IMG/VR virus record: IMGVR_UViG_3300032035_000006
Span: 1-46,353 of that record
DNA length: 46,353 nucleotides
Source: a virus
Taxonomy: Duplodnaviria; Caudoviricetes
Direction: 5' to 3' (one strand)
Shown here: positions 1 to 46,353 of the stretch, one piece after another
How positions within the stretch are numbered: position 1 is the first letter of the stretch
Layout: every line of letters starts with the position of its first letter
Program-made: the position numbers and the translations under genes
Notes under the pieces: generated by a model
What the model was told of the DNA's origin: nothing
Database searches by the model: none
Seen by the model: only the letters and a program-made list of their open reading frames with translations

Positions 1-2
1 AC

Positions 3-839
3 TCGTTCGACCCGGAGTGGGGCGAGACGCTCGGCGTGGACATCGGGAACCCGGCCAGGCCCCGGTCCCCCGGCGGCCCCATGCTGGTCAACCAGCCGGA
101 CTTCGGCGAGCAGGGCCTGGAGGTGGCCGACCGGCTGGCCCGCTCCGGCGGTGTCCAGCTGGTCATCGTCGACAGCGTCTCCGCGCTCGTGCCCAAGGCC
201 GAGCTGGAGGGCGAGATGGGCGACACCCACGTGGGCCTGCAGGCCCGGCTGATGTCCCAGGGGCTGCGCAAGCTGACCGGCGGCTGCAGCCAGACCAAGA
301 CCACCGTAATCTTCATCAACCAGCTGCGCGAGAAGGTCGGCGTCCTCTTCGGCAGCCCCGAGACCACGTCCGGGGGCAAGGCACTGAAGTTCTACGCCTC
401 CATCCGGCTCGATGTGCGCCGCATCGAGACCCTCAAGGACGGTGGCGAGGCGGTCGGCAACCGGGTCCGGGTCAAGGTGGTCAAGAACAAGCTCCGCCCC
501 CCGTTCAAGGTGGCCGAGTTCGACTTCCTGTACACCGAGGGGATCTCCCGGGTCCGCGAGCTGATCGACTTCGGCGTGATCGCGCGGGTGATCCGCAAGT
601 CCGGCGCCTGGTACACCTACGACGGCAAGAAGCTGGGCCAGGGCAAGGACAACGCCGCCCAGCACCTGCGCGACCACCCGGACGTGGCCGAGCGGATCGA
701 GCTGGAGCTGCACGCCGCCGAGCCCGCGGCGGCCGAGCCCGCGGCGGCCGAGCCCGCGGACCCCGCCCTGGACCCGCTCGGCAGCAGCGAGGACGACGGC
801 CAGCCCGCTGACTCCAAGCGTGTCCGTATTACCGGGTAG
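3..839 (+). CDS. recA: RecA recombinase (5'-truncated by window edge)
   Basis: Motifs [74 protein letters not shown]; short AAEPA x3 repeat near the C-terminus. Confidence 0.97.
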
Positions 840-864
840 AAGAGCCCGTGACGAGGAGGCCCCC

Positions 865-2043
865 GTGACCTATTCCGGCATTCCCCTGACCGCCATGACC
901 ATGGTCCCGATGGCTGACGCGAGAGCCCGGCTGGGCGGCAGCGAGCCGCTGTCCGGGGTGGCCTTCGCGGCCGGGGATCAGCGGGTCCGGGTGCGGTACG
1001 ATAAGGGCTGGGCCGACGGCGACCTGACCGACCCCGCGTCCGCCTGGATCGAGGTGCCGGACAAGGGCGTCTACCAGATGACCTTCCAGGCCGCCCAGCA
1101 GCTGGGCAGCACCAGCCGCATCCCGCAGCAGCTGCAGGTCGACTGGACCCCCGAGCTGCAGGTCCGGTCGGTGCACTGGGCGCTGCACGAGCACCTGGGC
1201 GAGCGGCAGCTCAAGCTGCTCACCGCCGGCCAGGGCCAGGACCCGGACGGGGCGCCGTGCCCGCTGGCGGTGGCGCAGACCAGGGCCGCCGCGGTGCCGT
1301 TCTCCAACCTGGGGCTGCTGGACACGGTCATGGGCCGGGTGGCCGCCAAGTACGGCCCGGCGGCAGCCGCGTCGGCCGTGGTCGACTACAAGTTCGAGCA
1401 CGACCTGGAGCACACCGGGATGCGGATCGTCATCCCCGGCGCCGCCCAGTACATCCAGGGCACCGGGTACGACGACGACGCCTGGTGCCTGGGCGTGGAG
1501 TTCACCAACAGCCTGATCGGTCTCAAGCCGACCACGGCCTGCGGGTACCTGTTCCGGTACATCTGCACCAACGGCCAGCGCGACATCGCGAACCGGCCCA
1601 AGCCGTTCTCCCGCCGGGGCATGACCGAGGAGGACGCCTACGCCTGGATGGCCGAGGCGGTCGACGAGATTTTCGCCGGGCTGGAGGACGGCTTCGGGCA
1701 CGTCCAGGAGCTGACCGCCGTGCCGGTGCTGCCGGACGTGTCGACGGTGCTGAGGGACCTGTTCAAGCAGTTCGGCATCCCCAAGGCCCGCGCTATGGCG
1801 GTGATCGAGACGATGGCCGACACGGGCGGCGACATCACCATGTACGATCTTTTGAATGCCACGACACTTGCTGCCAACCTGCCTGGTCTGGGGCGACGGT
1901 CGGTAGATCAGCTGATGGCTGCCGGTGGCCACATAATTCATAGCGTCGGAGCCAGGTGCACCGGGCAGCTCAGGCACGGGTGCCGCAGGATGTTGCCGAC
2001 TGACTGGGAAGAGCCGTCCTACGAGGACGTCGGCGAGGACTGA
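865..2043 (+). CDS. DUF932-like phage protein
   Basis: GTG start after GAGGAGG; LFRYICTNGQ resembles the DUF932 RxxCxNG motif. Confidence 0.55.
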   Translation: MTYSGIPLTAMTMVPMADARARLGGSEPLSGVAFAAGDQRVRVRYDKGWADGDLTDPASAWIEVPDKGVYQMTFQAAQQLGSTSRIPQQLQVDWTPELQVRSVHWALHEHLGERQLKLLTAGQGQDPDGAPCPLAVAQTRAAAVPFSNLGLLDTVMGRVAAKYGPAAAASAVVDYKFEHDLEHTGMRIVIPGAAQYIQGTGYDDDAWCLGVEFTNSLIGLKPTTACGYLFRYICTNGQRDIANRPKPFSRRGMTEEDAYAWMAEAVDEIFAGLEDGFGHVQELTAVPVLPDVSTVLRDLFKQFGIPKARAMAVIETMADTGGDITMYDLLNATTLAANLPGLGRRSVDQLMAAGGHIIHSVGARCTGQLRHGCRRMLPTDWEEPSYEDVGED

Positions 2044-2547
2044 GTGCAGTCGGTCGAGGCTCGCTTCTGGGTCAAGGTGGATCGCAGTGCAGGGCTAGCG
2101 GCGTGCTGGCCCTGGACCGCCTCGTTCGGCTCCAAGGGTTACGGTCAGTTTCGCCTGGTGCCTGGTCAGCTCGGCTTGGAGGCGTACCGTCTGCTCGGTG
2201 CCCATGTGGTGGCGTACCGGCTGGTGCATGGTTGCTGGCCGGACCCGCAGGCGCTTCACGGCTGTGATTTCCGGCCGTGCTGTAATGCGGAGAACCCGGA
2301 GCATGTGCACGAGGGGACTCAGGCAGACAACATGCGGGAAATGGTTGAGCGTGGGCGCGCTACCAATCCAGCAGCCTGGTCAACGGGGCGTCGTTCCGCC
2401 AACGCGAAGCTGTCCAACGATCAAGTTCGCGAGCTTCGCAGGCTGCTCGGCACGATGTCACAGCGGATTCTGGCCGTTCGGTTCGGCATCTCTCAGCAGC
2501 AGGTGTCGACCATTGGACGCGGGCTGGTGTATCAGGACGTGCATTGA
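2044..2547 (+). CDS. HNH homing endonuclease with C-terminal HTH
   Basis: RFWVKVD...CWPWT...GYGQF...AHVVAY...HGCDFRPCCN...HVHEGTQADN; AKL...LAVRFGISQQQVS; lower GC3 than neighbours. Confidence 0.9.
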   Translation: MQSVEARFWVKVDRSAGLAACWPWTASFGSKGYGQFRLVPGQLGLEAYRLLGAHVVAYRLVHGCWPDPQALHGCDFRPCCNAENPEHVHEGTQADNMREMVERGRATNPAAWSTGRRSANAKLSNDQVRELRRLLGTMSQRILAVRFGISQQQVSTIGRGLVYQDVH

Positions 2548-2594
2548 CCAGTGTCAAGCAATAGCTTGACTCAAGTAAAGAATGCCTGTATGAT
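2543..2594 (+). promoter_or_regulatory. Sigma70/HrdB-type promoter for leaderless mRNA, with upstream palindromic operator
   Basis: TTGACT(2566)-17 nt-TATGAT(2589), ATG at 2601; TTGAC-CAGT-GTCAAG at 2544-2558 and CTTGACTCAAG over the -35. Confidence 0.8.
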
Positions 2595-2600
2595 GCGCTT

Positions 2601-3995
2601 ATGGGCAGGAAAGCCAAGGGTAAGCGCCAGCACGGGAACCGCGGCCAGGATCAGCGCAAGCAGACCAAAGGGTCCGGGCCGAGGAGGCGGCATATGACGC
2701 CTGGTGAGGCTCAGGGCTGGCCCGGTAGCCGACCGGAGTCGGTCGGCCGCACCGAGGCCCCGGTCCGGCTGCGCACGGGCACCGTCATCCCGGCGGGCTC
2801 GGCCGTCTACCCGGTCAGCGAGGCCGAGAAGCGCGACCTGGGCCGGATGCGCGACGCCGGGCTGGCCCAGCCCGAGGGCCAGTCAGTGCGGCTCCGCCGA
2901 CCCCGGCTGGAGCTGCCGCCGCTGATCCGCTCCGCGCCTGGCGGCCTGTCCGGCGGCCAGGTGCTGGACATGCGCACCGGCCTGTACGAGGCGCTGAAGA
3001 GCCCGCACCCGGGGCTGACGGACTTCTACCGGGACTTCGTCGACGAGGGCGCCCGGGCCATATCCGGGGCGGCGGACGAGAAGCTGGCCGCCGCCTGGGG
3101 CTACATGCTCGTCGGCATCACCTCCGGGGACGAGCTGCTGGCGCTGCTGGCCCGGCAGCTGCACGCCTCCGACGCCGTGCAGGTCACCGCCGAGATGGCC
3201 GCCGCGGTCACCGAGACCTACCGCAAGTCCCGCAACCACGTCATGCACCTGGACAGCGCCGACATCCCCGACCTGGACGGCAACGACATCGCCGGGTTCG
3301 TCTGGCTGGACGAGCCGCTGCTGCTGGACGCCCCCAAGGGCCGCGGGACGCTGATGAACCGGGCCGTGTCCTGGTGCCGCCAGACCGCCGAGCTGGGCCG
3401 GGAGACCTGGGCCGGGGTGCGGATCACCAGCTGGGCCAGCACCGAGGACCGCGACGACCTGTGGAGCGAGGCGACCGCCGCGGTCATGCGCGAGGTGGGC
3501 ACGCCCCTGACCGTGTCGCACTCGGTGTTCGTGCCGTTCGGCCAGCGGTTCGCCCGGCCGGATGCCGTGCCGAACACGCCGGATGACATCGTCATCTGGG
3601 CCGCGGTGCTGTGGCAGTACCTCAAGGACCAGGTGGCGGTGGCGCCCAGGGCGCACGTTGAGCGCCATGCGGTCAAGCGCGCGCAACGCGCCTCGCTGAA
3701 GACCGGGGTCCGGGTCATCATGATGAGGAAGACCTATTACGCCGAACGGCGCGAGGCCGGGCACCGGGATGTGGACTGGTCCTGCCGGTGGACGGTGACC
3801 CCGTTCACCCGGCACAAGTCCGGCTACCGGGCTCTCGGCTTCGCGCCGCACGACGCCGAGCCGACCGGCCCGGACAAGCACTGCGCGGTCTGCGGGCACG
3901 GCACCAGCGCGGTCAAGTCCTGCACCAAGCCCAAGGACCGGACCGACCTGCCGTGGAAGGGCCAGGACGAGAAACTCTTCAAGCTTGCGCGGTGA
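2601..3995 (+). CDS. Hypothetical phage protein
   Basis: 464-aa ORF, host-like codon bias, basic N-terminus, C-terminal DWSCRW and CxxC. Confidence 0.8.
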   Translation: MGRKAKGKRQHGNRGQDQRKQTKGSGPRRRHMTPGEAQGWPGSRPESVGRTEAPVRLRTGTVIPAGSAVYPVSEAEKRDLGRMRDAGLAQPEGQSVRLRRPRLELPPLIRSAPGGLSGGQVLDMRTGLYEALKSPHPGLTDFYRDFVDEGARAISGAADEKLAAAWGYMLVGITSGDELLALLARQLHASDAVQVTAEMAAAVTETYRKSRNHVMHLDSADIPDLDGNDIAGFVWLDEPLLLDAPKGRGTLMNRAVSWCRQTAELGRETWAGVRITSWASTEDRDDLWSEATAAVMREVGTPLTVSHSVFVPFGQRFARPDAVPNTPDDIVIWAAVLWQYLKDQVAVAPRAHVERHAVKRAQRASLKTGVRVIMMRKTYYAERREAGHRDVDWSCRWTVTPFTRHKSGYRALGFAPHDAEPTGPDKHCAVCGHGTSAVKSCTKPKDRTDLPWKGQDEKLFKLAR

Positions 3996-4009
3996 GGAGA
4001 TTAGAAACC

Positions 4010-4207
4010 GTGACCGTCGTGCTGAGAGCCATCCTGACGTGTCCCCGGCCGGGCTGCGGCGCCGAGTTCGAGGCGTACTGGGACGCCGACGCCGACAGCG
4101 TCGAGGAGGTCCCGGAGGCCCCGGAGCGGTTCCAGGTCTGCCCGCAGTGCGGTAGTAGCTGGATGGCGGAGTACCCGGGCTGGTCGTTCAGGATGGAGGC
4201 AGGCTGA
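4010..4207 (+). CDS. Small zinc-ribbon protein
   Basis: SD GAGGAG, GTG start; CPRPGC...CPQC. Confidence 0.7.
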   Translation: MTVVLRAILTCPRPGCGAEFEAYWDADADSVEEVPEAPERFQVCPQCGSSWMAEYPGWSFRMEAG

Positions 4208-4434
4208 TGTTCGACATCTTCGAGGCCATGGAGGCCGCGGGCGTGACCCGGGAGGACCTGGGCCGCGAGGTCCGCCGGGTCTGGATCGGCTGGGCGCGCG
4301 AGCAGCCGGACCCCAAGCCGTCCTGGCTGGTGCCGTTCGACCGGCTGGGCCCGGCGGACCAGGAGGCGGACATGCGGATCGGCCAGGTGCTGTGGGGCAT
4401 GGGCTTCTCGGCCGCGGAGAGGCGGGTCCGGTGA
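4207..4434 (+). CDS. Small protein, RyR-domain-like
   Basis: Coupled start; WLVPFDRLGPADQEADMR resembles the RyR LVPxxxLxxxEKxxDR motif. Confidence 0.5.
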   Translation: MFDIFEAMEAAGVTREDLGREVRRVWIGWAREQPDPKPSWLVPFDRLGPADQEADMRIGQVLWGMGFSAAERRVR

Positions 4435-4571
4435 GAGCGCGGGTCTGGAAGACTGACGTGTGGCACTGGCAGGTGCGCAAGCCCGGCCTGACCGTCGGCG
4501 GCCCGGCCCCGTCCTGGCGGCACGCCCTGGCCGCCGCGCTGCTCATGCTGAGCCAGGGGGCGGCGGCATGA
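4431..4571 (+). CDS. Small hypothetical protein (46 aa)
   Basis: GTGA and ATGA overlaps with both neighbours. Confidence 0.5.
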   Translation: MRARVWKTDVWHWQVRKPGLTVGGPAPSWRHALAAALLMLSQGAAA

Positions 4572-5527
4572 TCGACGCGCTGGAGATCGCCGGCTACCAG
4601 AGCCTGCGCAAGGCGCGGATTGAGCTGGGCGCGCTGACCGTCATCGAGGGCCCGTCCAACTCCGGCAAGAGCGCCCTGGTCCGGGCCCTGGTCATGCTGG
4701 CCCGCAACGCGCGCGGCACCGCCTACATCAGCACCGGCATGACCACCTGCACGGTGACCGCGGGCTCGGCGGACGAGGGCTGGGTGCTGCGGCTGACCCG
4801 GTCCACCGCCCGGGGCAAGGACGCGTACCGGCTCCGCATCCTGCAGGGCGGGGTGGCCGGCGCGCGCGCCCCGGCCGCGGCCGAGTTCACCAAGCTCCAG
4901 GGCGGGGTGCCGGACGAGGCCTCGGAGCTGCTGCGGCTGGGCGACCTGAACATCGCCCGCCAGCCCGACCCGCCGTTCCTGCTGACCGAGTCCGGCCGGG
5001 ACGTCGCCGCGGTGCTCGGCCGCCTGACCAACGTGTCCATGGTGCTGGCCGCCGCGGCCGAGGCGGGCCGCCGCCGCAAGCAGGCCGCCCGTGACCTGAA
5101 GGGCGCCGACGCCCGGCTGGCCGAGCTGCGCGAGCAGGCCCAGGAGTTCGCCGGGCTCGGGGACCGGCGCCGGGCCATCGGCCGGGCCGAGGCGGCGCTG
5201 GAGACGGCGCAGGGCCTGGCCGCGCAGCTGGAGCAGCTGCGCGGGCTGGTCTCCCGGGTGGCCGAGTCGGGAGACCAGGCGCGCCAGGCCCGGGCTGCCG
5301 CGCAGGCTGCCGAGCCGCCGTCCACGGCGGCGCTGGACGAGCTGCTGGCCCGCCGGGACCGGCTGGCCGCGCTGCTGGACGAGCATGCCGACGCCGCCCG
5401 CGAGGTCACCGTGGACATCGTCCTGGCGCGCGGCGCCGAGCAGGCCGAGGCCGGCGCCCACAAGGCCCTGCACGGCGCCCTGGTGGCCGCAGGGACGTGC
5501 CCGACGTGCGGGCAGCCCGTGACGTAG
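4568..5527 (+). CDS. sbcC: SbcC/Rad50-like ATPase, N-terminal half
   Basis: LEIAGYQS, Walker A GPSNSGKS, Q-loop IARQ, coiled coil, terminal zinc hook CPTCGQ; no Walker B. Confidence 0.85.
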   Translation: MIDALEIAGYQSLRKARIELGALTVIEGPSNSGKSALVRALVMLARNARGTAYISTGMTTCTVTAGSADEGWVLRLTRSTARGKDAYRLRILQGGVAGARAPAAAEFTKLQGGVPDEASELLRLGDLNIARQPDPPFLLTESGRDVAAVLGRLTNVSMVLAAAAEAGRRRKQAARDLKGADARLAELREQAQEFAGLGDRRRAIGRAEAALETAQGLAAQLEQLRGLVSRVAESGDQARQARAAAQAAEPPSTAALDELLARRDRLAALLDEHADAAREVTVDIVLARGAEQAEAGAHKALHGALVAAGTCPTCGQPVT

Positions 5528-5577
5528 GCCGATCGCTCAGGGGGGCTGAGGCGTTCTCAGCCGCTCCGGGAGGCGCC

Positions 5578-6513
5578 ATGTTCCGAGCAGGCCGGGCCGC
5601 GGCCGAGAATCCCGCCGACGACCGGCTGCACGCCGCGCTCGGGTTTAGCGGGAACACCGTGCTGCTGGCCGACATCAGCGAGTTCCAGCCGTCGGTCAAC
5701 GACGCCGCGTACCTGCGCTGGTCCCAGGCCATCGTCATCCGCGCGATGTACGGCAGCCAGCATGACGACCGGTCCTGGTACGGCGGCGAGCGCCGGCGGG
5801 CGCTGTGGTCCGGCGGGGCCAGGTTCGTCGGCATCTACCAGTACGTGGTGGCCGGGCAGGACGCCGGCGCGCAGGCCCGCGCGCTGTGCCAGCTGGTCGG
5901 CAGGCTGAACAAGGGCGAGAAGGTCATCGCCGACATCGAGGAGGGCGGCGGCAGCCAGCGGGGCCGCTGGCAGGCCTGGGCCGGCATCGTGCACAACGAG
6001 CTGGGCGACACCCCCTGGTGCTATTCCGGGGCCTACTTCGCCCAGTCCACCGGGCTGGCACCGGTGGACTGGGTGGCTTCCTACGGGTCCGCCGAGCCCG
6101 GCGCCGCGCACCGGCTGTGGCAGTTCACTGACCGCTACCAGGTGCCCGGCATCGGCAGCTGCGACTGCAGCGTCTACCACGGCACCATCAGCCAGCTGGC
6201 CGCGCTGGCCTTCGGCGGGAGCCAGCCGGCCCCGCCGGTCACCGACTGGACGGAGCAGGCCGTCATGGCACTCCCCACCCTCTCCCAGGGCAGCATCGAC
6301 CGGGCCGGGCACGTGTGGTACGTGCACCGCCTCCAGGCCCTGGTCGCCGTCATCGGGCAGGTAAACAACCTCGGGCCGGCCAAGGCGGTGCATGCCAACG
6401 GCAGCTTCGACGCGGCCACCAAGGCCGGCGTCGTCTCGGTCCAGGGGTTCTACCACCTCGCCACGGACGGCGTCGTCGGCCCCAGCACCTGGAAGGCACT
6501 CATCGGCGTCTGA
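5578..6513 (+). CDS. Endolysin: GH25 muramidase plus peptidoglycan-binding domain
   Basis: DISEFQ, IADIEEG, WVASYG, LWQFTD; C-terminal DGVVGPSTWKAL; SD GGAGG before ATG 5578 (GTG 5659 is an alternative start). Confidence 0.88.
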   Translation: MFRAGRAAAENPADDRLHAALGFSGNTVLLADISEFQPSVNDAAYLRWSQAIVIRAMYGSQHDDRSWYGGERRRALWSGGARFVGIYQYVVAGQDAGAQARALCQLVGRLNKGEKVIADIEEGGGSQRGRWQAWAGIVHNELGDTPWCYSGAYFAQSTGLAPVDWVASYGSAEPGAAHRLWQFTDRYQVPGIGSCDCSVYHGTISQLAALAFGGSQPAPPVTDWTEQAVMALPTLSQGSIDRAGHVWYVHRLQALVAVIGQVNNLGPAKAVHANGSFDAATKAGVVSVQGFYHLATDGVVGPSTWKALIGV

Positions 6514-6538
6514 CAGACCCCGCCCGTATAAACAGGGT

Positions 6539-7528
6539 GTGGGCCTACATCTGCTGATCGCTGACATCCACGCCACCCGGCGCCCGCCGTCGCGGTGCAC
6601 CGACACGTACTGGCCGGACCTGCTGGGCCTGCTGGAGCAGACCGCCCGGTGGGCCGCCGAGCTGAACGTGGTCACCGTCACCTGGGCCGGCGACACCTTC
6701 CACCACAAGGCGCCGTCCCGCACCGACCACGCCCTGCTGATGGACCTGATCGGGGTCATCCAGTCCTACCCGTGCAAGGTGCTCGCCGTGGACGGCAACC
6801 ACGACATGCAGCACGACCGGCCCCAGTCGGTCGGCGCCACCCAGCCGCTCGGCGTGCTGTACAAGGCCGGGCTGACCCGGCTGGGCGGCTGGGCCTTCGA
6901 GGACCGCAATCCGTTCGCCTGGCTGTACGGCGTGCCCTGGCAGCAGCACTGGTCCGAGGGCCATATCGAGGCCGCGCTGGACCGCTGGCGGAACCCGGAG
7001 CTGCCGGTGCAGCCCGCCCTGGTGGTCACGCACGCGCCCATCTACCCGCCCGGGCAGGAGCCCCGCTACGAGGGCGCCGAGTACACCCCCGCCGCCTGGT
7101 GGGCCAGCGCGATGGGCAACCAGGGCAGCGTGTTCTACGGGCACATCCACGAGCCGCACGGCGAGTTCGAGGTGGACGGGGTCACCTTCTGCAACTACGG
7201 GGCGCTGTCCCGCGGCTCGCTGGATGACTACAACCTGGACCGCACCCCCGGCTTCACGCTGTGGGACGACAGCACCGGGGCGTTCAGCTTCATGCCGCTG
7301 GACGCCCGGCCGGGGGCCGAGGTGTTCCTGGCCGAGGAGGCCGCCACCGAGGCGGCCAGGGCGGGCCGCCTGGACGCGTTCCGGGCCGACCTGGCCAAGG
7401 TGTCGCTGCCGCGGCTGAGCATCGAGGGCGTCATCGCCGAGATCAGGGAGCGGGGGCTCGGCGCCGACGTCGAGGAGCTGGCCGAGGAGCTGCTGACCGC
7501 CGCCGCGCACGAGGGAAGGAAATCATAG
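6539..7528 (+). CDS. sbcD: SbcD/Mre11-like metallophosphoesterase nuclease
   Basis: ADIH, AGDTFH, GNHD, VTH, GHIH, NYGALSR motifs. Confidence 0.88.
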   Translation: MGLHLLIADIHATRRPPSRCTDTYWPDLLGLLEQTARWAAELNVVTVTWAGDTFHHKAPSRTDHALLMDLIGVIQSYPCKVLAVDGNHDMQHDRPQSVGATQPLGVLYKAGLTRLGGWAFEDRNPFAWLYGVPWQQHWSEGHIEAALDRWRNPELPVQPALVVTHAPIYPPGQEPRYEGAEYTPAAWWASAMGNQGSVFYGHIHEPHGEFEVDGVTFCNYGALSRGSLDDYNLDRTPGFTLWDDSTGAFSFMPLDARPGAEVFLAEEAATEAARAGRLDAFRADLAKVSLPRLSIEGVIAEIRERGLGADVEELAEELLTAAAHEGRKS

Positions 7529-8436
7529 TGCCCAGGGTCAATTCGGGTGAGAGCGTTAAGTTCTGGTATGGCCCGTGTGGTACGTGCGGTAAGCGCATGC
7601 GTAGGGAGCGGTCGGCAACTGGAGGGGCTAAGTGCAGGTCTTGCCGGAGTAAGGACCCGGTCGGGCATTGGATTCATCAGCTCAGCCGGTACGGAATCAC
7701 TCCGGCGCAGTGGCAGGAGATGTTCGAGGCCCAGGGCGGCAGGTGCGGTATCTGCCGGAGGCCTCCCAAGGAAGGCGGTAAGCGGCTCTGTATAGACCAC
7801 GACCACTCATGCTGTCCCGAGCCGAACCGGTCCTGCGGGCGGTGCGTTCGCGGCTTGCTGTGTCACAGGTGTAATTCCGAGCTGGAGCGGGCTTGGCGGT
7901 ACCGGGACGAAATCCAGTTGTGGGTGCGCCGGTCGCTGCGAAGGGTTGTGCTGAGCGATCTGGATTCGACTCTTGCACATACGAGGCATCGCTGGCACCT
8001 GTCGCCGATGGTCGATCCGGCTTCTAGTTGGGAGGCGTATTCGGCGGCTTGCCCGGATGATTCTTTGCTGCTAGGTACTGCTACCTCTTTGCGTCTGACC
8101 TGGCCGGATAATCTCATTCACATAGTGTCGGGCCGTAGCGCCTCGGCTCTGGACCCGACTGAGCGCTGGCTGTCTGGTCATGGTGTCAAATATGACGCTC
8201 TCGTGCTTCGCGAGATCGGCGACATCCGGCCGAACGGCGTGCTGAAGGTGGACTACATCAACAGCCTTCGTGAACGTGGATTCGACCCGGTGCTGTTCTA
8301 CGAGGACTGGCCCGAGGCAGCTCGCATGATCCAGGAGAAGACCGGAGTGCCGGTACTCGGGATCAACCCCTTCTATGAGGAAGACGACATCAAGCTGCAG
8401 TCGGTGGCCGGTGACGTCCTTGGTGGTGGCTTGTGA
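7528..8436 (+). CDS. Endonuclease VII domain fused to HAD-family (PNKP-type) phosphatase
   Basis: GRCGIC...IDHDHSCC...CVRGLLCHRCN followed in frame by VVLSDLDSTLA, IVSGR, LK, FYED. Confidence 0.8.
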   Translation: MPRVNSGESVKFWYGPCGTCGKRMRRERSATGGAKCRSCRSKDPVGHWIHQLSRYGITPAQWQEMFEAQGGRCGICRRPPKEGGKRLCIDHDHSCCPEPNRSCGRCVRGLLCHRCNSELERAWRYRDEIQLWVRRSLRRVVLSDLDSTLAHTRHRWHLSPMVDPASSWEAYSAACPDDSLLLGTATSLRLTWPDNLIHIVSGRSASALDPTERWLSGHGVKYDALVLREIGDIRPNGVLKVDYINSLRERGFDPVLFYEDWPEAARMIQEKTGVPVLGINPFYEEDDIKLQSVAGDVLGGGL

Positions 8437-8455
8437 CGAGAGGAGGTGGTGCTGG

Positions 8456-9292
8456 ATGCCCGAAAGGACTGGCGTAGAGCAGGGGCCCGTGAGGCTGAGC
8501 TGGTCGCGGCTTCGAGTTCATGACGAGTGCCCGCAGAAGGGGCAGCTGCTGGCCGACCGCAAGAAGGCCAAGGTGGCCGACATCCGGTCCTTTTTCGGCG
8601 GTAACGTGTGCGACCTGGCCCAGCGCCGCTGGCTCGGCATGGAGGAACAGGAGCTGGGCTGGATGGCCCGGCACATCGACGAAATCTTCGATGAGTCCGA
8701 GCGCACCGCCCGGGAGACGGGTGACGGCATCGTCAAGTGGCGGTCACCGACTGACAAGGGCGAGGTGCGCGACTTCTGCCTCCAGCTGGTCACCCGGCTG
8801 GAGCCCATCCTGGCCGAGTACTGCCTGCCGTTCGGCTGGACCCCGGCGTACCGGTTCGACATTCCCTTCGAGGTGCACGGCATCGCGGTGCGGCTGGTCG
8901 GCGAGATCGACCTGCTCGTGTTCGACAACCGCGGCCGGATCGCGGTGTGGGACCTCAAGGCCACCCGGAACAACGAGTACTGGCGCAAGGTGGTCGCCCA
9001 GCTGGTCTTCTACGCCATCGCGGTGCGCGCCTCCGGCGCCGAGGCGCTGGGCCGCTGGCCGGCCATGGCCGGGCTGATCCAGCCGATGTGCGACCAGCGG
9101 GTGCTGCCGGTCACCATCACCCCGGCGGCCATCCGGGAGATGGGCGCCCGGATCGAGCGGGCCGCGTCCGACATCCTGGCCGGCCGCCTGGACCCTCGTC
9201 CCGGTGACTACTGCCAGTGGTGCGAGGTCTCGCACGCCTGCCCAGCGTGGACTGTCCGTGGGGGGAGGGGCCGTGTCAGCATTGTCGCTTGA
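8456..9292 (+). CDS. Cas4/AddB-like PD-(D/E)XK exonuclease with Fe-S cysteines
   Basis: LSWSRL..HDECP, LVGEIDL, VWDLKAT, QLVFYA, YCQWCEVSHACP. Confidence 0.88.
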   Translation: MPERTGVEQGPVRLSWSRLRVHDECPQKGQLLADRKKAKVADIRSFFGGNVCDLAQRRWLGMEEQELGWMARHIDEIFDESERTARETGDGIVKWRSPTDKGEVRDFCLQLVTRLEPILAEYCLPFGWTPAYRFDIPFEVHGIAVRLVGEIDLLVFDNRGRIAVWDLKATRNNEYWRKVVAQLVFYAIAVRASGAEALGRWPAMAGLIQPMCDQRVLPVTITPAAIREMGARIERAASDILAGRLDPRPGDYCQWCEVSHACPAWTVRGGRGRVSIVA

Positions 9293-9833
9293 GGAGCGCT
9301 TCTGGCAGAAGGTGGACCGCCGGGGATATGGCGAGTGCTGGCCGTGGCTGGCAGCGCACGGGCGTTACGGTCAGTTCCGGTTGCAGGCCGGGCAGCTCGG
9401 TGTCGCGAAACGGTGTAACCGTCCGGCGCACTGTGTTGCGTTCGCTCTCGTCTATGGCCGCTGGCCAGACCCGCATGGCCTGCACGGCTGTGATTTCACC
9501 TTGTGCTGCAATGCTCTTAATCCGTCGCATGTGCACGAGGGGACGCAGCTGCAGAATGTCCGGGAGTGCATTGAGCGCGGGCGGGCGCGGTTGATTCAGC
9601 AGCAGCCCGGTGAGCGTAATTCGCTAGCGAAGCTGACTAACGAGCAAGCACGTCTCATCAGGGTCAGGTATTCAGGCGGAGGTGGGCTGCAGCGTGAGCT
9701 GGCGCTGGAGTTCTCTGTCTCTCAGCGAACGGTTTCTGATCTCGTTCGCGGCCGGACGTATCAGGATGCAGGAGGTCCGCTGATGGGAGAAGATCAGCGG
9801 TTCGCGGTTAATAGGCGGAGGGTGATCCGGTAA
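9273..9833 (+). CDS. HNH homing endonuclease with C-terminal HTH (paralog of 2044-2547)
   Basis: RFWQKVD..CWPW..YGQFRL..HGCDFTLCCN..HVHEGTQLQN; AKLT..LALEFSVSQRTVS. Confidence 0.9.
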   Translation: MSALSLEERFWQKVDRRGYGECWPWLAAHGRYGQFRLQAGQLGVAKRCNRPAHCVAFALVYGRWPDPHGLHGCDFTLCCNALNPSHVHEGTQLQNVRECIERGRARLIQQQPGERNSLAKLTNEQARLIRVRYSGGGGLQRELALEFSVSQRTVSDLVRGRTYQDAGGPLMGEDQRFAVNRRRVIR

Positions 9834-10088
9834 ATGCCGAGCATCGAGGAGCAGGTGGCCGCGCTGCGCGGGCAGATTGCCGAGGCGCAGGCCGCCGGGG
9901 CCCGCGCCCAGCACCGGCTGGAGCAGGCCGAGGCCCGGGAGGGGGCCGCCGCCGAGGCGCTGCAGTCCGAGTTCGGCGTGGCGCCCGGCGAGGAGGCCGA
10001 GGAGCTGCTGGCCGGGCTGGAAGAGCAGCTGGCCGCCGAGCTGGCGAAGGTCCGCGCCGAGCTGGCCGGGGCGGGCGGCAATGGCTGA
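9834..10088 (+). CDS. Small coiled-coil protein
   Basis: Ala/Glu-rich heptads, tightly packed with neighbours. Confidence 0.7.
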   Translation: MPSIEEQVAALRGQIAEAQAAGARAQHRLEQAEAREGAAAEALQSEFGVAPGEEAEELLAGLEEQLAAELAKVRAELAGAGGNG

Positions 10089-11226
10089 GGTCGACTACGG
10101 CGAGCTGTCCTTCACCGTCCGCCGGTTCGCGCTGGCCCGGCTGGTCGACCAGGCCGTCGTCGTCATCCCCACCGGGCACCTGATCCAGGAGGTGTTCGGC
10201 TGCTTCCAGGTCACCGTCCGGGCCGGCTGGCTGCAGCTGGCCGGCACCAACATGGTGCAGACCGTGTGGGCCGAGACCGCCTCGGTGACCACCCAGGGCG
10301 AGGGCGTGTTCTACCTGCCCGCCCGCAAGCTTCGCGCGCTGCTGGCCGAGGCGCCGGACGGCGACGTCACCGTGGCGGTGAAGCGGAATCACGCGACCGT
10401 GACCGCCGGCGCCGCCAGCTGGACGCTGAAGCTGCCGCCCGGCACCCGGTACCCGGTGCTGCTCGACCTGGCCGGGGTGGCCTTCGAGCCGGTCGGCCGC
10501 AAGGAACTGCTCGGCGCGCTGTCCGTCGTGCGGCACGCGGTCGGCAAGGACACCGGCCGCCCGCAGTACACCCAGGTCGGCATCGCCGCGTGGGGCAAGG
10601 TCATGTGCGCCTCGGCGTGGGACAGCGGCCAGTTCGCCCGCGCCCCGGTGCCCGGCTTCCCGTTCCCCTGCGGCATCCCCGCCTCGGTGCTCGACGACCT
10701 GTGCAAGCTGCTGGCCGCCGGGGCCGAGGAGAGCGCCGCGGCCGGGCAGACCGAGGGCGCGCTGGCGTTCCGGCTCGGCCCGGTCACCCTGGCCGTGCTC
10801 AAGCACGGCAAGGAGTTCGCGCTCAGCGACAAGCACCTGGCCGCCGCGCGGGCCAACGAGCTGGAGCTGGAGGCGGACAAGGCCGAGCTGCTGGCCGCCA
10901 TCCGCCGGGTCCGGATCAACGCCGACGCCGAGACCTCCGCCATCGCGCTGGAGCTGGAGGCGGGCCGCCTGACCCTGGTGGCCCGGGACAAGGACGACAA
11001 CGGCGCCCGGGAGACCATCGGCGCGACCTGGGGCGGCGGGCCACGCCAGCTCATCGTCAACGGCGGCTTCCTGTACGCGATGCTCGACGTCCACCCGGCC
11101 GCCTCCTGCCGGTTCCGGGTCGGCAGGGACCCCGGCCGCCAGCGCTCGCACCTGCTGCTGGCCGACGAGGCCGCCGGCGTCTACGGGGTCATCCCGCAGA
11201 TGCTGCCGCAGCACCTCGGCTACTGA
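10081..11226 (+). CDS. dnaN: DNA polymerase III beta sliding clamp
   Basis: 381 aa; LQLAGTN, GEGVFYLPARKL, VRHAVGKDTGRPQYT, ELLAAIRRVRINAD, IVNGGFLYAML. Confidence 0.85.
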   Translation: MAEVDYGELSFTVRRFALARLVDQAVVVIPTGHLIQEVFGCFQVTVRAGWLQLAGTNMVQTVWAETASVTTQGEGVFYLPARKLRALLAEAPDGDVTVAVKRNHATVTAGAASWTLKLPPGTRYPVLLDLAGVAFEPVGRKELLGALSVVRHAVGKDTGRPQYTQVGIAAWGKVMCASAWDSGQFARAPVPGFPFPCGIPASVLDDLCKLLAAGAEESAAAGQTEGALAFRLGPVTLAVLKHGKEFALSDKHLAAARANELELEADKAELLAAIRRVRINADAETSAIALELEAGRLTLVARDKDDNGARETIGATWGGGPRQLIVNGGFLYAMLDVHPAASCRFRVGRDPGRQRSHLLLADEAAGVYGVIPQMLPQHLGY

Positions 11227-11236
11227 GGAGCCCCCG

Positions 11237-11551
11237 GTGAGCAGCGGGCAGATAAGACGGTACAACTCCGGCCGCGGGTTCGGCTTCATCACTCCCGATG
11301 AGGGCGGCGCTGACGTGTTCGTGCACGTCCGGGGCCTGGCCCCGGGCACCAGCCAGGAGGAGCTGGCCGAGGGCACTCCGGTCACCTATGACACCGAGCT
11401 GTCGGAGAAGGGCGTGCGGGCGGTCAACGTCGCCATCGTGCGGGACGGGCCGTACCTGCCGGACGAGGAGACGCTCACCGCGGTGCGCCGCGCCATCGAG
11501 GAGTTCGGCGCGATGGTCCTGGCACTGCGGAAGCGCGGCTGGGACGTATGA
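11237..11551 (+). CDS. Cold-shock domain protein
   Basis: GRGFGFITPDEGGADVFVH, GVRAVNV. Confidence 0.92.
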   Translation: MSSGQIRRYNSGRGFGFITPDEGGADVFVHVRGLAPGTSQEELAEGTPVTYDTELSEKGVRAVNVAIVRDGPYLPDEETLTAVRRAIEEFGAMVLALRKRGWDV

Positions 11552-11557
11552 ACCACC

Positions 11558-12151
11558 ATGAGCGCAATCATTCAGTTCTGGCCGCTGCCCGAGATGCAGG
11601 CTGAGGTCGACCGGTACTGCCACGCCATGGGCTGGCGCGAGGACCCCCCGGTCTTCGCCGACTGCATGGCCCTGCTGCACGAGGAGGTCTCCGAGGCCGG
11701 GTCCGCCTGGCGGCACTGGGACATGACCGACATGACCGGCAAGGTGACCGGGAACCAGCTGGCGCTGGATGCCAGCAAGCCCGAGGGCGTCGGCAGCGAG
11801 TTTGCCGACCTGCTCATCCGGCTGCTGGACGACAGCGAGCTGTTCGGCGTCAACCTGGCCGCCGAGGCATCCCGGCACGCTGGCCGCTACAGCATCAGCG
11901 GCTCGTTCCTCACCAACATGGACATCCTGCACGTCATGATCGCCAAGGCGTCCATGGCGCATGACGCGGACGACTGGCCTGATGAGGAGGGCGACCGCGG
12001 CGGCTGGACCTGGCGCCGCCAGTTCGGCACCATCTTGATGTTCCTCGCCCAGCTCTGCGAGTTCTACGGCGTCGACCTGCAGGCCGAGTACACGCGCAAG
12101 ATGGCCTACAACCGCACCCGGCCGTACCGCCATGGCGGGAAGCAGCGTTAG
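11558..12151 (+). CDS. MazG-like nucleotide pyrophosphohydrolase
   Basis: LLHEEVSEA, PEGVGSEFADLLIRLLD, KMAYNRTRPYRHGGK. Confidence 0.8.
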   Translation: MSAIIQFWPLPEMQAEVDRYCHAMGWREDPPVFADCMALLHEEVSEAGSAWRHWDMTDMTGKVTGNQLALDASKPEGVGSEFADLLIRLLDDSELFGVNLAAEASRHAGRYSISGSFLTNMDILHVMIAKASMAHDADDWPDEEGDRGGWTWRRQFGTILMFLAQLCEFYGVDLQAEYTRKMAYNRTRPYRHGGKQR

Positions 12152-12791
12152 CGAGCTGGCCGCGGCGGTCCGCGGCCAGCGCCAGCACCTGGACCGGCAG
12201 GCCGGGCGGGCCCAGCAGGTGGCCGAGGCCGGCAAGGCCGCCGAGGCCGAGGTGGCGGCCCTGACCGCGCAGCTGGAGCTGTACGATAAGGTCGGCTCGC
12301 TGCTTACCTCGATCGGGGAGCAGGCCCAGGAGACCGCCCGCGGCCAGGTCGAGGGCCTGGTCACCCGGGCGCTGCAGGCCGTGTTCGGGCCGCACCTGTC
12401 GTTCCTGGTGGTGCCGGACGAGGTCGGCGGGCAGGCGGTGCTGCGGCTGCTGATCCGGACCGAGCGGGACGGGGCGGTCACCGAGCGGCCGGTGCTCGAC
12501 TCGCACGGCGGCGGGCTGGCCGCGGTGGTCGGCTACGTGCTCCGCCTGGTGGTGCTGCTGCTCACCCCGGACGTCCGGCGGATGCTGGTCCTGGACGAGC
12601 CGTTCACCTGGCTGTCCGAGGACCTCGTGCCGGCCATGGCCGAGTTCCTGCAACAGGTGGCCACCGAGACCGGGGTGCAGCATCTCATCGTCACCCACCA
12701 GCCGGAGCTGGGCCGGTACGCGGACAGCCGGGTCCGGCTGTCGCTCGGGCCGGACCTGGTGACCCGGGTCACCGAAGCCGAAGTCGAGTGA
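12132..12791 (+). CDS. SbcC/Rad50-like ATPase, C-terminal half
   Basis: Coiled coil then signature-like SHGGGL, Walker B LVLDEPF, H-loop IVTHQ; no Walker A. Confidence 0.82.
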   Translation: MAGSSVSELAAAVRGQRQHLDRQAGRAQQVAEAGKAAEAEVAALTAQLELYDKVGSLLTSIGEQAQETARGQVEGLVTRALQAVFGPHLSFLVVPDEVGGQAVLRLLIRTERDGAVTERPVLDSHGGGLAAVVGYVLRLVVLLLTPDVRRMLVLDEPFTWLSEDLVPAMAEFLQQVATETGVQHLIVTHQPELGRYADSRVRLSLGPDLVTRVTEAEVE

Positions 12792-12947
12792 GTGGAACTG
12801 GCGGTCCTGCTGACCCTGCAGCTGCCGAAGGGCATGTCTGCTGCCGAGGCGTGCGCGGAGATCCGGCGCTCGGTGGAGTTCGGCCAGCCGCAGCTGCAGG
12901 TGATCTACGTGATGGAGAAGCGACCTGATGACGAGCCGGACTCCTGA
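12792..12947 (+). CDS. Small hypothetical protein (51 aa)
   Basis: Fills the gap, GC3-rich codons. Confidence 0.45.
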   Translation: MELAVLLTLQLPKGMSAAEACAEIRRSVEFGQPQLQVIYVMEKRPDDEPDS

Positions 12948-15900
12948 GTTCATCGGCCGCTGGCTGGAGGCCGGCGACGGGGAGAATCTCGCCCTGATGG
13001 ACGGCCCGATGCAGTTTCTCGGCGACGAGCCGAACACCGTGCTGGCCGAGTCGGGGTTTGACCGGGCGCTACTGTGGAAGTCCAGGTCCGCGGTCCGCTG
13101 GCTGATGGCCGCTTCCTGGCCGTATGAGCAGGCCGCGGGCAACATGGCCATCCCGGTCGTGTACTGGGGAATCAACGACGGCGACCCGTCCTGGCTGGCG
13201 GACCGGTGGTACCTGCCCGCCACCCCGCGCGACCTGGGCATCCTGGAGCGGGCCGGGCTGCCCGCCTGGGGCATCGAGACCCGGCACCAGCTGACCGACT
13301 TCGACGTGGTCGGCACCTCGGTCAGCTACCCGGTGCTGGCGATGAACTACGCCAAGACCCTGGCCATGAGCGGGGTGCCGCTGCGCTGGCGGGACCGCCA
13401 GGAGCAGGCCGCCGACTACCCCATGGTCATGGCCGGCGGGCAGGCTTACAGCGCGCCCGAGTTCATCTCCCCGATGCTGGACTGCTTCTGGCTGGGCGAG
13501 GTCGAGGACGAGCCGGGCAACCCCGGCGGGATCAGCGACTTCTGCGCTGTCATCGCGTCAATGAAAGCGGACGGCGCCTGGGCCGGGGACCGGCTCGGCT
13601 GCTACGAGCGGCTGGCCCGCCAGTTCCCGCACGTCTACTTCCCCCGGTTCACCGAGTTCACCTACAAGTACCAGGACCGCGGGCTGCCCGAGACCACCCT
13701 GATGGTCTCCGGGATGGCCTCGTCGCTGGGGCTGACGCATCGCGCCCGCCAGGTGCGCGACCTGAACGCCATCGCGCCGTTCACCCGGTCCCCGCTGCTG
13801 TACTCCGACCCGGGCATGGGCTCCGGCGACGTCGAGGTGGGCCGCGGCTGCACCTGCTGGTGCAGCTTCTGCAAGCTGAGCTGGGTGACTAAGCCGTACC
13901 GGCAGCGCTCGGTGCCCTACGTGCTGGCCTCGGCTAAGCGGTGGCGGCTGAACATGGGCTCGCTGGACATCAGCCTGGTCGCCCCCGACCCCCCGGTGCA
14001 CACCCAGCTCAAGGCGCTGATCGCCGGGATCATGGAGCAGGTCACGCCCTGGATCGACGCCAGCTCCATGCGGATCGACGACTTCACCTCCGAGGGCGCC
14101 GAGTTCGCCCGGCTGCTGAAGGCGGCCGGGCAGGACAGCCTGACCCTCGGCCTGGAGGCGGGCAGCCAGCGGCTGCGGGACGTGGCTGGCAAGGGCACCA
14201 GCGACGACGAGGTGGTCCGCGCGGTCACCGCCGCTATCAGGTGCGGCATCAGGAAGATAAAGATTTACTTCATCACCAACTGGCCCGGCGAGGAGGCCGC
14301 CGACGTCATGCGGGTGGTCGAGTTGGGCCGGCGGCTGGCCGACGTCCGCGAGTCGTTCGGCGCCGACGCCCGCGGGGTGCGCATCCAGTTCTCCTACACG
14401 CCGCTGATCGTGGAGGCGCAGACCCCGCTGCAGTGGTTCGCGGTCACCGCCCCGGACTACACCCTGCAGGCGGCGCTGTCCCAGCTGAGCGAGCTGCACA
14501 TCGACAAGAAGCTGGGCAGCAAGGCCAGCCCGGCCAAGCTCGCCTTCTTCCAGGCCTGCCAGCGGGCGTCCCGGCGGGCCGGGGAGGCCATCGTCGACGT
14601 GCTGGAGGAGCTGGACCGGGCCTCCTGGGGCGGGTTCCCCAAGGACATGCGCGAGCGGCTGGACGCGGCGCTGGCCCGGCGCGGGTTCCGCAACGGGCTG
14701 GAGGACCTGTTCGGCGAGCGGTACCGGGAGGACCTGTTCGGCTGGGAGCACATCAAGACCGGGGTGTCCGCCGGGCTGATGTGGCGGGCCTACCGGGACA
14801 TGGTCGACCTGCTGGAGAACACCGACGCGGAGACCTACGACGAGGACTGCGAGGGCGAGTACCGCGGCGTGGAGTGGGTGCAGCGGTGCGACGAGGGCTG
14901 CGCCGGCAACACCTGCGGCGCGTGCAGCCGGGAGGACCTGGAGCTGCGCCGGGACTACATCCGGGACGGCAGGCAGGAGCGGGACCTGCGCGCCGACCCG
15001 GTGACCCCGCTGGACCACTCCACGGTCGCCTGCCGCATCCGGGTCAAGACCAGCCGCCCGCGCGCGCACCGGATGGTCTCCAACGAGTTCTACCAGCACC
15101 TGATCCGCCGGGCCGCGTTCCGGGCCGTCGAGGAGATCGGGGGCTGCCCGCCGATCGCCGCGCACACCGTCCGGCTGGCCAGCGACAACATGGTCTACCG
15201 GGACCGCACCGACGGGGCCGAGTACATCGAGTTCGGCGTCACCCGGTGGGTCAGCCCGGCCCGCGCCGGGTGGATCGTCGAGGTGATGGGCCGCGAGCTG
15301 GCCCCCTGGATGGAGCTGGCCCCCGGGCCGGAGCCGTTCGCCCTGCTGCCCGCCGACGCGCAGCTGCCGGTCCGGCCGCTGAGCCTGTGGGAGCTGCCGG
15401 TCGACCGGGCCCCGGAGGACCTGGCCGCCCTGCTGGCCGCCTGGGACGCGGCGGAGAAGATTCCGGTCCGGCTCCGCAAAGAGAGCTTCTACGGGGGCGA
15501 GGTCCCCGAGGACGGTGACGCCAAGGACCACGTGCAGGACATGTGGGCGGTCCGCGACGGGCACCAGGTCAGGCTGCGGATGCTGCTGCGCGGCCGGCTC
15601 GGCCCCTACCAGGCGTACGCCGCCCTGGCCGGGATGCCCAGCTGGATCGGGGCCGCCCGGCAGGTCGCCACCCGGGTCGACTTCTTCCGCGGCGAGGGGC
15701 AGGCGTGCCTGCGCTGCGGCCGGGGCATCCCGGCCGGGCTGCTGGACGAAGTGTTCGACATGGACTTCTGCCCCCGGTGCAAGGACGAGGACGGCGGGCA
15801 GATTGTCGCCGGGCTCGCCCGGGCCCGCGTATTACCGGACGCGGCCTGGTCTTCCCTCGGGCCGCGCAATCGTCAACAGGTGGGGAGAGAGCTGTGGAAA

Positions 15901-16182
15901 ACCCCGGCACCGCTGAGCTGGTGCTCTGGCTGGACGAGCCGGTTCCCTGCATCTACGCGCCCTGCGCCGGCACCGCCGTGCTGGAGTTCGACGGCACCTG
16001 CACCTTCCGCGAGTGCGGGGAGTGCGGCGGCACCTGGGCGCACCGGCTGGAGCGCACCGAGGACCCCGGGTGCCAGCTCGGCCTGGCCGTCCCCGCCCAG
16101 CAGGCCGCTCCGCCCGGGCAGGCCTTCCTCGGCGGCATCGGCAGGAGGCCGGGATGATCGTCGGCAAGTCCTTGTCGGATGA
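12928..16182 (+). CDS. TIGR03960-like radical SAM protein fused to a TIGR03936/DUF2344-like region; protein-like coding probably ends near 15834
   Basis: LTDFDVVGTSVSY, EVGRGCTCWCSFC (CxxxCxxC), LTLGLEAGSQRLR, KIKIYF, QTPLQW, HRMVSNEFYQHLIRRAAFRA. Confidence 0.8.
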   Translation: MTSRTPEFIGRWLEAGDGENLALMDGPMQFLGDEPNTVLAESGFDRALLWKSRSAVRWLMAASWPYEQAAGNMAIPVVYWGINDGDPSWLADRWYLPATPRDLGILERAGLPAWGIETRHQLTDFDVVGTSVSYPVLAMNYAKTLAMSGVPLRWRDRQEQAADYPMVMAGGQAYSAPEFISPMLDCFWLGEVEDEPGNPGGISDFCAVIASMKADGAWAGDRLGCYERLARQFPHVYFPRFTEFTYKYQDRGLPETTLMVSGMASSLGLTHRARQVRDLNAIAPFTRSPLLYSDPGMGSGDVEVGRGCTCWCSFCKLSWVTKPYRQRSVPYVLASAKRWRLNMGSLDISLVAPDPPVHTQLKALIAGIMEQVTPWIDASSMRIDDFTSEGAEFARLLKAAGQDSLTLGLEAGSQRLRDVAGKGTSDDEVVRAVTAAIRCGIRKIKIYFITNWPGEEAADVMRVVELGRRLADVRESFGADARGVRIQFSYTPLIVEAQTPLQWFAVTAPDYTLQAALSQLSELHIDKKLGSKASPAKLAFFQACQRASRRAGEAIVDVLEELDRASWGGFPKDMRERLDAALARRGFRNGLEDLFGERYREDLFGWEHIKTGVSAGLMWRAYRDMVDLLENTDAETYDEDCEGEYRGVEWVQRCDEGCAGNTCGACSREDLELRRDYIRDGRQERDLRADPVTPLDHSTVACRIRVKTSRPRAHRMVSNEFYQHLIRRAAFRAVEEIGGCPPIAAHTVRLASDNMVYRDRTDGAEYIEFGVTRWVSPARAGWIVEVMGRELAPWMELAPGPEPFALLPADAQLPVRPLSLWELPVDRAPEDLAALLAAWDAAEKIPVRLRKESFYGGEVPEDGDAKDHVQDMWAVRDGHQVRLRMLLRGRLGPYQAYAALAGMPSWIGAARQVATRVDFFRGEGQACLRCGRGIPAGLLDEVFDMDFCPRCKDEDGGQIVAGLARARVLPDAAWSSLGPRNRQQVGRELWKTPAPLSWCSGWTSRFPASTRPAPAPPCWSSTAPAPSASAGSAAAPGRTGWSAPRTPGASSAWPSPPSRPLRPGRPSSAASAGGRDDRRQVLVG
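15894..16157 (+). CDS. Small Cys-rich (zinc-finger-like) protein
   Basis: SD GGGGAG, GTG start; CIYAPC...CGECG; ATGA coupling to next gene. Confidence 0.6.
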   Translation: MENPGTAELVLWLDEPVPCIYAPCAGTAVLEFDGTCTFRECGECGGTWAHRLERTEDPGCQLGLAVPAQQAAPPGQAFLGGIGRRPG

Positions 16183-16477
16183 CGACGTGCTCGTGGCCTC
16201 GCTGCAGGCCGCGGTGCCCATGTGGATGCTGGAGCTGGGCGGCAGGCCCGAGGCCGAGCTGCTTGGCCTGGCCCGCGAGTCCGCGGACATCGTGGCCAGC
16301 AAGGGCGACGTGATCCTGTTCCGCGGCGGCAAGCGGGGCGAGACTGCCGCGGCGTTCAACGCGCTGGCCCGCGGCCTGGCCGTCATGGCGCTGGTCTGCC
16401 CGGGCGGGGTCACCTTCGCCGGGCAGCACTGGTGCGCCGACCACGCCGCGTGCGAGAGGGCCGCCGATGTCGCTTGA
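16154..16477 (+). CDS. Hypothetical protein
   Basis: SD AGGAGG, coupled to dnaX. Confidence 0.7.
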   Translation: MIVGKSLSDDDVLVASLQAAVPMWMLELGGRPEAELLGLARESADIVASKGDVILFRGGKRGETAAAFNALARGLAVMALVCPGGVTFAGQHWCADHAACERAADVA

Positions 16478-17642
16478 CCTGGCCCGCAAGTACCGGCCCC
16501 GCCAGTTCGGGGACATGCTCGGACAGTCCCCGTCGGTCGCGCTGCTGTTCCTGATGGCCAAGCGCGGCACCGTGCCCGGCGCGCTGCTGTTCTACGGCGA
16601 GAGCGGCTGCGGCAAGACCACCATGGCCCGCATCCTCGGCGCGGCGCTGCACTGCGAGGCCGGCCCGGGCCCGGCTAAGGCCTGGCCGTGCGGCGCCTGC
16701 GAGGACTGCCTGGCGGTCGCTGACAGCCGGCACCCGTACGTGCACGAGGTCGACGCGGCCAGCAACGGCACCGTGGACAAGGTCCGCGAGATCCGCGCCC
16801 GGGCCGGCTACGGGACCGGCGGGGAGTACCTGCTGTTCATCCTGGACGAGGCGCACGGCACCTCCGGCCCGGGCATCGACGCGCTGCTCAAGACGCTGGA
16901 AGAGCCCGAGGAGCGGGTCATCTTCGTGCTGGTCACCACCCAGCCCGGGCGGCTGCCGGTCACCGCGGTGAACCGGTGCAGCCCCTACCCGTTCCGGCCG
17001 CTGGAGCCCGACGTCATCCTCAGGCGGCTGGTCATGGTCCGCCAGGCCGAGGGCATCGACGCGGAAGACGAGCTGCTGGCCGCCATCGCCGAGAGCGCCC
17101 GCGGCCGGATGCGGGACGCGCTGATGAAGCTGGACCAGATGGCCAGCGCGGGCATCGGCAGCGCGGAATCCTGGCGCGAGCTGACCGGCGAGACCGACTT
17201 CGCGCCGGGCCTGCTGGAGGCCGCCGCCGACGGCGATCACCCGGCCATGTACGCGGCGCTGAGAGCCGCGCTGAGCGCCTACGGGGACGCGGCCTACGTC
17301 ACGGCCGAGATCGTCCGCTGCCTGGCCGACGTGGACGTCCTGAGCCAGGGCGGGGCCATCTCCGCGCGGGGCCTGGCGCTGGCCGCCCGCCAGGGGCTGG
17401 CCGACCGGCTCGGCGCCGCCCGCGCGGTGGCCGCCATGGAGGAGCTGTGGCGGCTGCAGACCCGGGTCCGGGTCGAGGACCGCGCCGCCGGGCTCACCCT
17501 CGCGCTGGCCATGGTCAGCCGGCGCCTCTGCCAGCTGCCCCCGGGCTCGGGGCCGATGCTGCCGGGCGGAGGCCAGCAGGCCTCCATCGAGCAGCTCGCG
17601 GACGTACTGGGCGGTAGACATGCAACGAAGGGCCGCGCCTGA
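16467..17642 (+). CDS. dnaX: DNA polymerase III gamma/tau clamp loader
   Basis: LARKYRPRQF, GESGCGKTT, CGACEDC, EVDAASN, ILDEAH, LLKTLEEP, NRC, GRMRDAL. Confidence 0.95.
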   Translation: MSLDLARKYRPRQFGDMLGQSPSVALLFLMAKRGTVPGALLFYGESGCGKTTMARILGAALHCEAGPGPAKAWPCGACEDCLAVADSRHPYVHEVDAASNGTVDKVREIRARAGYGTGGEYLLFILDEAHGTSGPGIDALLKTLEEPEERVIFVLVTTQPGRLPVTAVNRCSPYPFRPLEPDVILRRLVMVRQAEGIDAEDELLAAIAESARGRMRDALMKLDQMASAGIGSAESWRELTGETDFAPGLLEAAADGDHPAMYAALRAALSAYGDAAYVTAEIVRCLADVDVLSQGGAISARGLALAARQGLADRLGAARAVAAMEELWRLQTRVRVEDRAAGLTLALAMVSRRLCQLPPGSGPMLPGGGQQASIEQLADVLGGRHATKGRA

Positions 17643-17874
17643 CCTGGCCGGACGGCACAGCAGCACCCTGCACCTGATGAAGTGGCTGGTGCCCAACCCG
17701 AACCTGGACGGCATTGCGCTGGACGTGTCGACCGTCATCTGGCACGCCGCGATCGAGCTGACGGAGCTGCTGAACGACGGCCCGGAGCTGAGCGCCGCGC
17801 TGCGCAAGCTGCGCGAGGCCAAGGACGCCGCGGTGATCCAGGCCCTGGAGGACTCCGGGATCAGGACCGGCTAG
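17620..17874 (+). CDS. Small conserved phage helical-hairpin protein
   Basis: DGPELSAALRKLREAKDAAV motif. Confidence 0.6.
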   Translation: MQRRAAPDLAGRHSSTLHLMKWLVPNPNLDGIALDVSTVIWHAAIELTELLNDGPELSAALRKLREAKDAAVIQALEDSGIRTG

Positions 17875-18599
17875 TGCGCAGGCTGCTGTGGGCGGTCCCC
17901 ACCCGCGGTCGGCCGGAGCGGCTGGGCGTCCTGCTCAGCCGGGGGCTGGAGCTGGCCGCCGCCGAGACCGACTTCGCCATCGGCATCGACCACGACGACC
18001 CGGCCGGCCCGGCCTACCTGCAGGTGGCCGAGGCCCTGGCGGCCGGGCCCCGGGTCAAGTGGCTGTTCCGGGAGCGGGACACGCTGACCGGCTGGACCAA
18101 CAAGCTGGTCGGCACGTTCGAGGGGCAGTACGAGTACTACGGCTCGATCGGGGACGACCACGAGCCGGAGACCCAGGGCTACGACGCCGACCTGGCCGGC
18201 GCCCTGGACCGCATCGGCGGCGGCATCGCCTACCCCAACGACATGCACCAGGGCGCGTGGCTGCCCACCTGCGCGGTGGTCAGCGCGGCCATCGTGGAGG
18301 CGCTGGGCTGGCTGTGTTACCCGGGCTGCCGGCACTACTTCGTCGATGACGTCTGGAAGCACCTCGGCGGGCTGGCCGGCTGCCTGGCCTACCTGGACGG
18401 GGTGCACGTCCGGCACCGGCACGCGGTGTTCGGGGAAGCGGCAAACGACCGCACGTACGCCGAGAGCATGCCATACTGGGCGGCTGACCAGGCCGCGTTC
18501 GAGCGCTGGCTGCAGGGCCAGGTGGACGAGGCCGGGATGGTCATCAGCGGCAGCGACGTGGACAAGGCGCGGAAGGCGGTGGGCCGTGAGCGTGGCTGA
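17874..18599 (+). CDS. Glycosyltransferase (GT2/GT-A fold)
   Basis: VPTRGRP, IDHDD, GDDH, HYFVDDVW, VRHRH. Confidence 0.8.
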   Translation: MRRLLWAVPTRGRPERLGVLLSRGLELAAAETDFAIGIDHDDPAGPAYLQVAEALAAGPRVKWLFRERDTLTGWTNKLVGTFEGQYEYYGSIGDDHEPETQGYDADLAGALDRIGGGIAYPNDMHQGAWLPTCAVVSAAIVEALGWLCYPGCRHYFVDDVWKHLGGLAGCLAYLDGVHVRHRHAVFGEAANDRTYAESMPYWAADQAAFERWLQGQVDEAGMVISGSDVDKARKAVGRERG

Positions 18600-19170
18600 G
18601 GACTACATGGAGCGGCTCGGCGCCTGGTCCGACATCCGGGGTCACCTGGAGTTCATGTACAAGACCGTCATCGGCTACCGGCGGCCCCGGGTCATCGAGC
18701 TGGGGGTGCGGACCGGGGTGTCCACCTGCGCGCTGCTGGCCGGCGCCATCGAGGTGCAGGGCAAGCTGTGGTCGGTCGACGTCGACGAGCCCCGCGTCCC
18801 GGAGTCCTGGCTGGCCGAGCCGGACTGGACCTTCATCCGGGGGGACGACCTGACCGGGCCGGTGATCGACGCGCTGCCCCGCCGCTGCCAGGTGCTGTTC
18901 GTCGACACCCTGCACGACTTCGACCACGTGCTGGCCGAGCTGGCCGTCTACATGCCCCGGCTGACCCGGGACGGCGTGGCGCTGGTGCACGATACGGAGT
19001 GGGACGTCGGGGACCGGCAGCTAGAGGGGCCGACCGGCCCGGTGGCCCGGGCGCTGGACGACTACTGCGCCCGGCACGAGCTGACCTGGGGGAACCGGCC
19101 CGGGTCCTACGGCATGGGCGTGATCCGGCCCGGGATCTACCCCGCGGGCCAGACCCGGCCGTGGGGGTAG
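18586..19170 (+). CDS. Class I SAM methyltransferase (Methyltransf_24-like)
   Basis: VIELGVRTGVST, WSVD, LFVDTLH, VHDT. Confidence 0.85.
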   Translation: MSVAEDYMERLGAWSDIRGHLEFMYKTVIGYRRPRVIELGVRTGVSTCALLAGAIEVQGKLWSVDVDEPRVPESWLAEPDWTFIRGDDLTGPVIDALPRRCQVLFVDTLHDFDHVLAELAVYMPRLTRDGVALVHDTEWDVGDRQLEGPTGPVARALDDYCARHELTWGNRPGSYGMGVIRPGIYPAGQTRPWG

Positions 19171-19173
19171 CCG

Positions 19174-19965
19174 ATGCGGTGGTGGGACTGCTTCATGTTC
19201 CGCGGTGAGCTGGACATGCTGGAGTGCCGGCTCACCGAGCTGGAGGACTCCCCGGTCTGGCGGCACGTCCTGGTCGAGGCGGACGTGACCCACCGCGGTG
19301 ACCCCAAGCCGCGGGTCTTCTTCGAGAACCGGGAGCGGTTCGCCCGGTGGAAGGAGAAGATCGTCTACGTGTCCGGCAACCTGCCCGGCCGCGAGGACGC
19401 CCCGGACCTGGACCCGTGGGTCCGCGAGCACCAGCAGCGGAACTGGGCCGGGATCGCGCTGGAGCGGGCCGGCCCGGGGGACCGGGTGCTGATCTCCGAC
19501 GTGGACGAGATCCCCTCGGCCGCGGTGTGGGCGGCCAGGCCGCCGGCCCTGCTCATGCAGCGGGTGGCCTGCTTCGCGGCCGACTGGCTGTGGCCGGTGC
19601 CCGAGCCGACCGGCGTGACGGTCACCGTCGAGCACCTGCGCGGCCTGCAGTTCGACCTGGCCGCCGCGCGGGACGCCCGGCACTCCTACCGTCAGGTGCC
19701 GGATGCCGGCTGGCACTTGTCATGGATGGGCGGCCTGGACGAGCACCTGGCCAAGCTGGCCGCGCACTGCCACCTGGAGCAGGACACCCCGGACACCGTC
19801 CGGTTGATCACCTCCGGCCAGGCCTGGCAGCAGGGCTGGCACATCGGGGTCAAGCTGGTGCCGGCCGACGTCGACGAGACCTGGCCGGGCTACGTCTGGC
19901 GGCGCGAGTGCCCGGACAGCTGGTTCCGGCCGCGGGAGGAGGAGCCGTGCCCGAGGTCCGGCTGA
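19174..19965 (+). CDS. Glycosyltransferase family 17-like
   Basis: DCFMFRGELDMLECRL, VEADVTHRGDPKP, REHQQRN, ISDVDEIP, GWHLSWMGG. Confidence 0.85.
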   Translation: MRWWDCFMFRGELDMLECRLTELEDSPVWRHVLVEADVTHRGDPKPRVFFENRERFARWKEKIVYVSGNLPGREDAPDLDPWVREHQQRNWAGIALERAGPGDRVLISDVDEIPSAAVWAARPPALLMQRVACFAADWLWPVPEPTGVTVTVEHLRGLQFDLAAARDARHSYRQVPDAGWHLSWMGGLDEHLAKLAAHCHLEQDTPDTVRLITSGQAWQQGWHIGVKLVPADVDETWPGYVWRRECPDSWFRPREEEPCPRSG

Positions 19966-20408
19966 ACCTGGGCTGCGGCGCCCGGCCGACGCCAGGCTGG
20001 GTCAACGTCGACATGGTCGGCGTGCCCGGCGTCGACGTGGTGCACGACCTGGACGCCTTCCCCTGGCCGTTCGAGGACGAGTCGGTCGCGGTGATCCGCG
20101 CGTTCGACGTCTTCGAGCACGTGGACCGGCCGCTGGAGTTCGTCAACGAGTGCTGGCGCATCCTGGAGACCGGGCATCACCTGATCATCCACACCACCCA
20201 CTGGCAGACCGAGAACAGCTACACCGACCCGACGCACAAGCGGTTCTGCACCCCGCGCACGTTCGACTACTGGATCAGGGGCTCGGAGTACCACGCCCGG
20301 TACGGCCCGGTCTACTCCCGGGGCTGCGACTTCGAGCTGGTCGACCGCCGCACCGACGGCCAGGAGCTGGCGTTCCTGCTGCGCAAGCTGGCCCGGGCGG
20401 ACGATTAG
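19947..20408 (+). CDS. Class I SAM methyltransferase (Methyltransf_11-like)
   Basis: LNLGCG, GWVNVD, DVVHDL..FPWPF, VFEH, ECWRIL, DPTH. Confidence 0.88.
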   Translation: MPEVRLNLGCGARPTPGWVNVDMVGVPGVDVVHDLDAFPWPFEDESVAVIRAFDVFEHVDRPLEFVNECWRILETGHHLIIHTTHWQTENSYTDPTHKRFCTPRTFDYWIRGSEYHARYGPVYSRGCDFELVDRRTDGQELAFLLRKLARADD

Positions 20409-20414
20409 CCGGGC

Positions 20415-20849
20415 GTGACCGACTGGACCAAGTTCGACGCGCTGTTCACCTGCCCGGAGGCGGTGACCGACCAGGACCTGCGGGACTCCTACCAGCAGCT
20501 GTACGTCCAGGCCAAGGAGGAGTGCGAGGGCCTGGAGATGTCCTCGGCCCAGATCATGCGCACCTCGGTCATGCTGGCGTGGTACTACAAGCACCAGCAG
20601 ACGTCCCGGGTCGGCTACGGCGACAAGGGCGGCTACCAGCACCCCGGCCAGGAGAAGGACGCGCTGCTGGCCTGGGAGCAGATCGCCCGGGGCTGGGATG
20701 ACGTGCGGACCAAGAGCAGGCCGCGGGCCGACGGGCTGCCGCCGGAGAAGGTCCGGGACATCTTCCTGGCCGTGCTCGGCGAGATCGACGAGCCCGGGCT
20801 GCGCGCCGTGCTGCAGGACAAGTTCGTCGAGGCGCTGAGCGCGGTCTGA
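20415..20849 (+). CDS. Hypothetical protein
   Basis: 144-aa ORF with GC3 bias, preceded by CGATTA-N7-GTG. Confidence 0.75.
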   Translation: MTDWTKFDALFTCPEAVTDQDLRDSYQQLYVQAKEECEGLEMSSAQIMRTSVMLAWYYKHQQTSRVGYGDKGGYQHPGQEKDALLAWEQIARGWDDVRTKSRPRADGLPPEKVRDIFLAVLGEIDEPGLRAVLQDKFVEALSAV

Positions 20850-20862
20850 TGAGCGCCCTGGC

Positions 20863-21330
20863 CTAGCTAGGAATCTCGCGTCCGCCTGGCGCACGGTTTG
20901 CTGGTGCGGTTGGCCAGCGGTCTAGTCGGCGGTCGACGGGGCGGACGTATTGGATGGAACTGTATGGAATCCACCACTCGCCGTGCGGGGTGTTGCACAG
21001 CAGTCCTGTGGTCATAAGTACCATGTCGTCCAGCTGGGCCTCTATGTGGCCGACCTTTGGCGAGTCCATCGGGCCTTCCATCCAGGAATTAGGCCCGGCG
21101 TTAGGTTCGGCATAGCTCCATGGAAGCCCGATGATGATCCAGCCTTTGCCTTCGACGTCGCCCTGGTCGGCTATACGTTCGAGGACCTTCTTGGTTTCGG
21201 GCCCCCATCCATTGACAGCATGTGCCATGTCAGCTCCGATGTGGATCAGGTCGCTCAGGCTCAGGTTGTTCTCCGACATGATCTGTTGGGTGGCGTCGCT
21301 GATGTAGGCGGTTGCTCGGCGTGCTGTCAT
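20863..21330 (-). CDS. Hypothetical protein with possible N-terminal ribbon-helix-helix
   Basis: Leaderless ATG 6 nt after TACACT; RRATAYISDATQQIMSENNLSLSDLIHIGA. Confidence 0.55.
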   Translation of the reverse strand: MTARRATAYISDATQQIMSENNLSLSDLIHIGADMAHAVNGWGPETKKVLERIADQGDVEGKGWIIIGLPWSYAEPNAGPNSWMEGPMDSPKVGHIEAQLDDMVLMTTGLLCNTPHGEWWIPYSSIQYVRPVDRRLDRWPTAPANRAPGGREIPS

Positions 21331-21399
21331 GGGTTCAGTGTAGAGGTGTGTACCAAAGTCCGTCTTGTGGTAGCACCTGCTGGCCGACATGGTAGTCGT

Positions 21400-21924
21400 A
21401 TGGGTAACGGTTACAAGCGGGAGCCGGACATTCGGGATATTGAGGTCTTGCCCGCCGATATCATGACAGCAGTGTGCGGTGACGCGACCAGGTGCACCTT
21501 GGCGCTCGTGGGAGCACGAGTGGTCGGTCACCCCGTGACTGCGATGTACGACGATGCTCTCGGCGAGGTCACGATCCGCTGGGACGTACCTGATGGGCAG
21601 GGTGTCCGGTATCACGTCGCGGTGGTGAAGGAAGATCGAATAGCTATTCGAATTTTGCTGTTGACGGATCTCAACAAACGGAGGTTGCTCAGGAGCGCCC
21701 GGTCACGTGAGCCGCTCAGAGTGAGCTTTGAGCAGCATTTCTCGGCGCGTGCTTGTTCCAGGAAGCGCACCCCGGAGCAGATGGCGGTGGAGCGCGACCG
21801 AGCCAGGGAGCTGAAGGAGCTACGGGCTGCCGGGCTGGCGTCGCCGCCAGTGCATCGGCGCGCCTCGAAAGTCAGCCAGGGCCGCGGGATGCGCGCGATC
21901 GGGACCGTCCCGGCTGATGCGTAG
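21400..21924 (+). CDS. Hypothetical protein
   Basis: TTGTGG-17-CATGGT-6-ATG; divergent from 21330; lower GC. Confidence 0.55.
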   Translation: MGNGYKREPDIRDIEVLPADIMTAVCGDATRCTLALVGARVVGHPVTAMYDDALGEVTIRWDVPDGQGVRYHVAVVKEDRIAIRILLLTDLNKRRLLRSARSREPLRVSFEQHFSARACSRKRTPEQMAVERDRARELKELRAAGLASPPVHRRASKVSQGRGMRAIGTVPADA

Positions 21925-21932
21925 AACAGAGT

Positions 21933-22595
21933 GTGGAGTGTTTTGTTCTGGGCTGCGGTCGTCCGGTTAAGAGTGCAGGGCTGTGCCAGGCTCACAAGCG
22001 CAGGCTTGAGGTCCACGGAGATGTCCTGGCGCATGTGCCTATCCAGGTCCATCACCGAGGTCGGAAGGGCATCTGCGGCGTGCTTGGTTGTGGGCGCGTC
22101 TACCGGTCCAAGGGATTGTGCCGCGAGCACTACATGGAGAAGTTCGGGGCCGGCCTGAAGGACCAGCCCTGCTCTGTGCCGGAGTGCAAGCGCCCGCTTT
22201 ACCGCCGTGGCTGGTGCGCCGGTCATTATCAGCGGTGGAAGAAATACGGTGACCCGCTGGCCGGGGGCCCGGTGCGAGCTGTTCGGGGAACTGGCCCGTC
22301 CAAGTGGGAGAAAGACCAGGTTAGGCGCCTGGCAAAGGCCAAAATTAGCCAGGTTACGGGCGAGACCGCCGAGTACGTGACGATTATCCGAGGTGACCCG
22401 TGCTCGTACTGCGGGGCTCCGATGGAGCACGTTGACCACATCGTGCCGTTCGCGGCTGGAGGGCCTACGGACTGGACCAATCTGGCGCCATCGTGTGCCG
22501 GGTGCAACCACCGCAAGAGCGACAGGCCTCTGCTGCTCTTCTTGCTGGCGGAGGGGGGTGATGTGGATGGGGGAGCATCTAGACAAGCTGCTTGA
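21933..22595 (+). CDS. HNH endonuclease with three N-terminal Cys/His zinc repeats
   Basis: CxxxxC..GLC..H x3; CSYCG..HVDHIVP..GG..NLAPSCAGCNHRK. Confidence 0.9.
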   Translation: MECFVLGCGRPVKSAGLCQAHKRRLEVHGDVLAHVPIQVHHRGRKGICGVLGCGRVYRSKGLCREHYMEKFGAGLKDQPCSVPECKRPLYRRGWCAGHYQRWKKYGDPLAGGPVRAVRGTGPSKWEKDQVRRLAKAKISQVTGETAEYVTIIRGDPCSYCGAPMEHVDHIVPFAAGGPTDWTNLAPSCAGCNHRKSDRPLLLFLLAEGGDVDGGASRQAA

Positions 22596-24763
22596 GCTGG
22601 CCGCCGTTATCGACGTTGACGCTACCGACTCAGAAGCTCATGAGCATCTGTTGCGCGAGTGTCCGTGGTACCGCCATGTTGACGGCGGCGGTGCGGAGGA
22701 TGTTGAACGGCACTGCCAGCCGACCGAGGAATCGGGGGCCGTGCCGCGGCTGGTTGTCAAGCTGACCCCGCGGACGCCTGAGGCGTCAACGGTTCCGCAG
22801 CCGACTGTGCCGCCGGGAGGTCCCGGGCTCTGGCATGTGAAGGGGATGCAGCTTCCCCCGTTAGGCGTACATCCAGCATCTCTACAAGCATCTGGTGGCC
22901 CGGTACGGCAAGGAGAAGGCCTACGGCGTGGCCAAGGGCATCGTGGCTAAGTGGGCCGAGGGCATCGCCCCTGGCGGGAAGAAGGGCGGCAAGCCCCGGC
23001 ACACCCATCCCGATGTCCGGGCCGCGGCGCAGCGGAACATCGCCGAGTGGGAGCAGAAGCGGGCCCGGGCGCACGCCCAGCACGCCAAGACCGAGGCGCG
23101 GACAAAGAAGGGTCACGCGCTGGCCGCCACCATGGCCGAGCTGGCCGTCCGCAACCTCGGCTCGGACGGCCCCACCCCGCTGGACCACGTGACCAGCATC
23201 GCGCACGAGGTCGAGGAGATCGGCTGGGACCTGTCCCATGCCCGGGTGCACATCGACACCCTGGGCCGCAAGGCGGACGACGCGACCCGCGAGTTCAACG
23301 CCGAGCACGCCGACCGCCACCTGGACAAGGCGCTGACCAAGTGCGCCCGGTTCTTCGCTACGATAAGGGCTCACTACCCGGGCGAGGCCGCCGCGCTGGA
23401 CAAGCTGCTGGAGGCGCGGCGGGCGGTCGGGCTGGCCCGCACCCTGGAGCACAAGGCGACCACCCCGCACCTGGCCGACACGGTGGCCGGCAACGTGGCG
23501 CACGCCAAGGTGCACCTGGACATGTTCCGCGGCGCCAAGACCGACGAGGACCGCCGGTACAACCTGCAGCACGTGACCGGGCACATGGACAGCGCGGCCG
23601 AGCACCTGGCCAAGCTGATGCGGCACCTGGCCGCCAACTACCCCGGCGAGGCCAAGGCGATGGACCGGGTGTCCGCGCTGCGCGCCGAGGTCGGCCTGGC
23701 CGGGCAGACCGTGACCGCGCCGGGCGCCCAGCCCTACAGCGTGCCGTCTGCCACCGGGCTGCCGGCCCGCCAGTACGGGCTCTACCAGAAGCCGTCGGCC
23801 ACCGTCGCGCCGAGCCCGCCGCTGCCGCCGGACGTGCAGCTGCCCACCGCGGCGGAGGTCCGGGCGCTGCTGCCCCTGGTGCCGCCCGCCGGCGACGTGT
23901 CCCTGACCAGCACCGTGCGCAAGTTCCTGGAGGCCGCCGCGGTCAAGCTGGAGAAGGACACCCCGATCGAGGCGCTGACCGCGCTGCGCAGCGCCCAGAC
24001 GGCCATCTACTCGGCGCACAAGTCCGAGCTGGCCGACGCCAGCCCCGGCGTGTTCACCGCCAACATCTTCGCCCAGGCCCCGCCCGCCGAGCAGTCCTCC
24101 TCGACGACCTCCATGCGGGAGAGCCGGGGCCGCACCGAGGCCTACCGCTCGCTGGAGCAGAAGGTGGGCGCCCTGGCGGACCGCATCCGCCGCAAGTTCT
24201 TCCACGGGGTCTTCTCCGGCCCCTCCCAGCTCGGCCGGTTCACGGAGGCTGACATGAGCGCAATCGACCACCTCGCCGCGCTGGCCGGGACCGGGTACGT
24301 CACCGGGAAGGACGTCAGCTTCCCGGCCGAGTCCGACACCACCCAGGCGGTGCCGCTGGAGCAGCAGCGCGGCCCGTCCCCGTTCCGGCTCAGCCCCAAG
24401 GCGCACGCCGAGATCGCCGCCATGTCCCCGCTGGACCGGCTGAAGGTGACCCGGCAGCTGGAGGAGGCGACCCGGTTCCTGAGTGACGCGCACAAGCTGC
24501 AGGGCAGTCACCGGCTGCTGCAGGCCAAGTTCATCGCGGCCAGCGTGGGCGCCCTGGCGCTGGAGTCCGAGCTGGCCGACTGGATCAGGTCGGTCGGCAT
24601 GCAGACCAACAACACCAAGACCGCGCCGCACGAGCGGAAGACCGAGGCGGGCGGCAAGACCGTCGGGCAGCAGGACAACCGGCAGACCAGGCCCGCCGAC
24701 GCGGGCACCGGCCCGGCCCGGCTGACCGCCAGCTTGCGTCGATTACCCAGGGCAAACCGCTAG
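22567..24763 (+). CDS. Head-associated protein, reading frame broken by a TTA-containing 7-nt element at 22861-22867
   Basis: ORF1 ...GMQLPP joins ORF2 YIQHLYKHLVARYG...KWAEG...VRAAAQRNIAEWE in the +1 frame; internal ~70-aa duplication (HYPGEA/NYPGEA). Confidence 0.7.
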
Positions 24764-24776
24764 CCGGGAGGTCCTG

Positions 24777-25625
24777 ATGACGACGGCCCTGGACAAGCTC
24801 GCGAGGCTCACCGCGGTCAGCGCGACCGACGACGAGGACTGCGCCGGGGCGCTGGTCGGCGCCGCCTGGGGGAACGCGGCCGAGCTGTTCGCGCTGCTGG
24901 CGGACAGCGACGGCGACGACGACAAGGACAATGACGGCGAGGATGGCGACGAGGACGGCGGTCACTCCGGCCATGCCACCTTCAAGGCGCTGGTCAAGAA
25001 GGGCGTCCCGGCCGCCCGCGCGTCCAAGATGTGCGCCCAGGCGGACCGGCGGGTCAAGGCGACCGAGCTGGCCGAGGCCATCATGGTCGCGCTGGACGGG
25101 CTGGCCGCCGCGCCGGGCGACTGGGTGGAGGACACCGCGCTGGACACCTGGACCGTGGCCATGGCCGGGGAGACCTCCGAGGGCGGCCCGAAGAAGCCCT
25201 ACGGGAACGTGACCTACGCTGACCCGGGCTACCAGAAGGACGGCAAGAAGCGCTATCCGCTGGATACTGAAGCCCACGTCAGGGCCGCTCTTTCGTACAT
25301 AAACCACAGCGACAACGCGGCCGAGTACTCCTCCGGCCAGCTCGCCTCGATCAAGTCCAAGATCAAGGCCGCCGCCCGCCGGCTCGGCATCGAGGTCAGC
25401 GGGGACGACGACGGGGAGAAGGCCGCCGCCACGATGCTCGCGCTGGCCGCCAGGCTGGCCGGCGGCGCCATACCCATGAGCCATGGCCCGTTCACCGGCA
25501 CCCACTCCCACGCGCACTTCCAGTCCTCCGCGCACGACCACGACCACCAGCACCACGGCGACAACAGCCACGACGGCGGGCCGCTGCACCGGGCCGGGTC
25601 CAAGGCCCAGCGCGGCTACATGTGA
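24777..25625 (+). CDS. Head-associated protein (DUF6582-like domain, His-rich tail)
   Basis: KKPYGNVTYADPGYQKDGKKRYPLDTEAHVRAALSYI; HSHAH...HDHDHQHH; SD GGGAGG. Confidence 0.75.
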   Translation: MTTALDKLARLTAVSATDDEDCAGALVGAAWGNAAELFALLADSDGDDDKDNDGEDGDEDGGHSGHATFKALVKKGVPAARASKMCAQADRRVKATELAEAIMVALDGLAAAPGDWVEDTALDTWTVAMAGETSEGGPKKPYGNVTYADPGYQKDGKKRYPLDTEAHVRAALSYINHSDNAAEYSSGQLASIKSKIKAAARRLGIEVSGDDDGEKAAATMLALAARLAGGAIPMSHGPFTGTHSHAHFQSSAHDHDHQHHGDNSHDGGPLHRAGSKAQRGYM

Positions 25626-27598
25626 GCCGGGCCGGGCAGTCCGCGGCGCTGCTGCTGGCCGGCGCCACCGACGCCGACGTGCTGCTGTCCAGGCGGGCCA
25701 GCCAGGACGTCTTCGCCGAGGAGCCGGTCCCGCTGACCGCGTTCGTGCAGGACCGCGGCTATCTGGCCAACCCGCCGCTGTCCGAGGTGCAGTACGAGGC
25801 CGTCCGGCATGCGGAACGGGTGTTCTACGCCGAGACCTACGACCTGCTGGCCGGCAGCGACGACCGGGCGGTCCGCGGCTACTGGTCGCAGCCCTGCCGG
25901 ATGGTCAACTTCCTGGAGCTGGAGTGGGGCAAAGGCGGCGGCAAGGACCACACGTGCAGAATGGTGGCGATGCGGGTCTGCTACCTGCTGCTCTGCCTGC
26001 GCAGCCCGCAGGAGTACTACGCGATGCCCGAGCAGGACTCCATCCACTGCCTGAACGTGGCGTCCAGCTCCAAGCAGGCCCAGCGGGCCTTCTTCACCCC
26101 GATGCGGCGGGCGGTCACCCGGCCCGGCTGCTGGTTCCAGCGGTCCGGCATCGTGGACATCCTGGACGCCGCCGAGCGGCAGCGCCGCGGCAGCCGGAGC
26201 GAGGGCCGCGCCACGGCCCTGCTCGACACGATCAAGTTCGAGCACAACATCGAGGCGGTCTCCGGGCACAGCGAGGCGGACAGCCAGGAGGGCCTCAACC
26301 TCATCCTGGGGATCGCGGACGAGATCGACGCGTTCCGGTCCAACGCCGAGCTGGCCCGGCTGACCCCGAACCGGCAGCGCGAGTCCTCCAGCTCGGCCGA
26401 GGCCATCCTGGACATGCTCCGCACCTCGGCCGCCACCCGGTTCCCGCAGACCTACAAGTGCATGCACATCAGCTATCCCCGGTACCTGGGCAGCACCATC
26501 CAGAAGCTCGTCGCCCGGGGCCGCCAGGACAACGCGGAGAAGGGTGACCGGTCCCGGTACTACGTCAGCGGGCCGCTGGCGTCCTGGGACGCCAACCCGC
26601 GCATTCCCGGCAAGCACGCGTTCAGCGAGGACTACGAGAAGGACCCGGCGCTGGCCGAGGCCAAGTACGAGTGCAGGCCGCGGCGCGCGGTCAACCCGTA
26701 CTTCGCCAACGAGACCGCCATCCGCGAGTGCTGCCGCGAGGTGGCCCAGCAGCCGGTGGCCGTCGACTACGTGCGCGAGCGGGCCTCCTGGCGCCCGCTG
26801 TACACCTTTGCGCCGGGCTTCTACCCGGTCAAGGGCGCGCTGTACGCGATGCACGCCGACCTGGCCCAGTCCGGCGACCGGGCCGGGCTTGCCATGGCGC
26901 ACATTGCCACCTGGCAGGACCACGTGGTGACCGGCGAGCAGGAGGACAAGATCGAGGTCAGGCTCACCGAGCGGCGCCCGGTGGTCAAGGTCGACTTCGT
27001 GCTGTCCTACAGCTCCAACCCCGGCGCGGTGCCGCCGATGGAGATCCAGATCCGGTGGGCCAGGCTGCTGTGCCTGGAGCTGCGCCGGATGGGCTTCCCG
27101 ATCACCAGGTTCACTTTCGACCAGTGGCAGTCCAAGGACTCGATGCAGATCCTGGAGGCCCAGGGCATCGAGACCGACCGGTTCTCCACCGACGTGTCCG
27201 AGGAGGGCTGGCGGACGCTGCGGGACGTGATGTACGAGGGCCGCCTGGACATGCCGCTGCGCGAGCTGGTGGTCACCGAGCTGCTGGGATTGTCAAGGCT
27301 CCCCAACGGCAAGGTTGACCACCTGGGCGACAGCTCCAAGGACGAGGCCGACGCGCTGGCCGGCGCGGTCTGCGGGGCGCTGGAGGCCGGCGGCCAGGAG
27401 GACCCGTCCGGCGAGCGCGCCTACCTGGGCGAGGCGGTGTTCTACGGGCCCGAGCCGGACATCAGCCTGGCGCCGCTGGGCATGGTCCCGCTGCGGCTGA
27501 TGCAGCCGGACCGGTTCATGCCGGTCGACCGCCCGGGCATGGAGGCGGGACCGGGCTACCTGGACGACTGGGGCTCGTCCCCGGACTACTACCGGTGA
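25622..27598 (+). CDS. terL: Terminase large subunit
   Basis: WGKGGGKD Walker A, IADEIDAF Walker B, ISYPRY, HADLAQSGD, FDQWQS, KVDH..SKDEADA. Confidence 0.93.
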   Translation: MSRAGQSAALLLAGATDADVLLSRRASQDVFAEEPVPLTAFVQDRGYLANPPLSEVQYEAVRHAERVFYAETYDLLAGSDDRAVRGYWSQPCRMVNFLELEWGKGGGKDHTCRMVAMRVCYLLLCLRSPQEYYAMPEQDSIHCLNVASSSKQAQRAFFTPMRRAVTRPGCWFQRSGIVDILDAAERQRRGSRSEGRATALLDTIKFEHNIEAVSGHSEADSQEGLNLILGIADEIDAFRSNAELARLTPNRQRESSSSAEAILDMLRTSAATRFPQTYKCMHISYPRYLGSTIQKLVARGRQDNAEKGDRSRYYVSGPLASWDANPRIPGKHAFSEDYEKDPALAEAKYECRPRRAVNPYFANETAIRECCREVAQQPVAVDYVRERASWRPLYTFAPGFYPVKGALYAMHADLAQSGDRAGLAMAHIATWQDHVVTGEQEDKIEVRLTERRPVVKVDFVLSYSSNPGAVPPMEIQIRWARLLCLELRRMGFPITRFTFDQWQSKDSMQILEAQGIETDRFSTDVSEEGWRTLRDVMYEGRLDMPLRELVVTELLGLSRLPNGKVDHLGDSSKDEADALAGAVCGALEAGGQEDPSGERAYLGEAVFYGPEPDISLAPLGMVPLRLMQPDRFMPVDRPGMEAGPGYLDDWGSSPDYYR

Positions 27599-27879
27599 AG
27601 CGGCTCCGGCGGTCGATGACCGTGCTGGAGCGGCAGCAGCTGCGCCAGGAGGTGATGCGGCGGCAGCTGGACCTGGCCTGCGAGCGGGCCGCGGTGTACG
27701 GGCTGTCGCAGGCCTGCCTGGCCGCCCTGCGCGAGACCGGCCCGGCGGCCATGATCCTGCACCAGGCGTGCCGGGCCGAGGACATCGGCGGTACCGGCTG
27801 CCTGTGCGTGCACCACGACGACGCCCGGACCGGCGTGACGGTCAGCGGCTCGCTGCCAGCGCCGCAGCTACCGCGATAG
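27595..27879 (+). CDS. Hypothetical protein
   Basis: GTGA coupled to terL. Confidence 0.6.
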   Translation: MKRLRRSMTVLERQQLRQEVMRRQLDLACERAAVYGLSQACLAALRETGPAAMILHQACRAEDIGGTGCLCVHHDDARTGVTVSGSLPAPQLPR

Positions 27880-28030
27880 GGTGCTCGCGCTCGTAGTGGC
27901 CGGACAGCTGGGGCGGGGGCATCTCGTCGCTGCAGAGCGCGCAGATCGCGATCGGCGGCGGGCCGGTTCGCACCGGGGCGGGCGGCGGCGTCGGGGGAGC
28001 GGGCTTCTGAGCAGTGGGTTTCTTAGGCAC
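27842..28030 (-). CDS. Small C2H2-type zinc-finger protein
   Basis: CALC..LSGHYEREH. Confidence 0.45.
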   Translation of the reverse strand: MPKKPTAQKPAPPTPPPAPVRTGPPPIAICALCSDEMPPPQLSGHYEREHPIAVAAALAASR

Positions 28031-28073
28031 GGCTTCATCTTTCCAGATTTTTTCCCCGAGTCAAGGAACCGGG

Positions 28074-28103
28074 CTTGACACCGGTCAAGCAAGAGCGTAA
28101 CGT
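28074..28103 (+). promoter_or_regulatory. Promoter of the RNA array with overlapping palindromic operator
   Basis: TTGACA-17-TAACGT; CTTGAC-ACCG-GTCAAG overlaps the -35. Confidence 0.85.
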
Positions 28104-28341
28104 AGGGGGTGAACGAGAAAACCCGGTTGCCGGACAGCCCGGCAGCCCGATAACGTAGGAGTCATGGTGGGCACGAGGCAAGCACAGCGACACGGGTGGT
28201 CAGACCCGTTCATCGCGCTGCCCGAGTGCGCCAAGGACGCCGAGGTGGCACCTGGATAAGGACCAGCAGGACCTGAGACCAGGAGCCGCCCCCGGGACAC
28301 ACCGGAAAGGGCGGCTCTCGGCATCTAGGACAACTTCACAT

Positions 28342-28415
28342 GGGTGAGTGGCACAGCGGCGACTGCAGTCATTCCAAAACCGCCATCATCGAGGGTTCGA
28401 GTCCTTCCTCACCTG
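28342..28415 (+). tRNA. tRNA-Trp(CCA), degenerate anticodon stem
   Basis: Acceptor GGGTGAG/CTCACCT, T arm GAGGG-TTCGAGT-CCTTC; anticodon stem does not pair. Confidence 0.6.
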
Positions 28416-28580
28416 CGACCGTCGGCCGAGCGAGAGCGAAGCGGGCGCATGTCAACTGCAAATTCTCAAGACCATAGCGTGAGCATCGAGCGGGCCTGCC
28501 AAGCCTGCTCACATACGACCCTGACCGCCGTATGGCGGCAGGGACAAGGCGGCTCCGGGCTCCGGCCCGGTGCTGCCCCT

Positions 28581-28657
28581 GGGGCCTTAGCTCAGCTCGG
28601 TAGAGCGGCTGCATGGCATGCAGTAGGCCGCGGGTTCAAATCCCGCAGGCTCCACCA
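28581..28657 (+). tRNA. tRNA-Ala(GGC)
   Basis: Full cloverleaf, G3-U70, CCA encoded. Confidence 0.95.
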
Positions 28658-28774
28658 GGAGAGATCGGGGTGCAGAGTAGGGCGCCGGCGGTCCGCTAGC
28701 CGCGGCTGCGGGTCGTAATCGGCCGGTCGTCCTCCCGGGTTCGGGCCAAGCGCCCAGACCACCTCTGCGGTCAA

Positions 28775-28851
28775 GGGGATGTAGCTCAGCCTGGTAGAGC
28801 GCCCGGTTCGCACCCGGGGTCTTCGCGTCGGTTCAAATCCGTCCTTCTCCA
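28775..28851 (+). tRNA. tRNA-Ala(CGC)
   Basis: Cloverleaf, CCCGG-TTCGCAC-CCGGG; some stem mismatches. Confidence 0.85.
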
Positions 28852-28948
28852 CTCGGGCTAGCTGGCTGGCCCAGGCGCCGAAGTAAGGTCCGGCCTGGTC
28901 GCGAACGGGACCGGAACGAGGTATCAGAGGCACGACAGCCAGCAATGA

Positions 28949-29020
28949 CAGGATCGAGGAAGACGGTAATCTGCCTCGTTCGGAGCGAGGAGAAACCGGG
29001 TTCGACTCCCGGGGTCCTGA
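28949..29020 (+). tRNA. tRNA-Pro(CGG)
   Basis: CAGGATC/GGTCCTG, CCTCG-TTCGGAG-CGAGG. Confidence 0.88.
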
Positions 29021-29133
29021 CGAGAGGGAGATGCGGGTTCAAGTCCTGCCCTGCCAGTAAGAAGCCCCGTTTAGTGTCCGGTCGGCGCGAGGGGTTCTGG
29101 CAGGTAGCTCAGCCGGATAGAGCACCCTCATAA
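29021..29133 (+). ncRNA. Circularly permuted tRNA-like element (YrlA-like topology)
   Basis: 3' half GAGGG-AGAT-GCGGG TTCAAGT CCTGC-CCTGCCA precedes 5' half TGGCAGG-TA-GCTC..GAGC-A-CCCTC; linker forms a hairpin closing the acceptor end. Confidence 0.85.
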
Positions 29134-29205
29134 CGGGAAATCGCGTAAGGGTCAGCGCGCCTGCTTTGGGAGCAGGCAGATGGGGTTCGAGTCCCTGTTT
29201 CCCGA
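29134..29205 (+). tRNA. tRNA-Pro(TGG)
   Basis: CGGGAAA/TTTCCCG, CCTGC-TTTGGGA-GCAGG. Confidence 0.88.
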
Positions 29206-29270
29206 CTGCGGGGAGGAACCCCTGGCACGGGTCGCGGAGCGGGGTCTCCGTCCGGCCGCCTCCCCCCTAT

Positions 29271-29330
29271 GGCTCTCTAGCTGAGACGGATTAGCGCCGG
29301 ATTGAAGCCCCGGGCTAGGCAGGATCGTTA
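29271..29330 (+). pseudogene. tRNA-Phe(GAA) truncated after the T loop
   Basis: GGCTCTC-TA-D arm-CCGGA TTGAAGC CCCGG-GCAGG ATCGTTA; 3' T-stem and acceptor strands absent. Confidence 0.7.
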
Positions 29331-29545
29331 GCAGCTGGGTAAGGGTGAAACGGCGGTGTAAGAGACCACCAGCAGGCCGGGTGACCGGCCTGGCTAGGTA
29401 AACCCCACCCGGAGCAAGACCGCAAGGCCGAGGGCGGCCCGCCCGCTGACGCCTGGTAGGTCGCACGAGCCAGGCGGCGACGTCTGGCCTAGATGGATGG
29501 CCGTCACCCCGCGAGGGGGACAGAACCCGGCCTACAGGCCGGCTC
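29331..29545 (+). ncRNA. rnpB: RNase P RNA (type A, actinobacterial), 3' half only
   Basis: GGTAAGGGTGAAACGGCGGTGTAAGAGACCACCAG, GGTAAACCCCACCCGGAGCAAG, CTAGATGGATGGCCGTC, GACAGAACCCGGCCTAC; 5' GAGGAAxGTCCGGG segment missing. Confidence 0.9.
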
Positions 29546-29682
29546 AAAGCTGTATGCTGCTCGCGCCTGGCGCTGGTCCCGATCAGCCGACCCCCAAGTT
29601 TGCTCCAGGGGCTGGCGCCAGGTTTTCCCGCCTCCGGGCGGATGTGCGGTATAAGTCCTGGCTGCTCAGGCCAGGCATCCAT

Positions 29683-29755
29683 GTGACCGTAGTGTCTAGC
29701 GGTAGCACGCGACTTTGCCAAGGTTGCAGCGCGAGTTCGAATCTCGTCGGTCACT
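29683..29755 (+). tRNA. tRNA-Gly(GCC)
   Basis: GTGACCG/CGGTCAC, loop TTGCCAA, U73. Confidence 0.9.
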
Positions 29756-29775
29756 CGGAGGAACAGGCCCCTTGC

Positions 29776-30183
29776 TCAGTTGCCCACCCCGGCGCAGTAG
29801 GTGACGAAGTACGTCGTGGAATTACCCCGGGTGTCGCACTTCAGGGAGCCGTACCAGATCGCGGCGTACACGTCCTCGCGCATCCAGTACGACCGGCCGC
29901 CAGCGGTGAAGTTGACCCCGGCCTGCGCGTGGTTCGTGTTGTTCCCGACCGTCCCGCACCAGGTGACGTGCGCGCCGTTGTATGCCGGGCAGTGCACGTA
30001 GCCGGACTTGATGCTGATCAGTATGGTGGAGTGAGCCGCGTTGAACTGGACGAACGCGCTCGCTGGAGCGCTGTAGGCTTCTGCGCCGTAGTACTGGTAC
30101 GTGCCGGCGGAGGCCGGGGAAGCGGCCAGGGCCAGCCCGGCAGCCAGCGCCAGGGCGGCGATGATGCGACGGGTAATCCCCAT
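29776..30183 (-). CDS. Secreted protein with signal peptide
   Basis: MGITRRIIAALALAAGLALAASPASA; SD AGGGAG; four Cys. Confidence 0.75.
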   Translation of the reverse strand: MGITRRIIAALALAAGLALAASPASAGTYQYYGAEAYSAPASAFVQFNAAHSTILISIKSGYVHCPAYNGAHVTWCGTVGNNTNHAQAGVNFTAGGRSYWMREDVYAAIWYGSLKCDTRGNSTTYFVTYCAGVGN

Positions 30184-30247
30184 GTCACTCCCTGCGTGCG
30201 ATTACCGGCAGGATAACCCCGGTAGCGGGGTGTGTGAAGTGCTCAAT

Positions 30248-30325
30248 GTCCGAGTAGCCCAACTGGCAGGAGGCATGCGGCTCAGACCCGTAGATGTGTG
30301 GGTTCGAATCCCACCTTGGACACCA
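30248..30325 (+). tRNA. tRNA-Leu(CAG), short variable loop
   Basis: TGCGG-CTCAGAC-CCGTA, CCA encoded. Confidence 0.9.
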
Positions 30326-30326
30326 T

Positions 30327-30416
30327 GGAGCTGTGGCCTGGAGTGGCTGCACAGGAGCCGGTTGCTAACCGGCCGACGCGAGACGTCCGCGGGTTCGAAT
30401 CCCGCCAGCTCCTCCA
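30327..30416 (+). tRNA. tRNA-Ser(GCT)
   Basis: Long variable arm, GCCGG-TTGCTAA-CCGGC, CCA. Confidence 0.92.
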
Positions 30417-30417
30417 T

Positions 30418-30504
30418 GGAGGGTTCGCCTAGTCAGGCCTATGGCGCCTGCCCGGAAAGCAGGTTGGGCGTCAGCCCTCGGGGGTTCGAATCCCTCACCC
30501 TCCG
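30418..30504 (+). tRNA. tRNA-Ser(GGA), C33
   Basis: CCTGC-CCGGAAA-GCAGG, long variable arm. Confidence 0.9.
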
Positions 30505-30839
30505 CTCAGGTTGGCCGGGGCGGTCCAGCCTGCCTCGCAGCTGAAGATGCCGGTCGAGTTGTACATCACGATGTCGCCCAGGCGGCGCGCCTGGCCCGGG
30601 TGGGCGAACGCGTAGCAGGCCTGGAACCACTCGCGGAACTGCCAGTCGCTGGCCAGGGCAATGGCGTCGGCGCCGTGGCCGGTGGCCTTCTCGATCAGCG
30701 CGCTGCCGTCTGGCAGGCCCGTCTCCGTGGCCATCTGGTCGAAGCCCCTGGCCAGGTAGACGGCCTTCCCCTCGGCCCAGTGCCCGGCTGTCTGCACTCG
30801 GTAGGGGCTGCCGCTCGCGTCGAAGTCGTTTCCTGGCAT
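30495..30839 (-). CDS. Hypothetical protein
   Basis: GC3-biased minus-strand ORF filling the gap between tRNAs. Confidence 0.55.
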   Translation of the reverse strand: MPGNDFDASGSPYRVQTAGHWAEGKAVYLARGFDQMATETGLPDGSALIEKATGHGADAIALASDWQFREWFQACYAFAHPGQARRLGDIVMYNSTGIFSCEAGWTAPANLSGG

Positions 30840-30944
30840 CGCGCATGACGCTAGCACTTGCCGCGGCAGTTGCACAGACTCCCTGCGCACGGTTGACTCT
30901 GCCGCGTTACCTGGGTTACGCGATTACCGCCTGGCCGCAATCCT

Positions 30945-31029
30945 GGAGCTGTCGCCTAGTGGCTTATGGCCGCCGTCCCGAAAACGGCCGAGGGTAACTC
31001 CTCCGTGGGTTCGAATCCCGTCGTCTCCG
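30945..31029 (+). tRNA. tRNA-Ser(CGA), C33
   Basis: GCCGT-CCCGAAA-ACGGC, long variable arm, one acceptor mismatch. Confidence 0.82.
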
Positions 31030-31161
31030 CTAGCCGATCTTGGCCCGGCGTATGCGCTCTTTGCGCTCGAAGTTGCCGAGGTTGTTGAAGCCCCACCAGC
31101 GGCCGATCCGCAAGCCTATGAACAGGCCCACTATCAGGCCCACGATCAGAGCACCAGCCAT
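31030..31161 (-). CDS. Small membrane protein (43 aa)
   Basis: MAGALIVGLIVGLFIGLRIGRWWGFNNLGNFERKERIRRAKIG. Confidence 0.55.
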   Translation of the reverse strand: MAGALIVGLIVGLFIGLRIGRWWGFNNLGNFERKERIRRAKIG

Positions 31162-31199
31162 GGCACGGATGGTAACCCGCGCCTGGCCATTTGTAACTA

Positions 31200-31273
31200 G
31201 GTCGCATAGCTCAGCCAGGGAGAGCGCCTGCTCGACAAGCAGGAGTGCGCTGGTTCAAACCCAGCTGTGACCA
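31200..31273 (+). tRNA. tRNA-Val(GAC), C33
   Basis: CCTGC-TCGACAA-GCAGG. Confidence 0.9.
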
Positions 31274-31274
31274 C

Positions 31275-31347
31275 GCCTCTTTAGCTCAACGGACAGAGCG
31301 GCCGGCTACGAACCGGTCAGATGTGAGTTCGAATCTCGCAGGGGGCA
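31275..31347 (+). tRNA. tRNA-Arg(ACG)
   Basis: GCCGG-CTACGAA-CCGGT. Confidence 0.92.
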
Positions 31348-31351
31348 CTCA

Positions 31352-31425
31352 GGGCGATTAGCTCAGCGGCAGAGCGGCTGGTCCACACCCAGTGCCGTGC
31401 ACAGGTTCGAGTCCTGTATTGCCCA
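31352..31425 (+). tRNA. tRNA-Val(CAC), C33
   Basis: GCTGG-TCCACAC-CCAGT. Confidence 0.88.
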
Positions 31426-31429
31426 CTAT

Positions 31430-31505
31430 GGTGGCCGAGTTCGAGAGGCGAGGAGCCGGGCTGTGAATCCGGTTGGAGAGGGGTCGGTACCCTCCGGTCA
31501 CCCCA
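31430..31505 (+). tRNA. tRNA-His(GTG), noncanonical T loop
   Basis: G-1/C73, CCGGG-CTGTGAA-TCCGG, T loop GTCGGTA, CCA. Confidence 0.82.
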
Positions 31506-31506
31506 A

Positions 31507-31588
31507 GGCGGAAGTGAGCGCCGGCGCGCTCAGCGGTCTGTAAAACCGTCGCTTTCGGGCATGCCAGGGTCGGCACCTGGTTCCGCCA
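31507..31588 (+). tRNA. tRNA-Tyr(GTA), noncanonical T loop
   Basis: GCGGT-CTGTAAA-ACCGT, long variable arm, T loop GTCGGCA. Confidence 0.82.
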
Positions 31589-31735
31589 CTCTTTGCACCG
31601 CGGTCGTGACCGGCCCGTGCCGATGCCAGCAAACCGGACCTCGGACTCGGTAACCCATCAGAGCGCCTGATGACGAGGGTCACGCTCCGCGGCGCCGCTC
31701 AGCACGTTAGCAGTGTGTGACAGCAATGTCACTAA

Positions 31736-31806
31736 GCGCCTGTCGTTCAATGGACAGGATGGCGGCCCCGAAGCCGTTGATGGAGGTTCGACTCCTCTCA
31801 GGCGCA
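31736..31806 (+). tRNA. tRNA-Arg(CCG)-like, 6-nt anticodon loop
   Basis: GCGCCTG/CAGGCGC, GCGGC-CCCGAA-GCCGT. Confidence 0.7.
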
Positions 31807-31810
31807 CTAT

Positions 31811-31886
31811 GAGGCACATCTCGCCGGCGCGGGATGCGGTCCGCAAAACCGCAGCAAGCCGGGTTCGACTCCCGGGTGTCTCTCCA
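31811..31886 (+). tRNA. tRNA-Cys(GCA), C33
   Basis: GCGGT-CCGCAAA-ACCGC, U73, CCA. Confidence 0.85.
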
Positions 31887-31887
31887 T

Positions 31888-31963
31888 GACCCCGTGGTCC
31901 AGTGGACGAGGACGACGCCCTCCTAAGGCGTAAGCGCGCGTTCGAGTCGCGCCGGGGCCGCCA
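31888..31963 (+). tRNA. tRNA-Arg(CCT)
   Basis: ACGCC-CTCCTAA-GGCGT, CCA. Confidence 0.9.
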
Positions 31964-31972
31964 GATAAGCGA

Positions 31973-31996
31973 CCGCGCCCGCTGCGACGGGCGCGG
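31973..31996. terminator. GC-rich hairpin between convergent units
   Basis: CCGCGCCCG-ctgcga-CGGGCGCGG. Confidence 0.55.
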
Positions 31997-32014
31997 CCTG
32001 TGCGGGATGCCGGG

Positions 32015-32758
32015 TCAGGCGCCGGGGACGGAGAACATCTCGGCCGCAGCCGCGCCCGGGTTCACCGTGACGGCGACCGGCGCGGGGTCCGCGATCGGCG
32101 TGGCGCCGTCCGGGCCGAGCAGCGGGCTGCCGTCTGCCGCGGTGGAGGCAACGCTCAGGTTGGCCGAGCCCGCGGCGACCGCGGAGAGCGGGAACTGGAT
32201 GTTGGCGATGCCGGTGGTCGCGTCGGCGCCGGCTACGGCGGCCCCGACGCCCAGGATGGCGGTGTTGTCAGACGTGGCAGTTGACAGCGTGCCTTCCGGG
32301 GGCGCTACCGGGTCCCCGTGGTCGTCCGTGAACGAGAGCACGGCTACGGCGTTGGTCGAGTCGACGGTCAGGGGCATGGGGTCTCCTTCGATAGTGATGG
32401 CAACTGAGGCGGCGGGGGCTCTCACGGCCCAGGCCGTTAGCGGCTTGGCCAGGGCAATGAGCTGGGCTGCATCGAGCGGGCCTTCCCCCTCGTGCATCAC
32501 GCTCGCGGCCACGAGCGCCACGGCCCTGGCTACCTGGGCGCCCAGGTGGGCGGCAGGCGGCGCGGGCGGGACGGGCGCGGGTGGCGGGGAGTCCGTGACC
32601 CAGGCTGACCAGGCGGCAGCCGTTTCGAGCACCTGGCTGGCGTCGACGTCACGTCCGGCCCAGAACTGCGCCGCGGCGACCATGGCCGCCTGGCGCACGC
32701 CGACAATGTCCGGGGCTGGCTGAGCGGGTTCCACGACTGGTATATCGGCTGCGGCCAC
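32015..32758 (-). CDS. Hypothetical protein with beta-rich (Ig-like?) C-terminal region
   Basis: GTG 8 nt after TACGCT; possible internal start (GAAGGAG..ATG at 32377). Confidence 0.6.
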   Translation of the reverse strand: MAAADIPVVEPAQPAPDIVGVRQAAMVAAAQFWAGRDVDASQVLETAAAWSAWVTDSPPPAPVPPAPPAAHLGAQVARAVALVAASVMHEGEGPLDAAQLIALAKPLTAWAVRAPAASVAITIEGDPMPLTVDSTNAVAVLSFTDDHGDPVAPPEGTLSTATSDNTAILGVGAAVAGADATTGIANIQFPLSAVAAGSANLSVASTAADGSPLLGPDGATPIADPAPVAVTVNPGAAAAEMFSVPGA

Positions 32759-32808
32759 GAGGCAGCAGCGTAGAGCAGCCAGGTGTCCGGTGCAGGGCGA
32801 ACGGGTAA

Positions 32809-33321
32809 TCACGTCCCGCCTGATCCGGTGAACGTTTCCGGGCTGCTCGGCGGCGGGCTGGCCGGGGTGGTGACCAGGCTCGGCGGCGGTGATGCCGTCG
32901 GTGATGCCGTCGGCGGGCCGGACGATGCCGGGGGGTTCGGCGTCAGACTGGGCGAGGGTGTCGTTTTTTCCGGGCTGGGGCCCGGCGCCCGCGGCGACGG
33001 GACCGGGCTGTACGTGGTCCCGGGCGGCGCGGGGAGCGGGCTGTAGGCGGCCGACGGGGCCGGGGTGGCTATCACCGGGGCGACCGACGCCGCGGGCCTG
33101 TGCGTGGCCCTGGAGGCCGTGTGCAGCGGCCCGGGGTACTTGCCCGGCCCGGGCGAGGCCTTGGCGGGCGGCGCCGGGGTGTTGCCGGACCGCGCAACAT
33201 AGGTGAATGCCCCCGCCGCCAGCGCGGCCAGCAGTACGATAAGCATGGCCACGGCGGGCACGGGGTGCCTGCGGTACTCGTCCCAGAACCAGCGCACCAG
33301 CTGTACATCGGAAATGCTCAC
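32809..33321 (-). CDS. Membrane-anchored Pro/Ser/Thr-rich protein
   Basis: TM segment VAMLIVLLAALAAGAFTYVA then low-complexity tail. Confidence 0.6.
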   Translation of the reverse strand: MSISDVQLVRWFWDEYRRHPVPAVAMLIVLLAALAAGAFTYVARSGNTPAPPAKASPGPGKYPGPLHTASRATHRPAASVAPVIATPAPSAAYSPLPAPPGTTYSPVPSPRAPGPSPEKTTPSPSLTPNPPASSGPPTASPTASPPPSLVTTPASPPPSSPETFTGSGGT

Positions 33322-33333
33322 GCTGTGGTCGGT

Positions 33334-33363
33334 CTTGACCTGGGTCAAGTACAAGCGTAGATT
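33334..33363 (+). promoter_or_regulatory. Promoter with overlapping palindromic operator
   Basis: TTGACC-17-TAGATT; CTTGAC-CTGG-GTCAAG over the -35. Confidence 0.82.
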
Positions 33364-33406
33364 TAACTGCAGACAAGCACGACGAGAGCAGGGCAGGAGG
33401 CACCGC

Positions 33407-35572
33407 GTGGACATCGAGCAGCTGATCTTCAACCGGAAGCACCGCGTGACGCGGCCGGCCGGGCATCACGGCGACGGCACCGTGCAGGCCCGCCAGCTCG
33501 ACGCCGTGCTCATGACGCTGGGCTTCAAGTGCTCCGGCGGCCTGCTGGCCGCGCTCGGCGCGATGCACCCGGCCTACGTCATCGACAAGGCCGTCCAGGT
33601 CATCGGCTGGGCCCGCGAGCTGTCCGGGGCGCATCGCCAGCACAACACCTACTTCATCGACTTCCCGCGCAACGTCCCGGACACCGAGGAGTTCTGGATG
33701 AGCCTGATCGAGCAGGCCGTCCGGGAGCGCGTGGGAGTGCGCGGCGGCGTGGCGGTCAACTCGCTGACCAACGAGGCGCGGTTCTTCGTGGACCTGCTGA
33801 GCCTGCCGGGCTACGGCACCTACCAGCACAGCTACGAGGACATGCTGGCCCGGCACGACGAGCTGATCCCGCTGCTCGGTGACCGGGTGACCGTCATCCA
33901 CCTGGGCCAGGACCAGGTCACCGAGGCCGGGGCGCTGTACGCCGAGCTGGCCGGCTCGGCCGTGCCGCTGTCCGGCGAGAGCCTGGACGCGCTGCGCGAG
34001 CTGGCCGACGCGTGCACCGGCATGCCGGTGCCGGAGGTGAAGGTCGCCGAGAACCTGGCCGTCATCAACGCGGTCCGGGTCCGCCAGGGCGCCGCCCCGT
34101 CCGTCCGCACGGCGACCGACGTGCTGCGGCTGGCCGCCGAGCTGTCCGGCTCGGACGTCACGCTGGCCACGCCGCCGAAGTTCGCCTCGTTCCCGCGCGC
34201 CCAGCGGCGCCTGCTGGCCGCGGCGCTGCGGCACGTGGGCCGCAGCGACGTCCCGCAGCGGGCTGAGCAGTTCAAGCGGCTCGGCGAGCGCATCCACCCG
34301 CACGAGTACCCGGCCGCGGCCGAGGTGTTCGCGGTGGCCCGCGGCGAGGTGCAGGCGCGCAGCCTGGCGTCGGTGGCCGAGTACGAGTTCCGCTCGGGCC
34401 GGGCCGACCTGGCCGCGCGGGTGCTGCTGGCCGCGCCGGGCATGCTGTGGCGTGCCGCGGACCGGATTCTGCGCGAATCCCGGCCGGGCATGAGGGCGGA
34501 CGCGCTGTATCACCTGGAGGCCTCGGCCCCGCGGGTGTCCGGCCGGGTGCTGCTGGGCGTGCGCGAGCACCTGATGAACCGCGCCCGCAAGGGCGGCGCG
34601 CCGCGGGTGTTCGTCAACCGGCGCGGCCGGGCCTGGGTGACCGGCGACCCGCGCGTGCCGCTGGACGAGGGCGCCGTGCGCGACGTGCTGGGCGTCATCG
34701 ACGCCGAGGTGCTACGCCGGCTGCCGGACACCGGCACGCTGGTCATCGACCCGGCCATCGCCGGGGCCGCGCTGCCGCTCAGCGGCAAGGGCACCCCGGA
34801 CGGCCTGGGCGTGTGGCCGCGCGGCTCGGTCATCCCGGTGGGCGGTGACCTGCTCCGGTTCTTCGTGTACTGGAAGCAGCGCTCCCAGCGCACCGACTTC
34901 GACCTGTCCGCGCTGCTCACCGACGAGCAGTTCGGCAACATGTCGCACGTGAGCTGGACCAGCTACCACGCCGACGGCGCGGTCTACTCCGGCGACATCA
35001 CCGACGCCACCAACGGCGCCACCGAGTTCATCGACATCACGCTGGGCGTCCGGCGCGGCTACGTCATCCCGCAGGTGTACGTGTACTCCGGCGAGGGCTT
35101 CTCCGAGGTCGAGGAGAACTTCTTCGGCTTCATGACCCGCGAGGGCATGCAGGCCGGAGCCCCGTTCGAGGCGCGCACGGTGCGGATGAAGGGCGCGCTG
35201 GCCGGTGAGCACCGCACCGCCATGCCGCTGGTGTTCTACCGCGGCGAGGACGGCAAGTGGTACGCCAAGTGGGTGCACCTGTACCTGCGCGGTGCCCTCA
35301 ACTTCTTCGGCGGCGCCCAGGTCGAGGACAACAAGGTCACCACCGCTGGCCTGGCGCGCGGCATCATGGAGCGCGAGTACCTGCGGGTGGGCTACATCGC
35401 TGAGGCCCTCAAGGCCAAGGCCCAGTTCTTCATGGTGCCGCAGCTGTTCGCTGACGGCGGTGCCCCGGAGGGCTCGGAAGTGACCTACATCGGTATCGAG
35501 CAGCCGGAGGGGCTGCCGCGGGACGCCCGGGTGTTCACCCTGGAGAACCTGGGCAGCCTGGTCCCGGCTTAG
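33407..35572 (+). CDS. ROT/TROVE-like repeat protein with C-terminal TerD-like domain (SCO0854-like, RING-less)
   Basis: SD AGGAGG; YFIDFPRNVP, TATDVLRLAAELSGSD, FKRLGERIHPHEY, PGMLWRAADRIL; C-terminal FFVYWK..DFDLSA..YSGDITDA..GATEFIDI. Confidence 0.7.
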   Translation: MDIEQLIFNRKHRVTRPAGHHGDGTVQARQLDAVLMTLGFKCSGGLLAALGAMHPAYVIDKAVQVIGWARELSGAHRQHNTYFIDFPRNVPDTEEFWMSLIEQAVRERVGVRGGVAVNSLTNEARFFVDLLSLPGYGTYQHSYEDMLARHDELIPLLGDRVTVIHLGQDQVTEAGALYAELAGSAVPLSGESLDALRELADACTGMPVPEVKVAENLAVINAVRVRQGAAPSVRTATDVLRLAAELSGSDVTLATPPKFASFPRAQRRLLAAALRHVGRSDVPQRAEQFKRLGERIHPHEYPAAAEVFAVARGEVQARSLASVAEYEFRSGRADLAARVLLAAPGMLWRAADRILRESRPGMRADALYHLEASAPRVSGRVLLGVREHLMNRARKGGAPRVFVNRRGRAWVTGDPRVPLDEGAVRDVLGVIDAEVLRRLPDTGTLVIDPAIAGAALPLSGKGTPDGLGVWPRGSVIPVGGDLLRFFVYWKQRSQRTDFDLSALLTDEQFGNMSHVSWTSYHADGAVYSGDITDATNGATEFIDITLGVRRGYVIPQVYVYSGEGFSEVEENFFGFMTREGMQAGAPFEARTVRMKGALAGEHRTAMPLVFYRGEDGKWYAKWVHLYLRGALNFFGGAQVEDNKVTTAGLARGIMEREYLRVGYIAEALKAKAQFFMVPQLFADGGAPEGSEVTYIGIEQPEGLPRDARVFTLENLGSLVPA

Positions 35573-35597
35573 GATCGGGGCACGACCTACAACTGAA

Positions 35598-35673
35598 CAG
35601 GCCGGGGGGCTATGAGCGGGCTTCCTTCACCCCCTGATACGGAACCTAGCCCGTTCGCTCTCCCCCCGGCCTG
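35598..35673 (+). ncRNA. Structured RNA repeat unit 1
   Basis: 12-bp outer stem, CTAT/GCTCT internal loop, GAGCGGGCT/AGCCCGTTC, loop starts TCCTTC. Confidence 0.8.
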
Positions 35674-35689
35674 CCTCACACAACTGAAT

Positions 35690-35786
35690 GCCGGCGGCCA
35701 TCGGGACGCTTCCTTCCCTCTTATGCCTGCGGGGCCCTGCCCCGCGGACATAGCCAACCTGACTAGCATCCCGGCTCTCCGCTGGC
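35690..35786 (+). ncRNA. Structured RNA repeat unit 2
   Basis: GCCGGCGG/CCGCTGGC, CCAT/GCTCT, CGGGACGCT/AGCATCCCG, TCCTTC, internal hairpin. Confidence 0.8.
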
Positions 35787-35794
35787 CCGGCTTC

Positions 35795-35886
35795 GCGGGC
35801 GGCCATCGCCAGGCTTCCTCCACTCCAGGTTCAACTCCTGGAGACCTCACCGAGGTCTCTGCCTAGCCTGGCGGCCCCCCGCCCGC
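35795..35886 (+). ncRNA. Structured RNA repeat unit 3 with tRNA T-arm mimic
   Basis: GCGGGCGG/CCGCCCGC, CCAT/GCCCC, CGCCAGGCT/AGCCTGGCG; CCAGG-TTCAACT-CCTGG then GAGACCTC/GAGGTCTC hairpin. Confidence 0.8.
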
Positions 35887-35894
35887 TGACGTGG

Positions 35895-35997
35895 CCCCGC
35901 GGCCATCGGAGCGCTTCCTTTGTCGAGGCGCTGCTGAGGGTCGATACGGAGGGAGGTGAACAGGTTGTCCGAGGCGCTGCCTCTCTCGTGTGAGGGG
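35895..35997 (+). ncRNA. Degenerate repeat unit 4
   Basis: GCGG-CCAT-CGGAGCGCT-TCCTT 5' motif kept; 3' strand poorly paired. Confidence 0.5.
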
Positions 35998-36009
35998 AGG
36001 TGATGCCCC

Positions 36010-37638
36010 ATGAGTACCCCAGGACCAGGGCAAGGTTCCTATGAGTCACGTCTCCAGCCGCCGGGCGGTATGGGAGTCACGACGCAGGGGTTCGGTTTAG
36101 GGTCAGGAAGGATATGTCCTGCCTGAGACGCAGGCTCTTCCGAAACCACCTCCTGAAGGAGAGAATTTTGCGGTAGGTGTCCCGTACTTCTTAGCGATTC
36201 CTACCATTTGCCACGCCCTACCGGGACTCCTTAATCCTGGGAAGTCTTCAGAGACGACCCGGTCTCCATCCGCCAGCTGGTCACCATGCGCAGGCGGGAC
36301 GGCCAGGCCAGGGCGCTGTTCCGGCTGCTGACCAAGCCGCTGCTGGCCAGCCTCAAGAACGCCGACGTGGTGCCGGTCGACGGCATGGTGGGCGGGGTGG
36401 ACGAGGCCAAGTTCTGCAAGGACCTGCTGTTCCTGCCCGCTAACGCCGGCGGCATGACGCATTCCTTCTCCCGGTTCGTCAAGCAGATGCTGCTGGCATT
36501 GTTCAACGGGTTCTCGGCCTGGGAAATGATCTACTGGATTCCTAAGACCGGGCCAAATAAGGGGAAAATCACCCTCCGGGAAATCGACTGGCGCCCGTCT
36601 GAGACCCTGACATTCCTGCTCGACGGCCAGGGGAAGTGGAACGGGTTCCGGCAGCGCACCTTCTTTCAGGGCCGGACCATTGATGTCAAGCTCCCCAGGG
36701 AAACTGCGCTCTATTACGCGCACGAGGAGGCCGAGCGCCCGTTCTACGGCGTGTCGATGTTCGAGTCGGCGTTCTACCACTACGACAAGAAGGAGAAGCT
36801 GTACTACATCGCCCACCTGGCGGCGCAGCGGGCCGCGGTGGGGCTCCGGATCGGCACCATGGTGCCCAACGCCCCGGCCGCGGACAAGGACCACTTCATC
36901 GCGGCGCTGAGCCAGCTGGGCCTGGCCCAGTACATCGCGGTGCCGTCGGCGGACTGGACCGTGCAGACCCTGAACGAGGCGGCGGCCCGGTTCGACTTCC
37001 TGGGCCTGATCAACCACCACAATTCGCAGATGTCCAAGTCGGTGCTCGCGCAGTGGTTCGACAACGAGCAGGGCGGCGGCCAGGGCGACAGCACGCTGGT
37101 GGATTTCGGCAAGCAGGACGACGTGACCTTCTTCCTGATGCTGGAGGGCATCCTGGAGGAGATGGCCGAGATGATCAACACGTATATCTTCCCGAGGTTC
37201 GTGGACTGGAATTTCGGCAGCGGGAAATACCCGGAGTTCAAGTGGGGCACGCTGACCAGCGAGCAGAAGGCGGCGGTGCAGGACACGTTCGATAAGATCG
37301 CCGCGGCGGGAATGCAGGCCAACGTCACGCCCGAGTTCATGCTGGACCTGGAGCAGAGAATGGCGGTCGACTTCGGGTTCGACATCGACTACGACAAGAT
37401 CAAGAAGGACCGGGAGCAGCAGGCCAAGCTCATGGCGCAGCAGGGCGCCATGGGCGGGCCGCCGATGCCCATGCCGCCGGGGGCGGGTCAGGGCCCGGCG
37501 GCTGGCGGGCCGGGGGCGGGGCCTCCCGCGCCGCCTCCGTTCCCGCCGCCGGGCATGGCGCCCCCGCCGCCGGGCGGGCCGGGCCTGGGCGGCGGCCCGG
37601 GACCGGGGCCGCCGCAGCTGCAGGGCCGGGGCTCGTGA
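36010..37638 (+). CDS. Portal protein (DUF935/Mu gp29-like); about 534 aa after three TTA-associated hops
   Basis: SD GGAGGTGA and ATG 36010; MLLALFNGFSAWEMIY, PFYGVSMFESAF, INHHNSQMSKSVL, IFPRFVDWNFG; first gene of the head module. Confidence 0.85.
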
Positions 37639-38462
37639 GCGCGGAGGAGGCGCTGGCCGCGCTGGCCGCGGACCTGGTCGAGGAGATCGCCGCCGGGCGC
37701 GCGGCCGAGCTGGCCGCCGCGGCGGCCCGGGAGAGCCCCAACCCGGCGCCCGCCCCGCTGCTCGGCCCGCCGTGGCGGGAGGCGCCGCCGCGCGCGGGAG
37801 CCTGGGCGGTGCACCCGCAGCTGGGCGGGCACCTGATCCGGCATCCGGGGGACACCATCTCCTTCCACGCCTACCGGCACCTGGTGGAGCCGCGCGAGCA
37901 GCTGCCGCAGGACGATTCGGGGGCACGTGGCGGAGTCGGAGCTGGGGGCGCGGGTAGCGCAGGCGGTGGCCGCCGCGCTGGGAAGCGCCGCCGGTTACCT
38001 GGAGCTGGTGACCCGGAACAACCCGCACGGCAGCGTGGCCCAGCTGCTGGCCCGGCCGGACGTCACCGCGGTGCTCACCGAGGCGCTGGACGAGGCCAGG
38101 GCGGACGCCGAGGAGCTGGTCCGGCAGGGCTGGTACTTGGGGGCGCCGGCGTCCGCCCTGGCCCCCGCCCAGCTGGAGCGGCTGCTGGCCGACGTCGGCC
38201 GCACCTTCGACGCGCTGCCGCACCTGCACGTCCGCATCCGCCGGGCGCATGCCTCGGTCGGGCAGCGGGCGTTCGTCCCGGGGGCGACCGAGCCGGGCGC
38301 CAGCCCGGCCATGGAGGCGGCGGCCGAGCGCGCCGCGGCGGTCCGCCAGGCGGTGCTCGACTGGGCCCGCTCCGCGGCGCTGAGGGCGCGCATGACGGTC
38401 TCGACGGCGGAGGGCTCCGCCAGGACGCTGGCCGCGCTGCAGGCCGCCCACGCGCTGCGTGA
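37635..38462 (+). CDS. Hypothetical protein (first ~95 codons protein-like; rest overlaps next gene)
   Basis: GTGA coupling to portal; GC3 bias lost after ~37920. Confidence 0.45.
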   Translation: MSAEEALAALAADLVEEIAAGRAAELAAAAARESPNPAPAPLLGPPWREAPPRAGAWAVHPQLGGHLIRHPGDTISFHAYRHLVEPREQLPQDDSGARGGVGAGGAGSAGGGRRAGKRRRLPGAGDPEQPARQRGPAAGPAGRHRGAHRGAGRGQGGRRGAGPAGLVLGGAGVRPGPRPAGAAAGRRRPHLRRAAAPARPHPPGACLGRAAGVRPGGDRAGRQPGHGGGGRARRGGPPGGARLGPLRGAEGAHDGLDGGGLRQDAGRAAGRPRAA

Positions 38463-38940
38463 GAGCGGCCAGGAGGTGCTCAAGCGGTGGGCGGCCCGCT
38501 CGGACGCGTCCTGCTGCTTCTGGTGTGACCGGCTGGACGGGGTGGCCATCCCGCTGCGGGCCAGCTTCGCCCCCTACCTGGGCGGCCCGGCCCGGATGCC
38601 GCAGGCCTCGCCCCGGTACGTGGTGTCCGGGGCCGGCGAGCGGAAATTCGGCCGGCGCGCTGGCAGCCGGATCATCTACACCCAGCCGCCCCGGCTGTAC
38701 CATGGTGACCTGCAAGGACCGCCCCTGCATCCTTTCTGCAGGTGCTGGCTGGAAATAGCGCGGAGGGGAGGCAGCCAGGGACGCCGCCGTCGGCCGGAGC
38801 ACCGGACGTCTGGCGTTTTCCTGAGCGCATCCGAGGTACGCGCGGTACCTGAGGACAGGTACCAGGCAGAACTAGCATTCCTGAGGGCCGCTATGCACGA
38901 GCTAAGCCTGGTGTTGAAGAGGCTGTCGGAGGGACTGTGA
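37927..38940 (+). CDS. MuF-like head morphogenesis protein
   Basis: KRWAAR..CCFWCDRLDG and GPPLHPFCRCWL. Confidence 0.78.
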   Translation: MAESELGARVAQAVAAALGSAAGYLELVTRNNPHGSVAQLLARPDVTAVLTEALDEARADAEELVRQGWYLGAPASALAPAQLERLLADVGRTFDALPHLHVRIRRAHASVGQRAFVPGATEPGASPAMEAAAERAAAVRQAVLDWARSAALRARMTVSTAEGSARTLAALQAAHALRESGQEVLKRWAARSDASCCFWCDRLDGVAIPLRASFAPYLGGPARMPQASPRYVVSGAGERKFGRRAGSRIIYTQPPRLYHGDLQGPPLHPFCRCWLEIARRGGSQGRRRRPEHRTSGVFLSASEVRAVPEDRYQAELAFLRAAMHELSLVLKRLSEGL

Positions 38941-38994
38941 CTACAGAGGGACGGGCGCCGCGGGAGCGGCGCCCCTTTGCTACCCGGAGGCGGC

Positions 38995-39252
38995 ATGGCT
39001 AGCCGCACCCGGCGCTGGTTCGCGGACAGCTCGGTCTCCTACGCGCTGGCCGCCATCGCGCTGATCGAGTACGCCCGCGACCACCGGGGCGAGCACTTCG
39101 AGTTCGGCCCGCTGGACGCTGAGTCCATGCGGGCCGGCGGGCTGACCGTGAGCGGGGAGGACCTGGACGGGGTGGCCGGGCTGCTGGCCGAGATCCCCGG
39201 GCTGACCGAGTACCGCAACGGGGCGGAGGAGGCGCCGGTCCCGATAGCCTGA
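38995..39252 (+). CDS. Hypothetical protein
   Basis: SD GGAGG, GC3 bias. Confidence 0.65.
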   Translation: MASRTRRWFADSSVSYALAAIALIEYARDHRGEHFEFGPLDAESMRAGGLTVSGEDLDGVAGLLAEIPGLTEYRNGAEEAPVPIA

Positions 39253-39254
39253 GC

Positions 39255-41081
39255 GTGTCCGGGTGGGTGGTCTGCGAGGAGGAAACGGACCTGGCCCTCG
39301 CGCAGGTCCGCGGGTACCGGCGTGTCGAGCGAGGAAGGCCCGAGTGGGTCAGGCCGTATGCCAGGCGCTGGTGGATACCCCACCCGGACTGGGTGAAGGG
39401 CCAGCAGCGGTGGGTCACCGCCGGCGAGGCCGGCTGGCGCCGGGAGGGTGCGGAGAACTGGGCGAAGGGCCAGCAGGCCGGGCGCGCGGCCGAGGCCGCC
39501 GAGGATGTCCGCGAGGGCGAGACCGACCTGCCGCGCTGGGCCCGGACGCCGGAGAACGGCGAGCCGCTGACCGCCGAGGAGCGCCCGGGCGCCGAGGGGG
39601 TGGTCGGCCAGGGCACCATGCACGAGCGGCCGGTGCACGGCTACGCGCGGCCCAACCCCGAGCGGCTGGCCCGGCCGCCGCGCAAGGGCGGCTACGCCCG
39701 GCCCGAGGACCATCCGTTCTTCAAGCAGCATGACTTCTCCGAGAAGAACATCGTCGCCGCCTACGACGCCACCACCGCCTCGCACCGGGGCCAGGGGATG
39801 CGCTGGTACCCGGACATGGCCCGGCTGGCCTGGGTGCTCGGCGGCGGGGACGCCGAGGCCGGCGCCAAGCAGCTGTCGGCCTACTCCCCGCAGGCCGGCT
39901 GGCCGCTGAACATGTTCAACGCGGCCCGCGCGCTGGCCGAGGGCCGCCCGCTGCAGAAGGGCGAGGGCATCTTCCTGCCCGCGCACACCTCGATGTCCAC
40001 CGCGGCGTTCGCCGGCAAGCACTACGACCAGGTGTTCAACGGGCCGAAGACCCACGCGTTCGCCCACCTGGGCGAGCAGGGCCTGGACCACCCCGGGGAC
40101 CCGATCGGCGCGGTGGTGGTCGACCGGCACGCGGTCAACGTGGCCGGCGGCGGCAACCTGACCGACGAGGAGGTGGGGTCCGCCCCGATCGGCAAGGAGC
40201 CGTTCTATTCCCACGTCGCCGACATGTACCGCAACGCGGCCCGGACCATCTCCGAGCGCGACGGCGAGGAAATCTCCCCGTCCGAGCTGCAGGCCATCAC
40301 CTGGCTGCGGCAGCAGGAGCTGAACGAGGCCCGGACGAGGGCCGCCGCCGCGGCCGGGGAGAAGAAGGCCAAGGGCGCGATGGGCCTGTACACCGCCATG
40401 AAGAACCACTGGGCCCGGTGGGAGCAGTACGCCCGCGAGCACGGCATCCGCACCGAGTTGGGCTCTACCGCGCTGGCCCCCAAGCCCATCACCGCGGCCG
40501 AGGCACGCGGCGACAGCAAGCCGGTGTCGGCCGCCGAGTTCTGGGACACCGCGACCCGGGGCCGTGACATGATCGGCTCGATGCTGTCTAACTCCAGCCC
40601 GCCGACCGGCCTGACCGACAACTGGGATGCGCTGGTCCAGCAGGCCTGGACGGCGGCGCAGGAGTCCTGGGGCGGCATGACCATCGACGCGCACACCGGG
40701 GTGCCGCTGTCCGGCAACGAGAACCTGTGGGCCGTCACCGGCAAGCTGCCGTTCGGCTACCGGACCATCGAGATCCCGGAGACGTCCACCGAGGCCCAGT
40801 TCAAGCGGGCGATGGACCGGGCGCTGAAGGAGTTCGGGCCGCTGCTCGCGGCGTCCGGCTACCACCTGGGCATCTTCCACGACGACGAGAAGGGCACCAT
40901 CGAGTTCGACCCGGTCATCATCGCGAGCAGCCTGGAGGACGCCAACGCCCTGGGCGCGTACACTGGGAATATCGGGGGCGCCTACAACTTCGCCGACGGT
41001 AACGGATATTTTCCACCACATATTCGAGAAGAACAGCCAGGTCCTGCACAGTCGTCTCCTAGCCCATCTCCTGGGGCGTAA
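39255..41081 (+). CDS. Putative virion-associated protein with HhH DNA-glycosylase-like domain
   Basis: VRGYRR..GRPEWVRPYAR; RWYPD, LSAYSPQAGWPLN, GPKTHAF, VVDRHA, LQAITW. Confidence 0.55.
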   Translation: MSGWVVCEEETDLALAQVRGYRRVERGRPEWVRPYARRWWIPHPDWVKGQQRWVTAGEAGWRREGAENWAKGQQAGRAAEAAEDVREGETDLPRWARTPENGEPLTAEERPGAEGVVGQGTMHERPVHGYARPNPERLARPPRKGGYARPEDHPFFKQHDFSEKNIVAAYDATTASHRGQGMRWYPDMARLAWVLGGGDAEAGAKQLSAYSPQAGWPLNMFNAARALAEGRPLQKGEGIFLPAHTSMSTAAFAGKHYDQVFNGPKTHAFAHLGEQGLDHPGDPIGAVVVDRHAVNVAGGGNLTDEEVGSAPIGKEPFYSHVADMYRNAARTISERDGEEISPSELQAITWLRQQELNEARTRAAAAAGEKKAKGAMGLYTAMKNHWARWEQYAREHGIRTELGSTALAPKPITAAEARGDSKPVSAAEFWDTATRGRDMIGSMLSNSSPPTGLTDNWDALVQQAWTAAQESWGGMTIDAHTGVPLSGNENLWAVTGKLPFGYRTIEIPETSTEAQFKRAMDRALKEFGPLLAASGYHLGIFHDDEKGTIEFDPVIIASSLEDANALGAYTGNIGGAYNFADGNGYFPPHIREEQPGPAQSSPSPSPGA

Positions 41082-41089
41082 TACCAGGT

Positions 41090-41569
41090 ATGCCACGTGT
41101 TAGTACTGAGGGACGCCAGGAATACGATCGAGTCCGGCAGGAACGCCGCCGGAACGACCCGGAGTACAAGAAGAGGCGCAACGCTCGGAGCCGTCAGCGC
41201 TATGCGGAGGAACCCGGGCGTCGTGAGGCCGTGCTGGCCTATCACAAGGCGTACAGGACTCAGGGTCCGGTCAACCTAAACACCAGGCGTATGCGGATTG
41301 CCCGGGGCATGCTTTGGACCCCGGAGCAGGAGGCTGAGCACCTGGCGAAGACTCACTGCGAGGTGTGCGGGAAGCTGCCCACCAAGCGCGGGCTGTTCGC
41401 TGATCACTGTCACGGGTGTCGTTGGTACCGTGGGGCACTCTGCCAGGGCTGCAACCATGCCGAAGGAATCATCGAGAAGTGGGGTGCGGCCTGTCCCGAG
41501 GGCTCGCCAATGAGGGTTTACATGGACCGGCACCGGTGCCTGGAGGCTGCCGCCATAAGCTATACTTGA
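41090..41569 (+). CDS. Endonuclease VII-like homing endonuclease
   Basis: HCEVCG..LFADHCH..RGALCQGCN..EG. Confidence 0.82.
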   Translation: MPRVSTEGRQEYDRVRQERRRNDPEYKKRRNARSRQRYAEEPGRREAVLAYHKAYRTQGPVNLNTRRMRIARGMLWTPEQEAEHLAKTHCEVCGKLPTKRGLFADHCHGCRWYRGALCQGCNHAEGIIEKWGAACPEGSPMRVYMDRHRCLEAAAISYT

Positions 41570-41587
41570 GTCAAGGAAGGAGGGGCC

Positions 41588-41992
41588 ATGGCAGACGGGA
41601 ACGCGCCGGGGCAGGCGCCCGGCAAGCCGGTGCCGTTCAAGGGCATCGGGCACTGGCACGCCCAGGCCCGGCAGGCGACCGAGCACGGCAACCCGTTCAT
41701 CGAGCTGCACGACGCGGCCCGGCTCCTCTCGGACGCCGGCCTGGCGCAGTCGGCGCAGCTCGTGCAGCAGGCGTTCGGCTTCCTGCGGGACAGCAACTTC
41801 GACGAGGCCGCCGAGGCGCTGCGGGCCGCGGCCCGGGCCGCGGACGCCAAGAGCCCGGCGTACGCGCAGGGCCTGCGGAACATCGCGGACGAGCTGCCCG
41901 AGTCCGACCTGGTCGGCCAGCAGCAGGCCAAGCCGCGCCGGCCGCGCCGGGGCGAGGACACCGAGAGCCTGCCCGCGCTCGACGGGGAGTAG
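41588..41992 (+). CDS. Hypothetical protein
   Basis: SD AAGGAGG, GC3 bias. Confidence 0.75.
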   Translation: MADGNAPGQAPGKPVPFKGIGHWHAQARQATEHGNPFIELHDAARLLSDAGLAQSAQLVQQAFGFLRDSNFDEAAEALRAAARAADAKSPAYAQGLRNIADELPESDLVGQQQAKPRRPRRGEDTESLPALDGE

Positions 41993-42084
41993 GCTGGCGC
42001 CAGCCACTGCAGGACCTGGGCCTGCTTTAACGGGAGGGGCGGCGCATGCCGCCCCTCCCGCATGCCGAATCCGATTACCAGGTC

Positions 42085-43203
42085 ATGGGCGATGACCTGC
42101 GTTACATCATCCCGGCCCCGGCCGACGAGCCGTACCAGCCGGTCCCGGAAGTCCCGGTCGAGCTGGCCCGCAGCCGCAAGGTGCAGGGCCGCCTGTTCGA
42201 GAAGCACATCCTCAACCTCGGGACGCTGATCCACCCCAAGACCGGGGCGAAGATCGTGATCGACGACGCCTTCGTGACGTCCATGGTCGACAACTTCGCC
42301 AGGGGCGTGGCGGACATCGTCCAGGTGCCGCTGGCCAACGACAAGAACGAGCACGTCGAGAGCCCGGCCGCCAACCTGGGCGAGGTCGTGGCCATCCGGG
42401 AGCGGGCCGGCAAGGTCTACGCGCTCATCGACGCCCGCCGGGACGCCGACCAGTTCGGCAAGACCTACCTGGGCGCCAGCGCCTTCCTGTCCACCAACTA
42501 CACCGACAGCTCCACCGGCCAGAAGGTCGGCCCGGCGCTGCTGCACGTGGCGGTCACCAACCGGCCCTACGTCACCGGCCTGGAGGACTACAAGGAAGTC
42601 CTGGCGGCCTCGGACGATAACACAGCCGAGGTAGTCGTACTCACCGCAGCCCCGGAGGAGCCCGTGCCACAGACCAAGGATGAGCTGCTCGCCGCTCTGA
42701 AGGACGGGCACGGAATCGACGTTGAGGCGCTGCTGGCCGCCCAGGCCGCTCCGCCGGGTGCCCCGGACACGGCTGCGCTGTCCGCCGCGGTGGTGCAGGC
42801 GCTGCAGGCCTCCGGGGCGGTGCAGCTGGCCGCGCCGCCCGAGAAGGTCTCCCAGGACGACGTGGTGGCCGCGGTGCTGGAGCTGGCCGCCTCGAACAAG
42901 AAGCAGGCCGGCGACATCGCCGCGCTGCGGCAGTCTGCGGCCGAGGCCGAGGTGGACGGCTGGATCGCCGCGGGCCGGGTGCTGCCCAAGCAGCGGGCCG
43001 CCTACGTGACGCTGGCGCTGACCGACCGGGACATGCTCCTCACGCTGCTGCCGGACGAGCCGGTGGTCAAGCTCAACAACCAGGAGGGCCTGTCCGGCCC
43101 GGACGGGGCGCAGCAGCAGGAGCAGGACATCGACGCGGAGGTGGCGCGGCTCACCGCCGTGCACAGCCAGTTCTTCTCGCCGAACGGCACGAAGGGGAGG
43201 TGA
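42085..43203 (+). CDS. Prohead protease/scaffold (Mu gpI-like)
   Basis: YLGASAFL..GPALLHVAVTNRPYVTGL then helical scaffold; upstream of decoration and capsid genes. Confidence 0.8.
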   Translation: MGDDLRYIIPAPADEPYQPVPEVPVELARSRKVQGRLFEKHILNLGTLIHPKTGAKIVIDDAFVTSMVDNFARGVADIVQVPLANDKNEHVESPAANLGEVVAIRERAGKVYALIDARRDADQFGKTYLGASAFLSTNYTDSSTGQKVGPALLHVAVTNRPYVTGLEDYKEVLAASDDNTAEVVVLTAAPEEPVPQTKDELLAALKDGHGIDVEALLAAQAAPPGAPDTAALSAAVVQALQASGAVQLAAPPEKVSQDDVVAAVLELAASNKKQAGDIAALRQSAAEAEVDGWIAAGRVLPKQRAAYVTLALTDRDMLLTLLPDEPVVKLNNQEGLSGPDGAQQQEQDIDAEVARLTAVHSQFFSPNGTKGR

Positions 43204-43208
43204 GGTAG

Positions 43209-43877
43209 ATGCCAGCCAACGACAGCGTTGAATTCGACTACCCGGCCAACTACCAGAAGCCGACCCACGAGTACGGCCAGCCCTGGGGCGATGAGTTCCA
43301 CGCCGAGGCGGTCGCGGAGCTGCTCCTGTCCATGGCCGGGTACACCCAGCGCGGTGTCACCCTGGCCGCTGGCCAGGGCATCCTGCCCACCGGCTGCGTG
43401 ATCGCCCGGCACACCGCCAGCGGCAAGTACTTCGTCTACCAGGCCGCCGCCACCGACGGCCGGGGCGTGGCCATGGGCGTGCTGCGCGATGCCCGCGACA
43501 CGGGCGGCCCGGGCGCCGCCTCGGTGGCCGCGTACAACGCGAACACCAACGGGGTCAACCCGGACGGCATCACCCTGGCCGGCGGCACCATCACCTACCC
43601 GTCCAGCCCGGCCGGCAAGGTGGCCGGGGACTCCCTGGGCAACCTGGTGATCCGCGGCATCCTGAACGGCAACGTGGTGTCCGGCACCGAGACCACCAAC
43701 GTGGTCAACGGGGCGGGCGTGGGCTCGGGCACGGGCCAGATCCTGGCCCAGCTGGGCGCCCGGTACGTGTCCTACGGCGGCTCGGTCGCCGCGCAGGGCC
43801 CGGCGCCGTTCCCCGGCAGCCCGATGGACGGCAACCCGGTGGCCGGCCAGGTCGGGGTTAATGCTTTCATCTTCTAG
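43209..43877 (+). CDS. Head decoration protein
   Basis: GVTLAAGQGILPTGCVIA..SGKY..DGRGVAMGVL; synteny. Confidence 0.75.
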   Translation: MPANDSVEFDYPANYQKPTHEYGQPWGDEFHAEAVAELLLSMAGYTQRGVTLAAGQGILPTGCVIARHTASGKYFVYQAAATDGRGVAMGVLRDARDTGGPGAASVAAYNANTNGVNPDGITLAGGTITYPSSPAGKVAGDSLGNLVIRGILNGNVVSGTETTNVVNGAGVGSGTGQILAQLGARYVSYGGSVAAQGPAPFPGSPMDGNPVAGQVGVNAFIF

Positions 43878-43886
43878 TCGCAGCTC

Positions 43887-43923
43887 AGAGGCCCTTTTTC
43901 GAACAAACCGAAGAAGGGTCTCT
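43887..43923. terminator. Hairpin after decoration gene
   Basis: AGAGGCCCTTTTTCG/CGAAGAAGGGTCTCT inverted repeat. Confidence 0.5.
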
Positions 43924-44027
43924 CAACGGGGACGAGTTCCTGGCCCTGCTTCAGGCCGCCTGAGCGCGTTCACTTCCCGGTAACCCGGAGGGCTGCCCGG
44001 CGGCCCGGCGCGCCCGATAGCGGGGGC

Positions 44028-45590
44028 ATGACTGACTTCACCCGCAGGACCTTCATCAGAGCTGGCGTGCTCGGCGGCACCGTCGCGCTGCTGCCCTGGG
44101 GCGGCCGGGCCGTGGCCGGCACCGCCTCGGCCGCGGCTGGCGCGGTGCAGCCCGGCCAGCCCGTCCCGACCGGCGGCAAGATGCTCGCCCCGATGGCGTT
44201 CATGTTCCCCGACCTCCCCCCGTTCGTGCCGGACCCGGACCCCGACACCGCCACCACCGAGCTGATGGCGCTGGCTAACACCCTGCTCGATCCCAACGTC
44301 ACCGCCGGGCCGGGAAACCGGGACCAGGTGGGCAGTTTCGGCAGCTCGCTGACGTATCTCGGGCAATTCATCGACCACGACAACTTCCTGGACGGCGAGC
44401 CGCAGCCGACCGCGTTCTTCGGCCGCGACAACCAGGGCAACCTGCTCGACCCGGACGGCAGCATCGTCTTCAACCTGGAATCATTCAGGTTTGACCTGAG
44501 CAGCGTGTACGGTGGCGGGCCGGCGGTCTCGCCGCAGCTCTACGCCAGCGACGGGGTGCGGATGCTGGTCCAGGAGGACAACGGCAACGGGGTCCGGGAC
44601 CTGCCCCGCGACAGCTCCGGGGTCGCGATCCTCGTCGAGCACCGCAACGACGAGAACGAGATCATCGCCCAGGTGCACGTCGCGTTCCTGAAGTTCCACA
44701 ACGCGGTGGCCGACGCCATGCCCGGCGCGGGCTTCGACCAGGTGGCCGCCACCGTGCGCCGGCATTACCAGTGGATCGTGATCCACCAGTTCCTGCCGCA
44801 CATCTGCGGGGACGGCGTGGTCTCCGGCCTGCTCGACGGGTCCATCCCCAGCCTGTACAAGGCCGGCAACCCGAACGCGCCGCTGGTCCCGGTCGAGATG
44901 CAGGTCGCCGCCTACAGGTTCGGCCACAGCATGGTCAGGAAGGCCTACGAGCTGACGGTCAGCACCGGCAAGCTCCAGGTCTTCAACGGGACTGCCGCTG
45001 ACCTGCACGGAGGCCGCCCGATCCCCAGCGGGAGGCAGATCGACTGGGGCAACTTCGTGCTGCCGCTGCAGCGTCCCGAGAACGCCGCGCACTTCAACAA
45101 CCCGCGGTTCATCGACACCCTGGTCAGCTCCGGCCTGTTCACGCTGCCGATCGGCGGCCCCGGCGGCGCCGAGGCGTCCGGGTCGACGGTGCTGCCGTTC
45201 CGCAACCTGCTCAGGGGCTTCCGGTACGGCCTGCCCAGCGGGCAGGACGTCGCCGCGGCGATGGGCGAGACGGTGATCAGCCCCGCGGACGCGCTGCCGG
45301 ACAACGTCGACAGCGCCGCCATCACGGCCGGGTTCTCGGGCGGCACGCCGCTGTGGTTCTACGTCCTGCGGGAGGCGGAGCTGGGCGGCGGGCTGACCCT
45401 GGGCCGGACCGGAGCCCGGCTGGTCGCCGACTCGTTCCTGGGCTCCATGACCGCGGACAAGGACGGGCTGCTGCACGACAACAGCCCGACCAGCCGGCGG
45501 TGGCAGCCCGTCCCGCCGATCGCCCCGGCCCCGGGGCAGTTTGGCCTGGAGGATCTCCTCGTGTTCGCCGGCGTGGCCGCCCGGCCCTGA
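44028..45590 (+). CDS. Tat-secreted heme peroxidase (peroxidase-cyclooxygenase / An_peroxidase family)
   Basis: TRRTFIR Tat signal; YLGQFIDHD, RNDEN..IAQVH..FLKFHN, AAYRFGHSMVR, GLPSGQDVA, TPLWFYVLREAE. Confidence 0.9.
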   Translation: MTDFTRRTFIRAGVLGGTVALLPWGGRAVAGTASAAAGAVQPGQPVPTGGKMLAPMAFMFPDLPPFVPDPDPDTATTELMALANTLLDPNVTAGPGNRDQVGSFGSSLTYLGQFIDHDNFLDGEPQPTAFFGRDNQGNLLDPDGSIVFNLESFRFDLSSVYGGGPAVSPQLYASDGVRMLVQEDNGNGVRDLPRDSSGVAILVEHRNDENEIIAQVHVAFLKFHNAVADAMPGAGFDQVAATVRRHYQWIVIHQFLPHICGDGVVSGLLDGSIPSLYKAGNPNAPLVPVEMQVAAYRFGHSMVRKAYELTVSTGKLQVFNGTAADLHGGRPIPSGRQIDWGNFVLPLQRPENAAHFNNPRFIDTLVSSGLFTLPIGGPGGAEASGSTVLPFRNLLRGFRYGLPSGQDVAAAMGETVISPADALPDNVDSAAITAGFSGGTPLWFYVLREAELGGGLTLGRTGARLVADSFLGSMTADKDGLLHDNSPTSRRWQPVPPIAPAPGQFGLEDLLVFAGVAARP

Positions 45591-45754
45591 TCCGCCCCGC
45601 TGGCCTGGCCCCGCGCGGGCCGGACGATATGACCGGGTAACCGCCATCACGCGGCCAGGCCAGCCAGGTGGCTCCCCCCGAGGGGGCGGCGCAGGCCGGG
45701 CACCCTGACGGGTGCCGCTGCCTTCAGCGAAGCGCCTACGCAGGGAGCCCTGGA

Positions 45755-46353
45755 ATGCCGGACATCAGCCTCCTAGAGCCGGTCGTGCTCAGGGGAGTCG
45801 TGGAGAAGTTCGTCACCCCCGAAACGCTGGTGCTGCTGAACCGGCTGGATCAGACCCCCTGGCCTTTCCCGTCCGCGACATGGGACGTCATCAAGGGCTC
45901 GCGGATGGTCGCCAAGCCGAACGTCCCGAACAGCGAGGCGCACATCATCTCCCGGCTCGGCAGGAGCCAGGAGTCGGCTGCCTTTATCTATCTGCGGGAG
46001 AAGAAGGTCTTCGAGCCCACCACGCTGCACTGGCTGCGCGTGCCCGGTGAAATTGCCCGGGTAAACGCCGAGCAGGCGGTGCTCCGGGAGATCAACGACC
46101 TCAATATGAGGTTCGACAATTTCGCGGAATGGTCGTGTTGGCAGGCCCTGGGCGGCGGCATCAACTACAACTACGCGGACGTTTCCGCGGTAGTGAATTA
46201 CAAGTTCCCGGCGTCCCATTTCGTCACCCCGGCCACGCCGTGGGTGAACAACCCGTCGCTGACCTACTTCACCACGGGCGGCGCGACCGCCGGTACCGGC
46301 GCGGCCCAGGGCAACCCGCTCACGCTGGGCCAGGCCAACACCCGGCTGACCGG
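45755..46353 (+). CDS. Major capsid protein (lambda gpE-like), 3'-truncated
   Basis: SD AGGGAG, ATG 45755, open to window end; MPDISLLEPVVLRGVVEKF..LREKKVF..RFDNFAEWSCWQAL..VNYKFPASH. Confidence 0.85.
   Translation, partial: MPDISLLEPVVLRGVVEKFVTPETLVLLNRLDQTPWPFPSATWDVIKGSRMVAKPNVPNSEAHIISRLGRSQESAAFIYLREKKVFEPTTLHWLRVPGEIARVNAEQAVLREINDLNMRFDNFAEWSCWQALGGGINYNYADVSAVVNYKFPASHFVTPATPWVNNPSLTYFTTGGATAGTGAAQGNPLTLGQANTRLT

Follow-up and report, generated by a model that had tools for sequence, protein, structure and literature searches.

A probable deletion scar in a phage tRNA array joins a truncated tRNA-Phe to the 3' part of an RNase P RNA gene

Results

Gene content and tRNA array of the phage record

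The window analyzed here, meaning the whole stretch of DNA under study, is an entire virus record of 46,353 bases. Head and packaging genes among the 50 scanned ORFs (183 are listed) included a terminase-like protein, a portal, a head protease and a decoration protein; the same scan found RecA, a clamp and clamp loader, an endolysin and several HNH and endonuclease VII genes. A radical SAM protein of 1,084 residues, a glycosyl-/methyltransferase cluster and a haem peroxidase-like ORF adjoined the head genes (12928-16182, 17682-20408 and 44028-45590 for this set). The GC content was about 70% and the tRNA-Gly matched Streptomyces phages, indicating that the host is likely actinobacterial. The tRNA genes formed an array on one strand at about 28340-31963 (ARAGORN, Rfam). 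The features on which the analysis turns are listed below; L025 is a related metagenome contig described in a later section.

28075..28103, plus strand: promoter-like sequence TTGACA-17-TAACGT upstream of the array, seen in the sequence (predicted)
28127-28156, plus strand: second, weaker promoter-like site upstream of the array
29134..29206, plus strand: tRNA-Pro(TGG), called by ARAGORN and Rfam; left synteny anchor, at the same position in L025 and relatives
29271..29330, plus strand: truncated tRNA-Phe(GAA), equal to the first 60 bases of the complete L025 tRNA-Phe
29331..29337, plus strand: seven junction bases, GCAGCTG, matching neither L025 flank
29338..29546, plus strand: 3' remnant of a class A RNase P RNA gene (rnpB), Rfam RF00010
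29683..29756, plus strand: tRNA-Gly(GCC), called by ARAGORN and Rfam; right synteny anchor
30945..31030, plus strand: chimeric tRNA with a Ser(CGA) body and an Asp(GTC)-type 3' end, the join lying in T-loop sequence common to both

A sigma-70 scan reported no plus-strand promoter, the site at 28075..28103 falling under its threshold. The promoter-like site before the array would place the tRNA-Phe/rnpB fusion inside the array transcript, which makes its passive transcription with the array probable.

Structure of the junction

The truncated tRNA-Phe retained the acceptor 5' strand, the D arm, the anticodon arm, the T-stem 5' strand and the T loop, and had lost the 3' strands of the T and acceptor stems. 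Neither ARAGORN nor Rfam called a tRNA at 29271..29330, and in folding the cloverleaf was formed by the L025 tRNA-Phe and not by the window copy. The RF00010 match at 29169-29550 scored 110 bits (gathering score 100, E 6.7e-33), with a good alignment only from about 29338; the 5' positions of the model were forced onto tRNA-Pro/Phe sequence with many non-standard pairs. Half an rnpB gene beside tRNAs may exceed the Rfam gathering score in this way and be misannotated as full length. In the Rfam alignment the remnant kept the conserved 3' regions J12/13, P13/P14, the GGU of L15, P18 and ACAGAA-P4 3'. Its helices are presumably J12/13, P13, P14, P15-P18 and P19, and the 3' strands left without partners are those that we take to be P11/P10, P7, P5, P2, P4 and P1. 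The first 161 or so bases of rnpB were missing, including the P4 5' strand with its bulged U. Under the same assumed helix names, the remnant misses the 5' strands of P1, P2, P4-P7 and P10-P12 plus all of P3, P8 and P9. P1, P2, P3 and P5-P12 were not closed in the window copy, their 5' strands lying in a block present only in L025. Folding of the whole fusion gave z = -1.87, with 7 of 200 shuffles as good, and did not indicate a new joint structure.

A sequence-only reading made before this analysis had described the 3' part of rnpB joined to a tRNA-Phe without its 3' end, and both Rfam and the contigs of 4/4 runs bear this out. It had rnpB starting directly after the T loop; the tRNA-Phe does end at 29330, but seven unmatched bases precede 29338. 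The break, which it placed near the P12 apex, actually lies in the 3' strand at the base of P12. Its statement that the 5' half is missing from the window was upheld: the P4 5' motif (GAGGAA-N-GUCCGG strand, bulged U) gave 0 matches in the window at up to 2 mismatches, against 1.2 expected by chance, and was not found when the window was extended with record G001 to about 70 kb. A circular permutation, with the 5' half downstream of the 3' half, was rejected, no 5' motif being present downstream. The roughly 70 kb covered belong to a genome estimated at 150 kb (G001 has 40.5 kb and 27% completeness). Extension by end sequences brought 0 viral contigs upstream and only G001 itself downstream. 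Annotated phage records offered no counterpart: 0 of the 36 that matched covered 80% of the query, and matches were confined to tRNA-Gly/Glu and short pieces of rnpB.

The seven junction bases GCAGCTG were absent from both strands of the 1,640-base L025 block. P12 differed in all six aligned relatives, one of which (L005) has the similar GCAGCCT at the junction position. Given this variability, GCAGCTG most plausibly represents a P12 3' strand from a different allele: it is probably derived from a parental rnpB with a different P12, or else is repair filler.

Support for the junction

The tRNA-Phe/rnpB junction was confirmed as real, as far as contigs show. The exact 24-base junction occurred in three other viral contigs, 99.85-99.97% identical to the window, and five of the six metagenome matches were collinear across it (one of the five, L021, probably being the record of the window itself). 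Contigs of 4/4 runs bridged it and reached 36-43 bases beyond the left break. This support consists of contigs, not raw reads, and the runs and the viral and metagenome contigs may share samples. The junction was present on two left-flank haplotypes, and at least 97% of the sequence words were found in 24/24 listed runs, which are possibly the source samples; no RNA run was among those listed. An assembly collapse between the two regions would be in keeping with support that comes from contigs throughout and from runs that may be source samples; nevertheless, a collapse is highly improbable, since the junction recurs in all of these contig sets and on both haplotypes, no repeat is common to its two sides, and the seven junction bases match neither side of the sister.

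An intact allele in a sister contig

The sixth metagenome match, L025 (2,623 bases), carried the intact allele. It was 96.8% identical to the window over 29054-29338 and 98.8% over 29338-29756, with an extra block between the two. The distance from the T loop to the first shared rnpB base was 1,640 bases in L025 and 7 in the window, a net loss of 1,633. The block contained the tRNA-Phe end, Gly(TCC), an HNH gene, 7 further tRNAs and the rnpB 5' part (161 bases). ARAGORN called 8 tRNAs in it, namely Gly(TCC), Lys(CTT), Leu(CAA), Gln(CTG), Thr(CGT), Leu(GAG), Gln(TTG) and Thr(GGT); the HNH ORF encodes 146 residues and matched phrog_2255 (E 2.9e-29). The rnpB of L025 was a full RF00010 match (267 bits, positions 1-367) in which all long-range helices were paired and P1, P2 and P4 were free of non-standard pairs. 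Judging from this intact predicted pairing, the L025 RNA is probably active with a host RnpA.

The missing tRNA-Phe end as found in L025 is CCTGCGGGAGCCA, which differs from the end predicted earlier; loose matches to that prediction numbered 11 in the window against 15.9 by chance, none of them meaningful. The P4 5' strand of L025 reads GAGGAAAGTCCGGG, where GAGGAAGGTCCGGG had been predicted. Comparison with relatives had been set beforehand as a test that could overturn the more unusual readings, and the full rnpB in the near-identical L025 points to a recent deletion.

The intact allele is known from a single 2.6-kb contig (1/6 metagenome and 0/3 viral matches to the left-flank 18-mer), and the deletion form was the commoner one in the samples where it was found. 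Over the left flank, a deletion-carrying contig (L003) differed from L025 at 1 of 277 bases and the window at 6. To the right of Gly(GCC), the window had an insert and other Leu/Ser alleles compared with L025. Because the seven junction bases differ and the window insert after Gly(GCC) is missing, these comparisons identify L025 as a sister and not as the direct parent.

Gene order and presence of rnpB in relatives

The order Phe, Gly, Lys, Leu, Gln, Thr, Leu, (Thr), Gln, Thr, rnpB, Gly, Leu, Ser recurred in L004/L011, L008, L018 and L071, with full rnpB genes of 253-280 bits. In these loci, as in L025, tRNA-Gly(GCC) came after rnpB. This recurrence argues that the long form is ancestral. L004/L011 belonged to the same phage group as the window, its portal being 86% identical and its head module showing 77-84% DNA identity. 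L008, L018 and L071 had the array in common with the window but matched neither its portal nor its terminase. The window terminase ORF matched 0/5 of the relatives' records and the portal one (G006). Records G004, G005 and G007 share the tRNA array, while kinship of their head genes to the window is not supported by terminase or portal matches.

In L005 the rnpB sits at a different slot. The gene was missing from the slot in L078/L083 and L086, and no rnpB was found anywhere in G007, a complete record of 210 kb with the same array (the control search was positive in 11/14 known genomes). These absences indicate that phage rnpB is an accessory, dispensable gene. RnpA (PF00825) was found in 0/5 complete rnpB- or array-carrying viral records, indicating that intact phage RNAs would need a host protein.

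More widely, 47 viral loci matched the P4 5' motif, and 19 of them had at least 3 tRNAs within 2.5 kb, representing 16 distinct sequences. Thirteen of these 16 tRNA-array loci, viral by record label, exceeded the RF00010 gathering score over the full model. L032/L053, L042 and L064 had both P4 strand motifs within tRNA clusters yet scored below the RF00010 gathering score, and are possibly shortened or diverged phage RNase P RNAs. Long P12 insertions were seen in the viral-record RNase P RNAs of L014 (1230-1712) and L005 (1294-1708), that of L005 being a near-palindrome. In viral records L027 (13-130), L062 (1213-1330) and L063, only the 5' part of an rnpB was present; it broke off near P12 or J12/13, in L062 at an N, and unrelated sequence came after it. 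These three are unrelated to the window phage, and their 5' parts may be integration ends or misjoins. All 14 matches from a scan of genome contigs with a motif adjacent to rnpB lacked a tRNA within 2.5 kb and were taken as chance.

A substitution in the P4 3' strand

Over 29338-29547 (210 bases), the remnant differed from the full gene of L025 at a single position, a T to C change in the P4 3' strand (29532). Here the P4 pair was Watson-Crick in 37/37 scorable full-length genes, 28 with A-U and 9 with C-G (44 motif matches, of which 7 were not scorable). The C was present in 9/9 remnant-carrying loci, and it pairs with neither A nor C; its cost was 0.7 kcal/mol in a duplex estimate. The change fits relaxed constraint, and would agree poorly with completion by the sister's or a typical actinobacterial 5' half. 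It could also be half of a compensated G-C pair in another parent. No gene with such a pair was seen: L037, alone among the viral matches in having a G there, was a chance match inside coding sequence and was rejected. One difference in 210 bases (99.5% identity) leaves the remnant nearly unchanged, which is too little to demonstrate decay.

A second scar in the same array

The Ser/Asp chimera lies 1.7 kb from the rnpB scar. Contig L024 was identical to the window up to 31019, had a fully paired Ser acceptor stem and continued with Ile, Met, Ile, Lys and Arg. In the window chimera, by comparison, the 3' end resembled the Asp(GTC) of L079 and the acceptor stem was poorly paired. The Ser/Asp join was found in 8 distinct contigs, the window's own probably among them, and not in L024, which does carry the rnpB deletion. 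On this comparison the chimera is read as the scar of a second block deletion in the array. Most simply, the loss in rnpB would have preceded the Ser/Asp deletion, although recombination could obscure the sequence of events.

Other elements of the array

Small minus-strand ORFs lay between tRNAs, antisense to the array, at 29757-30247, 30495-30890 and 31031-31199. They had no PHROG or Pfam match, and the first of them (29757-30247) was missing from L025. ARAGORN missed tRNA-like genes at 28342-28415 (30.9 bits in Rfam), 31430-31507 and 31508-31590, the latter two His- and Tyr-like by eye. It called a tRNA-Thr at 6647-6737, inside a phosphoesterase ORF on the opposite strand, without Rfam support.

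A permuted tRNA-like element occupied 29022-29134, between Pro(CGG) and Pro(TGG), where L070, L071 and L086 have Pro(GGG). Its order is T arm, acceptor-like stem closed by a long hairpin, and D arm, with which the fold agrees; it matched YrlA weakly (32.6 bits, gathering score 69, model positions 24-84 of 114). A TROVE/Ro60 gene was present in 2/5 array-carrying records (G004 and G007) and not in G001 or G006. Immediately upstream of tRNA-Gly(GCC), at 29626-29682, was a two-hairpin element with an invariant linker. It also occurred in L079, L078, L084 and L086, was conserved whether rnpB was present or absent, and showed both-sided changes in 3 of 15 predicted pairs (5 sequences). It had no Rfam match at E up to 1.

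Discussion

The locus is very probably the scar of a recent deletion of about 1.6 kb in an eroding phage tRNA array, with a remnant that is predicted to be inactive. Compared with the sister, 1,633 bases would have been lost, from the tRNA-Phe T loop to helix P12 of the rnpB that belonged to the phage itself. The single left-flank difference in 277 bases between L003 and L025 argues that the event was recent. The break was presumably joined without long homology, as no bases are shared with the sister and seven are unmatched; no microhomology was demonstrable. That an array HNH nuclease made the break would be a guess. The remnant would be unable to form P1-P4 and would therefore have no active site; the window copy is not counted within the functional RNase P RNA family. 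The phage would depend on host RNase P, like phages without rnpB, and the array would lose its blocks stepwise, with the rnpB deletion followed by the Ser/Asp deletion. Among the three readings offered from the bare sequence, the deletion scar stood, while the split ribozyme and the RnpA decoy gained no positive evidence.

A two-piece ribozyme, in which a 5' half relocated to another part of the genome would join the remnant RNA in trans, together with host RnpA, appears very unlikely. About half of the genome lies outside the 70 kb or so covered, the remnant is almost free of mutations, and inactive fragments of E. coli RNase P RNA reassemble in vitro, as PMC11143913 describes. However, no 5' half was present in the window and G001, and no near-identical one in G002-G003. 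Comparison of 103 loci, among them every one of the 47 viral loci with the P4 5' motif, yielded no near-identical 5' half, the best partial match being 89% over 90 bases. The same break destroys the tRNA-Phe and removes 8 tRNAs, and it was seen in one population only, more than 99% identical, diverged relatives having the whole gene or none. The C at 29532 also mispairs with the sister's 5' half. A 5' half that supplies a compensating G to P4 and complements GCAGCTG in P12 would make this the first natural two-piece RNase P RNA, one that trims phage tRNAs, and we give that outcome very little chance. In the fragment complementation described in PMC11143913, RNase P RNA fragments complemented each other in vitro, and the piece that was active separately was the whole catalytic domain. 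Such complementation needs a complementary piece, which was not found here, and the present remnant is without the catalytic domain.

A decoy or dominant-negative role, in which a retained remnant would capture host RnpA or base-pair with the host's RNase P RNA, is equally hard to credit. In its favor, the sampled soils carry the deletion form widely (24/24 listed runs, possibly the source samples). RnpA binds RNase P RNA near P2-P4, which the remnant cannot form. No diverged relative has kept a 3'-only piece, and there would be little benefit in such a decoy for a phage whose own tRNAs must be trimmed. A decoy role was once suggested for the poxvirus RNase P-like RNA, as related in the review PMC3001073; that text describes the poxvirus RNA as inactive and protein sequestration as excluded.

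An attP-like 3' copy of a host rnpB, restoring the gene upon integration, recalls phages that integrate into stable-RNA genes such as ffs (PMC12540744) and the classing of a related record, G003, as a provirus, yet it is the least credible reading of all, being contradicted by L025, in which the sister phage's complete gene is 99.5% identical to the fragment and holds the same array position, and no integrase was found among the 50 scanned window ORFs of the 183 listed.

Compared with the bacterial class A RNase P RNA (rnpB, E. coli M1 RNA; RF00010), the window copy aligns well to the model from J12/13 to P1, and the sister matches over its whole length; the window copy differs in being phage-borne, inside a tRNA array and short of its first 161 or so bases. 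Phage and mobile-element tRNA arrays, as in actinophages and mycobacteria, carry HNH genes and half-tRNA deletion scars. The window array resembles them in being dense and on one strand, with HNH genes interspersed among the tRNAs, losses of whole blocks, and chimeric tRNAs whose joins fall in shared T-loop sequence. Unlike them, the array of this clade has a complete RNase P RNA, and the window deletion ends inside rnpB with a join that lacks homology.

Extra, diverged rnpB copies beside an endonuclease gene are described in Mycobacterium austroafricanum and M. sp. YC-RL4 in the consulted part of PMC9569102, where they are considered horizontally acquired. In that text the copies are in bacterial assemblies and are not assigned to phage, whereas the carrier of the window copy has terminase, portal and head genes. 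No description of a phage RNase P RNA was found in the full-text literature searched. RNase P is unmentioned in the main text of PMC7162821, PMC10690425 and PMC8346664, and the passages of PMC8172020 and PMC12636597 in which it was seen concern bacteria or an assay. The earlier claim that an RNase P RNA is unusual in a phage tRNA array thus holds against the literature searched; what is unusual is the intact gene of the relatives and not the broken copy.

The scar itself would be ordinary genome erosion, and its value is indirect. It reveals large soil phages, probably actinobacterial, that have a complete RNase P RNA in the tRNA array and from which the protein subunit is absent. With the deleted allele, the intact one makes up a natural pair that is nearly isogenic, and the L025 gene is a candidate for testing, for the first time, whether a phage RNase P RNA is active. 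Phage rnpB, it appears, can be lost, here in a population that is abundant across many soil samples.

Follow-up and report, generated by a model that had tools for sequence, protein, structure and literature searches.

Very few natural systems with ribosomal bypassing have been described, and whether it ever has a regulatory role is debated in the accessible portions of the reviews on it. It has been reported that the terminase gene of the Streptomyces phage phiHau3 carries two 10-nt inserts, and not the single 10-nt bypass given in the earlier note on the present DNA, and that two prophages with a UUA bypass in the terminase gene, StrepC.1 and that of S. catenulae, have 7-nt inserts; out of 100 terminase genes 3 had such UUA gaps, with 4 sites in all. 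The full-length Hau3 terminase is made in Streptomyces, its junction peptide was found by mass spectrometry in E. coli with UAA replacing UUA, and a +1 stop inside the gap raised bypass to 225% (PMC10732093, in its accessible part). A UUA-linked bypass has been suggested, and nothing beyond that, for the primase of Bxb1 in the accessible part of PMC12646305. In T4 the gap of gene 60 blocks nicking by MobA and often outlasts the nuclease (bioRxiv 2022.08.31.505936, in the text available), and UUA is described as a stop codon of the mitochondria of labyrinthuleans and of peDinoflagellate plastids (PMC12574857, in the text available). In a literature search that covered few subscription papers, no report was found of bypassing in portal genes, of UUA hops tied to endonucleases, or of UUA stops in phages. 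New here is that a single phage family combines serial short hops, a stop-like UUA, and linkage to endonucleases.

The DNA analysed here, which we call the window, is a stretch of 46,353 nucleotides from a virus of the Caudoviricetes (IMG/VR record IMGVR_UViG_3300032035_000006). It belongs to a tailed phage of about 150 kb with 70% GC, and record G006 is 100% identical to it over 17,016 bp and reaches further. The ORF at 36286-37638 encodes a portal protein (PHROG 113, E 4e-26; Pfam Portal_Mu, E 5e-31), and the predicted structure of an intact homologue resembles portal proteins such as that of G20C. It had been claimed in the earlier note that the portal gene begins at ATG 36010 and has to be read with three serial skips, each from a codon followed by an in-frame TTA to a second copy of that codon. 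The sites are exactly as claimed, namely GGT-TTAG-GGT (36094-36103), TTC-TTAGCGA-TTC (36188-36200), and TCC-TTAA-TCC (36228-36237), and skipping 7, 10, and 7 nt gives the claimed peptide, continuous with the portal ORF, as a product of 534 aa with a single terminal stop (Table 1). No other TTA triplet occurs in any frame between 36010 and 36285. The argument that the G or A after each TTA blocks a simple +1 slip is sound, the +1 frame being a stop at all three sites, and so is the one that decoding TTA leads to an early stop, as frame 0 ends after 9, 46, and 70 codons with the first stop at 36124; in the -1 frame a stop follows the three TTAs after 26, 14, and 33 codons.

Table 1. Features of the portal locus and of two further TTA loci in the window (positions are those of the window)
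Feature	Position	Strand	Remark
In-frame TTA in radical SAM gene	15832..15834	+	conservation ends there; same place in 7 distinct phages
HNH endonuclease gene	21933..22595	+	immediately 5' of the fourth-break gene, which it overlaps; Pfam HNH E 1.3e-11
Fourth TTA-led break in the window	22858..22867	+	7 nt TTAGGCG after CCG; position-1 mismatch in the landing codon
CGAT-type motif, putative phage promoter element	35942..35946	+	63 nt before portal start here
Leader common to insert-bearing portals	35951..36009	+	matches 3' end of the L011 HNH cassette
Strong Shine-Dalgarno GGAGGTGA of portal gene	35996..36003	+	duplex -18.1 kcal/mol, vs -3.4 before Met 36286
Portal coding segment 1	36010..36096	+	29 codons, last is take-off codon GGT
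Coding gap 1	36097..36103	+	7 nt: TTA, G, landing codon GGT; TAG in +1 frame
Portal coding segment 2	36104..36190	+	29 codons, last is take-off codon TTC
Coding gap 2	36191..36200	+	10 nt: TTA, GCGA, landing codon TTC; TAG in +1 frame
Portal coding segment 3	36201..36230	+	10 codons, last is take-off codon TCC
Coding gap 3	36231..36237	+	7 nt: TTA, A, landing codon TCC; TAA in +1 frame
Portal segment 4 and body	36238..37638	+	includes Met 36286, residue 85 in the joined product of 534 aa

An identical triplet at a skip of 4, 7, 10, or 13 nt was found at 7 of the 62 plus-strand TTAs in the window, the three portal sites included, so a single matched-codon TTA pattern is not rare. What goes beyond chance is that an alignment against intact homologues that was blind to TTA placed its only frame breaks at the three portal sites. 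At site 3 the intact genes use AGC (25 of 41) or TCC (6 of 41), and the portal gene here has TCC on both flanks. An assembly error is ruled out: contigs from public runs, possibly of the source samples, cover the three inserts with zero differing letters in 4 of 4 runs, and the same three inserts are present in 10 further stored loci, which are near-identical and therefore not independent. At site 2 there is a Shine-Dalgarno (SD)-like element of -9.6 kcal/mol that is equally strong in only 1 of 41 intact homologues, and the SD-like elements at sites 1 and 3 are ordinary (as strong in 15 and 34 of the 41). The insert region folds no better than shuffled sequences (z -0.35), with no strong stem-loop around UUA, and its folding per base is weaker than in 39 of the 41 intact homologues.

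When homologues were aligned, they were colinear without the 24 nt, as had been predicted. Among the best 120 matches listed, 83 have a long N-terminus, and the junction motifs were gap-free in 80, 81, and 77 of these 83 at the three sites in order; the intact homologues read QGFGQEGY...PYFLPFATPYRDSWEVFRDDP. Compared with L030, the nearest intact portal gene, which served as the reference for the counts of selection by segment, the synonymous and non-synonymous codon differences in segments 1 to 4 were 14 and 4, 18 and 2, 7 and 0, and 4 and 2, respectively. Since synonymous differences outnumber non-synonymous ones in all four segments, we conclude from these codon counts that purifying selection acts on all four pieces in the hop-joined frame. 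The first 84 residues of the joined portal are identical to those of L030 at 76 positions, and upstream of Met 36286 many residues are invariant in 53 intact homologues. In the predicted structure of the intact homologue residues 1-82 are of low confidence, and because of this the model is silent on whether the N-terminus is needed. Within the first 60 portal codons here, synonymous differences affect 34 of 54 conserved residues, and GC3 is 0.4-0.6 compared to 0.87-0.97 in G001. Low 5' GC3 is general across insert-bearing portals (p 0.005), and one later stretch is also strongly divergent.

Across the phage family we found 24 portal inserts of 4-30 nt in 12 lineages, and all 24 were led by TTA; the alignment that was used allowed skips and gave TTA no reward. 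All of them are N-terminal and lie ahead of the conserved MRR motif. The landing codon was identical to the take-off codon at 17 inserts and a wobble partner at 2; of the other 5, 4 had a position-1 mismatch and 1 a position-3 mismatch. One portal insert is 12 nt long, in frame, and without standard stops, and the gap lengths in relatives include 12, 15, 18, and 30 nt, which give no shift, and 2, 5, 8, 11, and 14 nt, which give +2. With 14 sites in other genes the family total is 38 insert sites of 2-30 nt, 37 of which begin with TTA. These other genes are the unknown gene with the fourth break of Table 1, a tail-region gene, the major capsid gene of one relative, an exonuclease gene, and genes that we call tape-measure-sized by size and position alone. 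The fourth break joins the ORFs at 22393 and 22895 and is supported by 4 independent intact genomes; the gene in question had no match in Pfam, annotated phages, or the Atlas. In a TTA-blind scan of 15 records, the frame breaks supported by at least 3 genomes were TTA-led in 21 of 22 cases, these 21 representing 14 distinct sites, and the lone non-TTA break was in a distant record with 59% GC; the TTA-led share was 3 of 4 with two-genome support and 7 of 190 with one-genome support. The window's own phage has at least 7 insert sites. A 15-nt insert in this phage, which was found by eye, begins with AGA instead of TTA. On the portal tree the carriers are scattered (8 changes for 8 rows), an AU test with 25 of the tree rows spoke against a single clade (p 1e-34), and most carriers adjoin intact portal genes that are 88-98% identical.

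Judged by where orthologues end, TTA behaves as a stop-like codon family-wide, including in members with intact portals. A codon-model filter for the coding frame left 58 TTA queries, and 29 of these had at least 2 orthologues. None of the 29 was read in frame: 21 were at the exact stop of the orthologue, 4 were within three codons of it, and 4 were followed by divergence. For 12 control triplets no more than 3 instances coincided with a stop, and the majority were in frame. The 29 are not all independent because they come from about a dozen gene families. Without the filter 90 of 160 TTAs counted as in frame, apparently in antisense frames. When 461 orthologous stop positions, each supported by at least 2 genomes, were examined, the commonest sense codon at them was TTA (17 of 461; TCA 0, GGA 1, and TGG 3). 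The tape-measure-sized genes share an end motif after which the next codon is TGA in four records and TTA in four, and stop-like TTA was also found in replication-region genes. T is the next letter at 19 of the 27 listed TTA gene ends, nearly all reading TTATG, and a few gene-end TTAs may belong to promoter-like motifs; the TTA in the radical SAM gene would likewise be either stop-like or a piece of an overlapping DNA motif. TTA scarcity was uninformative, as 3 were present in 122,327 conserved codons and 3.6 were expected. The cultured relative Magritte was also uninformative, with 1 TTA in 84 annotated genes chosen from 250 features. Candidate causes of UUA being unreadable are the state of the host, the host lineage, and a phage product. 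A release factor common to the family was not found, since an RF-1 domain was seen in 1 of 10 records and belongs to an unrelated fusion protein in G009 only; peptidyl-tRNA hydrolase (Pth) was found in 0 of 5 records, and no tRNA nuclease common to the family was identified. The observation that the tRNA array of the window lacks a tRNA-Leu(UAA) was correct and extends to 9 of 9 relatives with 33-37 tRNAs, but these relatives lack Val(TAC), Ala(TGC), and Leu(TAG) as well, which makes it weak evidence. In these phages gene calls come out too short for portal, capsid, and tape-measure-sized genes and too long for genes that end in TTA.

The region upstream of the portal gene distinguishes carriers from intact genes. 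Intact portals mostly lack an SD, and in 29 of 31 of them the start is preceded at 8-9 nt by a CGAT motif. Family-wide the spacing of this motif peaks sharply, with 99 gene starts at 8 nt and 15 at 9 nt compared to 1-10 at other spacers, and control motifs are flat; from this we infer that the motif may be the promoter of a leaderless mRNA. Insert-bearing portals instead have a leader of 60 nt, in 11 of 11 lineages with upstream DNA and in 0 of 47 intact ones, where L113 was counted together with the carrier L290 because of equal length and matching upstream sequence. Two of 15 matches to the leader pattern, L220 and L228, turned out to be non-portal genes. The window shares the last 72 nt of the HNH cassette with L011 at 81% identity. 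Its leader holds a possible uORF of 15 codons (GTG 35956 to TGA 36003) and an anti-SD at 35973-35983 that is predicted to pair with the portal SD; covariation for this hairpin was no better than in shuffles, and no Rfam family matched. In 7 of 7 carriers tested the start is ATG with an SD of -16 to -19 kcal/mol, compared to a mean of -2.7 in 31 intact genes (p 4e-5). The hop-bearing capsid gene has the strongest SD of 14 rows, and in tape-measure-sized genes SD strength was unlinked to hops.

An HNH-type endonuclease gene is directly upstream of the portal in 9 of the 11 insert-bearing lineages. By an HNH motif test it was 7 of 11 compared to 0 of 44 intact portals, and Pfam HNH was above cut-off in 5 and weak in 1; the upstream genes of L011 and L100 are homologues with 38-56% identity that have no Pfam HNH match. 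In the window the endonuclease gene upstream of the portal is absent and the remnant is the last ~70 nt of the cassette only, and in L267 there is also no endonuclease gene upstream of the portal. Upstream of the 10 other hop genes, HNH or endonuclease VII genes were found in 6, a 3' remnant in 1, and none in 3. The exonuclease gene of the window has an endonuclease VII motif upstream, yet it has no insert.

Serial UUA bypass, as proposed before, is still the best reading of the three inserts, and bypass is very probably the route by which the portal gene is decoded. Ribosomes are likely to hop the inserts because TTA is placed at the ends of genes in this family and not one case of read-through was observed. 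At each site UUA would leave the A site empty or be terminated slowly, the ribosome would stall, and the peptidyl-tRNA would release the take-off codon and re-pair with the matched codon 7, 10, and 7 nt further on to yield the 534-residue portal. The stops in the +1 frame would remove slipped ribosomes, and the strong SD borne by the cassette would offset losses over three hops. High efficiency over three hops is a weak point, since stimulators like those of Hau3 and T4 are absent except for the SD-like element at site 2. A second weak point is that UUA which terminates well enough to end tape-measure-sized genes should compete with hopping, and there is a hop in the capsid gene.

As to origin, the sequence comparisons make it likely that the inserts arose through a homing endonuclease. 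A probable course of events is that an endonuclease cassette landed upstream of the portal gene and attacked portal genes without the cassette in their first ~270 nt, and that carriers escaped cutting by inserts and by many synonymous changes in the 5' stretch. Inserts would be tolerated because ribosomes hop at UUA, and the viable ones would be those that begin with TTA and end in a copy of the preceding codon. In this phage the endonuclease would later have been lost and the leader and inserts kept, as T4 kept the gap of gene 60. We favour the account as a whole, bypass over inserts left behind as protection against an endonuclease, with somewhat less assurance than its parts. From it follows that the dependence of portal synthesis on an unreadable UUA would be a side effect.

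The same bypass might instead go back to selection of the inserts for use as a bldA-type sensor, with portal made only while host tRNA-Leu(UAA) is scarce, and the earlier note had gone as far as a purpose-built gate tied to host development. It is in keeping with a sensor that decoding UUA aborts portal at each of the three sites, that hop genes are mostly virion genes, and that the nine tRNA-rich relatives have no Leu(UAA) tRNA. There are also actinobacterial markers, namely Rpf-like transglycosylase and DivIVA-like domains, RecA best matches in Nonomuraea (69%) and Streptomyces (66%), and best matches of a TerD-like gene in Streptomyces plasmids (48-50%). The host, however, is known to phylum level only: a scan of species genomes yielded two matches, both in metagenome bins and 50-51% identical, nothing beyond phylum-level hints came from searching plasmids for L7/L12, RecA, the TerD-like gene, and the tRNA region, the TerD-like gene was matched in 5 of 401 genomes of one phylum at 43-53% identity, and in G015, a provirus-labelled record with 59% GC, no host flank was seen. 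Furthermore, the developmental role of bldA may be confined to Streptomycineae (PMC4255298, in its accessible part), and no integrase was found in the 150 of 190 proteins scanned of the complete relative G002. Replication-region genes and family members with intact portals show the stop-like TTA too, sister phages whose portals are 91-98% identical have no inserts, and the inserts track upstream endonuclease genes, so the purpose-built gate is unsupported as stated and selection as a sensor is unlikely. Independent gains as adaptive regulation had also been considered and were given up in view of the leader common to carriers and of the HNH genes 5' of their portals. It is doubtful, too, that the inserts, whatever gave rise to them, persist today as a timer or throttle within infection, in which the phage makes UUA unreadable at some stage and three lossy hops after a strong SD gated by a hairpin set the amount or timing of portal. 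The three inserts do persist here after loss of the endonuclease, but exact deletion of an insert is rare, which accounts for persistence as well; the strong SDs of the carriers and of the capsid gene, and the hairpin that is predicted to mask the SD, would suit a throttle, but SD and hairpin both arrive with the endonuclease cassette and hence are not independent evidence of tuning. The missing link between SD and hops in tape-measure-sized genes and the failure to identify a family-common tRNA nuclease or release factor also stand against a timer.

That the 5' region is unused, with portal beginning at Met 36286 or the gene being dead, is very improbable. Although 23 of the best 120 database homologues are called from that Met, these short calls were insert-bearing genes wherever DNA was available, and the low confidence of residues 1-82 in the structure model has to be set against the selection on all four segments and the invariant upstream residues described above; neither an SD nor a promoter motif precedes Met 36286. 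Removal of the gaps in RNA, by polymerase skipping between 3-nt repeats or by splicing, would agree with the 3-nt direct repeat that bounds each gap, but in every case the repeats keep to the codon frame, with TTA in frame 0, and some are wobble pairs (GGC/GGT), both of which point to re-pairing of a tRNA. Self-splicing would need gaps longer than 2-30 nt, and we consider removal in RNA extremely unlikely. The codon alignment of all repeats, together with selection on the pieces, was also the reason why a transposon footprint was rejected. Single-base frameshifts combined with stop readthrough, which would add two or three residues per junction, deserve no more credence: each of the three gaps does shift the frame by +1, but the +1 frame is a stop at every site, 77-81 of 83 homologues show no gap at the junction motifs, and some gaps of relatives give no shift or +2 as listed above.

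Bypass over endonuclease-derived inserts can be compared with the described systems as far as the accessible parts of the sources go. The portal hops are like those of Hau3 in that UUA immediately follows the take-off codon, the landing codon is matched, the gaps are 7 and 10 nt, the hops are serial in one essential packaging gene, and homologues are colinear without the gaps. They are unlike it in that the gene in Hau3 is terminase and the genes here are portal, capsid, tape-measure-sized, tail, and nuclease genes, that three gaps lie within 140 nt and the family has 38 sites of 2-30 nt, that UUA is stop-like at gene ends and there is an endonuclease link, and that this phage family is tied to actinobacteria by phylum-level hints only while the host of Hau3 is Streptomyces. 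The portal phages also have no consistent internal SD or stem-loop, and because the stem-loop is lacking we do not file the portal hops as a plain member of the Hau3 type. The link of short UUA hops to homing endonucleases suggests that the 'developmental sensor' type of Hau3 may also be derived from a selfish element.

With T4 gene 60 and mobA the portal loci of the family share a non-coding insert in an essential gene that mostly lies just 3' of a free-standing HNH gene, of which the window keeps only the last ~70 nt of the cassette, a scattered distribution among near-identical phages with the endonuclease often decayed or lost and the gap left in place, and a stop or hungry codon after take-off with matched codons, which is here the stop-like UUA and no standard stop. 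They differ in that the T4 gap is ~50 nt in a topoisomerase gene and the portal gaps here are 7-10 nt (2-30 nt in the family), that T4 has a take-off stem-loop and mini-SD and no stem-loop is found at the portal gaps here, that the trigger is UUA and not UAG, and that the portal gene is unsplit. Moreover, the gaps of the family are mostly unrelated in sequence and occur at many sites in several genes, and two nuclease families, HNH and endonuclease VII, are involved. The 38 natural sites, with gaps of 2-30 nt, matched and mismatched landings, and gap-free sisters that are 91-98% identical, are a test set for the rules of take-off and landing.

The organelle systems were compared with the same restriction to the accessible text. 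Like the byps of Magnusiomyces capitatus mitochondria, the phage inserts are many, with several per gene, have an unused codon in the A site, and show little context dependence and some imperfect take-off and landing pairs; this context-free multiplicity recalls both the byps and 'stop-hops' (PMC5009743). Unlike byps, which are 27-55 nt long (PMC5009743), the phage gaps are much shorter, are met by bacterial ribosomes, and cluster near 5' ends beside endonuclease genes. UUA stands in these phages where orthologues end, as it does where it is an organelle stop (PMC12574857), but here it is in a bacterial phage, accounts for only a few percent of gene ends, is not accompanied by an altered release factor as far as one was looked for, and also triggers hops. 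A dead, stop-like UUA in these 150-kb soil actinophages might be a general licence to hop, by which any short insert led by TTA and closed by a copy of the codon before it would go unnoticed by the ribosome without special RNA signals, and for the joint reading, in which this licence let two endonuclease families repeatedly plant immunity inserts in essential genes, we see the chances as evenly balanced. If it is true, these phages would be a bacterial counterpart of the mitochondrial byps and would unite Hau3, T4 gene 60, and a new phage genetic code.

In the major capsid gene of G008, a record of a related phage, a 7-nt insert (GTT-TTAA-GTT, G008:71692-71701) lies at about codon 13, and the SD of this gene is the strongest among the 14 capsid rows. 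Because a high-copy protein thus sits behind the hop, efficient bypass is implied. No endonuclease gene was found upstream of this insert-bearing gene. The major capsid genes of several relatives (G003, G008, G011, and G012) also appear to have ATT or ATC as the start codon behind a good SD, which may be compared with position 45755 of the window.

The tape-measure-sized gene of the window's phage, examined in the overlapping record G006, carries an 11-nt insert led by TTA and flanked by TGG codons (G006:32244-32254) and a 15-nt insert at about 32279-32293 that is flanked by GCT codons, begins with AGA and contains TGA; an endonuclease VII gene is immediately upstream. A tail-region gene of G006 has a TTT-TTA site with a +2 shift (G006:24196-24201), and an HNH-like ORF of 217 aa extends into its start; an HNH-like motif was found upstream of none of eight intact orthologues. 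Two relatives (G002:117065 and G004:11976, minus strand) show an ambiguous 2-nt break at a TTA early in a tail-region gene, with no matched landing codon, and this break may be a mis-called start. Of the 120 portal homologues listed, 23 were called from the internal Met, and many of these may be further insert-bearing genes.

The family-wide peak of the CGAT motif at spacer 8 suggests that many transcripts in this phage family are leaderless.

CGAT motifs preceding gene starts in the window
Feature	Position	Placement
CGAT motif before gene start	37912-37929	8-10 nt ahead of start without SD
CGAT motif before gene start	39241-39257	8-10 nt ahead of start without SD
CGAT motif before gene start	44014-44030	8-10 nt ahead of start without SD
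CGAT motif before gene start	22380-22395	8-10 nt ahead of start without SD

Between the head decoration and major capsid genes of the window is a haem peroxidase-family gene (44028-45590) with a twin-arginine-like N-terminus and close homologues that are 60-79% identical. Immediately upstream of the portal region is a TerD-like gene (33203-35572, 789 aa) whose best named matches, at 48-50%, are on Streptomyces plasmids. Among the relatives, G002 encodes ribosomal protein L7/L12 (L125:14642-15022, Pfam E 2e-24), and a protein of 253 aa that contains a GGQ-like domain of release factors (L207:1147-1908, RF-1 family, 57 bits) was found in G009 only.

Conservation of the radical SAM protein ends at GTATTA(C), which lies at the gene end in seven phages and is present at 15829-15835 and 826-832 of the window. 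The motif at this gene end could act as a TTA stop, as a promoter or as an element of an origin; the TGTGGA repeats that come after it in relatives are reminiscent of DnaA boxes.
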